Shown: positions 1 through 64,000 of the stretch, one piece after another
Numbering within the stretch: the first letter of the stretch is position 1
How the letters are laid out: the number at the start of each line of letters is the position of its first letter
Assembly: GCA_045606425.1 (NCBI GenBank)
Contig: JAZURV010000004.1
Span: 46,353 to 110,352 of the forward strand
Source of the DNA: Candidatus Enterousia sp.
GTDB lineage: Bacteria > Pseudomonadota > Alphaproteobacteria > Rs-D84
Direction of reading: 5' to 3'
DNA: 64,000 nt
Translations under genes and position numbers: made by a program
The notes under the pieces: model-generated
Database searches by the model: none
Told to the model about the DNA's origin: nothing
The model's input: only the letters and a program-made list of their open reading frames with translations

Positions 1-493
1 ATCTGCCACCACATAATACTGGATACAAAATACCATTTTTTGTCGCATCGGACATCAATTTACGACAAAGATCCACTGCTTTTCCTTGCAGATCTGAAAA
101 TTCATTACTTGTCGCACTTACACCTGGTATAGACGTATATTGTTCCTTGTTTACTTTAATTATATTATTAGCAAAAGTTTCACATAACTCAGGACATTTT
201 TTACCGCTTTTACCACGACCGTTTCTTAAAAAATCAGATTTATTACATTGTGTTTTACATACACTTATTGCATCAATCACAGAAAACGTTTTGCGTTCCA
301 ATAAATCTCTTAGAATTCTATTTCTTGTAGTCACAACCTCATGGTACGTATTAATAGAACTAGAAAAACCAGCATTGTTTAAAGCTGTTTCAATAATTTT
401 TGAATTCCATTGCAATTGTGTAGTTTCGGTTATAAACCCTGCAAACACTGGCACCGCCATAAAACAGGATAAAATTAAAAATATTTTTTTCAT
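1..493 (-). CDS. secreted hypothetical protein, truncated by the window edge (cargo gene of A-family module 1)
   Basis: Own minus-strand translation from the ATG at 493-491 gives MKKIFLILSCFMAVPVFAGF..., a Sec-type signal peptide. The frame stays open to position 1. The start overlaps the stop of the upstream gene (TAATG). It is absent from the ORF track because it runs off the window. Confidence 0.55.
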   Translation of the reverse strand, partial: MKKIFLILSCFMAVPVFAGFITETTQLQWNSKIIETALNNAGFSSSINTYHEVVTTRNRILRDLLERKTFSVIDAISVCKTQCNKSDFLRNGRGKSGKKCPELCETFANNIIKVNKEQYTSIPGVSATSNEFSDLQGKAVDLCRKLMSDATKNGILYPVLCGGR

Positions 494-1476
494 TATCTAA
501 GTGCCTCCTCACATGCTTCTGCGACTTTGACAACCTTCTTGATTGCAGATATTTGTGTCGCATTAAATATTGTTGCTGTTGCAGATGTCGCAGTTGATGC
601 ACCCGCCATAACATTTGCGGTTGCATTTAAATTTTTTTCTTTCTGTTCATCACCTTTACGTGTTTTATCTGTATTAGCAAGGCTACTTGTTATTGTTCCA
701 ACAACACCTGTTCCGATACCTATACCAGAAGCAATTGTAGCCCCATTTGCACGTTTATTTATTGGTTTTATATCAATATATTCATAATCACGACATGCAC
801 TTATGATTTCATCTGCCTTTGCTAAATCATAATCCGTTGCGGTATTTTCTACCTTTGCAGCCAGTTTAACATTTGATAAATTTTTTATTGCAACAATACA
901 TCTATTTATCTTGTTTTCTAAATCATCATCGACTTTATTAGAGGCTGCTATCGCTGTTCCTGCAATATTAGTGACAGTTGATGTCGCCAAAGTCCCTGTT
1001 CTGATATTACCAAGTGTTTTTGATTTTTGTTCTAATTCATTGATTTTTTTAACATCTGCAGAAATAACCGAATCGGCACTGTATGCCGCACTGTGTATAG
1101 CAGAATAAAATTCCTGTTCATTTGCAATTTCTAACTGTTGAACAGGCACATTAGATTTCTCTGCAATCAATTTCACAACTTTTGCTTCCAAATCCTGTTG
1201 TTCTTTATCTACACTTGCCTTCGCAATACCTGTCCCCAGTGCAACACCACCGGCAACGGTACCAACGGCTGTTACTGCGGTATTTATTCCCGCCATTTTT
1301 TTCAAATCAGCCATACTATCACTTATACCAGCACATGCTGTTCTGGCATTTTGAACGGCAAAATTTAAATCATTGGATTCTGCATAAGCACAAAAGTTAA
1401 ATGTTAATAAAAACAGGCACGGCAAAACTACCCGTGTGTGTGTGTGTGTGTGTGTGTAGGTTTCTGCGGTTTTCAC
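493..1476 (-). CDS. A-family secreted/membrane-associated protein, paralog 1 (Gly/Ala/Thr-rich hydrophobic segments, 4 conserved Cys)
   Basis: Paralogous to 7561..8556 and 31955..32905 (shared AGINTAVTAVGTVAGG, GN.RTG.LA, VGTITSS.AN.DK, NATQI.AIKKV.KV motifs). Start re-assigned to the in-frame GTG at 1476, preceded by RBS AAGGAAG. The ORF-track start at 1542 lies upstream of a sigma70 promoter. Confidence 0.7.
   Translation of the reverse strand: MKTAETYTHTHTHTRVVLPCLFLLTFNFCAYAESNDLNFAVQNARTACAGISDSMADLKKMAGINTAVTAVGTVAGGVALGTGIAKASVDKEQQDLEAKVVKLIAEKSNVPVQQLEIANEQEFYSAIHSAAYSADSVISADVKKINELEQKSKTLGNIRTGTLATSTVTNIAGTAIAASNKVDDDLENKINRCIVAIKNLSNVKLAAKVENTATDYDLAKADEIISACRDYEYIDIKPINKRANGATIASGIGIGTGVVGTITSSLANTDKTRKGDEQKEKNLNATANVMAGASTATSATATIFNATQISAIKKVVKVAEACEEALR
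1434..1457. repeat. (GT)12 dinucleotide simple-sequence repeat inside the signal-peptide coding region
   Basis: Counted directly: 24 nt of uninterrupted GT. It encodes (Thr-His)n between the start codon and the hydrophobic core of the signal peptide. Confidence 0.95.
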
Positions 1477-1503
1477 GGCTTTTCTTCCTTTCTTTACCGT
1501 TCC

Positions 1504-1532
1504 ATTATACCATAATTTAAAAATATTTGCAA
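1504..1532 (-). promoter_or_regulatory. sigma70-type promoter for A-family paralog 1
   Basis: Minus strand reads TTGCAA, a 17-nt spacer, then TATAAT with extended -10 TG (TGGTATAAT). It lies about 25 nt upstream of the RBS and GTG. Confidence 0.5.
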
Positions 1533-1564
1533 AAAAAAACACCGGCGATTACCGGTGTTTTTTC
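1531..1564 (-). terminator. intrinsic terminator downstream of dnaA (bidirectional shape)
   Basis: A-run, hairpin CACCGG-cgatt-ACCGGTG, then T-run. Confidence 0.6.
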
Positions 1565-1595
1565 TCCCTTCTTTTGTCCTTGCGAACAAAACTGT

Positions 1596-2873
1596 TTATT
1601 TGCAGATTTTTACCATGTCTTCAATTTCTGCATTTAATATCAAATCTGTGGCCTTTTGTTTTTCAATTTGGGTCAACGCATAAACAACTGTTGCATGGTC
1701 ACGTCCACCACAAATATTTCCAATTTCTGACAAAGATAAATTTGTAGATGCCTTTAACGCAGCCATCATAACCTGACGCGCACGAACCAAACGGCGGGCG
1801 CGCGAATTTCCGCAAATTTCATCAAACGAAACCGCCATCTTTTCGCACATCTTTTTAACCATCGCCAACGGTGTTTTTGTTTTATTCAATACATCAGACA
1901 ATAATTTTGACGCAACTTCCATATTGACGCGTTCACCCATCAATTCGCTGTATGTTTTTATTTTGTTGATAACACCATTTACCATATGACCGTCTGCTGC
2001 AATTTGTTTTGAAATTTCATCTGCAACAACAGAATCAACCCCGGCGCGCAACAACATATTGCGACGAACAAACGCATTTGGCCCCATGACATCAACCGCC
2101 AAACCAGACGCGAACAAAGATTGAATGCGTCTGTCAAAACCGTTCAACGCATTTGGCGCACAATTCGCAGTTAAAACAATACTTTTACCGGCAGTATGTA
2201 AATCCATCAACAACTGTAGAAATTCTTCACTGGTTGCGCGTTTCCCAGCCAGCGCACAAATATCGTCCATCACAAACATATCGCAATTGCGACAAAAATC
2301 TTTGAATGCGAATATAGTTCTGTCACGCAACGCACGCGCAAAATCTGCAACAAATTGCCCACCAGACATTCTGACCACGTTTTTATTTGTGGAATTACAA
2401 ATGCAATCCAACAACATAGTTTTTCCACAACCACTGGCGCCATATATAAACAATTGCGAAAAAGATGCGTCCGCCCCTGCAACCTTTTTACAGGCCGCAA
2501 CTGCAAACATATTTTCATCACATGTAATAAATTTATCGAAACCGTTTTTATTTTGTATTGTTTTTGTCGCAGGTTTATATTCGCAAACAACATTATCATT
2601 CGCGGTTGATGCAACATTATTATTTGCGCGCACAGAAATATTCAAATCCAAACAAAAATCCGCCGCTATATTTGCCAGGGTGTTTCCGTATTCCCTTTTG
2701 ACATAGTCGGCGGTGAATTGGTTTTGCGCAATCAGGTTCAAACAGTTTTCACATATATCTGCCTGCAACGGTGCAATCCATGCTGTAAATCCGGCAGAAT
2801 CTATTTTGGCCGCAAACGCCCCCATAACCGATTCCACATTTACATTTTTGTTCATCGCTACTGCTTGTTGCAT
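1596..2873 (-). CDS. dnaA: chromosomal replication initiator DnaA (short form, 425 aa)
   Basis: Walker A GASGCGKT, Walker B FVMDD, and C-terminal DNA-binding segment GGRDHATVVYA. Confidence 0.95.
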   Translation of the reverse strand: MQQAVAMNKNVNVESVMGAFAAKIDSAGFTAWIAPLQADICENCLNLIAQNQFTADYVKREYGNTLANIAADFCLDLNISVRANNNVASTANDNVVCEYKPATKTIQNKNGFDKFITCDENMFAVAACKKVAGADASFSQLFIYGASGCGKTMLLDCICNSTNKNVVRMSGGQFVADFARALRDRTIFAFKDFCRNCDMFVMDDICALAGKRATSEEFLQLLMDLHTAGKSIVLTANCAPNALNGFDRRIQSLFASGLAVDVMGPNAFVRRNMLLRAGVDSVVADEISKQIAADGHMVNGVINKIKTYSELMGERVNMEVASKLLSDVLNKTKTPLAMVKKMCEKMAVSFDEICGNSRARRLVRARQVMMAALKASTNLSLSEIGNICGGRDHATVVYALTQIEKQKATDLILNAEIEDMVKICK

Positions 2874-3151
2874 ACTGTTTGCTCCTTTCCTTTGTTAAAA
2901 AGAGTTGGCAATCATATTTATGGTTATAAAACCACCCCGCACATAAACGCCTTATATGCCACCATTCTCTTTTTTCTCTCGCTTTGTTGATTGACTTTCA
3001 GCAATCGTTTTTGATGTTAAACAATTTATAAAATTTATTTCTGTTTGCAATCAAATGTTAAACAATTTTTCAACATTTCTGTTTTGACAACGATTCGTTT
3101 TTTTATTGGTTTTTCGCACTTTGTATATACACTGTATAGACATTTTTTTAC

Positions 3152-4189
3152 TCAGTTTAAAACATATCCACCGTCTTGTTTTCTTATCAAACCTTGTAAT
3201 TCCAGAACTACTAATTCAGACTTGATTTCCGAAACACTTTTTTTGACAAGATTTGCCAATACAGATTCTGACACAGGAATCATTCCTATTTTATCCAAAA
3301 GGTCATTTTCATTATTTTTATTTTTTTTACTTTTTTCTTCTGTTATATCACCAAAGAAATCTTTTACAGATGTGCACATTGTTGCCACGCCTTTCTTTAT
3401 CAGCGAATTCGGCCCTGCACTGCGCGCGTCACTGGGGTGTCCAGGCACAGCAAACAGCCTTTTTCCATAATCTATTGCGAATCGGGCGGTGGTCATACTG
3501 CCAGATTTTTCATCTGCTTCGCCAACAATTAAAACATCAGACAACGCCGCAACCCAATGATTTCTTTGTACAAAATTCGATGCTGTTGGCATCATACCAA
3601 CGGGCATTTCACTTATCACCACACCGCGTTCCAGTATTTCATAATACAGCGATTCGTTTTCCAATGGCCATATATAATCGACACCGCCCGCCAACACTGC
3701 GATTGTCTGGGCGTTTCCGTTCGCACGCAACGCCCCACTGTGTGCCGCAGTATCACACCCCATCGCCATACCAGACGCAACTGCGAACCCATGTTCTGCA
3801 AACGCACACGCAATATCAGAAACGAAATTCATACCCGCCACCGTCGAATGCCGTGTCCCAACAACAGAAACTGATTTTTTTCCCAATGTTGATATGTTCC
3901 CACGTGCAGTTATAACAATCGGGTGATTTTTTACATTTAACAAACCAACCGGATATCGCGAATCGGTATCGGCTATGTATTCAATGCCCAAATCATAGGC
4001 GGTGTCCATTTCGCGTCTGACAGAATCTATAAAATCCTGTGATGGTGCCAAATGCGCCAATATATTTTCATCGTTCCCATATTTATCGACCAGTTCTTTA
4101 TACTTTGCCGGCCCTATTTTTGGGGTTCTTAAAATCAAAAGTTTATTTAACATATCCATCATAATAAAAAAGATTGTAGATGAAACCAC
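3152..4189 (-). CDS. dprA: DNA-processing protein DprA/Smf
   Basis: SGMA.GCDTAAH and VVGTRH motifs with a C-terminal winged-helix-like tail. The true start is probably one of the internal Met codons near 4153-4159. Confidence 0.9.
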   Translation of the reverse strand: MVSSTIFFIMMDMLNKLLILRTPKIGPAKYKELVDKYGNDENILAHLAPSQDFIDSVRREMDTAYDLGIEYIADTDSRYPVGLLNVKNHPIVITARGNISTLGKKSVSVVGTRHSTVAGMNFVSDIACAFAEHGFAVASGMAMGCDTAAHSGALRANGNAQTIAVLAGGVDYIWPLENESLYYEILERGVVISEMPVGMMPTASNFVQRNHWVAALSDVLIVGEADEKSGSMTTARFAIDYGKRLFAVPGHPSDARSAGPNSLIKKGVATMCTSVKDFFGDITEEKSKKNKNNENDLLDKIGMIPVSESVLANLVKKSVSEIKSELVVLELQGLIRKQDGGYVLN

Positions 4190-4222
4190 AATCTTTTTTA
4201 AGTAAAAAGTTGTTATATTTTA

Positions 4223-5026
4223 TTATTCACCAATACTGGACAAAAGCGATTTATAATCTTTACAATCTTGACCAGATGTTGTCCCGGCATCACATGCATC
4301 TCTCATCGTTTTCAAAGCATCTACGATTTGGTTATATCGCGAATCGCCTTTTTCTTTATATGTCAGCAACACAGACCGATAAAGTTCCTGACCTTCCAGA
4401 TTCTTTTGTCCCTGAACTTTGCCACCAATCAGATCATTTCCAAACCACTCCATCGCGCCAACACCCAATCCTGCGCCACCGACTGTACTGGCCACTATAC
4501 CACCAATACGGGCACCTTTTTTGGCGTCCAAAATGCGTTTTTCCATTTCATTTTCATCGACCCATGACCCACATTCGATTGCTTCGCCCCATGTAAAATA
4601 TTTCGCAGGCACATCAGATACTGCGACACGCGATTCGTTATCAGATTTCAGTTCTACACGAACGAAACAAACATTGTTTTCTGGGTTTTTCGTATCTTCG
4701 ACCATGTTGGCATAATTGGAAGTATCACTGTAACGTGACGCCCAAACAAAGGTATTACCAATACCAATATTATTGTTTATGCATGCATCACGTTCGGCGG
4801 TCCGCATATCTATTTTTTCTTCGACAGTTGTCAATTCTTCGTCTTTGGTTTTTTCTTCGACCTTTATCGTGCCATTTGCAACCCCAACAGCATTCAACTG
4901 GTTTACGGACGCAGTATAACGTGGCGCAGACATAATCTTGTTCGACATTGCCGGACGCGCACTCTGTGCAGCAAACGCATCAACGATAAACAAAGAAAAT
5001 ATTGCCAAAGCAAAAATATGTTTCAT
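4223..5026 (-). CDS. secreted hypothetical protein with C-terminal glycine-zipper segment
   Basis: Internal ATG at 5026 gives signal peptide MKHIFALAIFSLFIVDAFA. C-terminal segment reads GARIGGIVASTVGGAGLGVGA. Confidence 0.55.
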   Translation of the reverse strand: MKHIFALAIFSLFIVDAFAAQSARPAMSNKIMSAPRYTASVNQLNAVGVANGTIKVEEKTKDEELTTVEEKIDMRTAERDACINNNIGIGNTFVWASRYSDTSNYANMVEDTKNPENNVCFVRVELKSDNESRVAVSDVPAKYFTWGEAIECGSWVDENEMEKRILDAKKGARIGGIVASTVGGAGLGVGAMEWFGNDLIGGKVQGQKNLEGQELYRSVLLTYKEKGDSRYNQIVDALKTMRDACDAGTTSGQDCKDYKSLLSSIGE

Positions 5027-5093
5027 AATAAATCCCTCTTTATGCCCCACATTATACCACAAAATCGACTAAAATACAAACAGAATCTCTGTA

Positions 5094-5702
5094 TTATTTT
5101 TTCCATTTCCATTTGACGGTCGATTCTTCGCCACGACACAGCCGTTTGATATTTTCGCGATGCCGCATCAAACACAATATCGCAATGGCCACAAATGCCC
5201 AACCTGTTCCGATACTGACCAAAAAACCAAAAAACGGCATTAAACAGAACACCACAATCGCCCCGGCCGACGAATACCCCGTTCCCAGCGCAACAATCAA
5301 CCATTCGATTCCTTCAATTACAAACAAAATCGGATTTATGGCCAACAAAACGCCGAACAGGGACGAAATGCCCTTGCCCCCACGAAATTTCAACCAAATC
5401 GGGAAACAATGCCCAACAATCGCGATAAAACCGCACCACGCACCAAAAGAAATCCCCCCGACATAACGACCGATAAACACAGCGATTATCGCCTTTGTCA
5501 TATCCAGAATCCATGTCAATCCTGCCAATCGCAATCCCCCGACACGCATAACATTTGTGGCGCCGATATTGCCAGAGCCAACCTTGCGAATATCGCCTTT
5601 GTTAAAAACCTTGGCCACCAGTAAACCGAACGGAATCGACCCCAACAGATAAGATATTACTATGGCAAAAGAAATCATTATTATTGAAAAAATGTGCAAC
5701 AT
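5094..5702 (-). CDS. plsY: glycerol-3-phosphate acyltransferase PlsY
   Basis: GSIPFG and GSGNIGATNV motifs; polytopic membrane protein. Confidence 0.95.
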   Translation of the reverse strand: MLHIFSIIMISFAIVISYLLGSIPFGLLVAKVFNKGDIRKVGSGNIGATNVMRVGGLRLAGLTWILDMTKAIIAVFIGRYVGGISFGAWCGFIAIVGHCFPIWLKFRGGKGISSLFGVLLAINPILFVIEGIEWLIVALGTGYSSAGAIVVFCLMPFFGFLVSIGTGWAFVAIAILCLMRHRENIKRLCRGEESTVKWKWKK

Positions 5703-5776
5703 TGTTATTTTCCCTTGATTTTGTGTTTGTTTTCTTTAAAATAGCATAAAACCATATAAAATAAAAGGAAAATAAA

Positions 5777-6037
5777 GTGGCAAACCATAAATCATGTAAA
5801 AAAAGAATTCTGGTAACAGAAAAAAAGAATGCAATCAACACTGCCCGTCGCAGTGCTGTTAAAACAGAAACCAAAAAGGCATTGAAAGCAATTGAATCTG
5901 GCGATAAAGCCGCCGCAGTTGCTGCAACACGTGCCGCAGAAAGCAAAATCATGAAGGCAGCAGGCAAAACAATGCCAAAGAAAACTGCATCGCGCAAGGT
6001 TTCTCGTCTGGCAAAGAAAGTTGCCAAAATTGCATAA
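5777..6037 (+). CDS. rpsT: 30S ribosomal protein S20
   Basis: MANHKSCKKR... basic 86-aa protein. Confidence 0.95.
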   Translation: MANHKSCKKRILVTEKKNAINTARRSAVKTETKKALKAIESGDKAAAVAATRAAESKIMKAAGKTMPKKTASRKVSRLAKKVAKIA

Positions 6038-6076
6038 TTAGGTTTTCTAAAAAAACAAACCGCCCAATCGGGCGGT
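6019..6076. repeat. 58-nt direct repeat, copy 1 (last codons of rpsT plus its terminator)
   Basis: Identical 58-nt string is found again at 8650..8707. Confidence 0.9.
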
Positions 6077-6080
6077 TTTG
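6059..6080 (+). terminator. rpsT intrinsic terminator
   Basis: Hairpin ACCGCCC-aatc-GGGCGGT followed by TTTT. Confidence 0.7.
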
Positions 6081-6136
6081 ATATGCGTTTTTAGATTTTT
6101 CCAATTATTTTTTATTGTATTTCATTTGTCCACTTT

Positions 6137-7564
6137 TTAAATATAATCACAATTTGTTTCTTCTGTATCTTTATTTATCTCTTCTTTACATTTGCATGGC
6201 ATACACTGACTTTCTTCACAATCTGTACAAAGTTCAGAAACAGGGCCATAATCAACTATTACCTTTAACGACGAAAAATCTGTTTGAACCTCAAACCATT
6301 TTATAAAATTATCTATGTTTGATGTTAAATCTATGCATCCCGCAGAACCCGCATAACTTCCCCCATGGATATACATATCTGGTTTACGTCCAAACAAATC
6401 TGTATTTGTGTCTGGGCGCAAAGGAACACGAAACTTTCCCCACGCCCCTCCTTCTTTATCTGCAAGAAGAGAATTATTATTGAAATTACCAACTGTTATA
6501 TTATCCATATATTGAATTTCGTTTTGATAGATATAATATACACCACTTGGTGTTGGGCCAATATGTTCACATGCTTGATATTCAGGTAATTGGCACACAG
6601 TTGGCCTTGAATCCCTTGGTGATTTTCCACGACCAGACACAGCAGGCCAAGATTTTATAACATTACCTTTATAATATACATCGAATTTCTTACCGTCAAA
6701 TTTCGTATAATAATCATTTGACAGTGCTGGCTTATGTTCTTTATCGTAAGAAACGACACAAACGCCACCTTTTTTTACAGAACCATAACCCCATTTTGAT
6801 AACTTTTCATTTAACAAACCACAATCGTTATGTTGGCATTCAAAATCAAAACCATAACCATCATAAATATATTTTCTGACACTTCGATTATCTAAAACGC
6901 CTGCTATTGGTTTAGCAGCCACCGCTTCTGATTTCCCACCATAAATTAAACAAAGCCCACGACCAAAATCTCTTTGTGTATATTGATTTGCATTAGCATT
7001 AGATTCTTTTGCGTCATCAAACTTAAATTCGTAATAAATTGGTTTCAATTTCGATGTACATTTTATGTAATCGTCCTTAACCCCTTCGCGAATATCAGAC
7101 GAACAAACTATTTCATCATTATATTTTTCTCTGGCATACTCTTGTGCCAAATTTTTTGCCTGAGCAAATTGAACTTCTATATCATAAAACACAAATTCTA
7201 TGCAACGCTCATTGTCTTTACCGATTTTGCCCTTGTCTTTACCACAAACTTCATAATATGTATAATTATCATCAGCGGCGCTTACTAATGCGCGTCTGAA
7301 TTCTGCCCGTTTGGCTTTGTCTTTTGTTCTGTCCCATCCTGCGGCATCACATATCTTAGCTATCGATTCCGCACTAACCGTATTTTTTGGATTGTTATTG
7401 TTTAATTCCATATTATACACACTTATCACCTTTTCCCGAACGGTCTTGTCTGGAAAATATTGCCGTAATACACTTAATGCTACATTAGCTGGAATATGTA
7501 TATTCGCATACGAATTTATCGTCATCAAACACATCGAAATTGCACAGAATATTTTCTTTATCAT
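6137..7564 (-). CDS. secreted protein with C-terminal Tlde1/DUF2778-like L,D-transpeptidase-fold toxin domain
   Basis: Signal peptide MIKKIFCAISMCLMTINSYA from the ATG at 7564. C-terminal region: FDGKKF..WPAVSGRG..GPTPSGVYYI..FRVPLRP..GRKPDMYIHGGSYAGSAGCIDL (the H...S.GC catalytic motif of the YkuD-like fold). ATGA overlap with the upstream A-family gene. Confidence 0.7.
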   Translation of the reverse strand: MIKKIFCAISMCLMTINSYANIHIPANVALSVLRQYFPDKTVREKVISVYNMELNNNNPKNTVSAESIAKICDAAGWDRTKDKAKRAEFRRALVSAADDNYTYYEVCGKDKGKIGKDNERCIEFVFYDIEVQFAQAKNLAQEYAREKYNDEIVCSSDIREGVKDDYIKCTSKLKPIYYEFKFDDAKESNANANQYTQRDFGRGLCLIYGGKSEAVAAKPIAGVLDNRSVRKYIYDGYGFDFECQHNDCGLLNEKLSKWGYGSVKKGGVCVVSYDKEHKPALSNDYYTKFDGKKFDVYYKGNVIKSWPAVSGRGKSPRDSRPTVCQLPEYQACEHIGPTPSGVYYIYQNEIQYMDNITVGNFNNNSLLADKEGGAWGKFRVPLRPDTNTDLFGRKPDMYIHGGSYAGSAGCIDLTSNIDNFIKWFEVQTDFSSLKVIVDYGPVSELCTDCEESQCMPCKCKEEINKDTEETNCDYI

Positions 7565-8556
7565 TTCAATACCCCCGTACAACCTGATGATACTTTGGCA
7601 ACTTTCTTTATCGCTGCAATTTGCGTTGCATTAAACACTGTCGCCGCCGCAGACGCTGTCGTTGTGGCGCCCGCCATAACATTTGACGCAATATTTAAAT
7701 TTTTTTCTTTCTTTTTTCCTGAATCCGTATTGTCGTTTCTGACTTTATCACTGTTTGCGATGCTACTTGTTATCGTTCCAACACCACCCAATCCTGCACC
7801 AACAGATGACGATATCATCGCACCACGTCCACGTTTGTTTATTGGGCTGATATCTACATATTCATATTCACGACATGCTTTATATATTTCTTGCGCTTCA
7901 CTGACATCTGTGCCAGCCAATTTGGCGGATAATATCGCATTATTTAAATCTTTGGTCGCAGATATACATGCATCAACCTGACCCTGAATATCGTCTTTGT
8001 TGATTGTGCGACTGGCGATAATCGCACCCGCAACATTAGTCGCTGTATTTCCCGCCAATAATCCTGTGCGCCAATTACCCTGTCTTTTCGATTTCTTATC
8101 CAACTCTTTTATTTCTTCTGTTATATCCTTTGCATGCGCAGTTTCATACTCATCGCATTCTTTCAAAAATGCGACTTTGTCTTCTGCTGTTGCTTCTGGT
8201 CCTTCGTATTCATTAGACAACCTTTCCAATTCTTGTTCCAATTCTTCAATTTTGCTGTCTGTGTTTGCTTTTGCAATCCCTGTTGCTGTTGCGCCAATAC
8301 CCAATCCGGTTCCAACCGCTGTCACCGCAGTATTTATTCCCGCCAAAACCTTTATATCATGTAAATTTTCATCTATATCAACACATGCGCGATATGTGTT
8401 TTGTAATGCAGTGTTTAAATCTAAAACTTCGGCAAAAGATGTGAACGGAATTAAAACCGTTACGAAAAACACCGTTGTTGTCCAATAAAAAACAACCACG
8501 CATCTATACGTACAAAGTCCCAAAGTTTTTACAATTTTTATCCCCTTCTTCACCAC
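7561..8556 (-). CDS. A-family secreted/membrane-associated protein, paralog 2
   Basis: Paralog of 493..1476 and 31955..32905. Exact start uncertain (GTG at 8556 or downstream). Confidence 0.7.
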   Translation of the reverse strand: MVKKGIKIVKTLGLCTYRCVVVFYWTTTVFFVTVLIPFTSFAEVLDLNTALQNTYRACVDIDENLHDIKVLAGINTAVTAVGTGLGIGATATGIAKANTDSKIEELEQELERLSNEYEGPEATAEDKVAFLKECDEYETAHAKDITEEIKELDKKSKRQGNWRTGLLAGNTATNVAGAIIASRTINKDDIQGQVDACISATKDLNNAILSAKLAGTDVSEAQEIYKACREYEYVDISPINKRGRGAMISSSVGAGLGGVGTITSSIANSDKVRNDNTDSGKKKEKNLNIASNVMAGATTTASAAATVFNATQIAAIKKVAKVSSGCTGVLK

Positions 8557-8622
8557 GATATTGTATCACATTTATGGGAATTATACAATAAAAACACAGA
8601 TGAATAATTATTCCAAATCATA

Positions 8623-8654
8623 AAATTAAATAGAATTGTTTAGATGCGAAGTTG
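8623..8654. repeat. 32-nt direct repeat, copy 1
   Basis: aaattaaatagaattgtttagatgcgaagttg is repeated at 10268..10299. Its last 5 nt overlap the start of the 58-nt rpsT-end repeat copy. Confidence 0.9.
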
Positions 8655-8707
8655 CCAAAATTGCATAATTAGGTTTTCTAAAAAAACAAACCGCCCAATC
8701 GGGCGGT
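8650..8707. repeat. 58-nt direct repeat, copy 2 (rpsT 3' end plus terminator, no rpsT body)
   Basis: Identical to 6019..6076. The hairpin here serves as terminator for 8713..9195. Confidence 0.9.
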
Positions 8708-8712
8708 GTTTT

Positions 8713-9195
8713 TTAGTCACCAGACGGATTATTAAAAGTCCAACCGACAAATATTTTCCCGTTTATGTGTTGCGCTTTCCGTGGTGTGCGGATATCACCA
8801 CCGTATGTCACACTGCCCGCGTCGTTTGCGTCAATATCAGATTGGTCTGCATGGTCCCAATTTATCGTTATGGTATTCGGTTCATAAACAGCAACCAAAC
8901 CCATCGGAAAATTAGCGGCACACGAATTATTCATGGTGGCGTCCGAAAAAGAATCGAAAATTACCCCCTGAAAATTATCTGGATTAAAATCAAATGTTCC
9001 GCCGGGGCACGTTCCGCCGGTCGGACACGCGACACAAGTGACAGCATTCGCAGGTAAAAATTGTCCACTTGCGCAAGTATAAGAATTTGGTTCATACACC
9101 GCATAATAATCAGGAACATCTGTATCACACATCATATCTGCAAACACAGATTGCGTTATAATTACCGCCGATAAAAACACATAAATTTTTTTCAT
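8713..9195 (-). CDS. Cys-rich secreted protein with conserved C-terminal B-repeat (Listeria/Bacteroides repeat-like) domain
   Basis: Signal peptide MKKIYVFLSAVIITQSVFA, CxxC-rich middle, and C-terminus ITINW..DIDANDAGSVTYGGDIRTPRKA.H..GK.FVGWTFN shared with three other genes. Confidence 0.75.
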   Translation of the reverse strand: MKKIYVFLSAVIITQSVFADMMCDTDVPDYYAVYEPNSYTCASGQFLPANAVTCVACPTGGTCPGGTFDFNPDNFQGVIFDSFSDATMNNSCAANFPMGLVAVYEPNTITINWDHADQSDIDANDAGSVTYGGDIRTPRKAQHINGKIFVGWTFNNPSGD

Positions 9196-9977
9196 TGTAA
9201 ATCGCCAATCTCTGGTCCCGCAACAAATGTACCTGTACCGGCGTTCGTGAAGAACTGACCAGATACAGTGTCATACATACCAACGACATTGTCGAACTGA
9301 CGGCGCGCCGGAATACCATTAAATACCAATGTACCAGACGAATTTCTTATCCAAACACTATACATCTGTGCAGAAACTTTTTGAATTGCGGAAACATTAC
9401 TATTATTCGCAAACAAATATAATTTCAGTCGATTATCACTAATACCACTTTGTTGAGTAAAGGTTTTTGTAACACCATCTATATTTAGCGTAACATTGTT
9501 ATTATTATCAACTATTGTATGGATTGTGTGTTTGACGTTATTAGCAACCTCCCCCAGATTTGAATAACTGCTAGATGTTGAATTATAAAAGCTTAATACG
9601 CCAGAGCCATAATAATAATAAGTTTGACGCAAATTATAACTAGCACTAGTATCTTGACACCCCATTAATGACACATCATTTGCACCGTTTGTTTTTTTAA
9701 AATTTATAAACACTTCGCTTGCCAGTTTATCCAATATGACGCCCGTATCGATATACTGTGTACCTGTACTTTCAATGTATTCCAGTTTGGTGTAGCCTGA
9801 TTCCCATCTGACAAAATGATAGCCTGTTTTTGCTGGGGCGGTTGGCGGAGTTATATTGTCACCAGATTGACAACTGGTTGTTGATACAACCTGTCCGTTC
9901 GCATACCAATTTATCGTGTGTGCAATTGCGCCGGCACATATAAACATCGCAAATAAAAACATCAAGATTTTTTTCAT
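9192..9977 (-). CDS. secreted protein: N-terminal B-repeat domain plus conserved ~190-aa C-terminal domain (LEYIESTGTQYIDTG ... GMYDTVSGQFFTNAGTGTF)
   Basis: Paralog of 44619..45410. Has the GYHFVRW B-repeat signature. ATGA overlap with the downstream gene. Confidence 0.7.
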   Translation of the reverse strand: MKKILMFLFAMFICAGAIAHTINWYANGQVVSTTSCQSGDNITPPTAPAKTGYHFVRWESGYTKLEYIESTGTQYIDTGVILDKLASEVFINFKKTNGANDVSLMGCQDTSASYNLRQTYYYYGSGVLSFYNSTSSSYSNLGEVANNVKHTIHTIVDNNNNVTLNIDGVTKTFTQQSGISDNRLKLYLFANNSNVSAIQKVSAQMYSVWIRNSSGTLVFNGIPARRQFDNVVGMYDTVSGQFFTNAGTGTFVAGPEIGDLQ

Positions 9978-10001
9978 TTCTTCCCCTATTTCAAATTATC
10001 A

Positions 10002-10180
10002 AAAAACCACCGGAAAAATTCAGGCGGTTGGAGGCTCAAAACAATTCAAATAGGAAATTGCGTGCTTATTTATGTATATCGCAACCCTCCAACCTAGGTT
10101 GGAGAACTTTTCGCTCTGGTCTTTCAGAACGCCTATTTGTTCTGGGTTTTGAGTCCCATCGACAAAACTCTTGCCGACAT
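10002..10180 (-). promoter_or_regulatory. structured 5' leader RNA L1 with intrinsic terminator (family of four)
   Basis: -10 TAAAAT at 10185-10190. Covarying helices are shared with L2-L4. Terminator AACCGCC-loop-GGTGGTT-T6 lies 24 nt before the ATG at 9977. Confidence 0.7.
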
Positions 10181-10267
10181 AGACATTTTATCAAACATAT
10201 AAAAATAATGAAAGAAAAAAAATTTTTAAACAAACACCACCCAATCTGGTGGCATATTTCATAAAAC

Positions 10268-10299
10268 AAATTAAATAGAATTGTTTAGATGCGAAGTTG
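10268..10299. repeat. 32-nt direct repeat, copy 2
   Basis: Identical to 8623..8654. It is followed by a long imperfect hairpin (GTTGTCAGT ... ACTGACAAC, 10296-10343). Confidence 0.9.
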
Positions 10300-10369
10300 T
10301 CAGTAAGCGTAGTGTAGTTGACCTACATGAGCGAACTGACAACCAGCAGATAAATAATTATATTTAATT

Positions 10370-11968
10370 TTAGTTCAGTGGGGCGCCCCAATGCTGTTGA
10401 ATACTGCGTTCTGCGTCCATCGGGCTGACCAAAACTTGCGGTGTCAAGATAACAACCAAAACTTCACGCGATGCGGCGGTTTCGCGCGAACCAGACAATG
10501 CCATAAAGTCTGCGTCGCCAAGGCCATATCTGGTATCATCATTCTTTTGTTTTTCAAACCCAGACACAACTAACATTTGACCAGATTCCATGATGACTTC
10601 CTGCATGAATGAACGTTCTTCAACCTCTGGCAATTGCAGTGTGACTGCACCAATTGTTTGTGTTGACATTTTCAACAATTCGCGCACAGACATTTTGAAC
10701 AACAGCAATATTTTCCCGTTTTCCAAAACATTTGGCAATAATTGCATTGAAAAACCTGTTTCCAAATCGTCTTGGTCAACCGTACTGGATTCAACAGTTG
10801 TAAATGTACGCGATTCGAATCGTTTGATGTAACCTGTTGATTTTGTGTTTGTCACAGGTGCGACACGATTATTACGCGTCGTGACGCCAACATTTGTGAC
10901 CAACGATACCTTGCCCTGCTTTGCCAATGCCTCTATCAGCGCATTGGACCCCGCCAGACGCGACATAGACCCGTTACGAATTTGGTCTTCGGTATATGTG
11001 CCGGCAATCCCTGTTGCCGCTTCGGCTACCTTGTTAGACAACACTGCGATATTCATTGACGAAGCCTCTGTCGATGCCAAATTGTTCTTTGGGTTTGCAA
11101 CAATGTTCAACCCAGACGCAGAATTTATCGCTGCCGCCAGATTCAACCCGAACGCCGATTCGTTTGACAAAGACACCTGTAATACCTTCACATCTATCGT
11201 CACCAATTGTGACAATCTTTTGTTTTGTTTTGTGATATATTCGCCAACACGATTCAGTACAGATGGCGACGCAGTCACAGTAATTGTCCCCAAACTGCGT
11301 GACACTGTAAATTGAGCATTCTTAGAATTATTTATAATAGAATTTATGGTTGCTTCGACTTCGTCCCATTCTTTCAGTGTAGATTCCAACGAAACCTGGT
11401 TTCCTGAATCAGTTTGCACAGACGACTGATACGACACATCTGTCCCCAGCGCATATAATGTATAAGTACGCGTTTCTGTTTCATAGAAAACAATTGAATC
11501 TTTGTCATAATACCACAACAAATCCAAATCTGTCGCAATTTGTGACAGCAATCCCGACAATTTACCAGTATATGCAACATCAACTGTCTTTCTTAATTTT
11601 TCAGCATCGACCTGGCTGTCGATTTTCACAGGGATACCAGTTATTGAATTTATATCGTTCGCCAACACCTGCAAAGTGACTGGTTCGTTTAACAAAATAG
11701 TCACCCCCGTATCGGTTTCGAATTTTGATGGCAAATTATTTTTGTGTTCCAACAAAGTGGATTTGTTTCCCAACCAAACACCTTCGGACATGGAAACAGT
11801 GTCACTGCTGGTGACCTTGGCCGGTGGATTCTTTGCCATTTCGAATGCTTCGTATGCATTGACAAAGTTTTTATCAACCGTTGCAGACACCTTGGCTGAT
11901 TCTTTCAATGTGCACCCAGTCAGTGCAACAATCAAGCCTATTAAACAGATATTAAAACGAATTTTCAT
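10370..11968 (-). CDS. secretin-family outer-membrane lipoprotein, PilN (type IVb pilus / R64)-like
   Basis: Lipobox LIVALTGC. C-terminal secretin domain: LLPNVLENGKILL..LPEVEERSFMQEVIMESGQMLVVSGF..REVLVVILTPQVL. Confidence 0.7.
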   Translation of the reverse strand: MKIRFNICLIGLIVALTGCTLKESAKVSATVDKNFVNAYEAFEMAKNPPAKVTSSDTVSMSEGVWLGNKSTLLEHKNNLPSKFETDTGVTILLNEPVTLQVLANDINSITGIPVKIDSQVDAEKLRKTVDVAYTGKLSGLLSQIATDLDLLWYYDKDSIVFYETETRTYTLYALGTDVSYQSSVQTDSGNQVSLESTLKEWDEVEATINSIINNSKNAQFTVSRSLGTITVTASPSVLNRVGEYITKQNKRLSQLVTIDVKVLQVSLSNESAFGLNLAAAINSASGLNIVANPKNNLASTEASSMNIAVLSNKVAEAATGIAGTYTEDQIRNGSMSRLAGSNALIEALAKQGKVSLVTNVGVTTRNNRVAPVTNTKSTGYIKRFESRTFTTVESSTVDQDDLETGFSMQLLPNVLENGKILLLFKMSVRELLKMSTQTIGAVTLQLPEVEERSFMQEVIMESGQMLVVSGFEKQKNDDTRYGLGDADFMALSGSRETAASREVLVVILTPQVLVSPMDAERSIQQHWGAPLN

Positions 11969-11998
11969 ATTTGTTCCCTCGTCCTTAAAAAAATTAAA

Positions 11999-12886
11999 TT
12001 ATTCTTCTGTGGTTGAAACAACCAAAACACGATTTCCCTTGTAAAACTTTGCATACGGGACAGGTGTTGCGCGTCCAAAATTGCGCACCAATGCCGACGC
12101 CACATCAACAAAGCGTCCCTTGAATACCGCGCTGGCCTCTATTGGATATTCACGCGAAGTTGTCCACACTAAATCCCAACCTTCTTTGTCACACCAAGAC
12201 TGCAAAACCTGACGCAAAGTTTGACCGTTTGCAACAACCCACGAACGAACCTGGTCTTGAACCTTTGCCCCGGCTTCTTCATCAGTGTATTCGTTTACTG
12301 CAACCTCTGTATCCGCGGCATCAGATTTATTGCATGACGCTTCGGCACTGAACCCAGCCTTTTGCGCGAACATGGCATAATCATCTGCGCCCTGATTACA
12401 ATTTTTACGACCACTGCGCGACATAGCCAGAACACTGCCACCATCATCTTCCATCATTTCACGGCGCATCAGTGGCATTTCCGCGTTATTTGCACATTCA
12501 TAATCAAAACCAGCAGGAATCTGAATGCCATTAGAAATGTTTGGACCACCACTCCAACCCGTGCCATTTGTGATAATATTATTTTCAATACGCAACCCAT
12601 TACCAGTTTTTGCAACAACCATCGCATCGTTTTTCTTGCAGCCTAATTCGCCGCACGCGATTTCAACATCAGCGTCAGTCCCCGCCAATGGCCACACAGG
12701 AACATCCTGTTGTACAACTGTGTTTTCTTCGTATTCGTATTCTGGGGATTCGATTTCTTCTGTATATTCTTCTTCGCCAGAATCATAAAAAACCTCAGAA
12801 GTTGTAATCTGTGGAATTCTTTGTGCAGCCCCAGCAACGCCAACCAGGCCTGCAACCGCCATAAACACGCATAATTTGTGGAACAT
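11999..12886 (-). CDS. TcpQ/PilL-like domain protein (secretin-associated)
   Basis: Signal peptide. C-terminal region W.VANGQTLRQVLQSWCDKEGWDLVW...FKGRFVDVASALVRNF...AKFYKGNRVLVV resembles the TcpQ domain. Confidence 0.6.
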   Translation of the reverse strand: MFHKLCVFMAVAGLVGVAGAAQRIPQITTSEVFYDSGEEEYTEEIESPEYEYEENTVVQQDVPVWPLAGTDADVEIACGELGCKKNDAMVVAKTGNGLRIENNIITNGTGWSGGPNISNGIQIPAGFDYECANNAEMPLMRREMMEDDGGSVLAMSRSGRKNCNQGADDYAMFAQKAGFSAEASCNKSDAADTEVAVNEYTDEEAGAKVQDQVRSWVVANGQTLRQVLQSWCDKEGWDLVWTTSREYPIEASAVFKGRFVDVASALVRNFGRATPVPYAKFYKGNRVLVVSTTEE

Positions 12887-13055
12887 TTTTATCCTTTCCT
12901 TTATTTATTATGTATAATTATAACAATTTGACCGAATCTGTGCAAGACCTAAAAACACAAATTTAACAAAAAAAATAAATTCGCATAAAAAATCACGCGA
13001 ATCGGAAAAAAACATGTTATACTTACTGTCAGAAAACTTTAATTTGGGGTAAAAA

Positions 13056-13598
13056 ATGACAAATACAACCATGCTGATTTTGATGATACTTTGTACTGCA
13101 TTATGCGTCTGTTCTGTATTGTTTGCGATTATAACAAACAAAAACATAAAACAAATGAACAAAACGCTTACTTTTCAATACAATTTGATGGTAAAGATGC
13201 AAAATGTAATAAAAAACAAATTTTCAGTAAACGAAACGACAGACAAAGCAGAAATAATATATCAAGACCTGTTGCAAGACCTTATCCCAATCATGGCGAC
13301 AATGGATGTTATGCCGCGCCAGACATCTGAACATCCGCTGTGGCGTGCATTGGGCGGGATAATGGACGAATACGCAAAAAATCCTTTCGTTTTGGAAAAA
13401 TTGCGTCGCGCGATAAAACTGGATTCGAATATAGCCCACAATGTTGGACATTACCTAAATCGCGCAAACATGTTTTTACAGCACATGGCAACCACTGACA
13501 CAGATGGAATATTATCAACAACATTTACAGACGGACTGCTGGGACAATCTTTGACATTTTTTGCCCAGGCCCAGGCATTGGCAGCCACAGACAAATGA
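13056..13598 (+). CDS. hypothetical membrane-anchored protein
   Basis: N-terminal TM helix. 4-nt overlap with sufB suggests co-transcription. Confidence 0.5.
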   Translation: MTNTTMLILMILCTALCVCSVLFAIITNKNIKQMNKTLTFQYNLMVKMQNVIKNKFSVNETTDKAEIIYQDLLQDLIPIMATMDVMPRQTSEHPLWRALGGIMDEYAKNPFVLEKLRRAIKLDSNIAHNVGHYLNRANMFLQHMATTDTDGILSTTFTDGLLGQSLTFFAQAQALAATDK

Positions 13599-14935
13599 AA
13601 ATATTAAACAAAGAACTTGTACAAAACATATCGAAACAACGCAACGAACCAGAATGGCTGTTGCAATGGCGACTTAGCGCGTTTGAAAAATGGCAGAAAA
13701 TGACTGAACCTCACTGGGCAGAAATCGACTATGCGCCAATAGATTATGATTCTTTAAACTATTACAACAAACAACAAAAGATTGACAATTCTGACCTGAA
13801 AAAAACATACGAAAAAATGGGACTGCCAGAATCCGAACAGCGCGCACTGATGGGCATGGCAACCGATACTGTCATTGACAGTCAATCAGTACACACATCA
13901 TACAGCGACGAATTAAATAAACTGGGGATAATATTTTTACCGTTTTCCGAAGCGGTTATTCAATATCCAGATTTGGTAAAAAAATATCTGGGAACCGTCG
14001 TCCCAAATGACGACAATTTCTTTGCAGCCTTGAACGCCGCAGTATTTTCAGACGGAACATTTGTTTATATTCCCAAAAATACAAAATGCCCCATAGATTT
14101 GGCCAGTTATTTCAGAATTGAAACCGCAAAAATCGGTCAATTCGAACGCACTTTAATTATCGCAGAATCTGGTTCTTCGTTGTCTTATATGGAAGGCTGC
14201 AGCGCCCCGCGACGCCCCAACCACCAACTGCACAGCGGTATCGTAGAAATAATTGTTTTTGATAATGCCACGGTAAAATATTCAACCGTACAGAACTGGT
14301 ATGCGGGGGATTCTGCCGTATACAGCGATTCTGACAATTCCAAAAATGGCATATTAAATTTTGTGACAAAACGCGGAAAATGTTTCAAAAATGCGTCACT
14401 TGATTGGACCCAGGTTGAAATTGGTTCTGCGATGACATGGAAATACCCATCAACAATTTTACAGGGCGACAATTCGCACAGTGATTTTTATTCACTTTCC
14501 ATTACGCGCGGAACACAACAGGCAGATACCGGAACAAAAATGATTCACATTGGCAACAACACTAAATCGAACATAGTTTCCTATGGCGTGGCATCTGATT
14601 ATTCGCGTCAAACATTTCGCAGTCTGGTTTCGTTTTCCGGTGAACATGGGAAAAATTCTTGTAAATGCGACAGTCGCCTGATTGGCAATAACGCAATCGC
14701 AAACACAATTCCAACAGTTATTCATACGAATGCAAAAAACGAACAATCACACGAAGCGACAACAGGCGCAATTGACGAAAAATCTTTGCGATTCTTGATG
14801 CAAAGTGGTATAGACGAAGACGAAGCAATTGCACTGTTGGTTGGTGCAGATGCTGCCCCTATAATTTCCAGATTACCAATGGAATTTCTGGTCGAATCAA
14901 AACAACTGATACAAATGGCACTAAAAAAAGAATAG
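13595..14935 (+). CDS. sufB: Fe-S cluster assembly protein SufB
   Basis: Typical SufB beta-helix core (FERTLIIAESGSSLSYMEGCSAP, GTKMIHIG, HEATTG). Confidence 0.9.
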   Translation: MKILNKELVQNISKQRNEPEWLLQWRLSAFEKWQKMTEPHWAEIDYAPIDYDSLNYYNKQQKIDNSDLKKTYEKMGLPESEQRALMGMATDTVIDSQSVHTSYSDELNKLGIIFLPFSEAVIQYPDLVKKYLGTVVPNDDNFFAALNAAVFSDGTFVYIPKNTKCPIDLASYFRIETAKIGQFERTLIIAESGSSLSYMEGCSAPRRPNHQLHSGIVEIIVFDNATVKYSTVQNWYAGDSAVYSDSDNSKNGILNFVTKRGKCFKNASLDWTQVEIGSAMTWKYPSTILQGDNSHSDFYSLSITRGTQQADTGTKMIHIGNNTKSNIVSYGVASDYSRQTFRSLVSFSGEHGKNSCKCDSRLIGNNAIANTIPTVIHTNAKNEQSHEATTGAIDEKSLRFLMQSGIDEDEAIALLVGADAAPIISRLPMEFLVESKQLIQMALKKE

Positions 14936-14938
14936 ACA

Positions 14939-15616
14939 ATGTTAGAAATAAAAAATCTTTGTGTTGAAATGAACAACAAACCATTACTGACAGATATAAA
15001 TATAATCATATCTGACGGTACACGACACAGACTGGCAGGACATAATGGTTCTGGGAAATCAACACTGGTAAACACAATTGCAGGCGATTCAAATTATAAT
15101 GTCACCCACGGACAAATTATATTTGATGGCGTTGACATAACGCATGAAAACGCGACAACGCGCGCACTGATGGGGATATTTCTGGGCGCACAAAATGTTC
15201 CAGAAATTCCGGGGCTTACGGTTCTCAGTTTCCTTAAACATTCAATGATTGCACACACACATTTCAACACTGGCAAAGATTTATCCATGGGTGAATTTTT
15301 GGAAAAACTGGAAAATGCACGTGAACAATTGAACATTCCAAAAGAATGGTTAAATCGATATGTAAATGTTGGTTTTTCAGGCGGCGAAAGGAAACGTTTA
15401 ATGTTATTGCGTTTAATTTTAACCAAACCAAAATTGGCGATTCTGGACGAACCAGATTCTGGGGCAGATGCTGATACACAACAGCAAATTATTGACACTA
15501 TAAACAACCTGCCAGACACTGCGTTTTTATTCATTTCGCACCAAAACACATTTGCAAATAAAATAAAAACTTCCCAAACAACCACTTTGGATAATGGCAA
15601 AATTGTGATACAATAG
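14939..15616 (+). CDS. sufC: Fe-S cluster assembly ATPase SufC
   Basis: ABC ATPase: Walker A GHNGSGKST, signature FSGGERKR, Walker B LAILDEPDSG. Confidence 0.9.
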   Translation: MLEIKNLCVEMNNKPLLTDINIIISDGTRHRLAGHNGSGKSTLVNTIAGDSNYNVTHGQIIFDGVDITHENATTRALMGIFLGAQNVPEIPGLTVLSFLKHSMIAHTHFNTGKDLSMGEFLEKLENAREQLNIPKEWLNRYVNVGFSGGERKRLMLLRLILTKPKLAILDEPDSGADADTQQQIIDTINNLPDTAFLFISHQNTFANKIKTSQTTTLDNGKIVIQ

Positions 15617-15643
15617 AAACAGACAAAACCAAAAGGATAAAAA

Positions 15644-16474
15644 ATGAAAAATACACCACAATTAAAACAATGGCTGTTAAACAAACCGGCTGTGTTTGCT
15701 TTAATGTTTTTTTGTCTTCTGACTGGACTGACGCTAGTTTATTTTTTTGTTGTATCGCTTTTACATTTTGAAACATTGACGCCTTTGTATTTCATATTAT
15801 TTTTGTCTTTTGTATATTCTGCATATTATATGATAAAGAAATTACCGCACGATAAAATGCCACAAAATGATTTTATCGCGATAACAAATGGTTCTGCTAT
15901 CATTTCAATTATATCATCTATTATCGCACTGGCAGTATTTGGAATATACGGTCCTGTATTTCAGCATAAAATGATGATAATGTATTTATCCAGCCCAATT
16001 TTATTTGGTATAATCGCATTTATCATCAGTTTAATTTCTTTGTATGTCCTGGGTGTCGCGATATCTGGTCTTTACGCGAAATACAAACGCGCTACAACCA
16101 TCGGAATTTCGCCATGGCGTGTTATTCTGTCAATGCCTTTTGCATTTTTGCTGACATGGGTACCAGGATATTTAATAGAAGAAAAAAACAAAAAATCAAA
16201 TTTGGTTATCAAATCGAAATTATATAACAGATTTAATAATTGGGTTTTATCCAGTTTTTCGAATATCTTGTTTGTGTTTTTGTTTTTAACATTTACGCGG
16301 GCGGTTATCGCGGGTATTCCAACACTGATATTGACAGCCGCGCTTTTGGTGCTTTACGCATTGTGGTATAAAAAACACAAATCAGATTTTATCAAAAACA
16401 TAAATAACGGATACGCGTTGACCAGTATTGGGATAAACATAGCGTTTATCATTTCAGTACTGCTGTTATCATAA
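15644..16474 (+). CDS. polytopic membrane protein, unknown function
   Basis: Multiple hydrophobic helices; no recognised motif. Confidence 0.5.
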   Translation: MKNTPQLKQWLLNKPAVFALMFFCLLTGLTLVYFFVVSLLHFETLTPLYFILFLSFVYSAYYMIKKLPHDKMPQNDFIAITNGSAIISIISSIIALAVFGIYGPVFQHKMMIMYLSSPILFGIIAFIISLISLYVLGVAISGLYAKYKRATTIGISPWRVILSMPFAFLLTWVPGYLIEEKNKKSNLVIKSKLYNRFNNWVLSSFSNILFVFLFLTFTRAVIAGIPTLILTAALLVLYALWYKKHKSDFIKNINNGYALTSIGINIAFIISVLLLS

Positions 16475-16488
16475 CCAAAGGAATAAAT

Positions 16489-17532
16489 ATGCATAATCTG
16501 ATATTTTTCATCGCACTGATATTTTGCCTGTGGATTGGTCGTTCGATATTTATACCATTGTTGTTCGCGACATTTTTGTGGTATTTGCTGAATGCAATCG
16601 CCGCGTATTACAGACGCATCATGCCATGTTATAAATCAGATTATTGCAATATTTATATAACAAAATTCTATACAATTCTGTCCATAATCCTGTCATTTGT
16701 CAGTGTGTTTGGGGCAATATATTTATTTGCGACCCAAATCAGACCTATGTTATCAGAACTGTATAATGCCACACCAATATTACAGGAAAAATTGTTGGTA
16801 TTTTCAAATTATATTTCAAAGAAAGTCGGCATTGACATCGACATTCATTTGATACCGAACCTGCCAGAAATTGCCGGATACATTGGTTCATCATTGGCAG
16901 GTCTGGCGACATCTACTGGTATGGTCTTGATATATCTGATATTCATGTTTGTCGAACAAAGTTCATTTAACAAAAAAATTGACGCGATGCCTTTATCAAA
17001 ATTGAAATCAAAGAAATTGCGTTATATCTTGACCAGCATTGACGAAAACATGAAGAAATATTTATTCACAAAAACATTTATTTCTGCCGCAACAGGTTTA
17101 TGTGCCTATATATTGTTGCACTTTATCGGGCTGGAATACGCGTCAGTTTGGGCGTTTATAATATTTATATTGAATTACATACCGACAATCGGTTCAATAT
17201 TGGCGTGCGCACTGCCAATTGCATATGCGCTTATCAGTGGCAACACATGGCACCTGCCTGTATTTACTGCCATTTCTTTAATTGGTTTGGAAATAATTTT
17301 TGGGAATATACTAGACCCAAAATTAACAGGAAAAACATTAAACATATCGACATTGGCGATACTGATAAACCTGGTCTTTTGGGGAATGATTTGGGGACCG
17401 GCAGGAATGTTTTTCAGTGTTCCAATTCTGGTGGCAGTCTATATCACAACCGCCCAATTTTCATCAACCCGTTGGTTTGCGACACTGTTATCCAGTGATG
17501 GCAAAATACCAGATGAAACACAAAGCGATTAA
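16489..17532 (+). CDS. AI-2E family transporter (PerM/UPF0118)
   Basis: NYIPTIGSI, FGNILDPKL and GMFFSVP motifs. Confidence 0.8.
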   Translation: MHNLIFFIALIFCLWIGRSIFIPLLFATFLWYLLNAIAAYYRRIMPCYKSDYCNIYITKFYTILSIILSFVSVFGAIYLFATQIRPMLSELYNATPILQEKLLVFSNYISKKVGIDIDIHLIPNLPEIAGYIGSSLAGLATSTGMVLIYLIFMFVEQSSFNKKIDAMPLSKLKSKKLRYILTSIDENMKKYLFTKTFISAATGLCAYILLHFIGLEYASVWAFIIFILNYIPTIGSILACALPIAYALISGNTWHLPVFTAISLIGLEIIFGNILDPKLTGKTLNISTLAILINLVFWGMIWGPAGMFFSVPILVAVYITTAQFSSTRWFATLLSSDGKIPDETQSD

Positions 17533-17975
17533 ATCCGCTTTAACATAGCGATTGCATTTTCCAGGATTATTTTTGCAGATACAGAATCCAATTCTGATTT
17601 GATTTTGGCGATACTTTTTCGCCCTATTTCTTCCTGGGCGGCACTGCTGGTCAGGTTTTCTTCGATGAAAATGATTGGCAAATCTGTTTGTTTTGACAAA
17701 GAATCCGCAAATTCACGAACCATTTTCGTGGTATCAGATTCACAGCCGTCTGAATACAGCGGCAAACCGATAACAATTCCGACAGCTTTCTCTTCGCTGA
17801 TGATACCACACACCTTTTGAATCAGTTCCGTCTGTGATTTGATATAAAGTTGCGGCCGGACAAAGACAAAACCACGATTTTCATCACTTATCGCGACGCC
17901 GCATCGACGCAGCCCCCAATCGATACCAATTATGCGCCCATCGCGCGGAAAATCCTTGTAATCAGATAAAATCAT
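17529..17975 (-). CDS. ruvX: Holliday junction resolvase-like protein RuvX/YqgF
   Basis: IIGIDWGLRRCGVAISD N-terminus and LTS..A motif. Confidence 0.85.
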   Translation of the reverse strand: MILSDYKDFPRDGRIIGIDWGLRRCGVAISDENRGFVFVRPQLYIKSQTELIQKVCGIISEEKAVGIVIGLPLYSDGCESDTTKMVREFADSLSKQTDLPIIFIEENLTSSAAQEEIGRKSIAKIKSELDSVSAKIILENAIAMLKRI

Positions 17976-18012
17976 TGTATAATTGCCTCTGGTTTAAATA
18001 ATAGGATTCAAA

Positions 18013-18306
18013 ATGGCATTTAGCAAGCAACAATTACATAAATTCGCAGATTTAATCAGAATTGATATATCTGACGAAAAATTAGAAAAAATGAACATTG
18101 ACGGCGTTATCGAATGGCTGGACAAATTGCAACAAATTGACACAACTGGTGTAAAACCGATGATAAGCCCGGCTGAACATAAATTACCACTGCGCGAAGA
18201 TATTGTGACCGAACCAAATATGCGTGACAAAATATTGGCAAACGACCCAGACAAAACAGGGGTATCACGCGGATATTTTGCCGTACCAAAGGTTATGGAT
18301 GAATAA
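18013..18306 (+). CDS. gatC: Asp/Glu-tRNA amidotransferase subunit C
   Basis: 97-aa GatC-like protein (LA.L.RI.ISDE...). Confidence 0.85.
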   Translation: MAFSKQQLHKFADLIRIDISDEKLEKMNIDGVIEWLDKLQQIDTTGVKPMISPAEHKLPLREDIVTEPNMRDKILANDPDKTGVSRGYFAVPKVMDE

Positions 18307-18320
18307 AGAGCAAACATAAA

Positions 18321-18734
18321 ATGCCACACGCGAAAAAAACATATAATGTATTTATAAGGAACATTTCTCCTGCATGGAGTTATTGCGACACAGACTGTTT
18401 GCAGATAATTTGTGAACCAATGACAAAAAAAGAAACCGACAAAATTTTTCAAAAGGCCGCTCATTATCGACAAATTCCTGAAAAATCTTGTGTTTATGAT
18501 ATGAGTTTGTTTTTTAATGACAAACTTACAAAAAGTTTTTCTGTTGGTCAGAAAAACAAAATCAACGAAAACAGTTCTGCCGGACTGGATATTCATATTC
18601 AAATGAAGAATTGCTATAAATGTTCCCGCGAAAATTGCTTTCATAATGTACGCGATGGGAAATGTACAGATGAATTTGTAATTGATTTGATTGGCACAAC
18701 CTTATTCAAAGACAAGTATCAAAAACAAAAATAG
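18321..18734 (+). CDS. hypothetical Cys-rich small protein inserted between gatC and gatA
   Basis: 137-aa ORF with tight spacing to both neighbours; no recognised motif. Confidence 0.4.
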   Translation: MPHAKKTYNVFIRNISPAWSYCDTDCLQIICEPMTKKETDKIFQKAAHYRQIPEKSCVYDMSLFFNDKLTKSFSVGQKNKINENSSAGLDIHIQMKNCYKCSRENCFHNVRDGKCTDEFVIDLIGTTLFKDKYQKQK

Positions 18735-18742
18735 GAAACAAA

Positions 18743-20212
18743 ATGATAGACTTAACGATTAAACAAGCATTGGAAAAATTAAAATCACGCGAAATCAGCG
18801 CGACTGAATTAACAAAATGCTATTTGGACAGGATTGAAAAATACGGCAAAGATTTAAATTGCTATATCACAATTACACCCGAACGCGCATTGGCTGACGC
18901 TGCAAAATCTGACGAACGTTATGCAAATGGCACCGCACTTGCTTTGGACGGCATGCCAATCGCAATGAAAGATTTATTTGCAACGCGTGGCATTCGTACA
19001 ACCGCAGCGTCAAAGATGCTGGAAAATTTTATCCCAGAATATGAATCAACTGTATCACAAAAATTTATAGATGCCGGAACAGTATTGCTTGGTAAAGCAA
19101 ATCTGGACGAATTCGCGATGGGAACTTTTTCTAAAACTTCGTATTTTGGCGCGCCAGTCAATCCATGGCAAATGGAAAAAAGATTGACCGCCGGTGGTTC
19201 ATCTGGTGGTTCAACCAGTTCTGTCGCAGGCGGTCTGGCAATCGCAGCAACAGGAACAGATACTGGTGGTTCAATTCGTTTCCCATCTGCCATGACTGGA
19301 TTGGTCGGTATAAAACCAACCTATGGTTTATGTTCGCGTTGGGGCTGTGTTGCATTCGCATCAAGTTTAGATACACCCGGCCCAATTGCACGAACAGTCG
19401 AAGATGTCGCGTTGATGTTATCTGCGATGGCGGGACACGACGACAAAGATTCAACATCTTCGCCAAATGCACATTTTGAAAGCGATGGCAATTTACAACC
19501 AATATTGGGCGACGGGAAAAAATTACGCGTCGGCGTTATCAAAGAATTTAATAATGTTGAAATTTCAGATGATATGAAAAATCTGTTTGAAAAACGAATC
19601 GCAGATTTAAAATCTATGGGCGCAGAAATAATTGAAGTGTCTATTCCAAATATCCTGGACGCGTTGGCGGCATATTATATTATTGCCCCGGCAGAGGCAT
19701 CTTCGAACCTGGCGCGCTATGATGGTATGCGTTATGGCCTGCGCGTCGAAGGTACCGATTTAATCGACACTTATAAAAAGACCCGCGCTGCCGGTTTTGG
19801 TGAAGAAGTACAACGCCGTATGATTATTGGGACAGCAGTGTTATCATCTGAATCCTACGAAGTATATTATATGCAGGCAGCACGCGTTCGTCGTATGATT
19901 TCAGACAGTTTTAATTCGGCATTCGAACAATGCGATTTAATTGTTTGCCCGTCATCTGCCGGAACTGCGATGCCATTGGATTCAGACCTTACACCACTGG
20001 AATATTACGCACTGGATTTGTTCACAGTTGCGATGAATCTGGCGGGAATACCTGCTGCATCTGTACCATGTGGTTTGGCACAAAATGGATTGCCACTGGG
20101 TATGCAGGTTGTTGGTCACAGATTTGACGATATGCGCGTTTTGCAACTGGCTAAACATATCGAAACTGCAGCCAACATTGACAATCGTCCAACAAAAATA
20201 ATGGGGAAATAA
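18743..20212 (+). CDS. gatA: Glu-tRNA(Gln) amidotransferase subunit A
   Basis: Amidase signature GGSSGGS..GTDTGGSIR. Confidence 0.95.
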   Translation: MIDLTIKQALEKLKSREISATELTKCYLDRIEKYGKDLNCYITITPERALADAAKSDERYANGTALALDGMPIAMKDLFATRGIRTTAASKMLENFIPEYESTVSQKFIDAGTVLLGKANLDEFAMGTFSKTSYFGAPVNPWQMEKRLTAGGSSGGSTSSVAGGLAIAATGTDTGGSIRFPSAMTGLVGIKPTYGLCSRWGCVAFASSLDTPGPIARTVEDVALMLSAMAGHDDKDSTSSPNAHFESDGNLQPILGDGKKLRVGVIKEFNNVEISDDMKNLFEKRIADLKSMGAEIIEVSIPNILDALAAYYIIAPAEASSNLARYDGMRYGLRVEGTDLIDTYKKTRAAGFGEEVQRRMIIGTAVLSSESYEVYYMQAARVRRMISDSFNSAFEQCDLIVCPSSAGTAMPLDSDLTPLEYYALDLFTVAMNLAGIPAASVPCGLAQNGLPLGMQVVGHRFDDMRVLQLAKHIETAANIDNRPTKIMGK

Positions 20213-20213
20213 T

Positions 20214-20624
20214 ATGAAACCTATACACACATATCAATCTCTTGGTCGTCTTATAATAGACACTGTCTATCAAGAATTATTAAACTACGGGATAACAGAC
20301 TACGAATCACTAAAAGATGTAATATATAAAAAATGTATCAAACAAAATCTTTTTGTTGATAAATCTTTTGCTATGCACAAATATAATCATGGGGCAGAAC
20401 CAACATTTTTTTCTCACACATACCGTTGGGAAAATATTATGGATTTTTATATTAATCAACAGACCAAAGCAAATCTTTTAAAAACAATAACAAGATATAA
20501 AGAAGGCGACAAAGTTAAATATATATCAATAACCCCGCATTTATTGTATGCGACCCCTGACCCTTTTAACTTAGCCAGAGAAATTATAAAACAAAAATAT
20601 GAAGACCAAAAAAGAACAAGATAA
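20214..20624 (+). CDS. hypothetical protein following gatA
   Basis: 136-aa ORF starting 2 nt after the gatA stop; no recognised motif. Confidence 0.4.
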   Translation: MKPIHTYQSLGRLIIDTVYQELLNYGITDYESLKDVIYKKCIKQNLFVDKSFAMHKYNHGAEPTFFSHTYRWENIMDFYINQQTKANLLKTITRYKEGDKVKYISITPHLLYATPDPFNLAREIIKQKYEDQKRTR

Positions 20625-20629
20625 AAAAA

Positions 20630-20705
20630 TGGTGGCCAGAAGAGGAATCGAACCTCTGACACAGGGATTTTCAGTCCCTTGCTCTACCAACTGAGCTATC
20701 TGGCC
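20630..20705 (-). tRNA. tRNA-Phe (GAA), CCA encoded
   Basis: Hand-folded cloverleaf: acceptor GGCCAGA/TCTGGCC, anticodon stem AGGGA/TCCCT with loop CTGAAAA, T-arm AGAGG-TTCGATT-CCTCT. Confidence 0.9.
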
Positions 20706-20758
20706 ATCCGTGGGGACATAATATAGTATAAAAAAACAAAAAGCAAGGAAAAATAAAA

Positions 20759-22285
20759 ATGTTTACGATAAAAGGCAAAACAACAGATTGGGAATTGGTT
20801 ATTGGATTGGAAACTCATATAGAGGTTTTATCCAACAGTAAAATTTTCAGTGGCGCATCCGCAAATTATAACCCAACAATCGCCCCAAACACTCAGGCAT
20901 GCATGGTTGATGTCGCAATGCCAGGAATGTTGCCAGTATTGAACAGATACTGCGTTGAACAGGCAATTAAATTTGGTTTGGGCATAAACGCTGAAATTTC
21001 ACATCGTTCAAAATTTGCCCGCAAACAGTATTTTTACCCTGACCTGCCCCAGGGATATCAGATTTCACAACCTGCCGAAGAACCACCTGTGGTTGGTCGC
21101 GGGTGGATTGAAATCTTGGGTGATGACGGAAATCCAAAAAAGATTTTTATTGAACGCGCCCACCTGGAACAAGACGCAGGAAAACTGAAACACGATATGC
21201 ACCCGACAAAATCTATGGCTGACTATAACAGAACTGGTGTGACTTTGTTGGAAATTGTGACATTTTTGGACACTAAAAATCCAGAAAACAATTCGTATAT
21301 AACTTCCCCAGATGAAGCCGAAAGATACCTGCGTGAAATTCGTGAAATCGCGCGTGCACTTGGCGTATCAAAGGCAAATATGGAAGAAGGCTCTATGCGT
21401 GCCGATGTGAATGTGTCCGTGCGTCCTGTGGGGTCAACAGAATTCAGAACGCGCACAGAAACAAAAAACATGGTATCTTTCAAATTTATTAAATCTGCAA
21501 TAGAATACGAAGCCCGCCGCCAAATCGAAATCTATGAAAACGGTGGTACAGTTTCCCAGGATACTATGCGCTATTCACAAAGCGAAGGAACGACATCTGT
21601 CTTGCGCAGTAAAGAAGATGCACTTGATTATCGCTATTTCCCAGACCCTGATTTATTAGAATTGGAAATCACAGATGAAGAAATCGAACGCATTCGTAAA
21701 ACCATGCCAGAATTACCGGCTGCAACACGCGCCAGATACATCAACGAATACGGGCTGTCTGAATATGACGCGAATCGTTTAACCGAAACAGTGGATATTT
21801 CAAAATGGTATGATTCTGCTGTATGCGGCAAAAAAGAACGCGCAAAACCTGTTGCTAACTGGATGATAAGTGAATTGTTTGCACACCCTGAAAACTTTGA
21901 TATTGAAAACAAAATCAAAGAAAATTCAGACCCCGATGCACCACGCATAATAACACCTGAAAACATTTCTGAATTGGTTGATATGATTGCCGCGAACGAA
22001 ATCAACGGTAAACAAGCCAAAGAAATATTTATCAGAATGTTGGACGGTGAACGCGGAACAATTCATGAAATTGCTGATAAATACGGCATGAAACAAATCA
22101 CTGATACTGGCGCAATCGAAAGTGCAGTTGACGAAGTTATCAAAAACAATCCGGCCCAGGTTGAACAATATAAATCTGGCAAAGTTGGTCTGCTTGGTTT
22201 CTTTGTTGGTAATGTCATGAAAGCAACCAAAGGCCAGGCAAACCCCGCAATGGTAAGCGATTTATTAAAGAAAAAATTAGGATAA
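20759..22285 (+). CDS. gatB: Asp/Glu-tRNA amidotransferase subunit B
   Basis: WELVIGLETHIEV N-terminus and C-terminal YqeY-like domain. Confidence 0.95.
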   Translation: MFTIKGKTTDWELVIGLETHIEVLSNSKIFSGASANYNPTIAPNTQACMVDVAMPGMLPVLNRYCVEQAIKFGLGINAEISHRSKFARKQYFYPDLPQGYQISQPAEEPPVVGRGWIEILGDDGNPKKIFIERAHLEQDAGKLKHDMHPTKSMADYNRTGVTLLEIVTFLDTKNPENNSYITSPDEAERYLREIREIARALGVSKANMEEGSMRADVNVSVRPVGSTEFRTRTETKNMVSFKFIKSAIEYEARRQIEIYENGGTVSQDTMRYSQSEGTTSVLRSKEDALDYRYFPDPDLLELEITDEEIERIRKTMPELPAATRARYINEYGLSEYDANRLTETVDISKWYDSAVCGKKERAKPVANWMISELFAHPENFDIENKIKENSDPDAPRIITPENISELVDMIAANEINGKQAKEIFIRMLDGERGTIHEIADKYGMKQITDTGAIESAVDEVIKNNPAQVEQYKSGKVGLLGFFVGNVMKATKGQANPAMVSDLLKKKLG

Positions 22286-22301
22286 TAAAAAGGAATAAAA
22301 A

Positions 22302-22727
22302 ATGAAAATAATAGGTATTGTAAAAAATAATTGCATAACAGGTGTTGAATACGGCGTTATTGAAATCGCTGATTTTAAAGAAAAACATTTTGAACCAAAG
22401 GCGCGAAAAATTAAAAGCAAAAACAAAAGCAGTCAAAAGAATACCCATTTAAAATCAACAAATGTTGAAAAAGGCACACAAAAGGCAAAAAAGAAAAACA
22501 GAGTTAAATACAGACTGCGTGCAACAATCACATTGTCTTATAATTATAAACCAACAAAAAAACCAGTTGATTTAACAAAAAAGACTTTAAGAAAGAAAAA
22601 CGATTTATTCAAAAAGAAACAGCGCAAAGAAAAAATAAGATTACAAAATGTGATACAAAATCTTGGTTTTATCGAACCAATCTTTGATTACATACAGACA
22701 TTAAATCAAAACACAAAAACAAGATAA
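22302..22727 (+). CDS. hypothetical Lys-rich basic protein
   Basis: 141-aa ORF between gatB and miaB with highly basic low-complexity centre. Confidence 0.4.
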   Translation: MKIIGIVKNNCITGVEYGVIEIADFKEKHFEPKARKIKSKNKSSQKNTHLKSTNVEKGTQKAKKKNRVKYRLRATITLSYNYKPTKKPVDLTKKTLRKKNDLFKKKQRKEKIRLQNVIQNLGFIEPIFDYIQTLNQNTKTR

Positions 22728-24031
22728 TGCAGAAATTTTTTATACAAACTTTTGGTTGCCAAATGAATGTGTATGACGGACAAAGAATTGCCGCCATGCT
22801 GGAAAAACACGGACTGACACAAACAGAAGATGTCGCTGACGCTGATATAATCATTTTGAACACTTGTGCCGTTCGTGCCAAGGCAACCGACAAAGTTTAT
22901 TCTGCCCTTGGGCGCATAAGACGCGCAAAGAAAGAAAACGCCCTGCTTGGTATTGTTGGGTGTGTCGCACGCGAATCGGGGGCGGACGCATTTCGCAGAA
23001 TCCCGGAATTGAATTTTGTTTTGGGTCCACAAAGTTATCATAAATTACCAGAAATTTTAAAGAACCCCGATACAAAATTATTAAATATTGATTTGGGCGG
23101 ACTTGAAAAATTTGACGAATTACCACAAATGACAAAATCGCCTTTGGTTGCATATATCCCAATCCAGGAAGGTTGCAATCATTGTTGTACATATTGCATA
23201 GTACCCTACACCCGTGGTCGCGAATTATCGCGTCCTTTTGACGATGTTATTGCAGATACTATAAACGCTGCAAAAACCGGGGCAATTGAAATATGTTTCC
23301 TGGGGCAAAATGTAAATGGATATAAATATACAGATGAAAAAGGCAAAGTGTATAAACTTTCCGATTTGATTCGCGAAACGGCTAAACTGCCCGAAATCCA
23401 CCGTATACGCTTTACATCCAGTTATCCAACAGAAATGTCAGATGACCTGATTGAAATATTTGGAACCGAACCAAAATTGTTGCCTTTTTTAAATATGCCG
23501 ATACAAAGTGGTTCCCCACGCATTTTGAAAAAGATGAACAGACCAGATGATATAAACGCATATAAAACAATAGTAAAAAAATTAAAATCTATTCGTCCGG
23601 ACATTCAGATATCTTCTGACTTCATCGTTGGGTTTCCTGACGAAAGCGATGAAGATTTTGAACAAACACAGCAAATTGCACGCGAAATAAAGTATATAAA
23701 TTCGTATTCTTTTAAATATTCCCCGCGTCCACATACTGCGGCGGCTTTGATGGACAACCAAATCAGCGAACAAATAAAATCAGTTCGTCTGCAAAAACTA
23801 GACGCACAATTAAACGAAAATCAACGCGAATTTAATGTATCTTGTATTGGTTCAGAAATGATTTGTTTATATGAAGGAATCGACAAAACCGGACGCAAAT
23901 TGGTGTTCCGTACCCCATATATGCAACAGTGCATTGTTGATAAACCAGATTACGATGTCACACCATTACAAAAAATAAAAATCACGGACGCGAACAAATC
24001 TTGCCTGCATGGTGAAATTCTAAAACAATAA
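22727..24031 (+). CDS. miaB: tRNA-2-methylthio-N6-dimethylallyladenosine synthase MiaB
   Basis: FIQTFGCQMN N-terminal cluster, radical-SAM CNHCCTYC, and TRAM C-terminus. Confidence 0.95.
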   Translation: MQKFFIQTFGCQMNVYDGQRIAAMLEKHGLTQTEDVADADIIILNTCAVRAKATDKVYSALGRIRRAKKENALLGIVGCVARESGADAFRRIPELNFVLGPQSYHKLPEILKNPDTKLLNIDLGGLEKFDELPQMTKSPLVAYIPIQEGCNHCCTYCIVPYTRGRELSRPFDDVIADTINAAKTGAIEICFLGQNVNGYKYTDEKGKVYKLSDLIRETAKLPEIHRIRFTSSYPTEMSDDLIEIFGTEPKLLPFLNMPIQSGSPRILKKMNRPDDINAYKTIVKKLKSIRPDIQISSDFIVGFPDESDEDFEQTQQIAREIKYINSYSFKYSPRPHTAAALMDNQISEQIKSVRLQKLDAQLNENQREFNVSCIGSEMICLYEGIDKTGRKLVFRTPYMQQCIVDKPDYDVTPLQKIKITDANKSCLHGEILKQ

Positions 24032-24033
24032 AA

Positions 24034-25317
24034 TTAAAAATTTATCTTTGCGTTGACGGATAATTTATAACTTGTTGCGATATCTTCCTGAAAAACATCA
24101 AAATTCAAATTTGCGCCCGCACCATCAACCACGGACACAAATCCGATATTTGCCCCTGCGTTTAAATTTGTTTTATCGTCAATGCCCAGTTTTGCACCGT
24201 ATACATACTTTATACCATCTATTGTAAAACCATATTTTGCCATCAACCCAGCATGTAAATTTGTTTGGGCATCATCAAATCCAACAACCTCATTTTTCTG
24301 AAACAAAGCCCCAACAAATGGCGCAACGGCGACATCTTCTATCTTCATATCATAACCAACACTAATCCGGCCATATTCAGACGCGCCCTTTGGGTTGTGT
24401 TTAATATCACCATTATCATATACATTTTCCGCATTGAATGATGTCTGTCCTAAACCAAAAACCCCAACAAACCACAATTCGTCCAGATAATATTTCGCAC
24501 GCACATCCATACCATAAAACATACCGCTAAAATCATTGAAATCATCGCCATATGAAAAAGAATTAAAATTCAATGTAAATTTAAAATACAAATTATTAAA
24601 TTTATTTCCTATAAACGCATGGCCACCGTAACTGGTTGTTTTATCAGACCAAATAAAATCGCCATTCGCACCAACCGCAAAATCAGATTCATCACCAAAC
24701 ATTTCAATCGTCCTGATACGATTCAAAGTTTTTATCGGATTCATCAAAATTATCGGGTTAAAATGATACGACGAATTCATCGCGGATTCGATTTGTGACT
24801 GATTGGTCGCCATATCCAGCGCCGGCAACATTTTATCATCAGGATGCGACGCACGAATATTTTCAATAAACGAACCACGCGCATCGTTTGCACCAAAGAC
24901 CTTTTCATAATCCGTTTCACGAACCAGTTTCAGAAAAACCGCATTACTAAACGGCGGACTATATCTGGTAATTTTATATAAATTATAATTGTCTTTTTGT
25001 ACTATATTTATAACATCTGTGCTGACCACATGCCGCAGTTGTTCACCATTATAACTATCGTCCAGATTTTTTATATACAGCGAAACATTTGGACCAAACA
25101 CGACATTCGCTGCGTCCCAATTTTGCCAATCAGCTAAATCATTTATAACGACACCTGAATTGGCTATGTTATATGTATTTCCCGGGGTATTTTTAATCAC
25201 ATTAAAAACAACACTGTCGCAATTTTGTACATACACAGTCGCGCCGTCCACGGTTATACCCGCACGGGCAACCACAACAACTGACGCCAGCACAAAAGAT
25301 ACCAGGAATTTATTCAT
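24034..25317 (-). CDS. outer-membrane beta-barrel protein, autotransporter-like
   Basis: Signal peptide; C-terminal ~270 aa of alternating-hydrophobic strands ending ...SVNAKINF. Confidence 0.5.
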   Translation of the reverse strand: MNKFLVSFVLASVVVVARAGITVDGATVYVQNCDSVVFNVIKNTPGNTYNIANSGVVINDLADWQNWDAANVVFGPNVSLYIKNLDDSYNGEQLRHVVSTDVINIVQKDNYNLYKITRYSPPFSNAVFLKLVRETDYEKVFGANDARGSFIENIRASHPDDKMLPALDMATNQSQIESAMNSSYHFNPIILMNPIKTLNRIRTIEMFGDESDFAVGANGDFIWSDKTTSYGGHAFIGNKFNNLYFKFTLNFNSFSYGDDFNDFSGMFYGMDVRAKYYLDELWFVGVFGLGQTSFNAENVYDNGDIKHNPKGASEYGRISVGYDMKIEDVAVAPFVGALFQKNEVVGFDDAQTNLHAGLMAKYGFTIDGIKYVYGAKLGIDDKTNLNAGANIGFVSVVDGAGANLNFDVFQEDIATSYKLSVNAKINF

Positions 25318-25409
25318 AACACCAATATGCTAGCATATTGCCGTTTTATAAAACAACAACAAAAAAATCCCGTATAAAACGGGATTCAAAGCGAAACGAG
25401 GAAAGTTTA

Positions 25410-26012
25410 TTAGAACATATAACGGATACCAACATCAGCCCCGAAATTATGCATTCCGGACATAACATCGATATAGTTATAACGCGCGGCCACTTCAACA
25501 TCAAAGCAACCAAATGGCATCGCTAAACCCAATGTTCCCATTGCAGAAAAGTTTGTGCTGGAATCGCTGTTGCCTGCTGCCTGCGTTTCCATGAACGCCA
25601 AACCAGCGCCCAAACCTGCGAATGGTTGGATATAATGGAATTTCCATAAATCCATATAAATATTACCCATCAATTCGATATTTTTTGATGAAACACCGAC
25701 ATTGAATTCATCACCAAAAGATTTTGTTTTGTTGCCTTTGGTGAATATAGAACCTTCAATTTCGACACGGGTCTTTTCATACAAAGACAAACCCAACGCA
25801 GCACGGGCCTGATACAGGTTTTGTGATACGCTTTCTTTGGTATCATTATAACTGTAATTCAAATTACCGTATGTTGCACCACCACGCAATGCGACATATG
25901 GCAAAATTTCCCAACCCAAAAAGTTAGAAGTTTGTTGTTCATATGCACGACCACCTGCGAACGCTGGTGCGGCTATCAGTACTGCCATAGATGTGGCAAT
26001 AAGTTTTTTCAT
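25410..26012 (-). CDS. small outer-membrane beta-barrel protein (OmpW/Opa-like size)
   Basis: Signal peptide MKKLIATSMAVLIAAPAFA; amphipathic strands; terminal ...GIRYMF. A terminator follows at ~25360-25385. Confidence 0.6.
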   Translation of the reverse strand: MKKLIATSMAVLIAAPAFAGGRAYEQQTSNFLGWEILPYVALRGGATYGNLNYSYNDTKESVSQNLYQARAALGLSLYEKTRVEIEGSIFTKGNKTKSFGDEFNVGVSSKNIELMGNIYMDLWKFHYIQPFAGLGAGLAFMETQAAGNSDSSTNFSAMGTLGLAMPFGCFDVEVAARYNYIDVMSGMHNFGADVGIRYMF

Positions 26013-26140
26013 AAGTTTCTCCTTTTGTTGCTGATTAATCTCAACACTGTGTATTCTATCAGACTATATACGATATTTATATAGGCATGAATACATAGGA
26101 AAAACATCACAGTCCAAAGAATCCGCCGTATAGAAAAAAT

Positions 26141-26815
26141 TTATGGAATCAGTTTTTTAATCACAAAATTTGCCAACATCAACCCAAACACGCCCGTCAC
26201 AGTTATAACTGAACCAAATTCACGACCGCCATCTTTTTGTGGTGTGGCAACTTCTGTTGAATATACAACTGGGAAATCTTTTAATCGTTCACTTTTAACA
26301 ATATGTCGTATTTTAGATGCCAACGGACAAACCGTGGTTTTTGATATTTTATCTATTTTTATTTTTATTGGGTCTGTTTTACGGGCTGCGCCCATACTGG
26401 AAACAAATGGTATATTATTATTAAAACACCATTTATAAAGTGCGATTTTTGATTGAACACTGTCAATTGCATCTATGACAAAATCTGGTTTTACATCTAA
26501 ATCTGTATCAGAATCAAAAAACAGGTTAAAACTATCAACAACAATATCCGGGTTTATATCATGGATACGGCCAGCCGCAACATCGACCTTTGGTTTTCCC
26601 AGTGTAGAATCCAACGCGAACAATTGTCTGTTTATGTTTGATTCTTCGACCACATCAAAATCAACAACAATAATGTGCCCTATTCCACTGCGCGCCAGCG
26701 CTTCTATTGCGAACGAACCGACCGCACCACATCCGACAACCATAACTGTCGATTTTTTTAATTTGTTTACCGCGTCTGTACCCAACAATAATTTAATCCG
26801 ATGTAATCTGTCCAT
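26141..26815 (-). CDS. tcdA: tRNA cyclic t6A dehydratase TcdA (ThiF/E1-like)
   Basis: VVGCGAVGS Rossmann motif and DFDVVEESNINRQ. Confidence 0.8.
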   Translation of the reverse strand: MDRLHRIKLLLGTDAVNKLKKSTVMVVGCGAVGSFAIEALARSGIGHIIVVDFDVVEESNINRQLFALDSTLGKPKVDVAAGRIHDINPDIVVDSFNLFFDSDTDLDVKPDFVIDAIDSVQSKIALYKWCFNNNIPFVSSMGAARKTDPIKIKIDKISKTTVCPLASKIRHIVKSERLKDFPVVYSTEVATPQKDGGREFGSVITVTGVFGLMLANFVIKKLIP

Positions 26816-27494
26816 TGTTTAAAATCCTTAAAGTATTTTTATATATTATATCACCTATATCCGATTCGTTTTTTACCCCAGATATTTTATTGACAATCGC
26901 ACCCAGACAAACATCTTTATTACCATCTGATTCGACCAATATTTTATCAGACGGAATTCGCGCTATACGGTTTATTTCATGGTCTTTGTCGATTTTATGT
27001 ATTGAAAATAATATATCATAATTTTTGATTAAATTATTCATTATTTCAATACTGCCATTAAAATCATGCGCAACAATAATAGGCAATTCTGATTTTTTAT
27101 ACTGTTTTAATATATGCAAAATTTTATCCCATGCGCCAACACAATGTAAAAAAACCGTGCGTCTGAAACGAATCGCTATACCCAGTTGTTTAACAAACAC
27201 TTCTATTTGTTTTTCCATATTCGGTTTATATTTATCCAGCCCTATTTCGCCAACCATAAACGAATCATCTGATTGCAATAACAATGACAATCTTTTTTCA
27301 AAACCATCTGCCACAGCATCTGCGAACCACGGATGGATTCCAAACGCCCCCCATATATTTTTATCACCAGACATCATTTCAACCAATTTCTGCCATTCCG
27401 ATTCGCAGGTGGCACAACAGACCGTTCCAACGACATCATTCTGATATTCGTGGCTGATATAATCTATATGGCTGTGCGCATCTATTATTTTCAT
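26793..27494 (-). CDS. TatD-family metal-dependent hydrolase
   Basis: MKIIDAHSHIDY start at 27494. The longer ORF-track N-terminus runs through the upstream terminator. Confidence 0.8.
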   Translation of the reverse strand: MKIIDAHSHIDYISHEYQNDVVGTVCCATCESEWQKLVEMMSGDKNIWGAFGIHPWFADAVADGFEKRLSLLLQSDDSFMVGEIGLDKYKPNMEKQIEVFVKQLGIAIRFRRTVFLHCVGAWDKILHILKQYKKSELPIIVAHDFNGSIEIMNNLIKNYDILFSIHKIDKDHEINRIARIPSDKILVESDGNKDVCLGAIVNKISGVKNESDIGDIIYKNTLRILNNGQITSD

Positions 27495-27583
27495 AAATAT
27501 AATTAAATCATAAAAATAATATTTTGCAAACAGACAAAAAAAGCCCCCGCAACCGCGGGGGAGTAAAAACATTCTTGCTGACA

Positions 27584-28891
27584 TTACTTTGATACAGGTT
27601 TAAGTTCCATACCATAAGCAGCCTGAAAATCGAACTCACGCGTAGTATTGGTATACGCACCAAGGTTCTTCTTTTCTTCAAAAATGACCATACCAGTTGC
27701 TTCTTCTGGTTTTGTCACACCGTAATATTTTTCTGTTAACACAGCTCCCTCAATGTTGGCATTCGTTCCGTCATGTTCAAAACGTTTTGTGATTGTTTTA
27801 TCGTTTGGTGTAATAAAGTTCATCTTACCATCTTCTATACGAACGTCATACCATTGAACGTTTGCGTCTTCACCTGTCAACCGAACATCTTTTGCACTTC
27901 CGTCAGATCCAAAAGGCATATATATGACCGTTTTTCCATTTGCATCAATTTCTAATTCTGCATTTTGTGTGACTAATTTCGCAGTTTCGCTTTGATTATA
28001 GAAAGTATGACCACTGTCGCCCCAATTATGACCATAGGCGACTTTTGCGGCAGAATCCCCTTTGATAGATGTGTTTATGACCCCTATCGCGGTTCCTTCG
28101 TATTTATCGCCAACACCAGGTTTGATTGTTTCTGGCAATATATCATATCCACCAGCAAAAACCATCACTGCTTCATGGTCTGTATCATGGTCAATACCCT
28201 GAACTACACCATTGGCATCAAAACTGATATTTTCTAATTTTGTAAGATTCGTCGATGTAAAGAATCCAAAATCAGAATAAGTTAAACTTTTATCTTTACC
28301 ACTGGCATCGAACTTCCAATTTTGTTCTAAATAATTCCAATGACCGTTGGCCGCATCCGTTTCTAAAAGCTTCCCGTCTATGATAGCCTTGCTAATTGCA
28401 GCATCCAACGTTTCTTGATTCACAGGATTTGCATCACTGCCAATAACGGTTAAAACCTCCTTGTCGCTACCAGCCTTTACAAATTGGAATATCTTTCCTT
28501 TGAAAATACCAGTTTCTGTTGCATCGCGTTCTATGGTTTGTTCATTAGCAGTGGCAGCAACAATACGCCCAGCATTATCAATTTCAAAATTAAAGGTTGC
28601 ATCTTCATCATCTGCCAATTTGAAATCAACATTGTTTAATTTATAAATAGTATAACCGGCAAAAGAAGTCTTGTCTGGGCTTTTTGCAGCACGTGCAACG
28701 TCACTATAAGAAGAACCGTCTTTGACAACAACAGCCGACGCCATAGAAGTTATTTCATTATTATCGGATGCACCCGATCCTATTAGTGTCGCAGCACGCA
28801 ACATTTCTGGATTACCAGCACCTCCACCGCCAGAACCACCACCACATGCGGCCAATGCTAAAACTGATGTCAAAAAGAAATATCTTTTCAT
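27584..28891 (-). CDS. surface-lipoprotein-like protein with poly-Gly linker
   Basis: Lipobox LALAACGGGSGGGGAG. The C-terminal ~100 aa resemble the small beta-barrel of TbpB/fHbp-type lipoproteins (from memory, weak). Confidence 0.5.
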   Translation of the reverse strand: MKRYFFLTSVLALAACGGGSGGGGAGNPEMLRAATLIGSGASDNNEITSMASAVVVKDGSSYSDVARAAKSPDKTSFAGYTIYKLNNVDFKLADDEDATFNFEIDNAGRIVAATANEQTIERDATETGIFKGKIFQFVKAGSDKEVLTVIGSDANPVNQETLDAAISKAIIDGKLLETDAANGHWNYLEQNWKFDASGKDKSLTYSDFGFFTSTNLTKLENISFDANGVVQGIDHDTDHEAVMVFAGGYDILPETIKPGVGDKYEGTAIGVINTSIKGDSAAKVAYGHNWGDSGHTFYNQSETAKLVTQNAELEIDANGKTVIYMPFGSDGSAKDVRLTGEDANVQWYDVRIEDGKMNFITPNDKTITKRFEHDGTNANIEGAVLTEKYYGVTKPEEATGMVIFEEKKNLGAYTNTTREFDFQAAYGMELKPVSK

Positions 28892-29118
28892 GGTTTTTCT
28901 CCTTGGTTATATATAGATGATTATAACACAGGCATTATAGCATCGCAACAATATATATTTTTCTCACTTTTATGGTATTTGTAAGACATGATAAAAAAAT
29001 AACCAATCAAGATTTTATAACTATTAACGCAAAAGGGCTTTTTGTTGGTGGAAAAGCCACAAAACAATACCACGGCAAAACAATTGAAAAATTTGACGAA
29101 GTAAAGACTTTTAATTTT

Positions 29119-29139
29119 TGGTGGACGCACAGGGACTCG
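29119..29139. repeat. 21-nt duplicate of the tRNA-Lys 3' end
   Basis: tggtggacgcacagggactcg is identical to 29284..29304. Confidence 0.9.
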
Positions 29140-29283
29140 CTCGCACGGCACTTTGTGCCGGCTACGCGTCAATCGTAACGATTTCACTACGCTTTGCTTG
29201 TAAAATCTACTGCTTGTCGAACCAGGGTTCTCGTCCATACTGTGCTACAAAATAAAAACACCACCTGACGGTGGTTTTTATTT

Positions 29284-29359
29284 TGGTGGACGCACAGGGA
29301 CTCGAACCCTGGACCCACTGATTAAGAGTCAGTTGCTCTACCAACTGAGCTATGCATCC
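29284..29359 (-). tRNA. tRNA-Lys (CTT), CCA encoded
   Basis: Hand-folded: acceptor GGATGCA/TGCGTCC, anticodon loop CTCTTAA, T-arm CAGGG-TTCGAGT-CCCTG. Confidence 0.9.
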
Positions 29360-29518
29360 AGTGTCATGAATTGTATATGCTTTTTTTGCTAAATGCAAGT
29401 TTTTATCGAAAATCTTCTCTATACGCATTGTTTCCTGGGGTTTAGGCATTCAAACCTGACGATATATCGCAAATAATATTATAGAATACTAATACGGCAA
29501 CTAAAAAAGGAGACCTTT

Positions 29519-30061
29519 ATGAAAACAAAAACTTCACTTATCTTGGCGTCGCTTTGCGGTGTCACACTTTTAACCGCTGGCTGCAGTTCATCTTGTCCGA
29601 CTGGTTCACACACAAAATACGAACATCAGCACAAAAAACACGACAAAAAACAAAAAAAGGCGGAACCTGTCGTTTTTCAACAAAACTATGGTTCCAGTGA
29701 TGTAGATAATGTCCACGCAAAAATGTTCACCCGTTCAGTCAATGGTGGCACATCAGAAATGGGTTATATAAAATTTGACGAAACAGACGACGGTCTGAAA
29801 ATGAATGTAGATTTAATAGATTTGCGTCCAGGCAAAACATACACCGCCCAGGTTTACCAATGTTGGTCATGCAACGAAAGCGTTTGCTGTAATACAGAAG
29901 CGATGAATATAGATTTGCCACAAATCAAAATATCTGAAACTGGCCGCCTGCAACAGTCATACATTATTCGCGGTTTAACCGCCAGCCAATTAAACAACGC
30001 CAAATTAGTATTGACGCGTGACGGCGGATACAAAGCTGCGTGGGGTCAATTAAATCAGTAA
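29519..30061 (+). CDS. lipoprotein with degenerate Cu/Zn-superoxide-dismutase-like fold
   Basis: Lipobox LLTAGC. MGYIKFDETDDGLKMNVDLIDLRPGKTY..CWSC aligns by eye to the SodC core, but the metal-binding His positions are replaced. Confidence 0.4.
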   Translation: MKTKTSLILASLCGVTLLTAGCSSSCPTGSHTKYEHQHKKHDKKQKKAEPVVFQQNYGSSDVDNVHAKMFTRSVNGGTSEMGYIKFDETDDGLKMNVDLIDLRPGKTYTAQVYQCWSCNESVCCNTEAMNIDLPQIKISETGRLQQSYIIRGLTASQLNNAKLVLTRDGGYKAAWGQLNQ

Positions 30062-30074
30062 TTTTTGATTTACA

Positions 30075-30110
30075 AAAAACAGGCACCTTTCCGGTGCCTG
30101 TTGTTTTTTT
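30075..30110. terminator. bidirectional intrinsic terminator
   Basis: AGGCACC-tttcc-GGTGCCT flanked by A-run and T-run, between convergent genes. Confidence 0.7.
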
Positions 30111-31059
30111 ATTTTAATAAAAGAATACTTTTAGTCTCTTTATCAAACCACACATCCTGTGCACCACCATGATTTGCCCCACCAATAATAGATTTGTTTC
30201 CAGTAAAAACCCCCATTATATTACCTTCATCATCAAATATACCACCACCAGAATTTCCTTTCCATACTTGACAATTTTTATCTTTACCATTACTAGAATA
30301 TTCACAATATGACACTTTTAACACATCACCATTTTCAAAAAATTCGTTATAATAAGAATTTTCATTATTACTTAAATACTGCAAAAAATAACTAACAAGC
30401 GGAAAATCTACCCAAACACCATTTTCATAAAATCCCAGCATCTTTTCTTTTCCTGTTGCTTCAACACCCACTTTTTCTTTTAAATATTTAATATACTTTT
30501 CTTTAAACGACTGTATTTCTTTGTCGCTCATGATTTTAAGCGCACCATAGCCAATCACTCTGGCGTCATAATCAAGCGTGAATGGACCAACTCCGAATTT
30601 GTGCTTATTACTAATATTTACCGAATTTAATTCTTTTTCTGAGATTGTATAAAAGGTCCAATCACCAGAATAATTTTGAAAACCACGTTTTATAGTAACA
30701 CCATTCACTACCTGCTTTTCCTCATAAAAATCCCCTACTTCTTTTTTATTTGCTTCAAATATTTTTCCATCTTGTGATTCTGATTTTATTTTATCCACAG
30801 GAGCATTTAAATCATCGATAACACAATGCTTAGCTGTATATAAATATAACTTACCGTCCTTTTTAACAATTGTTCCTGTGCAACGTTTATTTTTATTGTA
30901 TACCATAACTACTGCATTATACGGTTTTTGTTTCTTTTGCTGATCGGTTACATAACAACGTTTATCCACAGTATATTCAGACGGATTTGTACACGCATCC
31001 TTTGCCAAAGATGGTGACAGGAACAAAAAGAATAATAAAGACACAAATATTTTTTTCAT
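30109..31059 (-). CDS. secreted trypsin-like serine protease (S1B/V8-like), copy 2
   Basis: Signal peptide. PYNAVVMV..TGTIV..LYTAKHC (His), DWTFY (Asp), GNSGGGIFD (Ser). ATGA overlap with the upstream gene. Confidence 0.75.
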   Translation of the reverse strand: MKKIFVSLLFFLFLSPSLAKDACTNPSEYTVDKRCYVTDQQKKQKPYNAVVMVYNKNKRCTGTIVKKDGKLYLYTAKHCVIDDLNAPVDKIKSESQDGKIFEANKKEVGDFYEEKQVVNGVTIKRGFQNYSGDWTFYTISEKELNSVNISNKHKFGVGPFTLDYDARVIGYGALKIMSDKEIQSFKEKYIKYLKEKVGVEATGKEKMLGFYENGVWVDFPLVSYFLQYLSNNENSYYNEFFENGDVLKVSYCEYSSNGKDKNCQVWKGNSGGGIFDDEGNIMGVFTGNKSIIGGANHGGAQDVWFDKETKSILLLK

Positions 31060-31958
31060 CTTTTTTTATTTTTATACCCTTTCACGCCTTCTATCCATCC
31101 ACTTAACGATTCATAATAATATTCCGGTTTTATTCCATTTGAAGATGCATCTCTTTCTTGCCCTATAGCAGGTCTTGATACAGAACATAAAATTCCAACT
31201 ATCTCGTTGCTATCAATATCTATCAGTGCCGAACCAGAAAGCCCTGGGGCGCTAGGACAACTTGTATGAATCTCGGAATCTATACTTGTAATTCTACATC
31301 CAGTACGCACTTTCATATTATGACTATCACCAAATATGCACATAAAGCTATCAGTAGGACAATCTACACAATTTGCTTTTTTGTCCACAGAACATGCATG
31401 ATTTCTTTTCAAACTAATTTCTATATCTGCCATCGCTTCATAAGCATTACTTCCTGTGATTCTACCATTTTTTCGCAACCAATCAGTATATAACTGCTTT
31501 ATTATTTTCAATTCATTATTAGATAATGGTTTTAAACTATCGTAACCAACAACCATTAAATTACTTGATTGCCTTGTATTGGCAGCAACTTTTAACACTT
31601 TCCCAGAAAAAGCATCTGGATTAACTATCCATGCAAAATCATGTTCATCTTTATTATCTTGCAAATATTGTCCAACCATACCAGAGTGTTTTTTCCCATC
31701 CGAGGTATAATAATCTATCATTTTTTCTGATCCGGTATTATCAACTACATGTCTACAAGTTAAAATTATATCTTCAGATACAAAAGTTCCTGTACCTGGG
31801 CTTCCGTTATCTTCAATCCTGACCACAGTATTATATGGGAACAAAGATTTCTCTTCTTGTGTAACATATCTACGCGAATCTCCACCATAACCAACCATAT
31901 CACCCAAACAAAAACAAGGAAAAAACATAATAAAAAAAGATATATATTTTTTTATCAT
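31056..31958 (-). CDS. secreted trypsin-like serine protease (S1B/V8-like), copy 1
   Basis: Signal peptide. PYNTVVRI..GTGTFV..ILTCRHV (His), DFAWI (Asp), GLSGSALID (Ser). ATGA overlap with the upstream A-family gene. Confidence 0.75.
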   Translation of the reverse strand: MIKKYISFFIMFFPCFCLGDMVGYGGDSRRYVTQEEKSLFPYNTVVRIEDNGSPGTGTFVSEDIILTCRHVVDNTGSEKMIDYYTSDGKKHSGMVGQYLQDNKDEHDFAWIVNPDAFSGKVLKVAANTRQSSNLMVVGYDSLKPLSNNELKIIKQLYTDWLRKNGRITGSNAYEAMADIEISLKRNHACSVDKKANCVDCPTDSFMCIFGDSHNMKVRTGCRITSIDSEIHTSCPSAPGLSGSALIDIDSNEIVGILCSVSRPAIGQERDASSNGIKPEYYYESLSGWIEGVKGYKNKKR

Positions 31959-32905
31959 TTTAAAACCTCTTCACAACGCTGTGCAGATTTCATCAATTTT
32001 TTTGTTAATGTTATCAACGAGATATTGAAACCTGTTTCTGCGGCTCCTGTTGCTATGTTTGTACCCGCCATTATATTTGCAGTTGTATTTAACGCCTGTC
32101 CTTTCTTCTTGTCTTTTTCGCTTAAATTCATCCTGTTTTCCATATTTGTATATTTATCAGAGTTTGCAGCGGCACTGGTTACCGTCCCAACAACACCAAC
32201 AGCCGTTCCTGCTATAGAAGTCCCCATAACGACTTTCATTCGATTTTCTATTTTTTCAATATCTTTTGTGTTTATTTGATTACACCACGTACGAACTTTA
32301 TCTAACTGTTTAACAACAACACTCTCATTTGGGTTTACGCCTGCCCTTTTTAATTCTAAACTTGTATCAGAAACAGTTTTTATGACCGCATTACAAGCCG
32401 ACACATGCTGAACAAGTTCTGATTGTTTTGTATTCAATCCAGACATTATTGCTGATGCTAAATTTGTACCGATTGTCCCCGCCAACAAGCCCGTCCGCCA
32501 ATTACCCAATTTCTTTGATTTATCAATTTTCTTTTGCAATTCAGCAATTTGTGCCATTGGTTGTAAAACATTTGTAAAAAATTGTTCGTCACTCATAGCT
32601 TCTACACCTTCGGCCGTACACCCACCAGACGCACAAATTTGTTCAACCAATTCATCTATTTCTTTGTCTTCTTGTGATTTTTTAATTCCGGCGTACAATG
32701 CCCCACCTGCCGCAACCGTTCCAACAGCAGTAACTGCTGTATTCGCTTTTGAAATATTTGCCACTTTTCCTATTTCATCAGAAATCCCTGAACATGCGAT
32801 TTGTGCAGCTTCAAAAACTTGTTCGGCTTGTTTTACTACCCCCATATCATCAGCAATTGATGTAAAAGGAATAAGGAATAAAAAGAATATATATAATTTT
32901 TTCAT
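31955..32905 (-). CDS. A-family secreted/membrane-associated protein, paralog 3
   Basis: Signal peptide MKKLYIFFLFLIPFTSIA plus the shared family motifs (NTAVTAVGTVAAGG, GNWRTGLLAG, VGTVTSAAANSDK, C-terminal C..VLK). Confidence 0.7.
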   Translation of the reverse strand: MKKLYIFFLFLIPFTSIADDMGVVKQAEQVFEAAQIACSGISDEIGKVANISKANTAVTAVGTVAAGGALYAGIKKSQEDKEIDELVEQICASGGCTAEGVEAMSDEQFFTNVLQPMAQIAELQKKIDKSKKLGNWRTGLLAGTIGTNLASAIMSGLNTKQSELVQHVSACNAVIKTVSDTSLELKRAGVNPNESVVVKQLDKVRTWCNQINTKDIEKIENRMKVVMGTSIAGTAVGVVGTVTSAAANSDKYTNMENRMNLSEKDKKKGQALNTTANIMAGTNIATGAAETGFNISLITLTKKLMKSAQRCEEVLK

Positions 32906-32919
32906 TTACGTACCGTTTT

Positions 32920-34380
32920 TCAATTCTTTAAATATTTTGTTGGGTTATATGCTTTTGTACCCTTACGAATTTCAAAATGCAGTTGTGGTTGGTCAACCTT
33001 GCCTGTTTTGCCGACGCGTCCGATTTGTCCCCCAACATTGACACGACTTCCGCGTTTAACCGACATAGAATCCAAATGCGCATAAATTGTCATCCAACCA
33101 TCGGCATGCTGAATAATAATCAAATTTCCCATACCCTTTACTTCATTCCCAGCATACGCAACAACACCGTTTTCTGCCGCCTTTACCGCGGTTCCCAACC
33201 CGGCAGCAATATTTATACCATCATTAAATAACCCATTGTTTTTTGCACCATACGCAGACAAAATCCGTCCACGAACAGGCCACGAAAATTTAGACCCAGA
33301 CCGCGCCGCAATTTGTGGCAATTGTTTTTTTGGATTTGACGATATCTTCTTTGTGTTTGTTGTTTTATTTGTCGCAACCTTAGGCTGCAGCACAGTTTTT
33401 GATGTTGTTTTGGCAGACGCAACAGATTTGATTTCTTTTGTTTTTGGCGCCTGTGCAACAGTTTTCTTTGCCGGTGTAATTTTATTAGTTGTTGATTTTA
33501 CTGGCACCTGCTTCACATCAGACACAGAAACAGTTTTAACCTCTTTCAATTTTGGAACCTTGATTTTTTGACCAACTGCCAAAGTAAACGGACTGGACAA
33601 TTTATTCATAACTGCCAAATCATTGACTGGAATTTCATATTTACGCGACAGAGAATACAAAGTGTCACCCTTTGCCACAATGATTTCTTGCAAATCAACG
33701 CGCGTTGTTGCATTTGGTTTAACAGGTTCTGGAACCACAGTTTTTTCAGATTTTATTTCGGCAACTTTTTCAACCGATATGACATTTGGCACATCTTTTT
33801 TTACAGTGACCGAACCACTTCGCGTTGTCAATTTTTGTCCGATGGATAAAGTATACGGTTCATGCAAATTATTTATCTCTGCCAATTCGGACATGCTGAT
33901 TCCGTTTTTGCGCGCCAAAGAATATAATGTATCACCCCTTTGCACGACAATTATTCCAGCGTCGGTTTTTTGCACTTCTTTCTTTTCTGCGACTTCGTCA
34001 ACCACAGTATTTCCACCATACAGCGGAACGACAATATAGTCATCAGGAATTTCAGAAACCACTAATTCTTCTGTTTTTGCATCTGGTATTTCTTCATCTT
34101 TTGATTCAGGAACCAAAACATAATCATCAACACTGGCATACAGAACATAATCATCTATGTTTGCAGAACCATACAATTCTGGTGACGCATAGACCCCGTA
34201 ATCGGTCACCGCAGAATTATATATTTCAGGCTGAATATTTGGGTCTGCCAACAACGCCGGATATCTGTCTTCGATAAACATACCGATACTGTCAGGAATC
34301 GACGAAATTTTTGGTTGCAAATCACATGCGCACAACACCAGCGCACACATAACAGTCGCTTTAAATATATTTTTCCACAT
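32920..34380 (-). CDS. LysM-domain / M23 peptidase lipoprotein (NlpD-like)
   Basis: Lipobox VLCAC from the ATG at 34380, two LysM repeats (GDTLYSL.RK..I), and a C-terminal M23 domain (IIIQHADGW.T.YAHL, PQLHFEIRK). Confidence 0.85.
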   Translation of the reverse strand: MWKNIFKATVMCALVLCACDLQPKISSIPDSIGMFIEDRYPALLADPNIQPEIYNSAVTDYGVYASPELYGSANIDDYVLYASVDDYVLVPESKDEEIPDAKTEELVVSEIPDDYIVVPLYGGNTVVDEVAEKKEVQKTDAGIIVVQRGDTLYSLARKNGISMSELAEINNLHEPYTLSIGQKLTTRSGSVTVKKDVPNVISVEKVAEIKSEKTVVPEPVKPNATTRVDLQEIIVAKGDTLYSLSRKYEIPVNDLAVMNKLSSPFTLAVGQKIKVPKLKEVKTVSVSDVKQVPVKSTTNKITPAKKTVAQAPKTKEIKSVASAKTTSKTVLQPKVATNKTTNTKKISSNPKKQLPQIAARSGSKFSWPVRGRILSAYGAKNNGLFNDGINIAAGLGTAVKAAENGVVAYAGNEVKGMGNLIIIQHADGWMTIYAHLDSMSVKRGSRVNVGGQIGRVGKTGKVDQPQLHFEIRKGTKAYNPTKYLKN

Positions 34381-34435
34381 CTTCACATTCTGAATTATAT
34401 CATAAAATCGGTGTAAAATAAAATACTTATACAAA

Positions 34436-35137
34436 CTAGTCACGCATAAATAACAAACTGATTTCGAACAAAACCAACATTGGCAAAGCCAACAAAATCT
34501 GGGACATAATATCGGGCGGTGTCAACATCGCACCCAAAACAAACGCGCCAATTATCACATACCGACGGCTTTTAATCGCGCTTTCTTTGGATAATAAACC
34601 TGCCCTGTTCAACCCAACCAGCACCAATGGCAATTGAAACACCAAACCAAAAACCTTTAACAACCCAATTGAAAAAGCCAAATATCCCTTTATCGATGGC
34701 ATCAGAACCGTTGGAACAGATACCGCTTCGTTTATTTCAACAAAAAATCCAAACACCACCGGAAACAAGACATAGAACGCAAACGCCGCCCCCAATACGA
34801 ACAACAACGGCGACAACACAAATATAGGTACTAAAAATTGCTTTTCATTTTTATGTAATCCCGGTGCGATATATGCCCAAATATTCCACAACAACACCGG
34901 CACAGTTATAATCAGTGCGACCAATGTAGCCAATGAAAACTGTATCATTAAACCATCTGTTATTTCTGTGTACAACAACGCCGCATTATCCCACACATTT
35001 ATCAGGGGCGTGGTCAAAAACACCTCTGTCCAATCAGATATAACCCAACCAAAAACGAACGCTATGATAAACACCACCGCAGTCCACAGCATACGACGAC
35101 GCAATTCTGCAAAATGTTGCATCAGTGTCATTTTCAT
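34436..35137 (-). CDS. tatC: twin-arginine translocase subunit TatC
   Basis: HF.ELRRR N-terminus and 6-TM TatC pattern. Confidence 0.9.
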   Translation of the reverse strand: MKMTLMQHFAELRRRMLWTAVVFIIAFVFGWVISDWTEVFLTTPLINVWDNAALLYTEITDGLMIQFSLATLVALIITVPVLLWNIWAYIAPGLHKNEKQFLVPIFVLSPLLFVLGAAFAFYVLFPVVFGFFVEINEAVSVPTVLMPSIKGYLAFSIGLLKVFGLVFQLPLVLVGLNRAGLLSKESAIKSRRYVIIGAFVLGAMLTPPDIMSQILLALPMLVLFEISLLFMRD

Positions 35138-35400
35138 TTTTTACGCGTCCGTTTTTGTTTTTTTATTGGTTCACCAAAAATGTCGTTTGTCGCATTTTCC
35201 AACAAATCATCTATTGGTTTTTCCAAATCTATTCTTTGTTGTAAATTTTCTGAAAAATCGGTTATTTTCCAAACGATATTGCGAATATACTTAAATACAC
35301 GCGCGAAAAACTTTACAACATCAGGCCAATATTTTGCCGGCACAACACAAATTGCGACCAATAAAATTACTAAAAATTCGGTCCAACTTATCCCCAGCAT
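35134..35400 (-). CDS. tatB: TatA/TatB-family protein (likely TatB)
   Basis: N-terminal TM helix plus amphipathic helix. Overlaps the tatC start. Confidence 0.65.
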   Translation of the reverse strand: MLGISWTEFLVILLVAICVVPAKYWPDVVKFFARVFKYIRNIVWKITDFSENLQQRIDLEKPIDDLLENATNDIFGEPIKKQKRTRKK

Positions 35401-35408
35401 TTTAAACC

Positions 35409-36023
35409 TTAGTCATAAAAATCATCGCCTTCATTAGTAGATGCAGTCTTGTGACGCGATAATTGAAAATAGTTTTTTCCAAAATCAGTTTTTGTTTTCA
35501 AATCATTAAACACCACATCTGTTTTCGCAGATGTTGCATCAACCACAGACCAAGATTTTAATTTTACGGGCTTTTTATCAAATACAACATCCATGTGCCC
35601 CAGGCCTTCTTGGTCGCGCAGATTCATTTTTAATGTAAAAGTGTTTTTATCAGACGCTGTTTCGTAAACATTTATATCTGCATTTTGTAAATCTATATTT
35701 TTACGAACCAGGATACCTGCCGGCGTACTGGTCAATGGGACAGTTGTAATTTGGTCCAATGATTTATCATAAAAATATAAATCTTTACCATCAGAAATAA
35801 GTTGTATTGGCGCGTTTTTATAATCTAATCTGACACGACCCGGGCGCAACATTGAAAAAGTTCCGTTTTGTGTTTTACCATTTGCAGTCTGTGTAAATCC
35901 ACCATTTAATCCGGTTATAGAATTCAGATACTTTTCTGCATCACGAACCAAATTTTTGTCCACAGCCGCATTTGCGACAGATTCAACAAACAACACACAC
36001 AAAGCCAGTAATATTTTTTTCAT
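35409..36023 (-). CDS. lolA: outer-membrane lipoprotein carrier LolA
   Basis: F.Q......G.FSMLRPGRVRLDY..P....ISDGKDLYFYD pattern. Confidence 0.8.
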   Translation of the reverse strand: MKKILLALCVLFVESVANAAVDKNLVRDAEKYLNSITGLNGGFTQTANGKTQNGTFSMLRPGRVRLDYKNAPIQLISDGKDLYFYDKSLDQITTVPLTSTPAGILVRKNIDLQNADINVYETASDKNTFTLKMNLRDQEGLGHMDVVFDKKPVKLKSWSVVDATSAKTDVVFNDLKTKTDFGKNYFQLSRHKTASTNEGDDFYD

Positions 36024-36026
36024 TTC

Positions 36027-36977
36027 CTACATTCCCTTGAAAGCGTTTATTATTTTTGTACGAACATTTTCCAGACTGTCTTCAACCACAGCCCCCGCCG
36101 CACACAAATGTCCGCCACCACCAAAAGATTCAGCAATCTGATTTATCGGCGTTTGACGCGAACGAATTGAAATGCCTATGCGACCTTCTTTTTGTTCTTT
36201 TAACAAAACCACATACTGCACACCACGAATTTGCCCCAACAAAGACAAAACTATTTCACCGCGTCCGTCCAGTTTTTTATAGTCTTCGTGATTTAATGTC
36301 GCAATTGCCAGACGGCCACGCATTAAAAATTCTGCTTCTGACACTACTTTTGCTTCTACCAAGACAGTTTTCTTGTCTTTGTTTTTCAACAAATTTGTCA
36401 GGCGTGAAACATCTGCCCCGGCGTCCACCAACCTGGCAGAATCTTTAAATACATCACTGTGTTTAACAAATCTGAAATGACCCGTATCAGTAATTATAGC
36501 CAACATCAACAAATCAACGACATCACTATCGACATTGAAATTTGCCACCTTTACCATATCAAAAATTATCTGGGCTGTGGCGGCCTTTTCTTCGTTGTCA
36601 AAGCATAAATTTCCAACCAAATCGTCATTAAAGTGATGATCAAATTCAATCACAAAATCGGCAGAATTCACATATTTTTCAATTTCACCCAAATGCTTTC
36701 TGGTTCCATAATCGACCAATATATACAAATCAAATTTTGCGTTATCTGGAATATTTTTGTGAAACACAGCATCGGCACGCATCGGCACATTATCTAAATC
36801 GCGCGGAACATTTCCATCGTATATGACCGTGGCTTGTTTACCGAAATTTAATTCTATTATTCTTTTCAGCGCCAATGCAGAACAAAGTGCATCACCATCT
36901 AAATTTTTATGCCCAGATATAGCGATTGTTTTCGCATTTTGTACTTTTTCTATAAAAACCCGTGTTTTTTCCATCAT
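36027..36977 (-). CDS. nrnA: DHH/DHHA1 phosphoesterase (NrnA-like oligoribonuclease/pAp phosphatase)
   Basis: GHKNLDGDAL, FDHH and GGGGH motifs. Confidence 0.8.
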   Translation of the reverse strand: MMEKTRVFIEKVQNAKTIAISGHKNLDGDALCSALALKRIIELNFGKQATVIYDGNVPRDLDNVPMRADAVFHKNIPDNAKFDLYILVDYGTRKHLGEIEKYVNSADFVIEFDHHFNDDLVGNLCFDNEEKAATAQIIFDMVKVANFNVDSDVVDLLMLAIITDTGHFRFVKHSDVFKDSARLVDAGADVSRLTNLLKNKDKKTVLVEAKVVSEAEFLMRGRLAIATLNHEDYKKLDGRGEIVLSLLGQIRGVQYVVLLKEQKEGRIGISIRSRQTPINQIAESFGGGGHLCAAGAVVEDSLENVRTKIINAFKGM

Positions 36978-38728
36978 ATTGCAATATCTTCCAGTATAAA
37001 TTGTGCGTTTACGCGACCATTATAGTCATTTTCTTTCAATTTGCCCAACATCATCATTGTAGTATTTGTATTCGCATCGTCCAGTAAAAAATCACCAACC
37101 GGGGTTCCAACCAAATTGAATCCAACAAATGGCAACTGGTTACCATTACTGCAACGAACCATGCCGCGCACATGCGCCCCATTTCCCATAACTGTCACAT
37201 ATTTCAACACGGCCCCACGCAACACCAGTGTTGGTTCAGGATTACTTTGACCAAATGGCGCCAGTTCAGATAATTTTTCAACCAATCGCATATCTGCACT
37301 GCCCGCGTCAATTTGAGCATCGACAAAAATTTCGGGACTGGGTTTATTTCCACCCAACTGGTCATAGACCGATTTTTCCAGAAAATCGCAAAAATCCTGT
37401 TCCCGGTCCGCGTTTAAAGTAAAACCCGCTGCCGCGGCATGCCCGCCGCCTTCTGATAAAATTCCCAAAGCCAACGCTTCATGAATAATTTTACCCAAAT
37501 CGATTTCTGGTATCGAACGACCGGAACCATTTATGGTGCCGTCCCCGCGCGTTGCAACACATGTTGGTAAATTATATTTATCTTTTAACCGACCCGCAAT
37601 AATTCCCATCACACCACCGTGCCAGTTATCACCACAAACGAACAAACTGCATTTACCGTTCCTGCAACATCTGTCTGCGATATCTGCAGCGTCCACCATA
37701 ATTGCGTTTTGTATATCGATTCGTTCCTGATTCATTCGGTGCAATTTATTTGCTAAATCATTTGCAATCAACGGGTTGTCCGTCAACAGCAATTCCAGCG
37801 CCGGCGCTGCAGAATCCAATCGACCCGCTGCGTTCAAACGGGGACCCAGCGCAAAACCAACCGCATACACAGATGGTTTTTTAATCCCTGCCAAATCCAT
37901 CAGTGTTCGCAATCCCAGATTTTGCCGCAATCCCATAACCTTTAATCCTGTTGAAACAAAAGCGCGATTTAATCCAATCAACGGCATCGTATCGCAAATT
38001 GTCCCCAGCGCAACAAAATCCATGTAATTTAATAAATTTATTTGTGGTCTGGACGCATTAAAAAATCCCCTGTTTTTCAATTCGCGATTTAAAGAAACCA
38101 ATGTCAAAAACGCGACACCAACCCCCGCCAGAAATGACAAATCCGATGTATCATCGATTCGTTTTGGGTTCACAACTGCGTCTGCATTCGGCAATACCGA
38201 ATCTGGCGAATGATGGTCAGTTATAACAACTTTTAATCCTAATTCTTTGGCACGCGCAACCTCTGCATTACCACTGATACCGCAATCAACAGTTATCATC
38301 AACGAAACGCCACTTTTCGCGATTTGTTCAATCGCCGCAACATTTAAACCATATCCTTCGCCTTCCCTGGTTGGCAGATGCCACGAAACATCAACACCCA
38401 ACTTTTGTAAATACTTCACAAAAATCGCAGTAGAAGTAATTCCATCAACATCATAATCCCCGTATATTGCGATTTTTTCATTATTGCATATAGCATCTGC
38501 AATAACGCGTGTCGCGATATCCATATCTTTCAATACAGACGGGTCTTGCATATACTCTTTAATTGAAGGATTCAAAAATCTGGCCACGGCATCATCACCG
38601 ACGATACCACGCGTCAACAATATATGTTTTACTAAATTTTTTGTATCGTTTGAATCCGTTCCTGGATTATAATCATCCGACACAGTCCATGCCTTACCCA
38701 GCATGGATTTTTCTACTATCTTACGCAC
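36974..38728 (-). CDS. recJ: single-stranded-DNA-specific exonuclease RecJ
   Basis: IYGDYDVDGITS, TVDCG, ITDHH and GGGHAAAAG motifs. Confidence 0.95.
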   Translation of the reverse strand: MRKIVEKSMLGKAWTVSDDYNPGTDSNDTKNLVKHILLTRGIVGDDAVARFLNPSIKEYMQDPSVLKDMDIATRVIADAICNNEKIAIYGDYDVDGITSTAIFVKYLQKLGVDVSWHLPTREGEGYGLNVAAIEQIAKSGVSLMITVDCGISGNAEVARAKELGLKVVITDHHSPDSVLPNADAVVNPKRIDDTSDLSFLAGVGVAFLTLVSLNRELKNRGFFNASRPQINLLNYMDFVALGTICDTMPLIGLNRAFVSTGLKVMGLRQNLGLRTLMDLAGIKKPSVYAVGFALGPRLNAAGRLDSAAPALELLLTDNPLIANDLANKLHRMNQERIDIQNAIMVDAADIADRCCRNGKCSLFVCGDNWHGGVMGIIAGRLKDKYNLPTCVATRGDGTINGSGRSIPEIDLGKIIHEALALGILSEGGGHAAAAGFTLNADREQDFCDFLEKSVYDQLGGNKPSPEIFVDAQIDAGSADMRLVEKLSELAPFGQSNPEPTLVLRGAVLKYVTVMGNGAHVRGMVRCSNGNQLPFVGFNLVGTPVGDFLLDDANTNTTMMMLGKLKENDYNGRVNAQFILEDIAI

Positions 38729-38771
38729 TCTTCACTCTTTTTTTTATTGTCGGTATAATTATAATATAAAA

Positions 38772-40436
38772 TTATTCAAATAGCAATGGCATGATTCCAT
38801 CTAATATTGCCCCGGCTGTTGGCACCGCATTCCATGCCGCAGTTTTCCAACCTCCGCTTTCTTTTGTTCCCTGGGGTTCGTCCAGCATAATCAGTATTAT
38901 ATATTGCGGGGCTGACACTGGGAAAATACCGGTAAAGACCGTCATATTTCTGCTTTTATCTGCGCGTCTGTCGGCACCGCGTTTTTCCGCAGTTCCTGTT
39001 TTTCCGCCAATTTCTATACCCTGCACACGGGCCTTCTTAGCCGTGGTTTCTTCGGCTATATGGAACATTATATTTCGCAATTTCGCAGATATTTCTGAAT
39101 TTAACACGCGTTCCCCGCGCACCGCACCTATGTTTCTTTTCAATAATGTTGGATAAATATAAATTCCACCATTTGTCATCGCATTTACCCCCAACAGCAA
39201 ATGCATAGGCGTCACCGCAATACCGTGCCCGAACGACGCAGTTGCGCGTTCTGTCGGTCCCCATGTTTTATAGGTTATTGCCCGTTCGGTTTTTCCGAAT
39301 TCCAATTGCAATGCCCTGTCAAAATTCAGCCGTTCAAAAAATTCTTTCTGGGCGCCATCTGGCAAATCCAGTGCGATACGGGCACTGCCAACATTACAGG
39401 AATGCAACATTATTTCTGGGGCTTTCAACGTTTTGTGACCACCTTTTTTCACAACATCGCGTTTAAAAGACGACACATCATCGATTGGTTTTTTCATGGC
39501 GGGGCGTCCAAACTTGTCATAAATCATCAGCGGTTCGTCAACCCGATATTCTTTGTTTTGCAAACCGTTTTCATATGCCAACGCAGTATTAAATATCTTG
39601 AAAATCGACCCCATTTCAAAATTATCACGCATCAGTTTAAAACGACGTGTATTCACCGGTATAGAATTTATATTATTCGGGTCAAAATCAGGAATTTGTA
39701 CCATCGCTATCATTTCACCAGTACTGGAATTCATCAACATACCCATCGCACCCTTGGCATGATATTTATTCATGGCGATGGTCAATTGTTCATGGAATAT
39801 ATTTTGCACGCGCGAATCGATAGACAATCGCAGTGGCGATTTATTTTCGCGCAAATATTTATCGTATGTCATTTCGATGCCTTCCAGACCTTCATCTTTA
39901 CCGGAAAAACCTATAACATGCGCAAAGACATTTTTTTGTGGATAGCGTCGCTGAGTAAATTGTTCTATTTCGAAACAGTCGTATTTTTTATGCGCCAAAC
40001 GTATTTGTTTCATCTGGTCTTCATTAGCGTTCTTTTTTATATAAACCCCACGCCGACCAGTTCTGATTAAATTCAGCGCATCTTCTACACTGTAATTCAT
40101 TGGTGCGATTTCATGGATAACATTTGCAACATCATTTACATCTTTTTCTTTGACCCGTGGCGGGAACAGTTTAATATTCCCAGATTTTACACTTTTTGCC
40201 AAAACGACACCGTTTCTGTCAATTATATCTGCACGGCTTTCAATTTGGACCCCGTTTCCATTGTGCCGTCTGTAATCATTACTTTGTAATCCCAACTGCA
40301 GGGTGCGTGCAATAAATATCACAAACAACACAGAAAACAGACCCTTAACCCAGCGCAAACGCGCCGCGCTTTCGTGATTAAAAATGGCGCCCTTGTATTC
40401 ATGTGGTAAAATATCTTTGCCTATATTAAAGCGCAT
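38772..40436 (-). CDS. ftsI: peptidoglycan D,D-transpeptidase FtsI (PBP3)
   Basis: SIFK (SxxK), SCN (SxN) and KTGT motifs. Start set at the MRFNIGK Met, which overlaps the ftsL-like gene end. Confidence 0.9.
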   Translation of the reverse strand: MRFNIGKDILPHEYKGAIFNHESAARLRWVKGLFSVLFVIFIARTLQLGLQSNDYRRHNGNGVQIESRADIIDRNGVVLAKSVKSGNIKLFPPRVKEKDVNDVANVIHEIAPMNYSVEDALNLIRTGRRGVYIKKNANEDQMKQIRLAHKKYDCFEIEQFTQRRYPQKNVFAHVIGFSGKDEGLEGIEMTYDKYLRENKSPLRLSIDSRVQNIFHEQLTIAMNKYHAKGAMGMLMNSSTGEMIAMVQIPDFDPNNINSIPVNTRRFKLMRDNFEMGSIFKIFNTALAYENGLQNKEYRVDEPLMIYDKFGRPAMKKPIDDVSSFKRDVVKKGGHKTLKAPEIMLHSCNVGSARIALDLPDGAQKEFFERLNFDRALQLEFGKTERAITYKTWGPTERATASFGHGIAVTPMHLLLGVNAMTNGGIYIYPTLLKRNIGAVRGERVLNSEISAKLRNIMFHIAEETTAKKARVQGIEIGGKTGTAEKRGADRRADKSRNMTVFTGIFPVSAPQYIILIMLDEPQGTKESGGWKTAAWNAVPTAGAILDGIMPLLFE

Positions 40437-40728
40437 TTTTTTCACCCGCCATTGGTATATCATCGATATGTACAGTCTTGCTGTACGACACAATTTCTGC
40501 GTGCGGATTTACCCCAACCACAGAACCACGCAACAAATCAGCCGACGACAATGCAGAAAATATAGTTTTTGCCACATCATATTCATGCTGGGTATTTTCC
40601 ATACTGCGTCGCACCATATTCAAATTAGAATTCTGTACACGATAACAAACCTGTAAAAAAACAGTCAAAAAAATCACACCGATTCCCATGATTGTGCCTA
40701 TACTAAACATTTTTTCATCATCGCGCAT
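40426..40728 (-). CDS. FtsL-like cell-division membrane protein
   Basis: 100 aa, single TM, positioned immediately upstream of ftsI. Confidence 0.5.
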   Translation of the reverse strand: MRDDEKMFSIGTIMGIGVIFLTVFLQVCYRVQNSNLNMVRRSMENTQHEYDVAKTIFSALSSADLLRGSVVGVNPHAEIVSYSKTVHIDDIPMAGEKNAL

Positions 40729-40759
40729 AGAAATCCTTCCTTTATGAATAAGTATTGTA

Positions 40760-41122
40760 TCATAAATTCTTGAAAAAACGAATCATAGAATTTATACCAT
40801 TTAATCGACCTGCGCCGAAATTCAGATTCAGTGCATTAAATTCGCCAATTAAATCCATATTTTTTATCTGTTCAACGGTTTTTCCATCTGTTTCAGCCAA
40901 AATTATTGCAACAATTCCGCGCACCATCATCGAATCGGCACGACCATAAAAACGGCCATCTTTTTCACAGATTTCAACAAACGACGAACACCCAAAAATT
41001 TCAGTACATTTTGCACCATCAGGAACAGGTTCCAACGATTTTCCTAAATCCATCACGAATTCCAGTTTTTCAACTGGATTTTCAATCATAGACAAAGCAT
41101 TTTTTATCGCATCATATGTCAT
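40760..41122 (-). CDS. sufE: cysteine desulfuration protein SufE
   Basis: GCSSFV active-site loop; 120 aa. Confidence 0.8.
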   Translation of the reverse strand: MTYDAIKNALSMIENPVEKLEFVMDLGKSLEPVPDGAKCTEIFGCSSFVEICEKDGRFYGRADSMMVRGIVAIILAETDGKTVEQIKNMDLIGEFNALNLNFGAGRLNGINSMIRFFKNL

Positions 41123-41128
41123 TTTGAT

Positions 41129-41443
41129 TTACCACCCCTGTTCTGTTAAATCCAATTCAAGACGGGCAACATCACTCATTCTGGACAAATCCCACGCCGG
41201 GTCCCAAACCAATTTAACATCTACATTCCGATTACCCGCGACAGATTCTACATTTGATTTAACCTGGCTTAAAATATCTTCCATCATGGGACATGTCGGC
41301 GAAGTAAAAGTCATTTCAATAACAATGCTTTTATCATTTATCGCGATATCATAAATCAGACCCAAATCCCAAATATTCACAGGAATTTCCGGGTCATAAA
41401 CTTTTTTTATTTCGTTTATAACATCATCGCGTAAATCGGACAT
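41129..41443 (-). CDS. DUF59/SufT-like Fe-S assembly protein
   Basis: VYDPEIPVNIWDLGLIY...TFTSPTCP motif. Confidence 0.8.
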   Translation of the reverse strand: MSDLRDDVINEIKKVYDPEIPVNIWDLGLIYDIAINDKSIVIEMTFTSPTCPMMEDILSQVKSNVESVAGNRNVDVKLVWDPAWDLSRMSDVARLELDLTEQGW

Positions 41444-42571
41444 TTATTCCACCAGACCTTTAATCACATCGACAACATACTTTGCATCGTCCATCGTATT
41501 CCACGGGCCAATCGAAATTCGAATTGACCCATCAAGATTTAACTTTTTATGTATCCAACTGGCGCACATATTACCAACACGAACACAAATATCATGCGCG
41601 CCCAACATCGCACCAAAATCCAACACATGCATATTGGTCGGGACAAAACTTATCATCACAGAATCACGCGATGTTAATAATTCAATATTTTTTATCTTTG
41701 ATAATTCATCATACATATAATGTATCAAATCTGTGGCACCATCCCAATTTTTGCAATAATCAATCGCATATGGCAAACCAATTATTTGTGTCAACGGCAG
41801 AGTTCCTGCCTCAAACTTTTCTGGTGCCTTGCTTAAAATCCATGAAGATTGTTCATTATCTGTGATATTATTTTTTACAATCATACCACCACCATATTTA
41901 TCAGGAAATAAATTAGTATCACGAATATACAAAATACCCACACCTGTGTCGGCACCTATTTTATGCCCAGAAAAAACGCAAAAATCACAATCCCATTTTT
42001 TAACATTTATTTTTTCATGTGCAACGTATTGTGCTGCATCAACAATCGTTATAACTTTTGGGTTTTTCAAACGCGCTGCGCGAATAATATCTGCAACATC
42101 TTGTGCAACGCCCATTACATTAGACATCGCAGTTATAATTAAAAAATCGGTCTTTGGTATTGAATCAAGTTTTATATTGAAATTTTCGTCTAAATCACAA
42201 ATAAATTCTTTGCGAATTTTCCCATCGTGCAATAAATTTTCCCATGGCAAACGCGCACTATGATGATCTAAATCAGAAACAGCAAAAGTGGACAACTCTG
42301 CATATGATGGTTGAGATGTTAAAATATTGACTATGCGGTTCATTCCATCGGTTGTCCCCGATGTAAAAACGATATTTTCTTTGTCCGCGCCGATAAAGTC
42401 CGCAACGCGCCCCCGCACATCGTCAATCATGGCATCAACACGCCCGGCGCGTGCACAAATACCACGTCCAGCATTAGCATAGGAATTACGCAGAAAATCT
42501 GCCTCAGATTCAATTACTGATTGAGGTTTTAACCAACTTGCAGCACCATCCATATAAACGAATTTTTTCAT
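41444..42571 (-). CDS. sufS: cysteine desulfurase (SufS-like, short)
   Basis: PLP-lysine SGHK and C-terminal RVGNMCA active-site Cys. Confidence 0.85.
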   Translation of the reverse strand: MKKFVYMDGAASWLKPQSVIESEADFLRNSYANAGRGICARAGRVDAMIDDVRGRVADFIGADKENIVFTSGTTDGMNRIVNILTSQPSYAELSTFAVSDLDHHSARLPWENLLHDGKIRKEFICDLDENFNIKLDSIPKTDFLIITAMSNVMGVAQDVADIIRAARLKNPKVITIVDAAQYVAHEKINVKKWDCDFCVFSGHKIGADTGVGILYIRDTNLFPDKYGGGMIVKNNITDNEQSSWILSKAPEKFEAGTLPLTQIIGLPYAIDYCKNWDGATDLIHYMYDELSKIKNIELLTSRDSVMISFVPTNMHVLDFGAMLGAHDICVRVGNMCASWIHKKLNLDGSIRISIGPWNTMDDAKYVVDVIKGLVE

Positions 42572-42644
42572 GTCGTTTTTCTCTTGCTTTTTGCTATGAT
42601 TATAATAGACTAAATCGAAATATCAACAACATAAGGAGAAAAAG

Positions 42645-42962
42645 ATGGCACTGAAACACGCTAATGATGAAACATTTGATTCGATGATTCAAAACGGTTT
42701 AACTTTGGTTGATTTTTGGGCTTCTTGGTGTGGTCCATGTCAAATGTTTGGACCAATATTTGAAAATGTATCGAACATAAAATCAGATGTCAATTTTGTA
42801 AAATTTGAAATCGACGAAACAAACCGACGCACACCTGCCAAATTTGGCATACGCAGTATCCCCAGCGTCCTGGCGTTTAAAAACGGCGAATTGGTCGAAG
42901 CCCGCACAGGATTGATGGACGACGAAACCCTTATCCAATGGATAGAAGAATTAAAAGGTTAA
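42645..42962 (+). CDS. trxA: thioredoxin
   Basis: WCGPC active site. Confidence 0.95.
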   Translation: MALKHANDETFDSMIQNGLTLVDFWASWCGPCQMFGPIFENVSNIKSDVNFVKFEIDETNRRTPAKFGIRSIPSVLAFKNGELVEARTGLMDDETLIQWIEELKG

Positions 42963-42967
42963 GACAA

Positions 42968-43399
42968 ATGGCAAAAAAGAATTTTAAAAACATCGTTTTG
43001 GACCCTAAATATACACCGAAAAAATCGGAACCATATATGTGTGACGAACAACTGGCATATTTTTATCAGTTGTTAAACGCGCAACGTGACGAAATCATGC
43101 ACGACCGCGCAGATGTATTAAACGATGTTCGCATGGCTGAAAAAAATGAATCTGCCGGGGTTGGTGACGAACAGGACCAGGCATCTGCAGAACAAGAAAT
43201 CACCATGAATTTGCGTATGTCTGAACGCACAACAAATTTATTACAGAAAATAAATGCTGCGTTGGAAAGAATTGAAAATGGCACATACGGATTCAGCGTG
43301 ATATCTGGCGATGAAATTGGCCTGCAAAGAATGTTGGCACGCCCATTGGCAACAATGACAGTCGAAGAGCAAGAAGAATACGAACAAAAGAAAAGATAA
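42968..43399 (+). CDS. dksA: DksA/TraR-family RNA polymerase-binding protein lacking the Cys4 zinc finger
   Basis: Coiled-coil with the DxxDxA-type tip (GDEQDQASAE). In the C-terminal region, GTYGFSVISGDEIG..ATMTVEEQ replaces the CxxC..CxxC pairs. Confidence 0.8.
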   Translation: MAKKNFKNIVLDPKYTPKKSEPYMCDEQLAYFYQLLNAQRDEIMHDRADVLNDVRMAEKNESAGVGDEQDQASAEQEITMNLRMSERTTNLLQKINAALERIENGTYGFSVISGDEIGLQRMLARPLATMTVEEQEEYEQKKR

Positions 43400-43402
43400 A
43401 AC

Positions 43403-43427
43403 AACCGCCACACGGCGGTTTTTTTTG
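43403..43427 (+). terminator. dksA intrinsic terminator
   Basis: AACCGCC-acac-GGCGGTT plus T-run. Confidence 0.75.
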
Positions 43428-43447
43428 TGCGGATTACAGAAAGCAAG

Positions 43448-43547
43448 TTCCCCTCCTGCGGAGGGGTGGTCTTTTGTTGTCAAGGTTGTTCGTTTTTTTT
43501 CAACCCTCCCCGCCACTTCGTGGTCCCCCCGCCCCGGGCGGGGAATA
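43448..43547. repeat. GC-rich palindromic MITE-like element, copy A
   Basis: Left arm TTCCCCTCC-tgc-GGAGGGG; right arm CCCTCCCCGCC...CCCCGCCCC-ggg-CGGGGAAT. Confidence 0.6.
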
Positions 43548-43644
43548 CAAGCAAGGTTTCGGAAACAAAGTACACCGAAACCGTTGCGGTATACGCCAGA
43601 GCGCAAGCGCATGGCGAATTTTGCACCGTTCTTGGCACAGTCTA

Positions 43645-43868
43645 AATTCCCCTCCCACGGAGGGGTGGATTGGCGGAACGCAGTGACGACAAGACGGGGA
43701 GGGGTCAAATAAAAATTTATTATTGAATTCATTTTTTTTCATAAATAAGATGTAAAACAAGATATGTCTAATATTTTGATATGGATAAAGCGAAATATAG
43801 ATTTAATAAACTGAATTTAATTTGACCCCTCCCCGCCCTGCGGGCCCTCCCCTCCGGCGGAGGGGAAT
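43645..43868. repeat. GC-rich palindromic MITE-like element, copy B (long AT-rich centre)
   Basis: AATTCCCCTCC-cac-GGAGGGG ... GGGGAGGGGTCAAAT, an AT-rich centre of ~110 nt, then ATTTGACCCCTCCCCGCC...CCCCTCC-ggc-GGAGGGGAAT. Confidence 0.7.
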
Positions 43869-43944
43869 CTGCGATGTTCCTAAGACGACCTAAAAAAAAA
43901 GAACCCGGCAAGGGGTTCTTTTTTTTATGGAACACACACACATA

Positions 43945-44619
43945 TTATTGTGGTGTATTGAATGTCCAACCGGTAAAGATTTTACCTGGTTTGTGGACTG
44001 CTTTCCGTGGCGTTCTGATATCACCACCGTATGTGACAGAACCGGCGTCGTTTGCCGCGATATCTTCCGCAGACGCGTCCGCCCATGTGATGCTGATAGT
44101 ATTCGCAGTGCACGACGACGAACCAGCAGTCGACGAATACCCCGTTGCACAGGGTTCGATTCCTTGATCAATTGTTTCATTAAAAGTATATGTTCCACCA
44201 GAACAAATATTATTTGCTGGACAAATTGTGCACACATCAACCCCCGCTGGTAAATAATATCCGGCAGAGCAAGTATGCGAATTTGGTTCAAAAATCGCAA
44301 TTATTTCGTGTGGCGCATTTGCAGCACAGGTATTGGTTAAATTATTTACAAATAAGTTTGGATTGTTTAAGCCCTGATTTTCGTTTTTTTTGAAATTAAA
44401 GACTCCTCCTGTGCAACTATAATCAATCGGACATGTACGACATCCAAGGGTATTTGCCGGTAAAAATTCACCAGAAAAACACTCGTATTGGTTTGGTGTA
44501 AACACAGCAACAAACATATCTTCTTCAGGACCGCCACATGAATTTGGTATTGGTTCGGTATAATACGTGAAAGCATTCAAAGAACACCAAGCAATAAAGA
44601 TGACAAATATTTTTTTCAT
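43945..44619 (-). CDS. Cys-rich secreted protein with conserved C-terminal B-repeat domain
   Basis: Signal peptide; repeated C..G.Y/F..C..CP motifs; C-terminus ISITW..DIAANDAGSVTYGGDIRTPRKAVHKPGKIFTGWTFN. Confidence 0.75.
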   Translation of the reverse strand: MKKIFVIFIAWCSLNAFTYYTEPIPNSCGGPEEDMFVAVFTPNQYECFSGEFLPANTLGCRTCPIDYSCTGGVFNFKKNENQGLNNPNLFVNNLTNTCAANAPHEIIAIFEPNSHTCSAGYYLPAGVDVCTICPANNICSGGTYTFNETIDQGIEPCATGYSSTAGSSSCTANTISITWADASAEDIAANDAGSVTYGGDIRTPRKAVHKPGKIFTGWTFNTPQ

Positions 44620-45410
44620 TATTCAACCTCGGGCCCAGCAATAAAATTACCTGTTCCTGAATTTGTGAAAAATATTTTTGTGACAGTATCATACATACCA
44701 ACAGTATTGTTTTTTATTGCTGGTATTAAATTGTGTGAAAGATTTTCCCCATCCCAAATCTGACAATAATATATTCGACCACGAAAAGGGAATTCCATTC
44801 TTCCACTGGTATTACGTGCAAATAAAAACAAAGTATAATTGGCGAACCATTCTCCATTTGTAGGGAAAGTCCAAGTATGAATATCTTTTATAGACACCAC
44901 ATTTTTATTATAATATAGCTCGTATTTTATTCTTGTTGTATCGCCTTCTGAAATAGTAGTGACTGTTCCGCTTTCGTTTCCTCCAAAACCGATACGATTT
45001 GGCACCAACAAACGTACCAGTCCATTTTTTGAATTACTTGCGTCCCCATAGTCAGCACAACCCAAAACTGCCATATTTTGGTTAATTGTGTCTGTTCTCA
45101 TATAAGCAATTTTTACAGACGTATCTTTGTTAGGAAAATAACCAGTATCGATATATTGTATTCCTGTGGCTTCTATATATTCAAGAGGCGTATAACTTTT
45201 TTCACGCCATCCCTGAAATGTATACCCGTATTTTGTTGGTGCTAATGGTAAATTTATATCACCGCCTGTTTGGCAAGTTGTTGTGTTGTATACGCTGCCA
45301 TCAACATACCATTTTATCGTTTCTGTATCGGCGTATAATGCGGTTGTAAACAGCAACGACAATAATAACACTAATAATTTTTTCATCTCTCTTTCCTTTC
45401 GTTTGTTCAT
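44619..45410 (-). CDS. secreted protein: N-terminal B-repeat plus conserved C-terminal domain (paralog of 9192..9977)
   Basis: GYTFQGW; LEYIEATGIQYIDTG ... GMYDTVTKIFFTNSGTGNF. TAATG overlap with the downstream gene. Confidence 0.7.
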   Translation of the reverse strand: MNKRKEREMKKLLVLLLSLLFTTALYADTETIKWYVDGSVYNTTTCQTGGDINLPLAPTKYGYTFQGWREKSYTPLEYIEATGIQYIDTGYFPNKDTSVKIAYMRTDTINQNMAVLGCADYGDASNSKNGLVRLLVPNRIGFGGNESGTVTTISEGDTTRIKYELYYNKNVVSIKDIHTWTFPTNGEWFANYTLFLFARNTSGRMEFPFRGRIYYCQIWDGENLSHNLIPAIKNNTVGMYDTVTKIFFTNSGTGNFIAGPEVE

Positions 45411-45426
45411 TTGCCCATCGCAGACT

Positions 45427-45567
45427 AATTCCCCTCCACGGGAGGGGTACGGCGCCAGCCGTGGGGAGGAGTCAAATTAAATAAATATAATTATAAAAAA
45501 ATTACAATTATATTTATCGGTCCCCTCCCCGCCACGTTGTGGCCCTCCCCTCCGTCGGAGGGGAATT
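45427..45567. repeat. GC-rich palindromic MITE-like element, copy C
   Basis: AATTCCCCTCC-acg-GGAGGGG ... GGGGAGGAGTCAAATT, an AT-rich centre, then GGTCCCCTCCCCGCC...CCCCTCC-gtc-GGAGGGGAATT. It sits between leader L2 and its gene. Confidence 0.7.
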
Positions 45568-45584
45568 GCACCATTCCCAGTGCG

Positions 45585-45780
45585 AAACATCAAAATACCG
45601 CATTTGAAAATCAAAGGCGGTTGGAGGTTAACGACAATTTAGACTGAAAATTGTGCGCTTATTCATATATATCAGCGCCCTCCAACCTATATTCAAGTTG
45701 GAGATTCTTTCACGTCCATATACACAATGGACAACAGTCTAAACGGGTCGTTACACCCATCAGGAAAACACTTCCTGACG
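45585..45780 (-). promoter_or_regulatory. structured 5' leader RNA L2 (family of four)
   Basis: -10 TAAAAT at 45786-45791. Same helices as L1 and L3 with compensatory changes. Variant terminator ACCGC-loop-GCGGT plus a U-rich tail. Confidence 0.65.
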
Positions 45781-45792
45781 AAATTATTTTAA

Positions 45793-45826
45793 CAAAAAAC
45801 ACTGGCAATCGCCAGTGCTTTTTTTA
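45793..45826 (-). terminator. tatA intrinsic terminator
   Basis: CACTGGC-gatt-GCCAGTG plus T-run on the minus strand. Confidence 0.7.
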
Positions 45827-45840
45827 CAAAAAATAATTTT

Positions 45841-46053
45841 TTATTTTGATTTCTTTTTTGAAACCGCCCTTTTGGCAACAGCCTTTTTCTTTGGCGCAGG
45901 TTTTACTGTTTTTTCAGGTTCTTCCTTGATTTCTTTTTTGAATGTCTTTATGCCACCTGCGATGTTTTTCATCATTGCCGGTATCTTGGCAGAACCGAAC
46001 AAAATCAAAATCAAAACAACAATTAAAATTATTTCCCAAATGCCACCACGCAT
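45841..46053 (-). CDS. tatA: twin-arginine translocase subunit TatA/E
   Basis: MRGGIWEIILIVVLILILFGSAKIP... followed by an amphipathic helix. Confidence 0.85.
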   Translation of the reverse strand: MRGGIWEIILIVVLILILFGSAKIPAMMKNIAGGIKTFKKEIKEEPEKTVKPAPKKKAVAKRAVSKKKSK

Positions 46054-46068
46054 AATTTACCCCTTTGG

Positions 46069-46845
46069 TTATTTCGTCACATAACAATCCAGACCGTCGG
46101 ATTTAGCATTTCTGCAAAAACCATTTGCGTCATTCGCATTCTGGAACGCAACACGCAATCTGTATGTTGTTTTTCCGTTGACCTGGGCAGCCAGGATAAC
46201 AAACTGTTTACCCGAAAACAGATTCGCATGTGATGCACGCAATTTTTGTTCTGCACTTTGTGCCGCCGCGCGTGTTCCATACGAACCAAACTGGACATAA
46301 ATTCCGCCATTCGTCGCAGTCTGGGTTGGCTTTGGCGTCGCCTTGGCCACTGGTTTTGGTGCCGGTTTTGCCGCTGGTTTCGCGGCTGGTTTTGCCACCG
46401 GTTTTGTTTCGCCTTTGTCTGGGTTAAATGTGACCTCTTTCCTGTCGGAAATCACACGCACAGGCGCGCCATTTGTTTCCACAGGTTTTGCATCAACTGG
46501 TTTTGCCGCCGCCGGTTCAATTTTAACCGGTTCTGGTTGTGCATCGGGTTGTGGCGCAACCTCAACAGGTTTTGCCGGGACATTCAAATCGTCCATTGGT
46601 GCCGGCGCATTATCAACATTTTGCGTTGGCGCATCTAAATCGATATTCACAGATGTCGACGAATCGCCCCCAACACGTGCGATTATAATCCACACAGCCA
46701 ATATAATTATCAACAACCCCAACCCCATCAACAGCCATGGTTTCTTTGGTCGTGGTGATGTAAATGGCGTTGCCTCTGGCAATGCGTCAACCTGACCTGC
46801 GTCATCTTCCAGGTCTAATAAATCCAAATCTTGTTCTTGGTCCAT
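46069..46845 (-). CDS. SPOR-domain protein with Pro/Ala/Lys-rich linker
   Basis: N-terminal TM, PAAKPAAKPAPKP repeats, and a C-terminal SPOR-like region GGIYVQFGSYGTRAAA...YRLRV. Confidence 0.75.
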   Translation of the reverse strand: MDQEQDLDLLDLEDDAGQVDALPEATPFTSPRPKKPWLLMGLGLLIIILAVWIIIARVGGDSSTSVNIDLDAPTQNVDNAPAPMDDLNVPAKPVEVAPQPDAQPEPVKIEPAAAKPVDAKPVETNGAPVRVISDRKEVTFNPDKGETKPVAKPAAKPAAKPAPKPVAKATPKPTQTATNGGIYVQFGSYGTRAAAQSAEQKLRASHANLFSGKQFVILAAQVNGKTTYRLRVAFQNANDANGFCRNAKSDGLDCYVTK

Positions 46846-46904
46846 GAATATCTCCCTTGCTTTGTGATAGAGATATTATATCACAAAAAAACGATATAAC
46901 CAAA

Positions 46905-47045
46905 TTATTTTGGCATATTTCCAAAATTAGGCGGAACAATCAATTTATGGTTTTCTTCTATGATTGGTTCGTTTTCACATTTACAGCATCCCGCAACGCA
47001 AACCACCAATGATGTAAGTGCCAATAAAATCGCTATTTTTTTCAT
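46905..47045 (-). CDS. small putative lipoprotein (46 aa), below the ORF-track size cutoff
   Basis: Own translation: MKKIAILLALTSLVVCVAGCCKCENEPIIEENHKLIVPPNFGNMPK. RBS AGGA lies upstream, and the gene follows the thrS terminator hairpin. Confidence 0.45.
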   Translation of the reverse strand: MKKIAILLALTSLVVCVAGCCKCENEPIIEENHKLIVPPNFGNMPK

Positions 47046-47093
47046 GATTCTTTTCCTTTTCTTTCAAAAGGGGCGAAAAATCGCCCCCTGTTT

Positions 47094-48827
47094 TTATAAC
47101 GGCATTTTAACTGCATCTGCCATATAGGCGACAAATTCAGACAAAGGTTTAACTTCCTGTCCGTCTTTGCCAAGATAACGCAGTGTGACCGTTTTGTCGT
47201 TCATTTCTTTTTCGCCAACAACTGCGATAATCGGTGTTTTTGCCAATGACAATTCGCGAACTTTGTAATTCACTTTTTCATCACGCAAATCGGCGCGCGC
47301 CATTATTCCGTTTTCACGCAAAGATTCAACAACTTCATTTGCATAATCCTTGTATTTTTCAGAAACCGGTGCAACAACAACTGGTTCTGGGGATAACCAC
47401 AATGGCAAATTACCACCTGTCGATTCCAGTAATACCCCCATAAATCTTTCGATTGAACCCAACATTGCACGATGCAACATAATTGGACGATGTTTTTCGC
47501 CATCTTCGCCAACATAGGTCAAATCAAATCTTTCTGGCAAATTCATATCCAATTGCACGGTACCACATTGCCATACACGTCCCATAGAATCTTTCAAATA
47601 GTTATCGATTTTTGGCCCATAGAACGCCGCGTCGTTTTCTGCGATTTCATATTCGATACCATTTTTATCCAATGCGTTTTTCAGTGCACCTTCGGCTTTG
47701 TCCCAAACTTCGTCGGAACCAATACGGAATTCTGACAACGGGCGCGTTGCCAATTTCATTGTGATTTTATCGAATCCGAATTTTCCATAAACATCTTTGA
47801 TAAAGCGCAATATTTTTACAACTTCGCTTTCCAATTGTTCTTCTGTGCAGAAAATATGTGCGTCGTCTTGGGTAAATTCACGAACACGCATCAAACCCGC
47901 CAAATCACCGGCTGCTTCTTGACCATTTACCTTGCCAAATTCAGATAAATACAGTGGCAAATCTTTATAAGATTTCATACCGTTACCAAACACCAACATG
48001 CCACCAGGACACGACATAGGTTTAACACAGAAAACCTTGCCATCTTGTGTTGTACCAGAATAATTATGTGCGCCATATTTTGCCCAGTGCCCAGATTTTT
48101 CCCACAAACATCTGTCCATCACTGACGGCGTAGAAATTTCTTGATAACCTGCCCTTTCTTGACGCGCACGAATGTATTCAATCAGTTTACGATAGATACG
48201 GAAACCTTTGTCATGCCAAAAAACTGCGCCCGGGGCAAATTCAGGTTCAAAATGGAACAAATCCATATCTTTACCAAGCTTTCTGTTATCGCGTTGGGCG
48301 GCTTCTTCCTGCATTTTCAAAAATTCAGCCAGTGCATCTGCATTTTCAAACGCATCGACATAAATTCTTTGCAACATTTTATTTTTGGAATCACCCTTCC
48401 AATATGCACCTGCGACATTACGGATTTTAAAACCGTCTTTTGGTAAATCCTTAGACGATGCAACATGCGGACCACGGCACAAATCCGTGAAATCACGGAA
48501 AGTATAAACAGACAACACTTCGCCATTTGCATCATATTCATTCAACCATTCCATTTTATAAGGTTGGTCTTTGAATATTTCTTTTGCTTCCGCCAATGAT
48601 ACTTCGCGTCTTTCAAAGCGACCGTCGGATTTAATCAAAGATTTCATTTCTTTTTCTATTTGACCGAAATCTTCTTCGCTGAATCTGTGTTCTGTGTCGA
48701 AATCATAGTAAAAACCGTTTTCAATCGCAGGACCGCCTGCAAATTTAACATCTGGATATAATTTTTTGACCGCTGCCGCCATTACATGAGCCAGCGAATG
48801 ACGAATCGTTTCTATTGGATAAGACAT
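47094..48827 (-). CDS. thrS: threonyl-tRNA synthetase lacking the N-terminal TGS domain
   Basis: Starts at the editing-domain motif RHSLAHVM..NGFYYDFD, followed by class II core motifs and a C-terminal anticodon-binding domain. Confidence 0.95.
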   Translation of the reverse strand: MSYPIETIRHSLAHVMAAAVKKLYPDVKFAGGPAIENGFYYDFDTEHRFSEEDFGQIEKEMKSLIKSDGRFERREVSLAEAKEIFKDQPYKMEWLNEYDANGEVLSVYTFRDFTDLCRGPHVASSKDLPKDGFKIRNVAGAYWKGDSKNKMLQRIYVDAFENADALAEFLKMQEEAAQRDNRKLGKDMDLFHFEPEFAPGAVFWHDKGFRIYRKLIEYIRARQERAGYQEISTPSVMDRCLWEKSGHWAKYGAHNYSGTTQDGKVFCVKPMSCPGGMLVFGNGMKSYKDLPLYLSEFGKVNGQEAAGDLAGLMRVREFTQDDAHIFCTEEQLESEVVKILRFIKDVYGKFGFDKITMKLATRPLSEFRIGSDEVWDKAEGALKNALDKNGIEYEIAENDAAFYGPKIDNYLKDSMGRVWQCGTVQLDMNLPERFDLTYVGEDGEKHRPIMLHRAMLGSIERFMGVLLESTGGNLPLWLSPEPVVVAPVSEKYKDYANEVVESLRENGIMARADLRDEKVNYKVRELSLAKTPIIAVVGEKEMNDKTVTLRYLGKDGQEVKPLSEFVAYMADAVKMPL

Positions 48828-49029
48828 AATAATACCTTCTTTGTTTATATATTTTATTAAATTGCTTGTTTATTATAATACGCGCGATATTTTTGCGCAA
48901 ATAAAAATCTATACCCCCAAAGGGGTTGTAGTAGTCAATGTCAAAAAGAATAATTTATAAATCATGACGGGTATTTTAGTATCATTTGATAAAAAAGTCA
49001 AAAAAAATCCGCCCAACGGGCGGACTTTT

Positions 49030-49983
49030 TTAATTCAAATCATTTATCAGGCTTTGAATTCTGTTTGTGCTTTCTTCATCATTCAACGCACTTGCTATCG
49101 CAAAAGCAGACGCCAAATCTGATTTAGCAGCATCTGTATTACCCAATTTCAAATTCAACGCCGCAGATTTTTCGAAATACGACATCGCACTGCTGGATTG
49201 TGCTTCGCGTTCTTCCTGGGTTGGCGCAGCCTGAATTTGTTCACTGATTACGCGCACAGCCGATGTGTAATCGTTGATTGCGCTTTGTAAATCACCCAAT
49301 GCAGTATATGCCTCTGCGCGTTCAGCATAAACATTCGCAGAAATACTGCCTTCGGCGCGCGCCAAAGAATTTGTATAATCAGCAATTGCGCCCTGCCAAT
49401 TTTTCAACCACAAATTCAATTGACCACGTTTTGCATACAAATCACGCAAATTCAGAACATCAGACGGTTTCATAGATTGCGCTGCCAATGCATTGTTGAT
49501 ATCAGATAACGCCGCATCATAATTTTCCAGACGGGTATTTAACAAAGAACGGTCATAGAACGCAACTGCATTCACACCGTCTATTTCCAACGCTGCGTCA
49601 AAATCTGCCAACGCTTTTTGATAATCACCTGTTTGCATATATGCTTCGCCACGCAAAGTATATGTATCAGACGCCGCATTTTCATCGATTGCAGCATTCA
49701 GGTCTGCAATTGCAGCCTCAATATCATTTTCAACTAATTTAACCTTGGCACTTTCAACATAGGCATTTGGTTGCAACAAGGCTTCTTCTGTGACGGTCAC
49801 ATTCGTACGCGGATGCATAAATTCATGACTGCGCCCCAAAATATAAAATGTCGCCGCGATAAAGAACAAAATAATAAACCAATACGCATAGATTGACCAA
49901 GACAAAACATTTGAAACATTATCAGATGTCACTGTCTTTTTTGCGGTGGCTGTTGTTTTAACTTTTTTTGTATTTTTTTTCAT
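49030..49983 (-). CDS. membrane-anchored TPR-repeat protein
   Basis: N-terminal TM followed by repeated A..DY..A....P-type TPR units. Confidence 0.7.
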   Translation of the reverse strand: MKKNTKKVKTTATAKKTVTSDNVSNVLSWSIYAYWFIILFFIAATFYILGRSHEFMHPRTNVTVTEEALLQPNAYVESAKVKLVENDIEAAIADLNAAIDENAASDTYTLRGEAYMQTGDYQKALADFDAALEIDGVNAVAFYDRSLLNTRLENYDAALSDINNALAAQSMKPSDVLNLRDLYAKRGQLNLWLKNWQGAIADYTNSLARAEGSISANVYAERAEAYTALGDLQSAINDYTSAVRVISEQIQAAPTQEEREAQSSSAMSYFEKSAALNLKLGNTDAAKSDLASAFAIASALNDEESTNRIQSLINDLN

Positions 49984-50013
49984 GGATATCTCCCTTCCCT
50001 GTTTATTTGGATT

Positions 50014-50712
50014 CTAGAAATTTTTTAACATCAGGTCAATCGTTTTTTTATCAACTGGCAAAACTTCCCCAACCCTAAGTTTTCCAAGGCTTACAATGCC
50101 ATAGGAAATACGATGCAATGCCTTTACCGGTGAACCAATATGTTTCAAAACGATTCGAATTTCGTTCTTTTTGCCTTCGACAACAGTTATTTTCAAATTG
50201 TGTTCGTCAATTTCATTTATCTTCATCGGGCGATATTTTATTCCATCAACACAAACACCACGCCGCGCCAGATTTAATCCCTGTTGTGTATATTTATCAA
50301 CCGTCGCAATATAAGTCCGTTCTATATGGTTTTGTGGCAAAGACATTTTACGCGCAAATTCCCCGTTATTGGTCAACAACAACAACCCTGTTGTTTTGAA
50401 ATCAAGTCGCCCAATATATTTCAAATTTTTATATTTTTTATCCAAAACATCATATATAGTCCTGCGCCCCATTGGGTCACGTGTTGTTGTCATTGTATTT
50501 ATTGGTTTATGGAAAGCGTATACTTTTATATCATCGTCTTTTTTTATCACTTTGCCATTTACAGAAACAACGTCACCATCATTCACAAAAAACACAGGCG
50601 TATCTACAATCACACCGTTCACAGCGACAGACCCTTTTTTAATTAAATCTTCTGCCCCGCGCCGTGATGCGACCCCAGAATCTGCGATAAATTTAGACAA
50701 TCTTTCATTCAT
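50014..50712 (-). CDS. S4-domain pseudouridine synthase (RsuA/RluB family)
   Basis: MNERLSKFIADSGVASRR S4 start at 50712, plus GRLDFKTTGLLLLTNNG. Confidence 0.85.
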   Translation of the reverse strand: MNERLSKFIADSGVASRRGAEDLIKKGSVAVNGVIVDTPVFFVNDGDVVSVNGKVIKKDDDIKVYAFHKPINTMTTTRDPMGRRTIYDVLDKKYKNLKYIGRLDFKTTGLLLLTNNGEFARKMSLPQNHIERTYIATVDKYTQQGLNLARRGVCVDGIKYRPMKINEIDEHNLKITVVEGKKNEIRIVLKHIGSPVKALHRISYGIVSLGKLRVGEVLPVDKKTIDLMLKNF

Positions 50713-51370
50713 GATATTCCAAGACCTTTGTAATCGCGACAACGGCGGCAGTTTCTGCACGCAATATTGTTTTACCAAGCGAAAGCCCAACAACACCTGC
50801 CCCGTCCATTTTTTCAAATTCAGAATCAGAAAAGCCACCTTCGGGACCAACCAGCAAACGATTGCCAGATATTTTTGTGTTTGCGTTTTCCATGCCATGC
50901 GCAAATCGTTCATCTGCGACAATTAAACCCGACAAATCCAAATCATCAAATTTAACAGGTTCCATTAAAACCGGCACAGAATTTCGGTTCGATTGTTCTG
51001 CGGCCTCTGCCATAATTTTTCTAATACGCGACCAATTTATATGATTTGCCACCGTGCGATTCGTTATAACAGGCACAAAAGTCCCCACCCCCATTTGCGT
51101 TGCCATATTTACCAATTCGTCTGTTTTTTTAATCGGCGCAAAATACAGAATTAAATCATTGGACGGGTCAAGATGTTGTGTCTGATTTTCAATCACAATA
51201 TATTTATTATCACTGGACAATCTGGCGGCAAATTCAACCCCGTTGTTAAATACCAAACAATCGTCCCGTCGCATTACGCGTCGCAGATAATGTACAACAT
51301 CTTTATCCACGGCAAAGGATTTTCCCACGGACAATTTTTCATCTATATAAATTCTTGGTATGTTTTGCAT
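50705..51370 (-). CDS. rsmE: 16S rRNA (uracil1498-N3)-methyltransferase RsmE
   Basis: PRIYID start and LLVGPEGGFS motif. Confidence 0.85.
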   Translation of the reverse strand: MQNIPRIYIDEKLSVGKSFAVDKDVVHYLRRVMRRDDCLVFNNGVEFAARLSSDNKYIVIENQTQHLDPSNDLILYFAPIKKTDELVNMATQMGVGTFVPVITNRTVANHINWSRIRKIMAEAAEQSNRNSVPVLMEPVKFDDLDLSGLIVADERFAHGMENANTKISGNRLLVGPEGGFSDSEFEKMDGAGVVGLSLGKTILRAETAAVVAITKVLEYHE

Positions 51371-51381
51371 TTTTTTAATCT

Positions 51382-53691
51382 TTGATGTGTCAAAGCCTTC
51401 TTTTTTATGATATAATAACAACCATGGCAATAAAGTTCAACATTTTATCAAACAGTGATTCTGGCAAGGGTTTAAAGATTTTTGAATCCAGCGCATACAA
51501 AGAACACGAACAAACACCCATGGCGCGAAAATTCTGGGAATTGCGCTGGGATGTTGGCATTTGGTTGGTTTGTGCACTGATGTTTGGTTTGTCTTTTGCG
51601 ATTGAACATGTCTGGCGATATGGATGGGGCCCGGCCAGTCAACACTGGGTGTCTATCTATATGAAAAATTTATTTATGACATTTGGGCTGTCCGCAATTG
51701 CAGAGGTTCCATATTGGATTATGCGAACGGTTCAACACCCTGATTTTGCGTCAATTACACCATTGTTGCCGATATTGGGGTATTTCCTTTTTGCAGACGA
51801 TACATTTAAATCTGAATTTAACCCGCACAGCAAAGACAGATATGACGAAAAATCTGCCCGCAAGGCAACCGCAGACGACATCAAAAAAATGGGTGCGGAC
51901 TACACGAACAAAGAGGGTTTATTCCATGGCTTTATGATGGTATTGGGGTATTTTAAATACAAAGGCAAACAAACCCCGCTTATGTTTGACGAAAGTTTGT
52001 CTGCGTTATGTTTGGCGCCTCCGGGAACTGGTAAAACCGAAGGGGTTGTTATTCCAACAATTCTTGATTGCGATAATGTGTCAATGATTATCAACGACCC
52101 GAAACCAGAATTGAAACAAAAAACATCTGCATATCGTGCAACGGTTGGTCCGGTGTTTATTATGAATTGGGCGGGTCAGGACGACCCAGAACGCGGGATA
52201 TATTATCCGTCATGGAATCCGTTATCCCCCGACCATGTTCCATACAACCCTGAACAGCGCGATTTGTATATTGATTCAATATGTAAAGTATTGGTTCCAG
52301 ATGCCAAATCTGGTAACGCCGACCCACACTGGGCAAATACTGGACGCGCAGGATTATCTGGTTTGGTGAATTTTATCGTGTCAAAGGTTGAACGTGCCAA
52401 GGCTGATGATTATTTCTATGCCCGTATAAACAACGGAACATTAAACAGCGACGATGCTGCATTATTGGGCGATTATTATTTATCCATGATGAACGACCCG
52501 AACGCGTATGCGGCATATTCCCTGTTACAGAAAGGCGAACTAAGCACATCGAATTATGTCCATGTTGGCACATGGGCAAATATCCCCGACGCATGGCGCG
52601 GTAAAGAGGCATCTTTTTCCATGATATTGGATTGGCTGACATCGTCCCAGGTTGCCATTGCCGAAGAAATGGAAGAACGCAGACGTCAGGGCGACCAAAT
52701 GGTTGTTATGGCAGACCCAATGAAAGATTTGTTATTAAACGCGGTTGATGAAGCGCGCAGATATTCATACGCAAACCGTGCCGTATCAGAATTGACCCAA
52801 TTGGCAAACACACCTGATAAAGAACGCGGTTCTATTCTTTCCACAATGATGGAAGGTCTGGCGATATTCCGTAATGCCGCGGTTCGCAACCGAACATCTC
52901 ATTCTGATTTTCATTTTAAAGACCTGCGTGGAATACGCGACCCGCGCGACGGAAAAATCAAACCAGTCAGTGTGTACCTGTCCATCAACATGGTTGATGC
53001 CCAGGCTTTAAATCCAATCACTGCAATCTTTATCGAATTGATGTCCAGTTATTTGTTGGCACACAACACGAACCAGGTTGTTGATGGCGAAAAAATGGGG
53101 CCATATCCGGTATTATTTGTTTTGGACGAAATGCCAAAAATGCAAAAACTGGACGCAGTTATCCAGGGGCCAGACCTGGGGCGCGGACAAAAAGTGTCTT
53201 ATTTAATTATCGGTCAAGATATTCACCAAATCAGCGAAAGATACGGGAACGATGCGGCATCTACAATTATTTCAACGACCGCGGCAAAAATCGTTCTGCG
53301 TCAAAACGACCCTGAAACCGCACGCATGTTTGCACAAATGATTGGTATGAAAATGACCAAGAAAGTCGAAGTCAAAGATGGCAAAGAAATTGAAACACCG
53401 AAAGAAGAACCCCTTTATACCGAATTCGACATTATGAAATTAGGCAAAGGAAAACAATTGGTTATTTACCAGGGCTGGTACCATCGCCCGATTGAGGCAG
53501 AACAAGTGTTCCAGTTTTATAACAAAACGCCTGTTGAACAAAAACTACACCAAAAAGTCATGATGGGCGAAGCGTCACCGTTACCAGAATTTTTAATTCC
53601 TATGCATCACGCAATTATGGGGTATTCGGGTACACCACGGGTTTTAAATCCAAACACCAATGAAATAAAAATATTGGAACCGCTGCATTAA
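51382..53691 (+). CDS. type IV secretion coupling protein (VirD4/TraG family), orphan
   Basis: N-terminal TM helices, Walker A APPGTGKTEG, Walker B VLFVLDEMP, and GQDIHQISERYG. The start may be the ATG at 51424. Confidence 0.8.
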   Translation: MMCQSLLFYDIITTMAIKFNILSNSDSGKGLKIFESSAYKEHEQTPMARKFWELRWDVGIWLVCALMFGLSFAIEHVWRYGWGPASQHWVSIYMKNLFMTFGLSAIAEVPYWIMRTVQHPDFASITPLLPILGYFLFADDTFKSEFNPHSKDRYDEKSARKATADDIKKMGADYTNKEGLFHGFMMVLGYFKYKGKQTPLMFDESLSALCLAPPGTGKTEGVVIPTILDCDNVSMIINDPKPELKQKTSAYRATVGPVFIMNWAGQDDPERGIYYPSWNPLSPDHVPYNPEQRDLYIDSICKVLVPDAKSGNADPHWANTGRAGLSGLVNFIVSKVERAKADDYFYARINNGTLNSDDAALLGDYYLSMMNDPNAYAAYSLLQKGELSTSNYVHVGTWANIPDAWRGKEASFSMILDWLTSSQVAIAEEMEERRRQGDQMVVMADPMKDLLLNAVDEARRYSYANRAVSELTQLANTPDKERGSILSTMMEGLAIFRNAAVRNRTSHSDFHFKDLRGIRDPRDGKIKPVSVYLSINMVDAQALNPITAIFIELMSSYLLAHNTNQVVDGEKMGPYPVLFVLDEMPKMQKLDAVIQGPDLGRGQKVSYLIIGQDIHQISERYGNDAASTIISTTAAKIVLRQNDPETARMFAQMIGMKMTKKVEVKDGKEIETPKEEPLYTEFDIMKLGKGKQLVIYQGWYHRPIEAEQVFQFYNKTPVEQKLHQKVMMGEASPLPEFLIPMHHAIMGYSGTPRVLNPNTNEIKILEPLH

Positions 53692-53709
53692 GTGTTCTAT
53701 AATACCCAT

Positions 53710-54906
53710 ATGCGAAAAATAATATGTTTATCAGTGGCGTTATTTTTGGGTGCATGTGCATCAACGATGCAATCACACCTGAACGATGTGCAAAACAATT
53801 TTGCAAATTCTAATTTTGCGACCACAGGCGATTCGTCCATTGAAAACCAAAGCAATCTGGATTTACTGATAAATGGCACTGCCCTATTTCTGGACAACAA
53901 ATACGAACAAAGCGATAAAACCTTTGAAGAATTTAATAAAAGAAATTTGAACGAAACATCAACATCTGTATCACGCGAAACCGCTGGTTTACTGTTTGGA
54001 CAAAGCGTGAATTCTTATAAACCGTATATGATGGATTCGTTATTTGTGTCTTATTATCAGTTGTGGGATTTATTGGCGATGCAGGATTGGGCTAATGCGC
54101 GCGTTGTTATAAACCAGTCCTATAAACGCCAGCAAGACATGTCAGTTGAATATAAAAAATTGATAGAAAACAACAAAAACGAAATCGCAACCGATTCGCA
54201 AATTTCTGAATTTATCGACAAAAATTCCAAAGATTGGTTGGCGTTTCGCGACATCATGAATCCAGCACTGATGTATTTATCTGGGATATATTTTTTGAAC
54301 GACGGGGATTTTGATAACGCAATAACATACCTGAAACGCGCGAACGGTATGATGCCGGAAAACACATATATAAAATCAGATTTAGAAATGGCACAACGGC
54401 GAATTCGCCCAACAAATACAACATGGGTCTTTACAGAAACAGGTTTTGCGCCACGCCTGCGCGAAGAAAACGCATCACTGTATCTGTTTGACCTGGGGCT
54501 GATTCAGTTTACTTTTTCAGATGCATATTTAATGCCAAATTACACAGTGCCAAAAAATTCACAAATGTTGGCGAATGTTGATGCGCTGTTCGCGACAGAA
54601 TACAAAGAATACAGAACGAACGAAATATTACGCGCCTATGCATCTGCGGTATCTAAAACAATGGCCCAGGCCGTGGCGTATAATTCCAATTCAGATTACG
54701 CACCATTGTTGGGCATAATGTCAACGATTTATACTGTGGCGTCAAACAACGCAGATGTTCGTACATGGGCAACATTACCGAAATATATTTATGTTGAACG
54801 ATATAAAAATAAAAACGAAAAAAATAATTTGATTTACATTCGTGAAATAAATGGAAAAATAACAAATGAAAAAAACATTAAACTAACCAAAGGAGAACGC
54901 AAATGA
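53710..54906 (+). CDS. lipoprotein, uncharacterised (COG3014-like by memory)
   Basis: Lipobox FLGACAS from the ATG at 53710. Directly abuts the T4CP stop. Confidence 0.55.
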   Translation: MRKIICLSVALFLGACASTMQSHLNDVQNNFANSNFATTGDSSIENQSNLDLLINGTALFLDNKYEQSDKTFEEFNKRNLNETSTSVSRETAGLLFGQSVNSYKPYMMDSLFVSYYQLWDLLAMQDWANARVVINQSYKRQQDMSVEYKKLIENNKNEIATDSQISEFIDKNSKDWLAFRDIMNPALMYLSGIYFLNDGDFDNAITYLKRANGMMPENTYIKSDLEMAQRRIRPTNTTWVFTETGFAPRLREENASLYLFDLGLIQFTFSDAYLMPNYTVPKNSQMLANVDALFATEYKEYRTNEILRAYASAVSKTMAQAVAYNSNSDYAPLLGIMSTIYTVASNNADVRTWATLPKYIYVERYKNKNEKNNLIYIREINGKITNEKNIKLTKGERK

Positions 54907-55508
54907 AGAAAATGATACCAATGGCACTTTGCCTGGCGTTGGCTGCGTGTGGTGGAACCCGCGTGGTTGATTTGAATGACCCAGACGAAGTAAATGCCAT
55001 GCAACATGTTATGGAATTGGAATATCGCGATTGGACAGCAACCGCTGAAAAAATGACCACATCCATGATAAATTCAGGCGTATTAAAATCACAACAAAAA
55101 CCAGTAATCGCGATTGGCAACATTGTGAATGACACAACACAGCGAATCGACACAGATATATTGACCAAAAAAATCCGCACCACACTGATGAAATCTGGCA
55201 ATGTACAAATCGCAACCAATTTTTCTGGCGAAGACACAACATCAGACAAAGTTCGCACACAACGCAACAATGCGGAATACGACCAATCCACAATCGCAAA
55301 GACAGGAACCCTGATTGCACCAAACATGTCACTGTCTGGAAAAATGATTCAAAGAAATTTGAAATTGGAATCGGGTTGGTTTTCATCGGTTGACACACGC
55401 GTAGAATATTATCTGCAATTGACATTGACCGATTTGAAATCAGGATTATCCATTTGGGAAGACGAACAACCAATTATCAAGGAAGGCAAAGACGCCCCAA
55501 CATGGTAA
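54903..55508 (+). CDS. LpoB/YcfM-like lipoprotein
   Basis: Lipobox LALAACGG. IAIGNIVNDT..ID...L and LSGKM..........YYLQLTLTDL pattern. Confidence 0.6.
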   Translation: MKKMIPMALCLALAACGGTRVVDLNDPDEVNAMQHVMELEYRDWTATAEKMTTSMINSGVLKSQQKPVIAIGNIVNDTTQRIDTDILTKKIRTTLMKSGNVQIATNFSGEDTTSDKVRTQRNNAEYDQSTIAKTGTLIAPNMSLSGKMIQRNLKLESGWFSSVDTRVEYYLQLTLTDLKSGLSIWEDEQPIIKEGKDAPTW

Positions 55509-55524
55509 ATCCGATAAACACCAC

Positions 55525-55551
55525 AAAAACCGCCGTATACGGCGGTTTTTA
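55525..55551. terminator. bidirectional intrinsic terminator
   Basis: AACCGCC-gtatac-GGCGGTT flanked by A- and T-runs. Confidence 0.75.
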
Positions 55552-55568
55552 TTACAGTAAAAAACAAA

Positions 55569-56321
55569 CTAATTATTCGGTGTGTTAAATGTCCAACCCG
55601 TAAAAACTTTGCCCGGTATATGTATTGCCGATTTTGGCGTTCTGATATCACCACCGTATGTGACAGAACCTGCGTCATTTGCCGCGATATCGCTTTGTTC
55701 TGTATTATCCCAATTTATCTGGATTGTGTTCCCGGTACATTCTGATGCACCATCGTTTGACCAATATCCTTCTGGGCATGCTTCGATACCAAAAGTCGTT
55801 GTATGAACGACCGACTGGTTGCTGGAATTACAAATAACCCCTGATTTCCCGGGACAATACGAACCCGCCGTACATACATTTATTTGGTTGTAATATGCAT
55901 ACGTACCACACGCCGTTCTGCCGCGTAAATAATAACCAGGTTCCACAGCATACCAATATGTCAACCATGTCCTGTCATATTCTTGAGTGACAGTGTTATA
56001 ATAAGCATAATCTACCAGCATCCCCCGCCTGTCTTTTAGATGACAAGAAATTCTGCAAGATTTTATACTATTTTTTCCGTTAGAATAACCATGACAACCT
56101 ATTATTCCTGTGACATCATAAATATCTGGAAATGTTGTCCGAATGTGTCCTTCAACAGATGGGCAATCGTATGCGATATCATCACCCGGGCAATATTTAA
56201 AATCCGGGCATTGTTTACACAAACCGTTATCATTATAATATTCTGCATCACACACGGCGGCAAATGCGCCATTGTTGAATATCCCCAACAAACAAAATAT
56301 TGCGAAAAACACCCGTCGCAT
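55569..56321 (-). CDS. Cys-rich secreted protein with conserved C-terminal B-repeat domain
   Basis: Signal peptide; many Cys (CKQCPDFKYCPG, CTAGSYCPG); C-terminus IQINW..DIAANDAGSVTYGGDIRTPKSAIHIPGKVFTGWTFN. Confidence 0.75.
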   Translation of the reverse strand: MRRVFFAIFCLLGIFNNGAFAAVCDAEYYNDNGLCKQCPDFKYCPGDDIAYDCPSVEGHIRTTFPDIYDVTGIIGCHGYSNGKNSIKSCRISCHLKDRRGMLVDYAYYNTVTQEYDRTWLTYWYAVEPGYYLRGRTACGTYAYYNQINVCTAGSYCPGKSGVICNSSNQSVVHTTTFGIEACPEGYWSNDGASECTGNTIQINWDNTEQSDIAANDAGSVTYGGDIRTPKSAIHIPGKVFTGWTFNTPNN

Positions 56322-56339
56322 AAAATCCCCCTTTTGAAC

Positions 56340-56515
56340 AAAAAACCACCGGAAAAATTCAGGCGGTTGGAGGCTAGTAACAATTCAGTACGAAATTGTG
56401 TGCTTATTTATATATATCGCAGCCCTCCAACCTGCTTTGGTTGGAGTTTTTTACGTCACATGGACGCGTACCGAAACGGGCTACTAGACCCCATCGGCAA
56501 AACCCTTGCCGACCT
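56340..56515 (-). promoter_or_regulatory. structured 5' leader RNA L3 (family of four)
   Basis: Promoter TTGTCA, 17-nt spacer, TAAAAT (-10 at 56520-56525). Helices as described in the findings. Terminator AACCGCC-loop-GGTGGTT-T6 lies 18 nt before the RBS and ATG. Confidence 0.7.
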
Positions 56516-56571
56516 TTGTATTTTATCAAAACAAATGTATTATGACAATAAAAAAACGGCGATTGCCGTTT

Positions 56572-57303
56572 TTATTTTGAACCGTTTTTATAATTTATTT
56601 TCTGGCGACCGACGACAATCGTACCATTTTCATATTTTGGTGCGACCTGTTTTTTGATTTCGCTGCGCCAATACACACCGCCAGTATTTTTATTTATTGC
56701 ATACAAATTATTATCGGTTCCAACAACAAATATAAAATCATCAACCATTATAAAATCAACACCGACAGAAATATTCTGGCACCAAACAACACCACCATTT
56801 GATGATTTTAATTTGCAAAACGCGTCCCCCAATCCACCCGCATAAACATATTTATCATTCAAACCAACATGTGCAATAATATCAACCAGTGACGCACCAC
56901 CGGTTAAATTATTCGCACGAAAAACATCTGTTGACCAAATTTGTCGTCCTGAATTTGCATCAACCTTTACCACTTCGCCTGTGGACAACCCGGTATAGAT
57001 AAAGCGTCCGTCGCAAATCGGCGCCTGATTCGATTTTACAGGGTTATTTGTCGCAAACCCAGACCAGACCTTTTTATCCCCACGCCAAATTGTATTTCGT
57101 TCGTCCTGATGATAATCACAATTTGAATCACCCGAAATATTTGTTATGGTTCCAGACAATTGTGGCACATCACGATTTTGCACACTAACATCATTTGAAC
57201 CAAAAATATCAAATCTTTCACCGGGCAAAATCGGGTCATGCTTTGCGCAAGACGCCAACGAAATCGCACATAATAACCAAGCAAACGAATTTTTCTTTAT
57301 CAT
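56572..57303 (-). CDS. PQQ-like beta-propeller lipoprotein (short BamB-like)
   Basis: Lipobox SLASC; repeated W....G-type propeller blades; located between the yfgM-like gene and der as in many proteobacteria. Confidence 0.6.
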   Translation of the reverse strand: MIKKNSFAWLLCAISLASCAKHDPILPGERFDIFGSNDVSVQNRDVPQLSGTITNISGDSNCDYHQDERNTIWRGDKKVWSGFATNNPVKSNQAPICDGRFIYTGLSTGEVVKVDANSGRQIWSTDVFRANNLTGGASLVDIIAHVGLNDKYVYAGGLGDAFCKLKSSNGGVVWCQNISVGVDFIMVDDFIFVVGTDNNLYAINKNTGGVYWRSEIKKQVAPKYENGTIVVGRQKINYKNGSK

Positions 57304-57307
57304 AATT

Positions 57308-57961
57308 TTATCTTAATGTTTGTGCAGTTGCAGAAATCGACACAGGTGCCCGTTCGTCGTTTATAATCATATCCAGAATTTTATCTGCCGCGTCTTTATC
57401 GCCGGTCGCCAGATATTTCTGCGCAACCATCAAACGCGATGTATAAAAGAACGGTGATTTTTTTGTATCCATGCAGGAAACAAACTTTTCAAATTCTTTG
57501 GCATCCATATTATCCCCATTTATCGTGGCCAGATGTAATTTTGCCAAATCTTTGAAATCGCGCGTATGGCCGTCACGCGCCAATGTTTCCAATTTTTTCA
57601 CATCGCCATCTATCATAAACGATTGAAACATCGCCAAATCAGACATAGCGCCACTGCTGTCTTTCGCCATATTCGCCAGCGCATTTGCATCTACATTATT
57701 CAGCGCAGTTTCATACGCAGTAGCAGTTGCAATCTTTGACGCATAATGAACACGCACACCAATCTGTATTGCACACACAACAATCATTATCGCCAAAACA
57801 GCCGCAGTTATATGACGCCAATATTTTTTCAAAAATTCCTGGGTTTTTTCATTATTCACATCTTCCCATACTTCGCGGTACAGGGCGTCTTCGGCGTATT
57901 CTTCGCGCGTTTTTTTAACTGGTTGTTTAATGTTTTTCTTTCTTTCCAAGATACTTGTCAT
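57308..57961 (-). CDS. YfgM-like membrane-anchored TPR-like protein
   Basis: Single TM after a charged N-terminus; helical C-terminal domain; synteny with the bamB-like gene. Confidence 0.55.
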   Translation of the reverse strand: MTSILERKKNIKQPVKKTREEYAEDALYREVWEDVNNEKTQEFLKKYWRHITAAVLAIMIVVCAIQIGVRVHYASKIATATAYETALNNVDANALANMAKDSSGAMSDLAMFQSFMIDGDVKKLETLARDGHTRDFKDLAKLHLATINGDNMDAKEFEKFVSCMDTKKSPFFYTSRLMVAQKYLATGDKDAADKILDMIINDERAPVSISATAQTLR

Positions 57962-58013
57962 ACCTAATCTCCTGTCTTGATAATTTGTAATTTATTGCTA
58001 TACTATAAAAGTT

Positions 58014-58946
58014 ATGAGCAAGGAAATCAAGACAACTTTACCATCGACCAAATCCAGTACCCCTGTTCCATACATCAGCGGTGCCGGTGATGATATCAGT
58101 TTGTCTAAATATATCAGCGAAATACAAAAATTCCCTATTCTGTCGGCCCAGCAAGAATATGAATATGCTACAAAATGGGCGAACGAACACGACAATATCG
58201 CGGCTGAAAAATTGGTTGCATCGCACCTGCGGTTGGTTGTGTCGGTTGCGTACGATTTTAAAAATTACGGTCTGCCAGTATCTGATTTGATTGCCAGTGG
58301 CAACATGGGGCTGATGCAGGCGCTGCAAAAATTCGACCCAGAAAAAGGCTTTCGTTTTTCGACATATGCGATGTTTTGGATCAAGGCGGAAATTTACGAA
58401 ACAATTTTGAACAACTGGTCGATTGTAAAATTGGGCAATTCAGCAAACCAGAAACGCGTATTCTTTAACCTGACCCGGGCAAAACGCGCACTGGGCATAA
58501 TGGACAATTCCCTGTCCAAAGACCAAACGAAACAAATTGCGGAATATTTATCTGTCCCAGAAAACGATGTTGAACGCGTCGCAACACGTATGTCTGCGCG
58601 TGATGTATCACTGAACACACCGTTAAACACAGATTCAGATTCTGGCGACATTTTATCAAACATGGCAGATTCGCGTGTCAATATTGCCGATGGTCTGGAA
58701 ACAATGGAATTCCGTCGTCACGGATACGAATTATTAAAAAAACACTTGAATGACCTGCCAGAACGCGACCGGGAAATTTTACGTGCACGCCGCCTGTCTG
58801 ACCCGGCGTTGACGCTGGAAACATTATCACAAAAATACGGCATTTCGCGCGAACGCGTCCGCCAAATCGAAGAACGCGCATTTAACAAATTACGCGATGC
58901 AATTTTATCTGATTCACAACCAAAGAAAATATCTGGGGACAAATAA
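58014..58946 (+). CDS. rpoH: RNA polymerase sigma-32 factor RpoH
   Basis: Region 2 LRLVVSVA, RpoH box QKRVFFNL, and region 4 SRERVRQIE. Confidence 0.9.
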   Translation: MSKEIKTTLPSTKSSTPVPYISGAGDDISLSKYISEIQKFPILSAQQEYEYATKWANEHDNIAAEKLVASHLRLVVSVAYDFKNYGLPVSDLIASGNMGLMQALQKFDPEKGFRFSTYAMFWIKAEIYETILNNWSIVKLGNSANQKRVFFNLTRAKRALGIMDNSLSKDQTKQIAEYLSVPENDVERVATRMSARDVSLNTPLNTDSDSGDILSNMADSRVNIADGLETMEFRRHGYELLKKHLNDLPERDREILRARRLSDPALTLETLSQKYGISRERVRQIEERAFNKLRDAILSDSQPKKISGDK

Positions 58947-59983
58947 TGAAAAATAAAATATCTTTGATTGCAATATTTTGTCTGGCAACATCAGGCGCAA
59001 ACGCATTGGATTACACAACAGACAAATGGCGTTTAGCCCTGGACGCAGATGGTATGGTCGGATTTCTGGAAAACCGTGATGACAAACCGATATTTATAAA
59101 CGATTGGAATGTAAAGGCAACTGCAACATATCGTCTAGATTCGGCACGACGCATTGGCGCAGTTTATTCGATTGACGCAGACAGCGTTGACGATAAAAAC
59201 TATATTCACGACGCATTTATTTTATTTCAAGACCGCAACCTGGGGCGTGCAGAATTTGGATTGACGCATTCAATCGCACGAAAAATGGGATTGGGGCTGC
59301 CAGATGTTGGATATTTAAAATTAAACGACAAATCGATATTGTATAAAAAATTTGATTTGAACAAGGTTTTAATTTCAGACACTACTGCGACCACCGGCCA
59401 CGAATCGATTCGTTTAAACCTGGCGACGGTATCAACTGATTATGGTCAATACGGTTTATCTGTTGCCGGCGGTGGTGACGATTATGATTTTGCGTTGGAT
59501 ACAGCCGCAAAATTCAAACAATCACTGGGAAAAACAAAAACAGCATATTCGATTGCGCTTTCCTATATGGACAAACCACACGGATACGAAGAAAATTCTT
59601 TCACCCCACCTGTTTATGCAGACTGGCGCGCCCAGGCGGCATTGGGATTTAACCTGTCGTATAACAGTTTTGTTTTTGGTGCATCTGCCCGTTTAATTTA
59701 TGATGAAAAGCCAGCATTTAAAACTTCGGACGGTTTGGTTGCCGGCACTGGGGTCAGTTATGATTTCCTGCAAAGCAGTGTTTCTTTGAATTATCTGTAT
59801 TCAAATACAAACCTGTGGACACACCACGATAAAAACACAGGCATGGAATTAAATGGTGAATACATGAATACAATTATCGCATCATTTCGTTATAAATATA
59901 CAGAACACACTTCGATGTTTATGTCGGGCGGACTGGCGCACACAGTACCATTCTTTGCCGTCGGATTGAAAAGCGGATTTTAA
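58946..59983 (+). CDS. outer-membrane beta-barrel protein (porin-like)
   Basis: Signal peptide; amphipathic strands; terminal ...VGLKSGF. Confidence 0.55.
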   Translation: MKNKISLIAIFCLATSGANALDYTTDKWRLALDADGMVGFLENRDDKPIFINDWNVKATATYRLDSARRIGAVYSIDADSVDDKNYIHDAFILFQDRNLGRAEFGLTHSIARKMGLGLPDVGYLKLNDKSILYKKFDLNKVLISDTTATTGHESIRLNLATVSTDYGQYGLSVAGGGDDYDFALDTAAKFKQSLGKTKTAYSIALSYMDKPHGYEENSFTPPVYADWRAQAALGFNLSYNSFVFGASARLIYDEKPAFKTSDGLVAGTGVSYDFLQSSVSLNYLYSNTNLWTHHDKNTGMELNGEYMNTIIASFRYKYTEHTSMFMSGGLAHTVPFFAVGLKSGF

Positions 59984-60010
59984 AAAACCGGCATTTGCCG
60001 GTTTTTTTAC

Positions 60011-60622
60011 TTACATCAAACAACTTAATGTCGCGGAAGTATTCTTTATCAAAAACCATATATTACGATAATCTGATGTATAAACACAACACAACAACAC
60101 CAGACACGCCGCCACAACAAACAAAACACTGACCCTGTTGCCGTGCATACAATAAACAGCAATATGATACAGCAAAAACGCCATATATAAATCTGTCAGC
60201 AAACTGACCACCCAAATCGAAGTGCAATCAAAAGCCAACGCGTTCAATATGACTGCCAATGAATAAATAAAGAAAATCGACGCAATACCCTTTACCGCGA
60301 TTTCCCAATCGCGTTCCCCACCGGTAATTTCAGAAACCAACATCATCAACCCTGCAATCACAAACAACAACATCACTGCCACCACAGGGAAAATAACAAC
60401 CGCTTTGAACAACGAAACCACAGAAATCGCAGCAATCCCATCGCGGCACAAATTTATTATCATAACCAAAATACCGCCAACGAATCCCCAAAGGAATGCT
60501 TTCAATATCGCGTCTTCCATTTTGCCGTCTGCGACAATGCGTGAAAAAAAGTACTTTGGGCGAAAAAACACATCTGACAATTTTGCCAACCAACTTCTTT
60601 TCTTTGATTTTGCTGATTTCAT
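60011..60622 (-). CDS. Yip1-like polytopic membrane protein
   Basis: Charged N-terminus followed by five hydrophobic helices. Confidence 0.45.
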   Translation of the reverse strand: MKSAKSKKRSWLAKLSDVFFRPKYFFSRIVADGKMEDAILKAFLWGFVGGILVMIINLCRDGIAAISVVSLFKAVVIFPVVAVMLLFVIAGLMMLVSEITGGERDWEIAVKGIASIFFIYSLAVILNALAFDCTSIWVVSLLTDLYMAFLLYHIAVYCMHGNRVSVLFVVAACLVLLCCVYTSDYRNIWFLIKNTSATLSCLM

Positions 60623-60679
60623 TTTTAGACTCCTGGGATTTGATTATTTATATTTTTACTTTATAATTATAAAAAAGCA

Positions 60680-62017
60680 ATGGAAAAAGTCATGAAAAAC
60701 ATAGTTATTGTTGGCCGTCCCAATACTGGCAAATCGACACTTTTTAATGCGCTGACAAATTCGCGCGACGCACTGGTTCATGACAGACCTGGCGTCACGC
60801 GCGACACAATATCTGGACGCATTCCAAACCGCCCATGGACATTGTATGATACTGCGGGTCTGGAAAATGTAAAATCTGGTATTGCACACGATTCAACTGA
60901 CATGGCGATAAAGGCCATTGAAAACGCAGATGCGATTTTATTCGTTGTTGATGGTCGCGTTGGATTAAACCCTATGGATTTAGAATGGGCAAAACTGGTA
61001 CACAAAAAAACACGGGCACCCGGAATTTTATTGGTAAACAAAAGCGAATCGGCAAAACGATTATCTGATATTCATGATTTTTACAAACTGGGATTTGGCG
61101 AACCACAACTGATATCCGCAGAACACAAACGCGGATTTGATGTGATTTATAATTTAATGGATTCGCTGTATACGACAGAATCCGCCGTATACGACGATTC
61201 AAATAAAGAAATTAAAATCGCAGTTTTGGGTCAGCCAAATGTTGGAAAATCTACATTTGTAAATCGCGTACTGGGCGAACAACGGCAAATCGTCATGGAC
61301 GCCCCAGGCATAACACGCGACACAGTAAAAATACCAACGCGATTTTACGGTCGCGACATTGTTATAATGGACACTGCGGGTCTGCGTCGCAAAGCGGGGG
61401 TAACGGACGATGTCGAAACATTATCTGCGTTAAAATCATTGGACGCCATTGAAAAATCAGACATTGTTATTTTAATTGTGGACGCAACCAAAAACATCGA
61501 AAACCAGGCACTGGGCATTGCATCGCGCGTATATGACGCAGGAAAAATATTATGTGTCGCCCTTAACAAATGGGATTTGGTTGACGAAGCAGAAAGGGAT
61601 GAAAAATTATTAAAATTGAAACATCAGTTTACTAATTCTTTCCATCAAATTATAAAGCCGTTGATTTTGGCAATATCTGCCGAAAAAGGTACAGGCGTAC
61701 AAAATTTATTTAAACGCATTTACGAACAATGGGACATATCGAATACAGACGCCCCAACCAGTTTGATAAACCGCATAGTTGAAAAACTGGTCGCTGAACG
61801 GCAACCGCCTATGTCGCGCCTGAAACGCCCAATGAAAATAAAATTCGCGCGTCAGACCGGACATCATCCGATTCGCATCACAATAAATGTTGGCGGGGCA
61901 TCTGATATACCTGAATCTTATACACGATACCTGCGCCGCGGGATTGCAACGGCATTAAAGATGGAACATTTGCCGATTACAATTGAATACCAAAAATCCG
62001 AAAATCCATTTGACTAA
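60680..62017 (+). CDS. der: ribosome-associated GTPase Der/EngA
   Basis: Two G domains (GRPNTGKST and GQPNVGKST) plus a KH-like C-terminus. Confidence 0.95.
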   Translation: MEKVMKNIVIVGRPNTGKSTLFNALTNSRDALVHDRPGVTRDTISGRIPNRPWTLYDTAGLENVKSGIAHDSTDMAIKAIENADAILFVVDGRVGLNPMDLEWAKLVHKKTRAPGILLVNKSESAKRLSDIHDFYKLGFGEPQLISAEHKRGFDVIYNLMDSLYTTESAVYDDSNKEIKIAVLGQPNVGKSTFVNRVLGEQRQIVMDAPGITRDTVKIPTRFYGRDIVIMDTAGLRRKAGVTDDVETLSALKSLDAIEKSDIVILIVDATKNIENQALGIASRVYDAGKILCVALNKWDLVDEAERDEKLLKLKHQFTNSFHQIIKPLILAISAEKGTGVQNLFKRIYEQWDISNTDAPTSLINRIVEKLVAERQPPMSRLKRPMKIKFARQTGHHPIRITINVGGASDIPESYTRYLRRGIATALKMEHLPITIEYQKSENPFD

Positions 62018-62042
62018 AAAACCGCCTATACGGCGGTTTTTC
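62018..62042. terminator. bidirectional intrinsic terminator
   Basis: AACCGCC-tatac-GGCGGTT flanked by A- and T-runs. Confidence 0.75.
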
Positions 62043-62048
62043 TGTTGT

Positions 62049-63095
62049 TTACTGATTTGGTGTATTGAATGTCCAACCGGTGAAGACTTTACCAGCCTTA
62101 TGCACGGCTTTGCGTGGTGTTCTGATATCACCACCGTATGTGACAGAACCCGCATCATTCGCGTCAATATCAGATTGGTCTGCATCCGCCCAAGTAATCG
62201 CAATTGTGTTGGCTTGGCAGGATGGTGCCCCAGCAGGAATCGCATTGAACACCGCAGCACGCCAATCGGGGTTTTCCACACCCATGTAATCCCGAAGGTA
62301 GTCCGCACAGATGTCCGGGCAGTATTCTGCGCAACTACTCGAGGAGCTGTAGCGATTAAAAAACACCCAGGGAGCAGATACGTTCTGGCTGACGCCATTA
62401 TCATCTGGCAAGCCAGTATCCGGTGTATAACTATCAATTTGACACCAACAATTCGAACCGTTCGTAAAGTCCGCGGTCACAGTATTCGATGTGTCACCCC
62501 TAGAAGCTGCACTGCCTTGTGTACTACATACTGCTTTACCTGTTATACGACCTTTCTCAGAAAAATCTATACCAAAGGTATCCGTTGCAGTTATTCCGTA
62601 TCTTGTTTGGCTTGTTGAACCTGCACCGTTATGATATGTGCCACTGTGGTCTATGTATCCGTATGCGGTGCCCTGGCTGTTTCCGATTATGCTTGCAAAA
62701 TCTGGGTTGCCTGGGTTAAGTGTATACCCCGTATCACAGGTTGCGATGGCGCAGGTGTCGGTTTCATTTGCACCCTGATAATTTTTACCAGTTACACTTG
62801 CGATATGGGAATTTGCCGGAAAGTCAGATACTGTACAGGCTTTATAACACTGGTCGGTACTTGTTGCACCATCATCACTGTTTGGAAATCCGGTCGGACA
62901 GTCCGTATAACTTGCACTTGTTGTTGCTGTTCCGCTTGATACTTTCAAATTCGTAACATTTGCCTGACCAACATAAGTATAGTCTTCCGCCATTACCCCG
63001 TTACTGGGAAATGAATTTGAACTGTGTGATGGTTCTGCGATTGCTGGCACTGCAACCAATGCCAATATTGTTCCAAAACTAAATATTTTGTTCAT
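62049..63095 (-). CDS. large Cys-rich secreted protein with conserved C-terminal B-repeat domain
   Basis: Signal peptide; Cys-rich variable body; C-terminus IAITW..DIDANDAGSVTYGGDIRTPRKAVHKAGKVFTGWTFN. Confidence 0.75.
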   Translation of the reverse strand: MNKIFSFGTILALVAVPAIAEPSHSSNSFPSNGVMAEDYTYVGQANVTNLKVSSGTATTSASYTDCPTGFPNSDDGATSTDQCYKACTVSDFPANSHIASVTGKNYQGANETDTCAIATCDTGYTLNPGNPDFASIIGNSQGTAYGYIDHSGTYHNGAGSTSQTRYGITATDTFGIDFSEKGRITGKAVCSTQGSAASRGDTSNTVTADFTNGSNCWCQIDSYTPDTGLPDDNGVSQNVSAPWVFFNRYSSSSSCAEYCPDICADYLRDYMGVENPDWRAAVFNAIPAGAPSCQANTIAITWADADQSDIDANDAGSVTYGGDIRTPRKAVHKAGKVFTGWTFNTPNQ

Positions 63096-63119
63096 AGGTT
63101 ATCCCCCTTTCTTTGCTTT

Positions 63120-63332
63120 AAAAAACCACCAAAAGAAACTGGTGGTCGGGGAGTTCAAAAATCAGATTATCATCGATCCCGTTGCCTTTAGATATACGCT
63201 AACGGCTCCCCAACCTTGTTATGTCAGGGACAATAACGGTGCAAAAACACCGATAATAACACAAGATACGATGCCTTCGCACCGGATAATCTGGGCTTTT
63301 GACGACCCCGAACCCAATTCCCATTGGATTCA
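63120..63332 (-). promoter_or_regulatory. structured 5' leader RNA L4 (divergent family member)
   Basis: Promoter TTTACA, 17-nt spacer, TATAAT (-10 at 63338-63343). Same architecture as L1-L3 with different primary sequence. Terminator CCACCA-loop-TGGTGG-T6. Confidence 0.6.
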
Positions 63333-63402
63333 GGACAATTATAACAGTTTCATAAAAAAATGTAAATATATAATAATTAAAACCGCCGTAACGGCGGTTT
63401 TG

Positions 63403-64000
63403 TTATGCTATACACTTTTGCGCAAAATCTATAATCGAACCATAAAGCACCGCGAAAAAGAAACACACACTGCCCCCGATTACAAACAAATGCCACAATG
63501 CGTGCGCAAATTTCATACGGCGCCATAAATAGAAAATAACACCAAACGAATAAGACAATCCCCCCGCCAAAACAAACCACATTCCGCGCGCAGATATTGT
63601 TTGAATCATCGCTGGCAAAATCCAAAGCAAAGCCCAACCCATAACCAGATACAATCCAACCATCCATTTTGGTTGTTTGTGTGGATTATGTATTTTCATA
63701 ATTGCACCAAAAATAACAATCGCCCACAATATCCCAAACATAGCCCAGCCCAAGCCTGCATGACCACAACGATTCAAATTTACCAATAAAAACGGCGTAT
63801 AGGTTCCAGCAATCAGTGCATAAATCGCAATTGAATCCCAAACTTCGAAAAAGCATTCACTTTTATCGCCAATCGTTGCATGGCACATTGTGGAACCAAA
63901 ATACAAAGTAAACATTGTTACGCCAAATATAGAACACGCAACCGTTGCCCAAACATTATGATGCACCACCGCAAACGCGACCAACAAGCACAGTGCCGCC
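63403..64000 (-). CDS. hemolysin III / PAQR-family membrane protein, 5' end beyond the window
   Basis: Multi-TM protein with C-terminal HALWHLFV motif. The reading frame stays open upstream of the TTG used by the ORF track. Confidence 0.75.
   Translation of the reverse strand, partial: AALCLLVAFAVVHHNVWATVACSIFGVTMFTLYFGSTMCHATIGDKSECFFEVWDSIAIYALIAGTYTPFLLVNLNRCGHAGLGWAMFGILWAIVIFGAIMKIHNPHKQPKWMVGLYLVMGWALLWILPAMIQTISARGMWFVLAGGLSYSFGVIFYLWRRMKFAHALWHLFVIGGSVCFFFAVLYGSIIDFAQKCIA

Follow-up and report, generated by a model that had tools for sequence, protein, structure and literature searches.

A widespread leader RNA with two alternative folds in Candidatus Enterousia: a probable family of cis-acting transcription-attenuation elements

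The locus described here lies on the minus strand of a 64-kb stretch of DNA (the window). It comprises a gene for a Cys-rich protein of 250 aa, whose N-terminus is signal-peptide-like and whose C-terminal domain is B-repeat-like, and a structured leader RNA (L3) placed between this gene and a promoter. An exact-match look-up of the protein and of its closest homologue matched no contig. A leader at this position, as well as three further copies (L1, L2 and L4), had been proposed in a first-pass annotation of the same DNA; all elements named there were found again, either in place or shifted by a few bases, and all four copies were confirmed on the minus strand, each preceded by an extended -10 promoter and ending in an intrinsic terminator close before the ribosome-binding site (Table 1). 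L1, L2 and L3 can be aligned from end to end; L4 is a diverged copy, in which the shared arm and box 3 are still complementary after an inserted pair (10 bp, one G:U). Compared with shuffled sequences, all four copies fold far better, and into the architecture described earlier. A covariance model was trained on an alignment consisting mostly of copies from other genomes, to which L1–L3 were added and from which L4 was excluded; with the filters off it recovered exactly these four copies, and no fifth, from the 64-kb window.

The copies are scattered among housekeeping genes, with a conserved order of SPOR, TatA, leader plus gene, DksA, thioredoxin and SufS, and a related metagenome contig has the same synteny as the window. 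The conserved C-terminal B-repeat domain is present in exactly four genes of the window, each of them downstream of a copy; for L1 and L2 the B-repeat gene is the second of a two-gene unit, and at L2 the first gene stands ~180 nt from the leader owing to an inserted GC-rich repeat. The association of leader and B-repeat genes that had been drawn from these loci is thus correct for all four of them, but it does not extend to a specificity, as many unrelated genes follow the leader elsewhere.

Table 1. Positions of the leader copies in the window and of the parts of the L3 locus.
Feature	Position	Strand	Remarks
L3 leader RNA	56338..56513	-	likely start G to terminator U-tract; covariance model 138.8 bits; fold z-score -5.0
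L1 leader copy	9999..10178	-	covariance model 124.9 bits; fold z-score -5.6; genes 9192-9977 and 8713-9195 downstream
L2 leader copy	45590..45779	-	covariance model 113.7 bits; fold z-score -7.2; genes 44619-45410 and 43945-44619 downstream
L4 diverged leader copy	63118..63331	-	covariance model 29.6 bits, E = 1e-6; fold z-score -6.9; gene 62049-63095 downstream
L4 box 1 CCCTGAC	63223-63229	-	
L4 arm GGTTGGGGAG	63206-63215	-	
L4 box 3 CTCCCCGACC	63144-63153	-	terminator next
L3 promoter	56520..56548	-	-35 TTGTCA 56543-56548; 17-nt spacer; extended -10 TGaTAAAAT 56520-56528; read from sequence
P0, 5' hairpin	56494..56512	-	TCGGCAA / GGGTT loop / TTGCCGA; 7/7 pairs change on both sides; 95.6% of cells paired (111 copies)
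G-run, P2a 5' strand, CCCG	56477..56492	-	GGGG 56489-56492; CTAGTA 56482-56487; CCCG 56477-56480
P2b 5' strand TTTCGGTACG	56467..56476	-	partner CGTACTGAA at 56384-56392
P3, variable hairpin CGTC/GACG	56454..56466	-	4/4 pairs change on both sides
A-rich linker TAAAAAA	56447-56453	-	'aaa' in family consensus
P4, putative anti-antiterminator hairpin	56424..56446	-	box 1 CTCCAACC 56439-56446, loop, shared arm GGTTGGAGG 56424-56432
P5, short stem	56398..56423	-	around conserved GAUAUAUAUAAAUAAG loop; 4/5 pairs change on both sides
Pc, local stem	56381..56398	-	CAATT 56394-56398 / AATTG 56381-56385; P2b 3' strand is its loop
P2a 3' strand TACTAG	56374..56379	-	
Box 3 CCTCCAACC	56365..56373	-	partner: shared arm (9-bp antiterminator) or, via AACC, terminator stem
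L3 intrinsic terminator	56340..56368	-	AACCGCC / loop / GGTGGTT, then T-run
Gene downstream of L3	55569..56334	-	Shine-Dalgarno AAAGGGGGA 56326-56334; ATG at 56321

Further copies (~200) were collected by a pattern scan and with the covariance model. Nearly all of them come from metagenome-assembled genomes of Candidatus Enterousia and related gut Alphaproteobacteria, uncultured bacteria with genomes of ~0.75-1.0 Mb (PMC12306168), and several are present per genome. The density is four copies in 64 kb in the window; around other copies, the flanking DNA holds approximately one more every 80 kb. Some complete copies stand in tandem, and each copy in such arrays retains a -10-like box. An origin as a phage element was rejected: just two IMG/VR contigs carried copies, and the two have the same exported-protein gene, which is known from cellular contigs. 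A literature search on Enterousia, Rs-D84 or RF32 and structured RNAs did not return a description of the leader.

The promoter had been read as sigma70-like, and this reading was upheld by its conservation across 110 copies, with TTG at -36 to -34 and TGnTAnAAT at -15 to -7, the -35 element and the extended -10 element keeping a fixed distance. Terminators were scored with a simple test (a hairpin at least as stable as -6 kcal/mol with 5 or more U after it), which was passed by 142 of the 185 distinct copies. Of 127 copies, most have a start codon with its Shine-Dalgarno sequence 35-70 nt past box 3, without exception on the same strand, and this spacing leaves no room for another promoter. 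We infer that the downstream gene has no other promoter and that its expression would hence depend on read-through of the leader.

Two complete folds are supported by the comparison of copies. In the putative terminator state, the long-range helix (P2a and P2b) closes a four-way junction with the CUCCAACC/GGUUGGAG hairpin. In the putative read-through state, the partner of GGUUGGAGG is the second copy of CCUCCAACC, and the long helix gives way to two local hairpins, Pa and Pc. The pairs of the terminator state were formed in 95.8% of cases, with a covariation score of 0.478 versus 0.157 for shuffles and at most 0.066 with slid partners; Pa, Pc and the antiterminator together were 95.4% paired, with a score of 0.487 versus 0.154, and the support for the alternative fold was repeated in an independent metagenome set. 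Judged by covariation of this kind, selection is shown to act on both folds. The first-pass annotation had described a compensatory 5' hairpin, a G-run and a two-part long-range helix that differs wholly between copies, as well as an enclosed hairpin (CTCCAACC/GGTTGGAG) and a second CCTCCAACC overlapping the 5' arm of the terminator; each of these was seen again, and the mutual exclusion of terminator and antiterminator folds likewise stood, the pairing of GGUUGGAGG with the second box being backed by compensatory changes.

For P2a the duplex energy was -6.97 kcal/mol with the cognate strand versus -1.41 kcal/mol with non-cognate strands, and for P2b the family-wide values were -5.97 and -0.64 kcal/mol, respectively. 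P4 was paired in 98% of cells; its last pair is weak (CG 68, UG 26, other 17), so that ~7 pairs can be counted as solid. The P5 loop has the family consensus GAAUA...GAAUAAG and carries an inserted hairpin in some copies. On the alternative side, the G-run and CCCG are able to form the local stem Pa (pair 45:59: GC 63, AU 25, GU 16), and in Pc the pair 215:234 is UA 70, AU 38, other 3. The linker between Pc and P2b has zero length, so the two should not be formable together. A further helix, P1 (the G-run with CCUC of box 3), appeared in minimum-free-energy folding only and is without covariation support, box 3 being invariant.

The antiterminator helix was paired at 99.9% in alignment A4 and at 98.4% in alignment A6. 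Its ninth pair was examined with a scan in which position 9 had to be other than G and its partner could be any base; among the copies confirmed by the covariance model, five pair types were counted (U:A 47, U:G 7, A:U 4, G:C 4, C:G 1; unpaired 6), and a smaller tally of this kind gave U:A 43, U:G 7, A:U 1, C:G 1 and no more than 3 mismatches. Because the first set was mostly retrieved by a pattern fixing the three boxes, box invariance in that set is by construction, and unbiased box sequences come solely from the additional covariance-model copies and from the second scan. Four independent and rare co-variants with all three boxes changed were found, namely CCUUCUGC/GCAGGAGG/CCUCCUGCC, CCAGUUCC/GGGACUGGA/UCCAGUCCC, CUUCAACC/GGUUGGGGG/CCCCCAACC and L4. 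Good pairing of the arm's two end nucleotides is confined to the antiterminator, so that they may serve as toeholds for strand exchange. Pairs of the G:U and U:G type are common in the helices, which fits pairing in the transcript and points to folding of the mRNA-sense strand, since on the complementary strand they would become A:C mismatches; the comparison is based on the G:U and U:G cells.

By predicted energy the terminator state is the more stable of the two, the median difference being 13.9 kcal/mol, so that read-through would need a kinetic route or a factor. Conserved unpaired nucleotides are concentrated in the junction and in the internal loop of P5.

Taken together, the leader is probably a cis-acting transcription-attenuation element and a member of a large uncatalogued RNA family. 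In the mechanism that we propose, a constitutive-looking sigma70 promoter with an extended -10 would start the RNA at P0, after which one of two folds would be adopted. With the gene off, P2a and P2b would close the four-way junction of P2b, P3, P4 and P5, and box 1 (CUCCAACC) would trap the shared arm GGUUGGAG in P4; box 3 (CCUCCAACC) would be left free, and its AACC would therefore join the terminator stem. With the gene on, the shared arm and box 3 would form a 9-bp helix that consumes the base of the terminator stem, and the two local hairpins Pa and Pc would hold the strands of the long helix. The overall scheme would correspond to the classical three-segment logic of anti-antiterminator, antiterminator and terminator. 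One signal is likely to be common to all copies, probably acting through nucleotides conserved in the junction and loop; it could be a small ligand, an RNA-binding protein or the speed of transcription. Of the two polarities, we slightly favour the one in which the signal would stabilise the junction and so switch the genes off.

Among 95 downstream proteins, 63 have a signal-peptide-like N-terminus (28 of these 63 being Cys-rich), and about a quarter of the 95 are small, many with an XRE-type helix-turn-helix; an antitoxin-like protein and a methyltransferase also occur. No common pathway emerged among these 95 proteins, and without metabolic coherence the gene set yields no candidate ligand.

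A sub-case of the attenuation leader, which we regard as possible and no more strongly than that, is a true riboswitch whose four-way junction binds a small molecule or a second messenger and thereby decides the fold. The large and intricate fold speaks for it, as do the conserved unpaired nucleotides of the junction and P5 internal loop and an expression platform that overlaps the sensor domain. The same holds for the several copies per genome, complete tandem copies among them; c-di-GMP riboswitches and T-box leaders are also multi-copy and tandem. Signal-peptide-like N-termini dominate the gene set, and a gene set rich in exported proteins resembles second-messenger regulons, but its metabolic incoherence offers no candidate ligand. 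Across 1.03 Mb of related DNA, a crude motif scan detected no GGDEF, EAL, HD-GYP, DAC or PilZ signature, which is weak evidence as regards cyclic-dinucleotide signalling as the trigger, and the Rfam riboswitch models did not match the leader copies, even below threshold.

The fold might also be decided without a dedicated ligand, by an RNA-binding antiterminator or terminator protein or by the speed of RNA polymerase (NTP pools, NusA/NusG), with Pa and Pc competing kinetically with P2a and P2b; we entertain this reading tentatively. Local and long-range alternatives are both under selection, and the terminator state is much the stabler, hence the outcome would be settled kinetically or by a factor. 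A purely kinetic switch, however, would not need conserved junction nucleotides. In genomes of <1 Mb (PMC12306168) a global signal could be economical if regulators are few. Box sequences differ between copies but remain complementary, which speaks against a trans factor recognising the sequence itself. For the same reason, pairing of a tRNA, rRNA or sRNA to the boxes was judged unlikely, as these change freely provided that the complementarity in cis stays.

We think it unlikely that the units are independent genes for trans-acting small RNAs of ~175 nt with their own terminator, the downstream genes being read incidentally. In favour, every unit carries a strong promoter and a terminator, no other fold comes near the terminated one in stability, a -10-like box is present in each copy of the tandem arrays, and one variant copy gave a sub-threshold match to sRNA-Xcc1, an experimentally detected RNA of 88 nt. 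Yet the units keep a fixed distance and orientation to the Shine-Dalgarno sequence and start codon behind them, too close for a second promoter in between; the helix that abolishes the terminator is under selection and would have no role in a terminated RNA; and the variable helices differ in every copy, hence there is no common seed for targets.

An element acting at the level of DNA, either an integron attC-like recombination site or a mobile repeat, is very improbable: box 1 (CTCCAAC) and the arm (GTTGGAG) resemble the attC core sites (RYYYAAC and GTTRRRY), the copies are spread in a cassette-like manner before unrelated small genes (XRE regulators, antitoxin-like protein, methyltransferase) and the sole sub-threshold Rfam match is to an integron-associated RNA, but the reading was rejected on context (copies scattered among housekeeping genes in conserved synteny), on the promoter and U-tract terminator conserved within the unit, on the frequent G:U pairs, which indicate folding in the mRNA sense whereas attC folds on the bottom strand, and on the branched fold of 175 nt versus a single imperfect hairpin.

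If the attenuation leader does gate the genes downstream, it would be a major regulatory system of this lineage, and it would give a handle on the timing with which exported, Cys-rich, adhesin-like proteins are displayed. We put forward, with considerable reserve, that it represents a new class of riboswitch, in which a junction aptamer for a small molecule or second messenger would govern much of the exported-protein repertoire and the XRE regulators in Rs-D84/Enterousia (genomes <1 Mb) by refolding of a whole domain, with strands swapped between local hairpins and long-range helices; as such, the leader is a new orphan riboswitch candidate. With ~200 sequences, covariation for two complete alternative folds and natural three-way compensatory variants, it is also a ready case for work on co-transcriptional switching.

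Known RNA classes were compared by searches against Rfam 15. The whole window gave two tRNAs only at the gathering threshold, and the L3 region gave merely unrelated weak sRNA models at E values up to 10; the earlier view that the leader belongs to no described class is in keeping with this outcome, the copies of the window having neither a gathering-score match nor a relevant match below it. Copies from elsewhere likewise showed no consistent match below threshold. Membership in sRNA-Xcc1 (RF02221) was rejected: its model scored at most 34.8 bits against a gathering score of 53, and did so in a single variant copy outside the window (L186, 5946-6020), in which the module of the read-through state aligns to the full model; the copies of the window and more than 25 others gave no match. 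When part of the sRNA-Xcc1 Rfam consensus was searched against plasmids by BLAST, nothing matched.

The likeness to sRNA-Xcc1 is nevertheless specific. The common module consists of a G-rich outer helix of 9 bp, two enclosed hairpins, an AAUA-type loop and a U-rich tail, and the shape characteristic of sRNA-Xcc1 (an outer helix of ~9 bp, two hairpins and a U-rich 3' end) is formed, with support from covariation, by the arm:box 3 helix together with P5 and Pc. sRNA-Xcc1 is an 88-nt RNA with mapped ends, reported from Xanthomonas, Xylella and an APSE phage of Hamiltonella; it is also multi-copy, in Xylella clustered at intervals of ~385 nt, and the genes behind it are small (symE, an ORF6N-domain gene). 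By its size it would be devoid of P0, Pa, P2, P3 and box 1, and its Rfam model appears to include no separate terminator hairpin. Moreover, the conserved promoter of the leader stands ~110 nt upstream of the outer helix, before P0, whereas sRNA-Xcc1 would call for a transcript of ~88 nt starting at that helix. This raises the question of kinship between cis-acting leaders and sRNA-Xcc1-type RNAs, which are annotated as trans-acting and lie before small genes.

With riboswitches and T-box leaders (c-di-GMP-I/GEMM, T-box), the leader has in common a covarying 5' leader, a 5' terminator arm common to an alternative helix, and multi-copy, tandem occurrence. Features general to riboswitches, namely a covarying structured 5' domain and an expression platform that overlaps the putative sensor domain with exclusive folds, were found; genes pointing to one metabolite or signal were not. 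It differs in having no Rfam match, no specifier or T-box sequence and a gene set that is not metabolic; it also remodels the whole long-range helix, the loops of Pa and Pc carrying its strands, and is not confined to a single P1 strand. GEMM models had no match among the leader copies, and T-box models had none at E values up to 10 and up to 1; exported proteins and XRE regulators are encoded downstream, and the tRNA-responsive option that had been considered at first is left without support. Attenuation by a leader peptide was rejected as well: an AUG is present at the sole recurrent site, directly after the 3' arm of P0, in 52 of 202 copies, with open reading frames of 3-57 codons, and no Shine-Dalgarno sequence was seen by eye before the candidate frame. 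In its logic the leader is nonetheless like the trp leader (1:2/2:3/3:4) and PyrR, with box 1 and the arm as the anti-antiterminator, the arm and box 3 as the antiterminator, and box 3 with the downstream arm as the terminator. No PyrR- or TRAP-type binding motif was noticed in passing, and the leader departs from both systems in that the anti-antiterminator is placed inside a four-way junction.

Four copies of one structured element (L1-L4) are found on the minus strand of the window, each folding far better than its own dinucleotide shuffles (z -5.0 to -7.2). All four share one architecture: a 5' hairpin (P0), followed by a G-run, a long-range helix in two parts (P2a and P2b) and a multi-helix junction consisting of a variable P3, an invariant P4 (CUCCAACC/GGUUGGAG) and a short P5 stem with a conserved A/U-rich loop; a second CCUCCAACC box continues into an intrinsic terminator. 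P4 pairs box 1 with a shared arm, which can alternatively pair with this second box (box 3) to form the antiterminator. A covariance model (R1) was trained on 120 copies from other genomes together with L1-L3, L4 being left out; with filters off, it gave exactly four matches in the 64 kb, namely L1-L4, and L4 scored 29.6 bits (E = 1e-6) though it lay outside the training set. Exactly four genes in the window carry a conserved C-terminal B-repeat-like domain, each behind a leader copy (as the second gene of the unit for L1 and L2). The four-copy leader described in the first-pass annotation was thus borne out in every detail.

Positions of the leader copies and of other features (window coordinates unless a retrieved locus is named)
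Feature	Position	Strand	Remark
L3 element (focus copy, 176 nt)	56338-56513	minus	between sigma70-type promoter and ribosome-binding site of gene 55569-56321
L3 promoter	-35 TTGTCA 56543-56548; extended -10 TGaTAAAAT 56520-56528	minus	17-nt spacer
L1 copy	9999-10178	minus	
L2 copy	45590-45779	minus	
L4 copy	63118-63331	minus	
REP-like hairpins	~45530-45570; ~43440-43470; 43645-43665; 43843-43868		CCCCTCC-N4-GGAGGGG, intergenic
~33-nt repeat ACAACTTCGCATCTAAACAATTCTATTTAATTT	~10262-10294; ~8625-8657	minus	upstream of L1 promoter; upstream of promoter of gene 7561-8556
331-aa protein gene	7561-8556	minus	own promoter, without leader
331-aa protein homologues	L124 12214-13164; L125 962-1912; also L109, L055, L061		
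TraG/VirD4-like and lipoprotein-like genes	51382-55508; related: L001 1-4018		just upstream of L3
Head-to-tail leader arrays	L186 5637-6431; L090 3397-3763; L171; L219; L195; L212		2-4 complete units
sRNA-Xcc1-like copy	L186 5946-6020		
tRNA genes	20633-20705; 29287-29359	minus	

Several further features were recorded near the copies. The intergenic DNA around the REP-like GC-rich hairpins has ~50% GC (window 39.5%); one hairpin lies between the L2 terminator and the first L2 gene, which it displaces to ~180 nt, and GC-rich stretches past the terminator are seen in several other copies (e.g. L086, L087, L070). The ~33-nt repeat could be an operator or a duplication remnant. Upstream of L3, a type IV secretion coupling protein (769 aa) is followed by two lipoprotein-like genes, an arrangement also present in related contigs (one gene being LpoB-like in L001).

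In 110 copies, TTG (-36 to -34) and TGnTAnAAT (-15 to -7) stand at a constant spacing from the nucleotide at which the fold begins. A Shine-Dalgarno sequence and a start codon follow 35-70 nt past box 3 on the same strand in most of 127 copies, and with the terminator in between no space is left for another promoter. A simple terminator test (hairpin of -6 kcal/mol or better, then at least 5 U) was passed by 142 of 185 distinct copies. These sequence features identify the element as a putative 5' leader.

A first scan of one genome per species, with a pattern fixing the three boxes, yielded at least 119 loci; those listed come nearly all from MAGs named Candidatus Enterousia, uncultured gut/rumen Alphaproteobacteria or 'Rickettsiales', and several MAGs have at least three or four loci each among the matches listed. 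Searching the first 100 loci with R1 gave 112 copies, 9 of them outside the retrieval pattern; a further 91 matches (76 distinct), all verified with the covariance model, came from a second scan, which covered metagenome contigs. The element occurs in only two IMG/VR contigs. One related metagenome contig shares the L2 synteny (SPOR, TatA, leader and gene, DksA, thioredoxin, SufS), the variable helices of its leader being entirely different. Candidatus Enterousia is placed in the order Rs-D84, has genomes of 0.75-1.0 Mb and belongs to a lineage without flagella, TCA cycle and respiration (PMC12306168). Typical copies were also seen in a MAG labelled 'uncultured Muribaculaceae bacterium' (L006, CAZJGX010000004.1; L045, CAZJGX010000002.1), the two contigs probably being mis-binned Alphaproteobacteria.

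In a model-based alignment of 111 copies (A4), 95.8% of the terminator-state pairs are formed, with a covariation score of 0.478 versus 0.157 for shuffles and no more than 0.066 with slid partners; double changes are abundant in P0, P2a, P3 and P5. For P2b, which the model did not put in register, cognate strands pair with a mean of -5.97 kcal/mol versus -0.64 kcal/mol for non-cognate ones (P2a: -6.97 and -1.41 kcal/mol). A further pairing, of the G-run with CCUC of box 3 (P1), is predicted by MFE folding.

A4 lends equal support to an alternative set of pairs (95.4% paired, covariation 0.487 versus 0.154). It comprises a 9-bp antiterminator helix (GGUUGGAGG with box 3), a local stem Pa, in which the G-run pairs with CCYN (pair 45:59: GC 63, AU 25, GU 16), and a local stem Pc, in which CWAU pairs with AUWG (pair 215:234: UA 70, AU 38). 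Pa has the 5' strand of P2a as its loop, and Pc the 3' strand of P2b. On steric grounds rather than by computation, Pc and P2b would be mutually exclusive because the linker length is zero; Pa and P2a could in principle coexist as an H-type pseudoknot.

Box invariance in the first set is uninformative because the retrieval pattern fixed the boxes; unbiased evidence was taken from the extra R1 copies, a free-partner metagenome scan and the L186 tandem array. Five extra copies carry GGUUGGAGU with ACUCCAACC, a change of G:C to U:A at pair 9, and one has the box set CCUUCUGC/GCAGGAGG/CCUCCUGCC; that of L4 is CCCUGAC/GGUUGGGGAG/CUCCCCGACC. When a non-G was demanded at arm position 9 and its partner, a C in ~95% of the whole family, was left free, 52 of 55 matches with family features had a complementary or wobble partner (U:A 43, U:G 7, A:U 1, C:G 1); the model-confirmed set gave UA 47, UG 7, AU 4, GC 4, CG 1 and 6 unpaired. 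Each of the four L186 copies has its own co-varied box set. Among box variants, box 3 keeps its Watson-Crick match to the arm, and box 1 tolerates G:U. Since the last P4 pair is weak (CG 68, UG 26, other 17) and all nine antiterminator pairs are solid, the arm's two end nucleotides could serve as strand-exchange toeholds. The boxes vary freely while remaining mutually complementary, which argues that they are structural elements and not sites read by an RNA or protein acting in trans. These sequence patterns indicate that both folds are under selection. Head-to-tail arrays occur at the loci tabulated above; the L186 copies are strongly divergent from one another, with a -10-like box in each.

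The element is genuine and widespread, its structure is under strong selection, and it is best, and probably correctly, explained as a transcription-attenuating leader RNA of a new class. Constrained folding of 110 leaders favours the terminator state over the best antiterminator-containing fold by 13.9 kcal/mol (median), so that termination would be the default at equilibrium; with the antiterminator imposed, the window copies are predicted to fold with Pa and Pc. Read-through would have to be reached kinetically during transcription or via a helper factor. A small ligand may conceivably flip the switch, and a protein or transcription kinetics is a comparably tentative proposal. The 114 distinct downstream proteins belong to many families and no common pathway was found among them. 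Pfam matches among the 95 scanned were Listeria-Bacteroides repeats (11), XRE-type HTH (up to 10 in a single family) and isolated examples, among them an EcoRI-type methylase. Judged simply by hydrophobicity, 63 of the 95 have a signal-peptide-like N-terminus (28 of these with at least 4% Cys), and a further 28 are small proteins without signal peptide. Neither enzymes nor receptors of cyclic dinucleotides turned up when 1.03 Mb of related DNA was scanned crudely for their motifs, which is weak evidence, and a conserved leader peptide, looked for in the leader copies, was absent. The 331-aa protein encoded in the window has a hydrophobic, signal-peptide-like N-terminus; its homologues (49% identity) are immediately preceded by a leader, in other genomes as well as in both IMG/VR contigs.

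That the units are independent small RNAs is improbable: their coupling to start codons downstream is fixed, and a helix disruptive to the terminator stem is under selection, both of which weaken this reading. An element acting at the DNA level is very unlikely: G:U and U:G pairs are frequent in the terminator-state helices (A4), which would fit pairing in the transcript, as the complementary strand would give A:C mismatches.

For the window copies and more than 25 others, Rfam 15 gave no gathering-score match and nothing relevant below it, the sole gathering-score matches anywhere in the window being two tRNA genes; the literature mentioning Enterousia, Rs-D84 or RF32 yielded no description of the leader. 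The family lies outside every described class that was tested. One variant L186 copy gave a full-model alignment to sRNA-Xcc1 (RF02221; 34.8 bits, gathering score 53), the likeness being to the read-through-state fold (9-bp outer helix, two hairpins, U-rich tail). sRNA-Xcc1 itself is a multi-copy 88-nt RNA with mapped ends, located upstream of symE or an ORF6N-domain gene and, in Xylella, clustered as five copies ~385 nt apart. The resemblance is a lead, not membership, and invites the question whether there is a relationship between cis-acting leaders and the sRNA-Xcc1-type RNAs that precede small genes. The working logic of the leader is that of classical three-segment attenuators and riboswitch expression platforms.

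Follow-up and report, generated by a model that had tools for sequence, protein, structure and literature searches.

The 64,000-nt stretch of DNA analysed here (the window) probably derives from a gut alphaproteobacterium with a reduced genome, of the Rs-D84/Enterousia type, and contains four genes (L1 to L4) which, together with two operon partners (N1 and N2), we consider likely to form one lineage-specific superfamily of modular, Sec-exported and disulfide-rich proteins, housed in self-contained, leader-driven cassettes whose content varies between strains. Each protein would join a variable part to a strongly conserved, divergent B-repeat domain of ~50 aa, where the variable part may consist of one or two DUF7631/ephrin-receptor-like Cys units (L1 to L3) or of a conserved N-domain and a hypervariable centre (L4). 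The B-repeat could act as a shared handle by which the proteins dock, assemble or are exported, with the variable part as the interaction surface. Each gene or operon, lying between housekeeping genes, would form an expression cassette of its own, in the order extended -10, ~180-nt leader RNA with an intrinsic terminator, ORF(s) and, for L1, L3 and L4, a downstream hairpin.

Bacteria of the Rs-D84/Enterousia type come from the gut, are uncultured, have genomes of <1 Mb and are thought to be dependent on partners (PMC12306168). The present set of loci is a tangible candidate for the repertoire with which they may interact with hosts or other cells, in which secreted, disulfide-rich proteins share a handle, have faces that vary between strains and occupy fixed chromosomal slots.

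Gene content and organisation

The four ORFs described in an earlier, sequence-only reading of this DNA (160, 224, 250 and 348 aa) were recovered at the same positions, all on the minus strand. These and the associated genes are as follows.

8713..9195, minus strand: L1, predicted secreted protein of 160 aa with one Cys-rich unit; module at aa 107-155 (nt 8731-8877)
9192..9977, minus strand: N1, paralog of N2 (261 aa, 37% identity); opens the N1-L1 operon
10370-11968, minus strand: secretin gene, upstream of the N1-L1 cassette (Pfam Secretin, E 6e-13)
11999-12886, minus strand: TcpQ-like gene, upstream of the N1-L1 cassette (Pfam TcpQ, E 8e-18)
43945..44619, minus strand: L2, predicted secreted protein of 224 aa with two Cys-rich units; module at aa 173-221 (nt 43957-44103)
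44619..45410, minus strand: N2, predicted secreted protein of 263 aa, which combines a canonical B-repeat at the N-terminus with a domain of unknown function; opens the N2-L2 operon
55569..56321, minus strand: L3, predicted secreted Cys-rich protein of 250 aa; module at aa 198-246 (nt 55584-55730)
62049..63095, minus strand: L4, predicted secreted protein of 348 aa, with full-length homologs at 50-71% identity; signal peptide at aa 1-20, conserved N-domain at ~21-128, variable alpha/beta centre at ~129-290, B-repeat module at 296-344
62064..62210, minus strand: L4 C-terminal module, divergent Flg_new/B-repeat by profile evidence
62226..62711, minus strand: L4 hypervariable centre, aa 129-290

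A reading of L1 and L2 as stand-alone genes was rejected: each is second in a two-gene operon, preceded by N1 and N2 respectively, with overlapping start and stop codons. Both N1 and N2 carry a B-repeat at the N-terminus. Full-length homologs were found in other genomes for each of L2, L3 and L4, with L3 orthologs at 93, 76 and 71% identity, and L1 resembles a shortened L2-type protein. The N-termini of L1 to L4, as read from the sequence, have a K/R-rich stretch, hydrophobic residues and an AxA-like site, corresponding to Sec-type signal peptides. No function was assigned to the family proteins by Pfam, NCBIfam or PHROG, with the NCBIfam search returning spurious Cys-rich radical-SAM/SPASM fragments alone; as PHROGs gave no relationship to phages, N1 and N2 were no longer read as tail fibres of a phage. 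The protein-based scan of GTDB representative genomes gave only two loci.

The shared module and its relation to B-repeats

All four proteins end in a common module of ~50 aa, as the sequence-only reading had noted, with 36-42 of 49 residues identical in pairwise comparison, and exactly four copies were found in the window with tblastn. The 18-mer GATATCACCACCGTATGT, which had been reported from all four genes, is indeed present four times in the window, versus 0.04 times expected. The proposed membership of the B-repeat (Flg_new) superfamily was borne out by chained profile matches, with no direct Pfam match: in hhalign, the profile of the ANDAG-type modules (A4) matched that of the canonical-type set (A5) with 99.3% probability (E 7e-21), the canonical-type set matched the InlB B-repeat 2Y5P (E 7.7e-7), and N2 also matched 2Y5P (E 5e-4). 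The HMM check suggested at the time gave a divided outcome, as 8/32 family members match PF09479 (best E 1.4e-6) but none of L1 to L4 reaches the Pfam gathering score for Flg_new (27 bits), L2 scoring 14.5 bits (E 0.041) and L1, L3 and L4 giving no match. When searched alone against PDB sequences, the module profile gave chance matches only, InlB not being among them, and whole-protein Foldseek searches with L2 and L4 returned no B-repeat, and nothing at E <= 0.001 in the PDB. Within the module, AF2 predicts a strand, a helix and further strands (pLDDT 64-88).

On the profile evidence, we interpret the module as a divergent Listeria-Bacteroides B-repeat (Flg_new). Like PF09479 and the InlB B-repeat (2Y5P), it follows the pattern h-x-h-x-W/F ... 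Y-G-G ... T-P ... G-x-x-F-x-G-W, the family members matching PF09479 are those with a canonical-type module, and the profiles tie the module to InlB. Unlike these, the window modules have a nearly invariant insertion, DI-x-AN(D/N)AG, that is predicted to be helical, are single in each protein without forming arrays, stay below the gathering score, and are found in a presumably diderm alphaproteobacterium. The alternative suggestion of a C-terminal sorting or anchoring signal did not hold up: the module is N-terminal in N1 and N2 and internal in the P0044-type proteins, and so is not a strictly terminal signal.

Cys-rich bodies of L1 to L3

While the sequence-only reading had considered the bodies to be largely unrelated, identity is 48% between L1 and L2 (over 138 aa) and 56% between L2 and L3 (over ~108 aa), and L2 corresponds to L1 with a duplicated Cys-rich unit. 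The body of L4 alone is different, and distant L4 orthologs hold one such Cys-rich unit. Judged by profiles and motifs, the L1 to L3 bodies appear to be built from a single type of Cys-rich unit (DUF7631, ephrin-receptor/TNFR-like). The DUF7631 model (PF24634) gives 18.6 bits for L1, which is under the 27-bit threshold, and is matched at E <= 0.01 by 22/32 L2-type homologs (best 1.6e-6). The resemblance to ephrin-receptor repeats survives at a weak level as an ephrin-receptor/TNFR-type likeness, but not as a match of L1 to L4 to Ephrin_rec_like/GCC2_GCC3 (PF07699), for which no match was obtained at E <= 1; this model is matched by 1/32 homologs (E 0.004) and by 4/90 leader-linked proteins (E down to 2.9e-6). 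Foldseek searches with the AF2 model of L2 (pLDDT 77) gave matches which were all to cysteine-rich domains of TNFR, CaSR-CRD and Elapor1, and all weak (E >= 0.26), and the L2-type profile gave no match with PDB sequences. The family profile matched 1193 representative clusters, among them giant proteins in which as many as 25 stretches match, and the Cys unit occurs in long arrays within proteins of 1000-4000 aa.

The unit of ~50 aa, C-x-x-G-(F/Y)-(F/Y)-L-P ... C-x-x-C-P ... C-x-G-G, is like those of Ephrin_rec_like/GCC2_GCC3 and TNFR (PF07699, PF00020) and of DUF7631; unlike the ephrin and TNFR repeats, it is found here in bacterial proteins, and each unit opens with a beta-strand motif (AVFEPN). 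Giardia VSPs, to which the bodies had also been likened, combine many CXXC motifs with a transmembrane anchor at the C-terminus, whose CRGKA tail is conserved; that comparison fails, as the window proteins have one or two CxxC per unit and no C-terminal hydrophobic segment, and end in GWTFN-x-P.

A structured leader RNA in the 5' UTR

The conserved 5' leader of the sequence-only reading was not found in the signal-peptide regions, which lack nucleotide similarity, but a real 5' UTR leader precedes N1-L1, N2-L2 and L3. Similarly, the long identical runs ascribed to L1 and L3 are absent from the signal-peptide regions, but the N1 and L3 copies of the leader do share a 37-nt identical run. The leaders, promoters and terminators are listed below.

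9997..10182, minus strand: type-1 leader of the N1-L1 operon; covariance model 187.8 bits, fold z-score -5.2
10185-10193: extended -10 of the N1-L1 leader, TGATAAAAT
45588..45783, minus strand: type-1 leader of the N2-L2 operon; covariance model 174.5 bits
45786-45794: extended -10 of the N2-L2 leader, TGTTAAAAT
55523..55552, minus strand: L3 terminator hairpin, which is the right boundary of the segment replaced in contig L004 (see below)
56336..56517, minus strand: type-1 leader of L3; covariance model 201.7 bits, fold z-score -4.5, with covariation and a terminator just before the RBS
56520-56528: extended -10 of the L3 leader, TGATAAAAT
62017..62041, both strands: bidirectional terminator hairpin, common to L4 and the convergent der
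63118..63335, minus strand: type-2 (divergent) leader of L4; MFE z-score -7.0, ending in a terminator hairpin and U-run
63338-63346: extended -10 of the L4 leader, TGTTATAAT

The match of the L4 leader to the type-1 model is confined to a local stretch (63183-63229), and this leader is related to leaders in L004 and L002. With regard to the 3' ends, each gene had been said to abut a terminator, and hairpins are present just downstream of L1, L3 and L4, but none was found directly after L2, for which the closest hairpin match on the minus strand is at 43450-43466. The covariance model found three full leader copies in the window and 110 in the collected loci, and an exact-pattern scan of gut metagenomes gave at least 120 leader matches; because these copies were collected with an exact pattern, the conservation of two anchor segments is partly imposed. 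For 108/122 copies there is a same-strand ORF within ~20-260 nt, and the -10 box is aligned. Among 90 genes downstream of leaders, 26 encode Flg_new proteins and at least 10 encode XRE-type HTH proteins (enriched). A family gene in an Enterousia MAG (L001) has no leader, and the leader appears to be confined to one uncultured lineage.

Leader fold z-scores range from -4.5 to -7. In the covariance-model alignment 89-91% of cells are paired, with 800-850 double changes versus 237-270 in shuffled alignments (reached by 0/500), and with compensatory changes at 34-37 pairs. The covariation score is 0.43-0.48 versus at most 0.07 in slid controls (6-7x lower), and both pseudoknots covary. This alignment replaced an RNAalifold analysis of 37 truncated leaders, which returned the invariant antiterminator helix alone because MAFFT misaligned the variable helices. 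The nested GGGG:CCUC pairing and the "helix 3" of the first consensus were discarded for two local helices, P2 and P6, which covary (57:77 and 314:335) and give a double pseudoknot fold. The energies of the terminator and of the alternative duplex are comparable (-13.5 and -16.8 kcal/mol), a few leaders show three-way covariation, and a hairpin followed by a U-run is found in only 68/115 expression platforms in a strict test.

None of the 4227 families of Rfam 15 matched the leader, as matches in the leader regions had E >= 0.048, far under gathering, while over the whole window two tRNAs alone reached the gathering score; the literature searched contained nothing relevant on Rs-D84 riboswitches, DUF7631 or the motifs. 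The ~180-nt double-pseudoknotted leader RNA is thus apparently undescribed in Rfam 15 and the literature searched. Its covariation-backed structure, its fixed place between promoter and ORF, and its terminator with a competing pairing are those of a putative cis-regulatory structured leader class. The leader strand GGUUGGAGG could pair either with the upstream CUCCAACC or with CCUCCAACC, which leads into the terminator, an alternative that would correspond to an attenuator or riboswitch layout and suggests an attenuation mechanism.

Like riboswitches and attenuation leaders, the window leader lies in the 5' UTR behind a promoter, has a complex, pseudoknotted and covarying fold, and has an antiterminator pairing that competes with a terminator placed just upstream of the RBS; as with riboswitches, leaders of this type precede many unlinked genes of related function. 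Riboswitches for c-di-GMP occur upstream of adhesin and pilus genes. Unlike that of known riboswitches, the putative regulon is unusual in combining Flg_new/Cys-rich secreted proteins with small XRE-type regulators. We tentatively propose that the leader could represent a novel class of riboswitch, or be bound by a novel RNA-binding antiterminator, and that through it one signal might co-regulate, via transcription attenuation, small XRE regulators together with hot-swappable B-repeat/Cys-rich surface proteins in Rs-D84, as a host- or partner-cell interaction regulon whose leader-ORF-terminator cassettes are exchanged between strains. Few orphan leaders are as well supported as this one, for which >110 gut-metagenome copies, a pair of covarying pseudoknots and an expression platform built on a terminator were observed, and the signal, once found, would show what these organisms sense when deploying surface proteins.

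Variation between strains and species

The cassette-like variation put forward in the sequence-only reading was retained with respect to the conserved flanks with a variable middle and the whole-gene replacement between close strains, but there was no sign of programmed intragenomic switching. The close-strain comparison, which consists of one 8.1-kb metagenome contig (L004) next to more distant loci, shows 95.7% identity with the window over 5.6 kb, and the Der, BamB, DUF2659 and LpoB proteins are 96-98% identical. At the L3 slot of this contig the entire L3 unit is swapped for an L4-like gene (P0019), while its L4 allele, which is cut by the contig end, is 58% identical overall, with 89-97% identity in the N-domain and module and 10-55% aa identity, with indels, in the centre. 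The same pattern is seen in the L4 subfamily, where mean identity is 0.49 in the centre versus 0.83 and 0.85 in the flanking domains, and for P0018 and P0022, apparently from one contig, the N-domain, centre and module are 98, 60 and 95% identical, respectively. Further away, the slots beside LpoB, DksA and SPOR contain different cargo in L084, L044, L071, L053 and L089, and the der-L4-hlyIII synteny is absent from the more distant genomes L001-L003. The AF2 model of L4 has a pLDDT of 75 (80-97 in the centre), and its Foldseek search against the PDB gave no fold match at E <= 0.001.

Misassembly of L004 was set aside, since it would require identical repeats of at least 141 nt at both junctions and no run common to the paralogs exceeds 37 nt. 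A diversity-generating retroelement acting on the L4 centre was set aside, as the changes are indels and wholesale replacement and not point changes; no reverse transcriptase was found among the ~30 window ORFs scanned.

The cassette idea is supported between strains, with content replaced or the middle rewritten between flanks that are 96-98% identical. In the proposed mechanism, close strains would replace the L3 slot and rewrite the L4 middle while keeping these flanks, and species would retain a leader-driven gene in each slot, with different cargo. Because the flanks are kept while the cassette content differs between strains and species, the variation would arise at the population level, most likely via homologous recombination or gene replacement. 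This is like the recombination-replaced surface loci (capsule, O-antigen, pilin and adhesin alleles), with which the window genes share the conserved flanks and variable middle, and the swapping of whole units between close strains at fixed chromosomal slots. Such strain-level replacement is also a warning that short-read MAGs will break or be mis-binned exactly at these loci.

Alternative explanations

The layout could also reflect programmed antigenic variation, in which intragenomic gene conversion uses the conserved leader and module as anchors and single cells switch the displayed body, but we consider this unlikely. The modules of L2, L3 and L4 do share 32-36-nt identical cores, above the codon-bias expectation (P < 0.001), one Gly codon is GGT in all four window copies versus GGC in both L004 copies, the ends of P0018 and P0022 are near-identical, and the L3 slot of the sister strain holds a paralog of L4. 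However, most pairs of modules have synonymous codons in common about as often as codon bias alone would predict (P 0.03-0.18), with synonymous sites near saturation, and recent gene conversion as the source of the shared 18-mer was largely rejected because the same module core codons are also found in distant genomes. An extended -10, a leader and an RBS belong to each copy or operon, so that none is a silent cassette and there is no arrangement of one expression site with promoterless silent donors; no recombinase was identified among the ~30 window ORFs scanned; and the full-length orthologs of L2, L3 and L4 in other genomes indicate that the bodies are stable lineages. This differs from Neisseria pilE/pilS and Borrelia vlsE in the lack of a single expression site, of silent promoterless donors and, in the ORFs scanned, of dedicated machinery, in that all copies look expressible, and in that the evidence is between strains and not within a clone.

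Two further alternatives concern location and what the module does. On its own, a Sec signal takes a diderm protein no further than the periplasm. We infer a surface or secreted location for L1 to L4, for which the secretin and TcpQ-like genes may provide a possible export route. The module could be chiefly an export or sorting determinant recognised by machinery built on a secretin (a type II secretion or type IVb pilus system) and not a docking domain, given that these genes are directly upstream of the N1-L1 cassette, that Sec-exported, periplasmically disulfide-folded proteins are classic substrates of secretin systems, and that the module is the sole part common to all members. We consider this very improbable, as the module takes N-terminal and mid-protein positions in relatives, the secretin adjoins only one of the four loci, and the module is homologous to a folded domain of Gram-positive surface proteins that have no secretin. 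Somewhat less remote, yet still improbable, is an ordinary paralogous periplasmic or envelope family with a structural module and no display function, in which strain differences reflect relaxed constraint and gene turnover in a fast-evolving reduced genome. The lack of an assigned function fits this, as does the finding that L1 to L4 have a Sec signal only, with no anchor motif, lipobox or beta-barrel read from their sequences. The preferred reading, of modular exported proteins in cassettes varying between strains, agrees better with the close-strain comparison, as flanks 96-98% identical next to a 10-55% identical centre within one gene do not represent uniform fast evolution. It is also consistent with the arrays of Cys units in proteins of 1000-4000 aa, which are typical of extracellular adhesin-like proteins, with the occurrence of B-repeats in surface proteins (InlB; PF09479), and with the dedicated common regulation via the shared structured leader.

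Genomic setting of the four genes

The sequence-only reading had called four ORFs for secreted proteins, L1 to L4, and all four are present and on the minus strand, with N-termini that read as K/R-rich, hydrophobic, AxA-type Sec signals. In their operons L1 and L2 come second, the start of each overlapping the stop of the upstream N1 or N2 gene.

8713-9195, minus strand, L1, ORF of 160 aa
9192-9977, N1, paralog of N2 with an N-terminal B-repeat, preceding L1 in a two-gene operon
10370-12886, minus strand, TcpQ-like gene and secretin gene (type IVb pilus or type II secretion family), directly upstream of N1-L1 on the same strand
43945-44619, minus strand, L2, ORF of 224 aa
44619-45410, N2, paralog of N1 with an N-terminal B-repeat, preceding L2 in a two-gene operon
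55569-56321, minus strand, L3, ORF of 250 aa
62049-63095, minus strand, L4, ORF of 348 aa
63118-63335, type-2 leader of L4, a divergent version of the leader RNA

The contig measures 195,661 bp, and the G+C content of the window (39.5%) and its housekeeping genes (BamB, LpoB, Der, SufB and a secretin) fit an uncultured gut alphaproteobacterial diderm of the Enterousia/Rs-D84 type. Enterousia and the order Rs-D84 comprise uncultured gut Alphaproteobacteria with genomes below 1 Mb (PMC12306168). When species-representative genomes were scanned, the protein family was found in a Candidatus Enterousia MAG and in an alphaproteobacterial MAG from sheep ileum. At gathering score, Rfam matched nothing in the window but two tRNA genes (20633-20705 and 29287-29359, minus strand). 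Just downstream of L1 lies a 331-aa ORF (7561-8556, minus strand), which is Ala/Gly/Thr-rich with a hydrophobic N-terminal segment, gave no Pfam match and has a 39% identical homolog in another locus (L056).

Variation and replacement of cassettes between strains

The decisive strain comparison was with a single 8.1-kb ENA metagenome contig from a sister strain (L004), which shares 95.7% identity with the window across 5.6 kb and 97.3% beyond that stretch, with protein identities of 98.2% for Der, 96.8% for DUF2659, 95.9% for BamB and 98.4% for LpoB. Between flanks of 96-98% identity, the L4 slot holds a gene 58% identical overall to L4, with 93-97% in the N-domain and 89-97% in the module vs 10-55% and indels in the centre, while in the L3 slot the entire unit lying between BamB and the L3 terminator is swapped for P0019, an L4-like gene of 342 aa which carries its own L4-type upstream region. 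Cassettes thus do vary and are replaced between strains, and the variation between conserved flanks proposed from the sequence is real. Members of the L4-type subfamily have average identities of 0.83 for the N-domain, 0.49 for the centre and 0.85 for the module, and the homologs P0018 and P0022, apparently on one contig, share 0.98, 0.60 and 0.95, respectively. More distant relatives keep a leader-driven gene with different cargo in the slots next to LpoB, DksA and SPOR (L084, L044, L071, L053, L089). Near-identical terminator hairpins (AAAACCGCCGTA.ACGGCGGTTTT) at 55523-55552, 62017-62041 and 63379-63401 bound the L3 and L4 cassettes; that of L3 has a 27-nt counterpart of 100% identity in L004, where it borders the replaced segment.

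There is no sign of dedicated or programmed switching. Silent copies are absent, and the roughly 30 window ORFs scanned yielded no identifiable recombinase. At conserved residues the four paralogs use the same codon only slightly more often than codon bias predicts (P 0.03-0.18 for most pairs), and the 32-36-nt identical core of L2, L3 and L4 exceeds that prediction (P < 0.001). The core codons recur in distant genomes, and most of the sharing is therefore common constraint. One Gly codon, GGT in 4/4 window copies and GGC in both sister-strain copies, is a small hint of concerted evolution.

The shared module is a divergent B-repeat

The module at the C-terminus of L1-L4 (NTI.I.W....DI.ANDAGSVTYGGDIRTP..A.H..GK.F.GWTFN) is pairwise identical at 36-42 of 49 residues and was found by tblastn exactly four times in the 64 kb; the shared 18-mer has four occurrences in the window vs 0.04 expected. 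Its likeness to a Listeria-Bacteroides B-repeat (Flg_new, PF09479) holds via a chain of profile matches, although direct Pfam scores are below threshold, with L2 at 14.5 bits (threshold 27 bits) and no Flg_new match in L1, L3 or L4. In some family members the module position is occupied by a canonical-type repeat (NTITINWDGA--ESGTCTYGGTITTPTTPPTRRGYTFVGWTF), which matches PF09479 in 8/32 members (best E 1.4e-6). The profile of the module form found in L1-L4 (ANDAG-type) matches this canonical-type set with 99.3% probability (E 7e-21), and the set, N1 and N2 repeats included, matches the InlB B-repeat structure 2Y5P (E 7.7e-7; N2 alone, E 5e-4). These linked profile matches are strong evidence that the module is a divergent B-repeat, into which a near-invariant DI.AN(D/N)AG segment is inserted. 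The suggestion that the module is a C-terminal sorting signal does not survive its position: N1 and N2 have it at the N-terminus, and P0044-type relatives have it mid-protein. In the L4-like homologs P0044, P0045, P0047, P0052, P0054, P0057 and P0060 it occupies roughly residues 118-181 of 288-315, which indicates domain shuffling within the family. Among the matches listed, the module was without a BLASTP match in 35 of 120 homologs.

Protein bodies and the Cys-rich unit

The bodies, at first taken as largely unrelated, are 48% identical between L1 and L2 over 138 aa and 56% between L2 and L3 over about 108 aa, L2 being L1 with the Cys-rich unit duplicated. A profile search gave 262 homologs, none with a functional name. 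Full-length homologs elsewhere are 50-71% identical to L4, 93, 76 and 71% to L3 and about 55% to L2, so that these bodies are stable lineages and not scrambled sequence; the best match of L1 is a longer L2-type protein (49% identical). The Cys-rich unit (AVFEPN.Y.C..G.(F/Y)LPA....C..CP....C.GG.F.F....QG) matched Pfam DUF7631 in 22 of 32 L2-type members, with weak matches to Ephrin_rec_like, NCD3G and TNFR_c6, bearing out the ephrin-receptor-like flavour noted earlier. Foldseek with the AF2 model of L2 (pLDDT 77) gave only TNFR, CaSR cysteine-rich and Elapor1 domains, all non-significant (E >= 0.26). An exhaustive profile search returned 1193 representative clusters at E <= 1e-3 (124 at E <= 1e-30), including very long proteins (2000-4000 aa) in which as many as 25 stretches match the profile, a pattern seen in extracellular adhesin-like arrays. 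Giant proteins such as P0121, P0129, P0147 and P0229 (2000-4300 aa) have 11-25 stretches matching the Cys-rich unit profile. Unlike L1-L3, L4 has a conserved N-domain and an alpha/beta centre, confidently modelled (AF2 pLDDT 80-97) and with no PDB fold match for the model; distant L4 orthologs have one Cys unit near the N-terminus.

A structured leader RNA precedes the cassettes

The signal-peptide regions are without nucleotide similarity, but a conserved 5' leader is indeed present upstream. Sequences ahead of N1, N2 and L3 give a good alignment with one another and with those ahead of homologs in other contigs: an extended -10 box is followed by hairpin P1 and a multi-helix core, in which CUCCAACC-loop-GGUUGGAGGG is invariant and a loop GAAUAUAUUGAAUAA is conserved, and then by CCUCCAACCGCC, which leads into an intrinsic terminator about 15-25 nt ahead of the RBS. 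Single sequences are much more stably folded than shuffles (z-scores of -4.5, -5.2 and -7.0), no Rfam match was found for the leader, and one exact-pattern scan of metagenome contigs gave at least 120 matches. Within the window, a covariance model built from four sequences detected these three leaders and otherwise just a local match in the L4 leader; in the fetched loci it gave 110 matches. In the leader alignment, for which metagenome copies were gathered with a pattern fixing two segments, 91% of cells are paired and 34/39 pairs have compensatory changes, with 800 double-change cells vs 237 +/- 14 in shuffles (0/500 as high) and a covariation score of 0.475 vs at most 0.07 with slid partners. 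The fold redrawn with local P2 (57:77 as GC 59, AU 25, GU 14) and local P6 (314:335 as AU 62, UA 33) has two pseudoknots, linking the P2 loop to a 3' strand and a joining strand to the P6 loop, and all their helices covary.

The segment GGUUGGAGG has two alternative partners, the upstream CUCCAACC at -13.5 kcal/mol and CCUCCAACC, close to the terminator, at -16.8 kcal/mol, and in a few variants and the type-2 leaders all three segments have changed together. The layout is that of a transcription attenuator or riboswitch, and as we read its sequence the L4 leader retains the pairings. To judge from Rfam 15 and the literature searched, this leader RNA is a motif not described before, and its functional kind is a known one.

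Downstream of 108 leader copies are mostly signal-peptide proteins, and the 90 proteins scanned include 26 with Flg_new, 4 with Ephrin_rec_like and at least 10 small XRE-type HTH proteins. The XRE-type HTH genes (47-118 aa) follow the leader in L006, L009, L017, L019, L032, L033, L036, L041, L045, L065-L067, L074, L081, L083, L095 and L097; in these leaders the variable P3 hairpin seems to be missing and P1 to differ in sequence, which points to a subclass of the motif. N1 and N2 have a C-terminal domain (residues about 70-260, motif LEYIE(S/A)TG(T/I)QYIDTG) with no Pfam, NCBIfam or PHROG assignment, and this domain is also found downstream of many leader copies (L012, L042, L050, L088).

Proposed mechanism

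The genes encode modular Sec-signal proteins that pair a conserved B-repeat with variable parts, either Cys-rich or central, in autonomous promoter-leader-ORF(-terminator) units which are set between housekeeping genes, are replaced or rewritten between close strains and have a structured leader in common. The architecture read from the sequence stands for the module, the repeat flavour and the flank-bounded variation, while its unrelated bodies, C-terminal sorting signal and switching system were wrong or unproven. The proteins would undergo disulfide folding in the periplasm before display or release, possibly exported via the TcpQ-like/secretin pair upstream of N1-L1; the B-repeat may be a domain they share for docking or handling, and the variable parts may serve as surfaces for interaction, exposed to diversifying pressure. 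The leader would attenuate transcription on one signal, and cargo turnover may occur via homologous recombination in the flanking genes, with the shared leader, module and terminator sequences as possible further recombination sites. In this unstudied lineage, the protein family is a fresh version of known kinds, namely the B-repeat and the Cys repeats of ephrin/TNFR-like type.

Repeats around the N2-L2 operon

G+C-rich palindromic repeats (CCCCTCC-N4-GGAGGGG and CCCTCCCCGCC...) lie on both sides of the N2-L2 operon (43444-43887 and 45425-45567), one block being located between the leader terminator and the N2 start. Comparable G+C-rich insertions between leader and ORF give spurious ORFs in several metagenome loci, and the repeats look like a REP/MITE-type element of the lineage.

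Follow-up and report, generated by a model that had tools for sequence, protein, structure and literature searches.

The leader L4 (63331-63120, minus strand) is the fourth copy of a structured mRNA leader of approximately 200 bases in the window, i.e., in the entire stretch of 64,000 nucleotides that was analysed, and it is a true member of a large, undescribed leader-RNA family in uncultured gut Alphaproteobacteria. The family comprises at least 60 copies in gut alphaproteobacterial MAGs (Candidatus Enterousia and relatives), and its members share an architecture in which one switch strand, seg2, has two possible partners. Sequence comparison supports the view that both of the resulting folds are under selection.

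Distribution and organization of the leader family

A pattern scan identified 45 loci, all of them in gut alphaproteobacterial MAGs. These are labelled as Alphaproteobacteria, Candidatus Enterousia, Rickettsiales or proteobacterium, with one contig labelled as Bacteroides fragilis, and the names of samples and isolates point to guts of various animals. The collecting pattern fixed only seg2, a TATA and seg3, and the conservation of these elements is therefore partly by construction; helices A and B, P1, P2, V, K and seg1 lay outside the pattern. Subsequent model searches gave 54 strong copies plus the L4-type copies, including tandem pairs that the pattern had missed. The viral contigs searched contained no family copy, and thus nothing places the family on phage. 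A literature search for the switch sequence and for Enterousia returned nothing on this leader RNA.

The leaders are approximately 190-220 nt long and follow a common plan. The 5' part consists of an extended -10 promoter, the hairpins P1 and P2, the latter with the segment A5' in its loop, the segment B5' and the hairpin V. In the middle, an A-rich linker is followed by seg1, seg2, hairpin H and hairpin K, which exposes B3' in its loop, and the 3' end is formed by A3', seg3, a terminator and the ribosome-binding site. P1 has at least 5 bp in 45 of 45 copies, with unrelated sequences, and a -10-like TANNNT box is located at most 22 nt upstream of P1 in 44 of the 45 members. In all copies, GGU opens seg2 and RCC(A/U) follows seg3. 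The family has a conserved 15-nt H loop (GAAUAUAUUGAAUAA); the L026 subtype has a GCAA tetraloop hairpin instead, and the L4 type a different loop. A terminator hairpin with a U-run that contains the RACC of seg3 in its 5' arm is present in 42/45 copies. The start codon lies 34-61 nt beyond seg3 in most copies, which leaves the downstream genes without space for a separate promoter. These genes encode secreted repeat proteins, Cys-rich secreted proteins, XRE-type HTH proteins, a UvrD-like helicase and proteins of unknown function.

Several loci show further arrangements of the element. Two complete leaders are placed in tandem before one gene in L019 (4575-4928), L011 (6200-6506) and L010 (396-766). 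The orthologous copies in L004, L005 and L041 have neither a U-run terminator nor a downstream ORF and may be free-standing small-RNA versions of the leader element. The minus strand of L026 (5560-7560) carries an array of sRNA-Xcc1-like domains that are richer in GC (25.6-30.7 bits), some of them back to back and without a 5' half, and also one complete leader of a third subtype, which precedes an XRE-type HTH gene.

The L4 leader

The L4 promoter (63366-63338, minus strand, as for all L4 features below) combines a -35 box TTTACA, a 17-nt spacer and a -10 box TATAAT with TG ahead of it (11/12 matches), and transcription is predicted to start at approximately 63331. The 5' hairpin P1 (63331-63310, GAAUCCAAU-GGGA-AUUGGGUUC) is followed by P2 (63309-63293, GGGG...CCC), which carries the a1-like site A5' (63302-63297, UCAAAA) in its loop, and by the b1-like site B5' (63293-63285, CAGAUUAUC). 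The variable region (63284-63237), which is modelled as an insertion within V, forms two hairpins in L4 (CGGUGC-GAAG-GCAUCG at 63284-63269 and CGGUG-UUUUU-GCACCG at 63252-63237) versus one in L1-L3. Further downstream, seg1 (63230-63223, UCCCUGAC), the putative anti-antiterminator, competes for the switch strand seg2 (63215-63206, GGUUGGGGAG), which begins with GGU. Hairpin H (63205-63179, CCGUU-loop-AACGG) and the K hairpin region (63178-63155) come next, and the latter holds the b'-like loop B3' (63171-63163, GAUAAUCUG) and the a'-like junction A3' (63160-63155, UUUUGA). The 3' partner of seg2 is seg3 (63153-63144, CUCCCCGACC), whose last four nucleotides (GACC) are the start of the terminator stem. 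The intrinsic terminator (63147-63120, GACCACCAG-UUUCUU-UUGGUGGUU, then a U-run) has a predicted energy of -12.2 kcal/mol and precedes the ribosome-binding site AGGGGGA (63108-63102) of the regulated gene, which occupies 62049-63108 including this site, starts with an ATG at 63095 and encodes a secreted protein of 348 amino acids.

According to the original prediction, L4 carries every element of L1-L3, and all the pairings that it named are indeed present at the proposed places. In DNA letters, these are the two parts of the long-range helix (TCAAAA with TTTTGA, corresponding to A5' and A3', and CAGATTATC with GATAATCTG, corresponding to B5' and B3'), the internal hairpin (TCCCTGAC at 63230-63223 with GTTGGGGA at 63214-63207), the competing pairing of seg2 with seg3 (GGTTGGGGAG with CTCCCCGACC), the terminator (GACCACCAG with TTGGTGGTT and the T-run) and the AGGGGGA ribosome-binding site. 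Energy minimisation of L4 yields exactly the long-range bipartite helix together with the seg1:seg2 hairpin and the terminator, at an energy of -89.6 kcal/mol (z = -6.6) that was equalled by none of 200 shuffles. L1 folds with the same architecture (z = -5.0). The motif GGTTGGRGR occurs nine times in the window versus 1.15 expected, with eight occurrences within L1-L4 and the ninth inside a coding region. A candidate fifth copy at 50066 (GGTTGGGGA) sits inside a coding region and was rejected as a chance match.

It had further been proposed that the 5' half of L4 has little primary-sequence likeness to L1-L3, and plain MAFFT does misalign this half. The placement of the helices was examined with covariance models. 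Model R1 was built from typical copies without any L4-type sequence; in the window it found L1-L3 at 105-119 bits, L4 at 14.1 bits (E = 0.019, with E-values of the covariance models being rough because of a short calibration) and nothing else. R1 begins its alignment of L4 inside the enlarged variable region and leaves the 5' half out of register because of the insertion of approximately 45 nt in V. The same model aligns L024 and L039, two orthologues of L4 from other genomes that are 78-82% identical to it by BLAST, from end to end; in both of them, helix A has 6-7 of its 7 pairs, helix B 6-7 of 7, seg1:seg2 7-8 of 8 and H all 4. Model R2 was built from 45 copies in other genomes, including L024 and L039, and contains no window sequence. 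It recovered L1-L3 at 101-116 bits and L4 over its full length (63311-63141) at 45.5 bits, with an equally rough E of approximately 2.5e-10, and placed helices A, B, V, seg1:seg2 and H of L4 at the model positions of L1-L3, as the structural claim demands. Its one further match in the window, weak and 60 nt long, was judged spurious. In the alignment that R2 gives for its matches in the window, paired cells make up 92.8% versus 37-46% in slid controls and both-sided changes occur in 20/35 pairs, although alignments used for such counts are fitted to the model and lean towards its structure.

The other leaders and the controlled genes of the window

The three other leaders of the window are of the typical type and are also located on the minus strand. 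L1 (9998-10182, 102.6 bits with R2) precedes the gene of a secreted protein of 261 amino acids, and L3 (56338-56518, 115.8 bits) that of a secreted protein of 250 amino acids. L2 (45588-45786, 101.1 bits) also has a secreted-protein gene downstream, which begins approximately 205 nt further on, beyond a GC-rich repeat insertion. The C-terminal 59 amino acids of the L4 gene product are 73% identical to those of the L3 gene product. The exact sequence of the L4 gene product (348 amino acids) was absent from the protein index searched, and a Pfam search with it gave no match even at E = 5.

The four controlled proteins have in common a module of approximately 45-60 amino acids (...GGDI..P..P.K.G..F.GW...). 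It is C-terminal in the products of the L3 and L4 genes (55569-55750 and 62049-62230), where the two modules are 73% identical, and N-terminal in those of the L1 and L2 genes (9860-9977 and 45290-45330). Pfam matches to the Listeria-Bacteroides repeat are borderline. The window also contains five copies of a GC-rich palindrome, CCCCTCC-N3-GGAGGGG, versus zero expected. Two of them lie between the L2 terminator and the L2 gene (45431-45563), and three (43450-43865) flank AT-rich stretches near 43380-43900. The palindrome resembles a REP- or MITE-like insertion, and similar sequences come after the leaders in L003 and L039.

Two mutually exclusive folds

Fold I, the minimum-energy fold of L1-L4, comprises the bipartite long-range helix (A and B), V, seg1:seg2, H and the terminator. 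Fold II comprises P2 and the seg2:seg3 helix, which encloses the hairpins H and K and deprives the terminator stem of four bases. Since K uses the same bases as the full helix B, the difference between the two folds is global and extends beyond the switch.

Across the family, 93.8% of Fold I cells are paired versus 73.8% in shuffles, and the covariation score of 0.527 compares with 0.174 in shuffles (reached by 0/500) and at most 0.083 in slid controls. Changes on both sides are seen at all eight pairs of helix B, where all four Watson-Crick types occur at every pair, and at five pairs of helix A, and the seg1:seg2 helix is 97.8% paired, with G-U variants. Independently of any alignment, cognate 5' and 3' halves pair with a mean of -20.7 kcal/mol versus -14.2 kcal/mol for non-cognate halves, and for each 3' half its own 5' half is the best or a near-best partner. 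For Fold II (P2, seg2:seg3 and K), 96.6% of cells are paired and the covariation score is 0.182 versus 0.099 in shuffles (0/500). P2 covaries, with G:C replaced by A:U in 16 sequences, and so does K (UA in 32, AU in 18 and CG in 2). Fold I counts 127 G-U pairs against 12 A-C mismatches and Fold II 54 against 6, and this approximately ten-fold excess shows that the structure belongs to the RNA of the leader strand.

The switch itself exists in several versions. In the typical subtype, seg1 is CUCCAAC, seg2 GGUUGGAGG and seg3 CCUCCAACC, and in the L4 subtype the respective segments are UCCCUGAC, GGUUGGGGAG and CUCCCCGACC. The third subtype, found in L026, has CCCCG as seg1, GGCCGGGGUG as seg2 and CACCCUGGCC as seg3 and keeps both pairings, and an intermediate form in L022 and L031 (CCCUGACC, GGUUGGGGGG and CCUCCAACC) makes use of G-U pairs. 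Between the typical and the L4 type, position 7 of seg2 changes from A to G, and its partner changes from U to C in seg1 (CUCCAAC to UCCCUGAC) as well as in seg3 (CCUCCAACC to CUCCCCGACC). The original prediction of an altered switch sequence on the pairing partners was thus exceeded, as the change is three-way and includes seg1, seg2 and seg3. Together with the subtypes that keep both pairings, it also lends support to the earlier suggestion that the alternative pairing is under selection. Within the typical subtype, seg2:seg3 is near-invariant and it changes jointly with seg1 between subtypes, so that its covariation rests on few subtype switches and may correspond to few evolutionary events. 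In addition, the region next to L1 (10287-11125 of the window) is 83% identical to positions 3-841 of L024, which places the two loci in orthologous positions; the related MAG carries an L4-type leader where the window carries the typical L1, which implies that leader subtypes are exchangeable at one locus.

Before the 3' arm of the terminator is made, Fold I is 4.5-11.5 kcal/mol more stable than an enforced seg2:seg3 fold, and in the whole leader it is 10-19 kcal/mol more stable, with the proviso that these energies ignore pseudoknots and that P2 and helix A form an H-type pseudoknot.

Likely kinship with C4 and sRNA-Xcc1 RNAs

The family looks like a distant, re-purposed relative of the phage C4 and sRNA-Xcc1 antisense RNAs. 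At gathering thresholds, Rfam searches of the window and of 18 loci returned only tRNA and tmRNA. Below threshold, sRNA-Xcc1 (RF02221) is the sole consistent match; on the domain from seg2 to seg3, it scores 34.2 bits in L1, 24.0 bits in L4 and 30.7 and 25.6 bits in the L026 copies, against a gathering score of 53. The domain has the closing stem, the two internal hairpins, the junction of approximately 6 nt and the RCC tail of the sRNA-Xcc1 fold. The C4 model (RF01695) gave no match at E values up to 10 for the L4 region, 1 for the L1 region, 5 for eight loci and 2 for the whole window; as a reference, a real c4 locus scores 66.7 bits with this model. In the canonical c4 locus L051 from a Klebsiella plasmid, in which Rfam annotates c4-a1b1, isrK and C4 before symE, a1 (UUGACC) and b1 (UCACUGAC) are located upstream, with the loop of the second hairpin as b' and the junction as a'. 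The order and topology of A5', B5', B3' and A3' are the same as those of a1, b1, the b' loop and the a' junction, and the corresponding collinear helices A and B are found, covarying, in nearly all copies. Because of the sub-threshold sRNA-Xcc1 match, the c4-like site order and topology and the GGU and RCC(A/U) motifs, the leaders are most aptly regarded as a C4-like domain in which pairing of the a1/b1 type in cis is conserved and which has gained a competitor strand and a terminator.

C4 RNAs of phages P1/P7 (RF01695, RF03163; Weinberg 2010, PMC2864571) share with the family the closing stem, the first hairpin, the b'-loop hairpin, the single-stranded a' junction, the 3' RCC tail and the GGW start of the domain. 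They also share the two upstream sites that can pair with a' and b', arranged as a1, b1 ... b', a', and the location of the domain in the same-strand leader of a downstream gene. The L026 subtype comes close to the canonical C4 also in its hairpin H with a GCAA tetraloop. In contrast to C4, where it has 17 bp, the closing stem of the family has 9-10 bp, and the family adds the upstream competitor seg1 and an intrinsic terminator that overlaps the closing stem. It is furthermore chromosomal, multi-copy and found in Alphaproteobacteria, and precedes secreted-protein genes, whereas C4 precedes phage antirepressor or toxin genes. The family also seems to differ from C4 in having no consistent a2/b2 sites at the ribosome-binding site: no excess was found for a' (p = 0.40), and L4 and most other copies contain none. 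Complementarity of the b'-like K loop to the own start region shows a weak excess and reaches at least 7 nt in five copies versus 1.9 expected (permutation p = 0.025-0.057). A minority of copies (L1, L034, L011, L024 and L026) have a K loop that could pair over 7-9 nt with the ribosome-binding site or start codon of the same copy, e.g., CCUAUUU versus AAAUAGG in L1 (9978-10010 of the window), which resembles the c4 b'/b2 pairing.

Published work locates sRNA-Xcc1 ahead of symE in Xanthomonas integron cassettes and ahead of an ORF6N gene in the APSE phage; in Xylella, it forms tandems with C4 and isrK. Its stem, AUACA-type hairpin, second hairpin, UUUUGAG junction and RCC tail are similar to those of the 3' domain of the leaders, as are the same-strand gene downstream and the occurrence of tandem arrays. 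Different from the leaders, it is described as an 88-nt trans-acting small RNA (PMC2996969), and a 5' half, a competitor and an attenuator are not described for it; this comparison is based on the Rfam model and the published description. BLAST searches with the RF02221 consensus and with the L026 copy retrieved no useful sRNA-Xcc1 member, and a match in Novosphingobium was rejected as a chance match in a coding region. SymE loci on plasmids carried symR, isrA or the canonical c4 locus, not sRNA-Xcc1.

The Group 1 C4-like small RNAs of Acinetobacter baumannii (PMC5320573) are likewise a large, chromosomal multi-copy family, are embedded in longer transcripts and have a GGW start and variable a' loops. 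They differ in that they reach the Rfam C4 model, and cis a1/b1 pairing and a terminator switch are not described there.

The arrangement also resembles classical attenuators that use a terminator, an antiterminator and an anti-antiterminator, as seg1:seg2, seg2:seg3 and the seg3-containing terminator are successive and mutually exclusive. Unlike classical attenuators and riboswitch platforms, the leaders have no leader peptide, known ligand, tRNA or known binding protein, and their sensor part is a bipartite long-range helix with copy-specific sequences. The CI immunity RNA of phage P4, studied by Deho, Ghisotti and co-workers, is reportedly a small RNA that is processed from a leader. It is said to pair with upstream and downstream sites in the same leader, to control in this way premature transcription termination and to act in trans on nascent transcripts. 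P4 CI RNA is likened here to the leader family by description, not by sequence.

Proposed mechanism and alternative explanations

These features probably identify the leaders as self-promoted transcription attenuators, with a C4/sRNA-Xcc1-type domain as their 3' half. The terminator stem shares bases with the alternative pairing in 42/45 copies, as in an intrinsic-terminator attenuator, although seg3 and the terminator overlap by only 4 nt. We infer from this organization that the leader can support both termination and read-through. In Fold I, A5' and B5', the equivalents of a1 and b1 of c4, would pair with A3' (a') and B3' (b') of the domain, and seg1 would hold seg2, so that seg3 would be free to complete the terminator and transcription would stop before the gene. 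In Fold II, seg2:seg3 would close a C4-like three-way junction with H and K, the RACC bases would be withdrawn from the terminator stem, and the polymerase would read through. The choice between the folds is presumably taken during transcription. As Fold I is the more stable fold, termination would be the default and read-through would require that Fold II is stabilised by some factor. This factor could be a protein, a cut by RNase P at the GGU with which seg2 starts, or a C4-like RNA that is processed from the same locus and occupies A5'/B5' in trans.

It is also conceivable, but rather unlikely, that the leader serves mainly as precursor of a processed C4-like antisense RNA, which would be released by an RNase P cut at the GGU of seg2, with the terminator merely ending the small RNA. 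Its b' loop and a' junction would then pair with the own a1/b1 sites and, at some loci, also with the ribosome-binding site, in the manner of phage P1 immunity, and regulation would not operate through a choice between terminator and antiterminator. The match of architecture and complementary-site order to the canonical c4 locus speaks for such a precursor, and so do the tandem domain arrays, as known for sRNA-Xcc1 in Xylella, and the 7-9 nt of K-loop complementarity to the own start region in a minority of copies. RNase P excises C4 RNAs at a GGW motif (PMC5320573), and the GGU start and RCC(A/U) of the family are features reported for this processing of C4 and of the Acinetobacter C4-like RNAs (PMC5320573). 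However, an a2/b2-like site at the ribosome-binding site is missing from L4 and from most other copies, there is no room for another promoter of the downstream genes, and a mere precursor leaves the conserved seg1, its three-way covariation and the overlap of seg3 with the terminator unexplained. Antisense processing and attenuation are compatible with each other and not mutually exclusive.

A riboswitch for a small molecule or ion appears quite improbable. In this case, the pseudoknotted four-way junction (P1/P2/A/B/V/H) or the three-way junction of Fold II would be the aptamer, and ligand binding would tip the leader towards terminator or antiterminator. Two exclusive folds, a terminator platform, an H-type pseudoknot, the conserved 15-nt H loop, tandem arrangements and the absence of an Rfam family at threshold would all agree with a riboswitch. 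Nevertheless, the nearest relatives are antisense RNAs, the diverse downstream genes share no metabolic or transport theme, which makes a metabolite riboswitch unlikely, and the H loop differs between subtypes, with a GCAA tetraloop in L026 and a different loop in the L4 type, so that a ligand pocket at this site is not conserved. The least probable explanation, to which we give almost no weight, is a DNA-level repeat such as a MITE, a REP or an attC-like site, the palindromes of which mimic RNA helices. Many copies exist, the window contains other GC-rich palindromic repeats, and sRNA-Xcc1 was first found in integron cassettes. On the other hand, mismatches are not strand-symmetric, as the ten-fold excess of G-U over A-C demonstrates, and the orientation and distance of the element to the upstream promoter and to the downstream ribosome-binding site and gene are constant. 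The helices covary with unrelated sequences, which is unlike repeat copies, and the copies are dispersed among housekeeping genes and form no cassette array.

Conclusions

The leaders add a large, well-supported structured-RNA family to uncultured gut bacteria with reduced genomes and scant functional annotation. In their attenuator interpretation, a phage-type antisense fold of the C4/sRNA-Xcc1 kind would be built into a terminator switch before chromosomal secreted-protein genes. The very strong covariation that backs the cis pairing of a1/b1-like sites also bears on the role of these sites in the classical systems, and the leaders are small (approximately 190 nt) and varied enough for direct in vitro testing.

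A more speculative idea, which we regard as very doubtful, is that A5'/B5' and B3'/A3' constitute a private bipartite address for each leader, different from copy to copy, by which a C4-like RNA released from one locus would bind and flip only nascent leaders of its own locus to read-through. If this were true, every surface-protein gene would have its own self-sustaining RNA ON/OFF switch, and phase variation would be possible without any DNA change. It would also provide a function for the a1/b1 sites of the C4 type, for which we did not find a role described.
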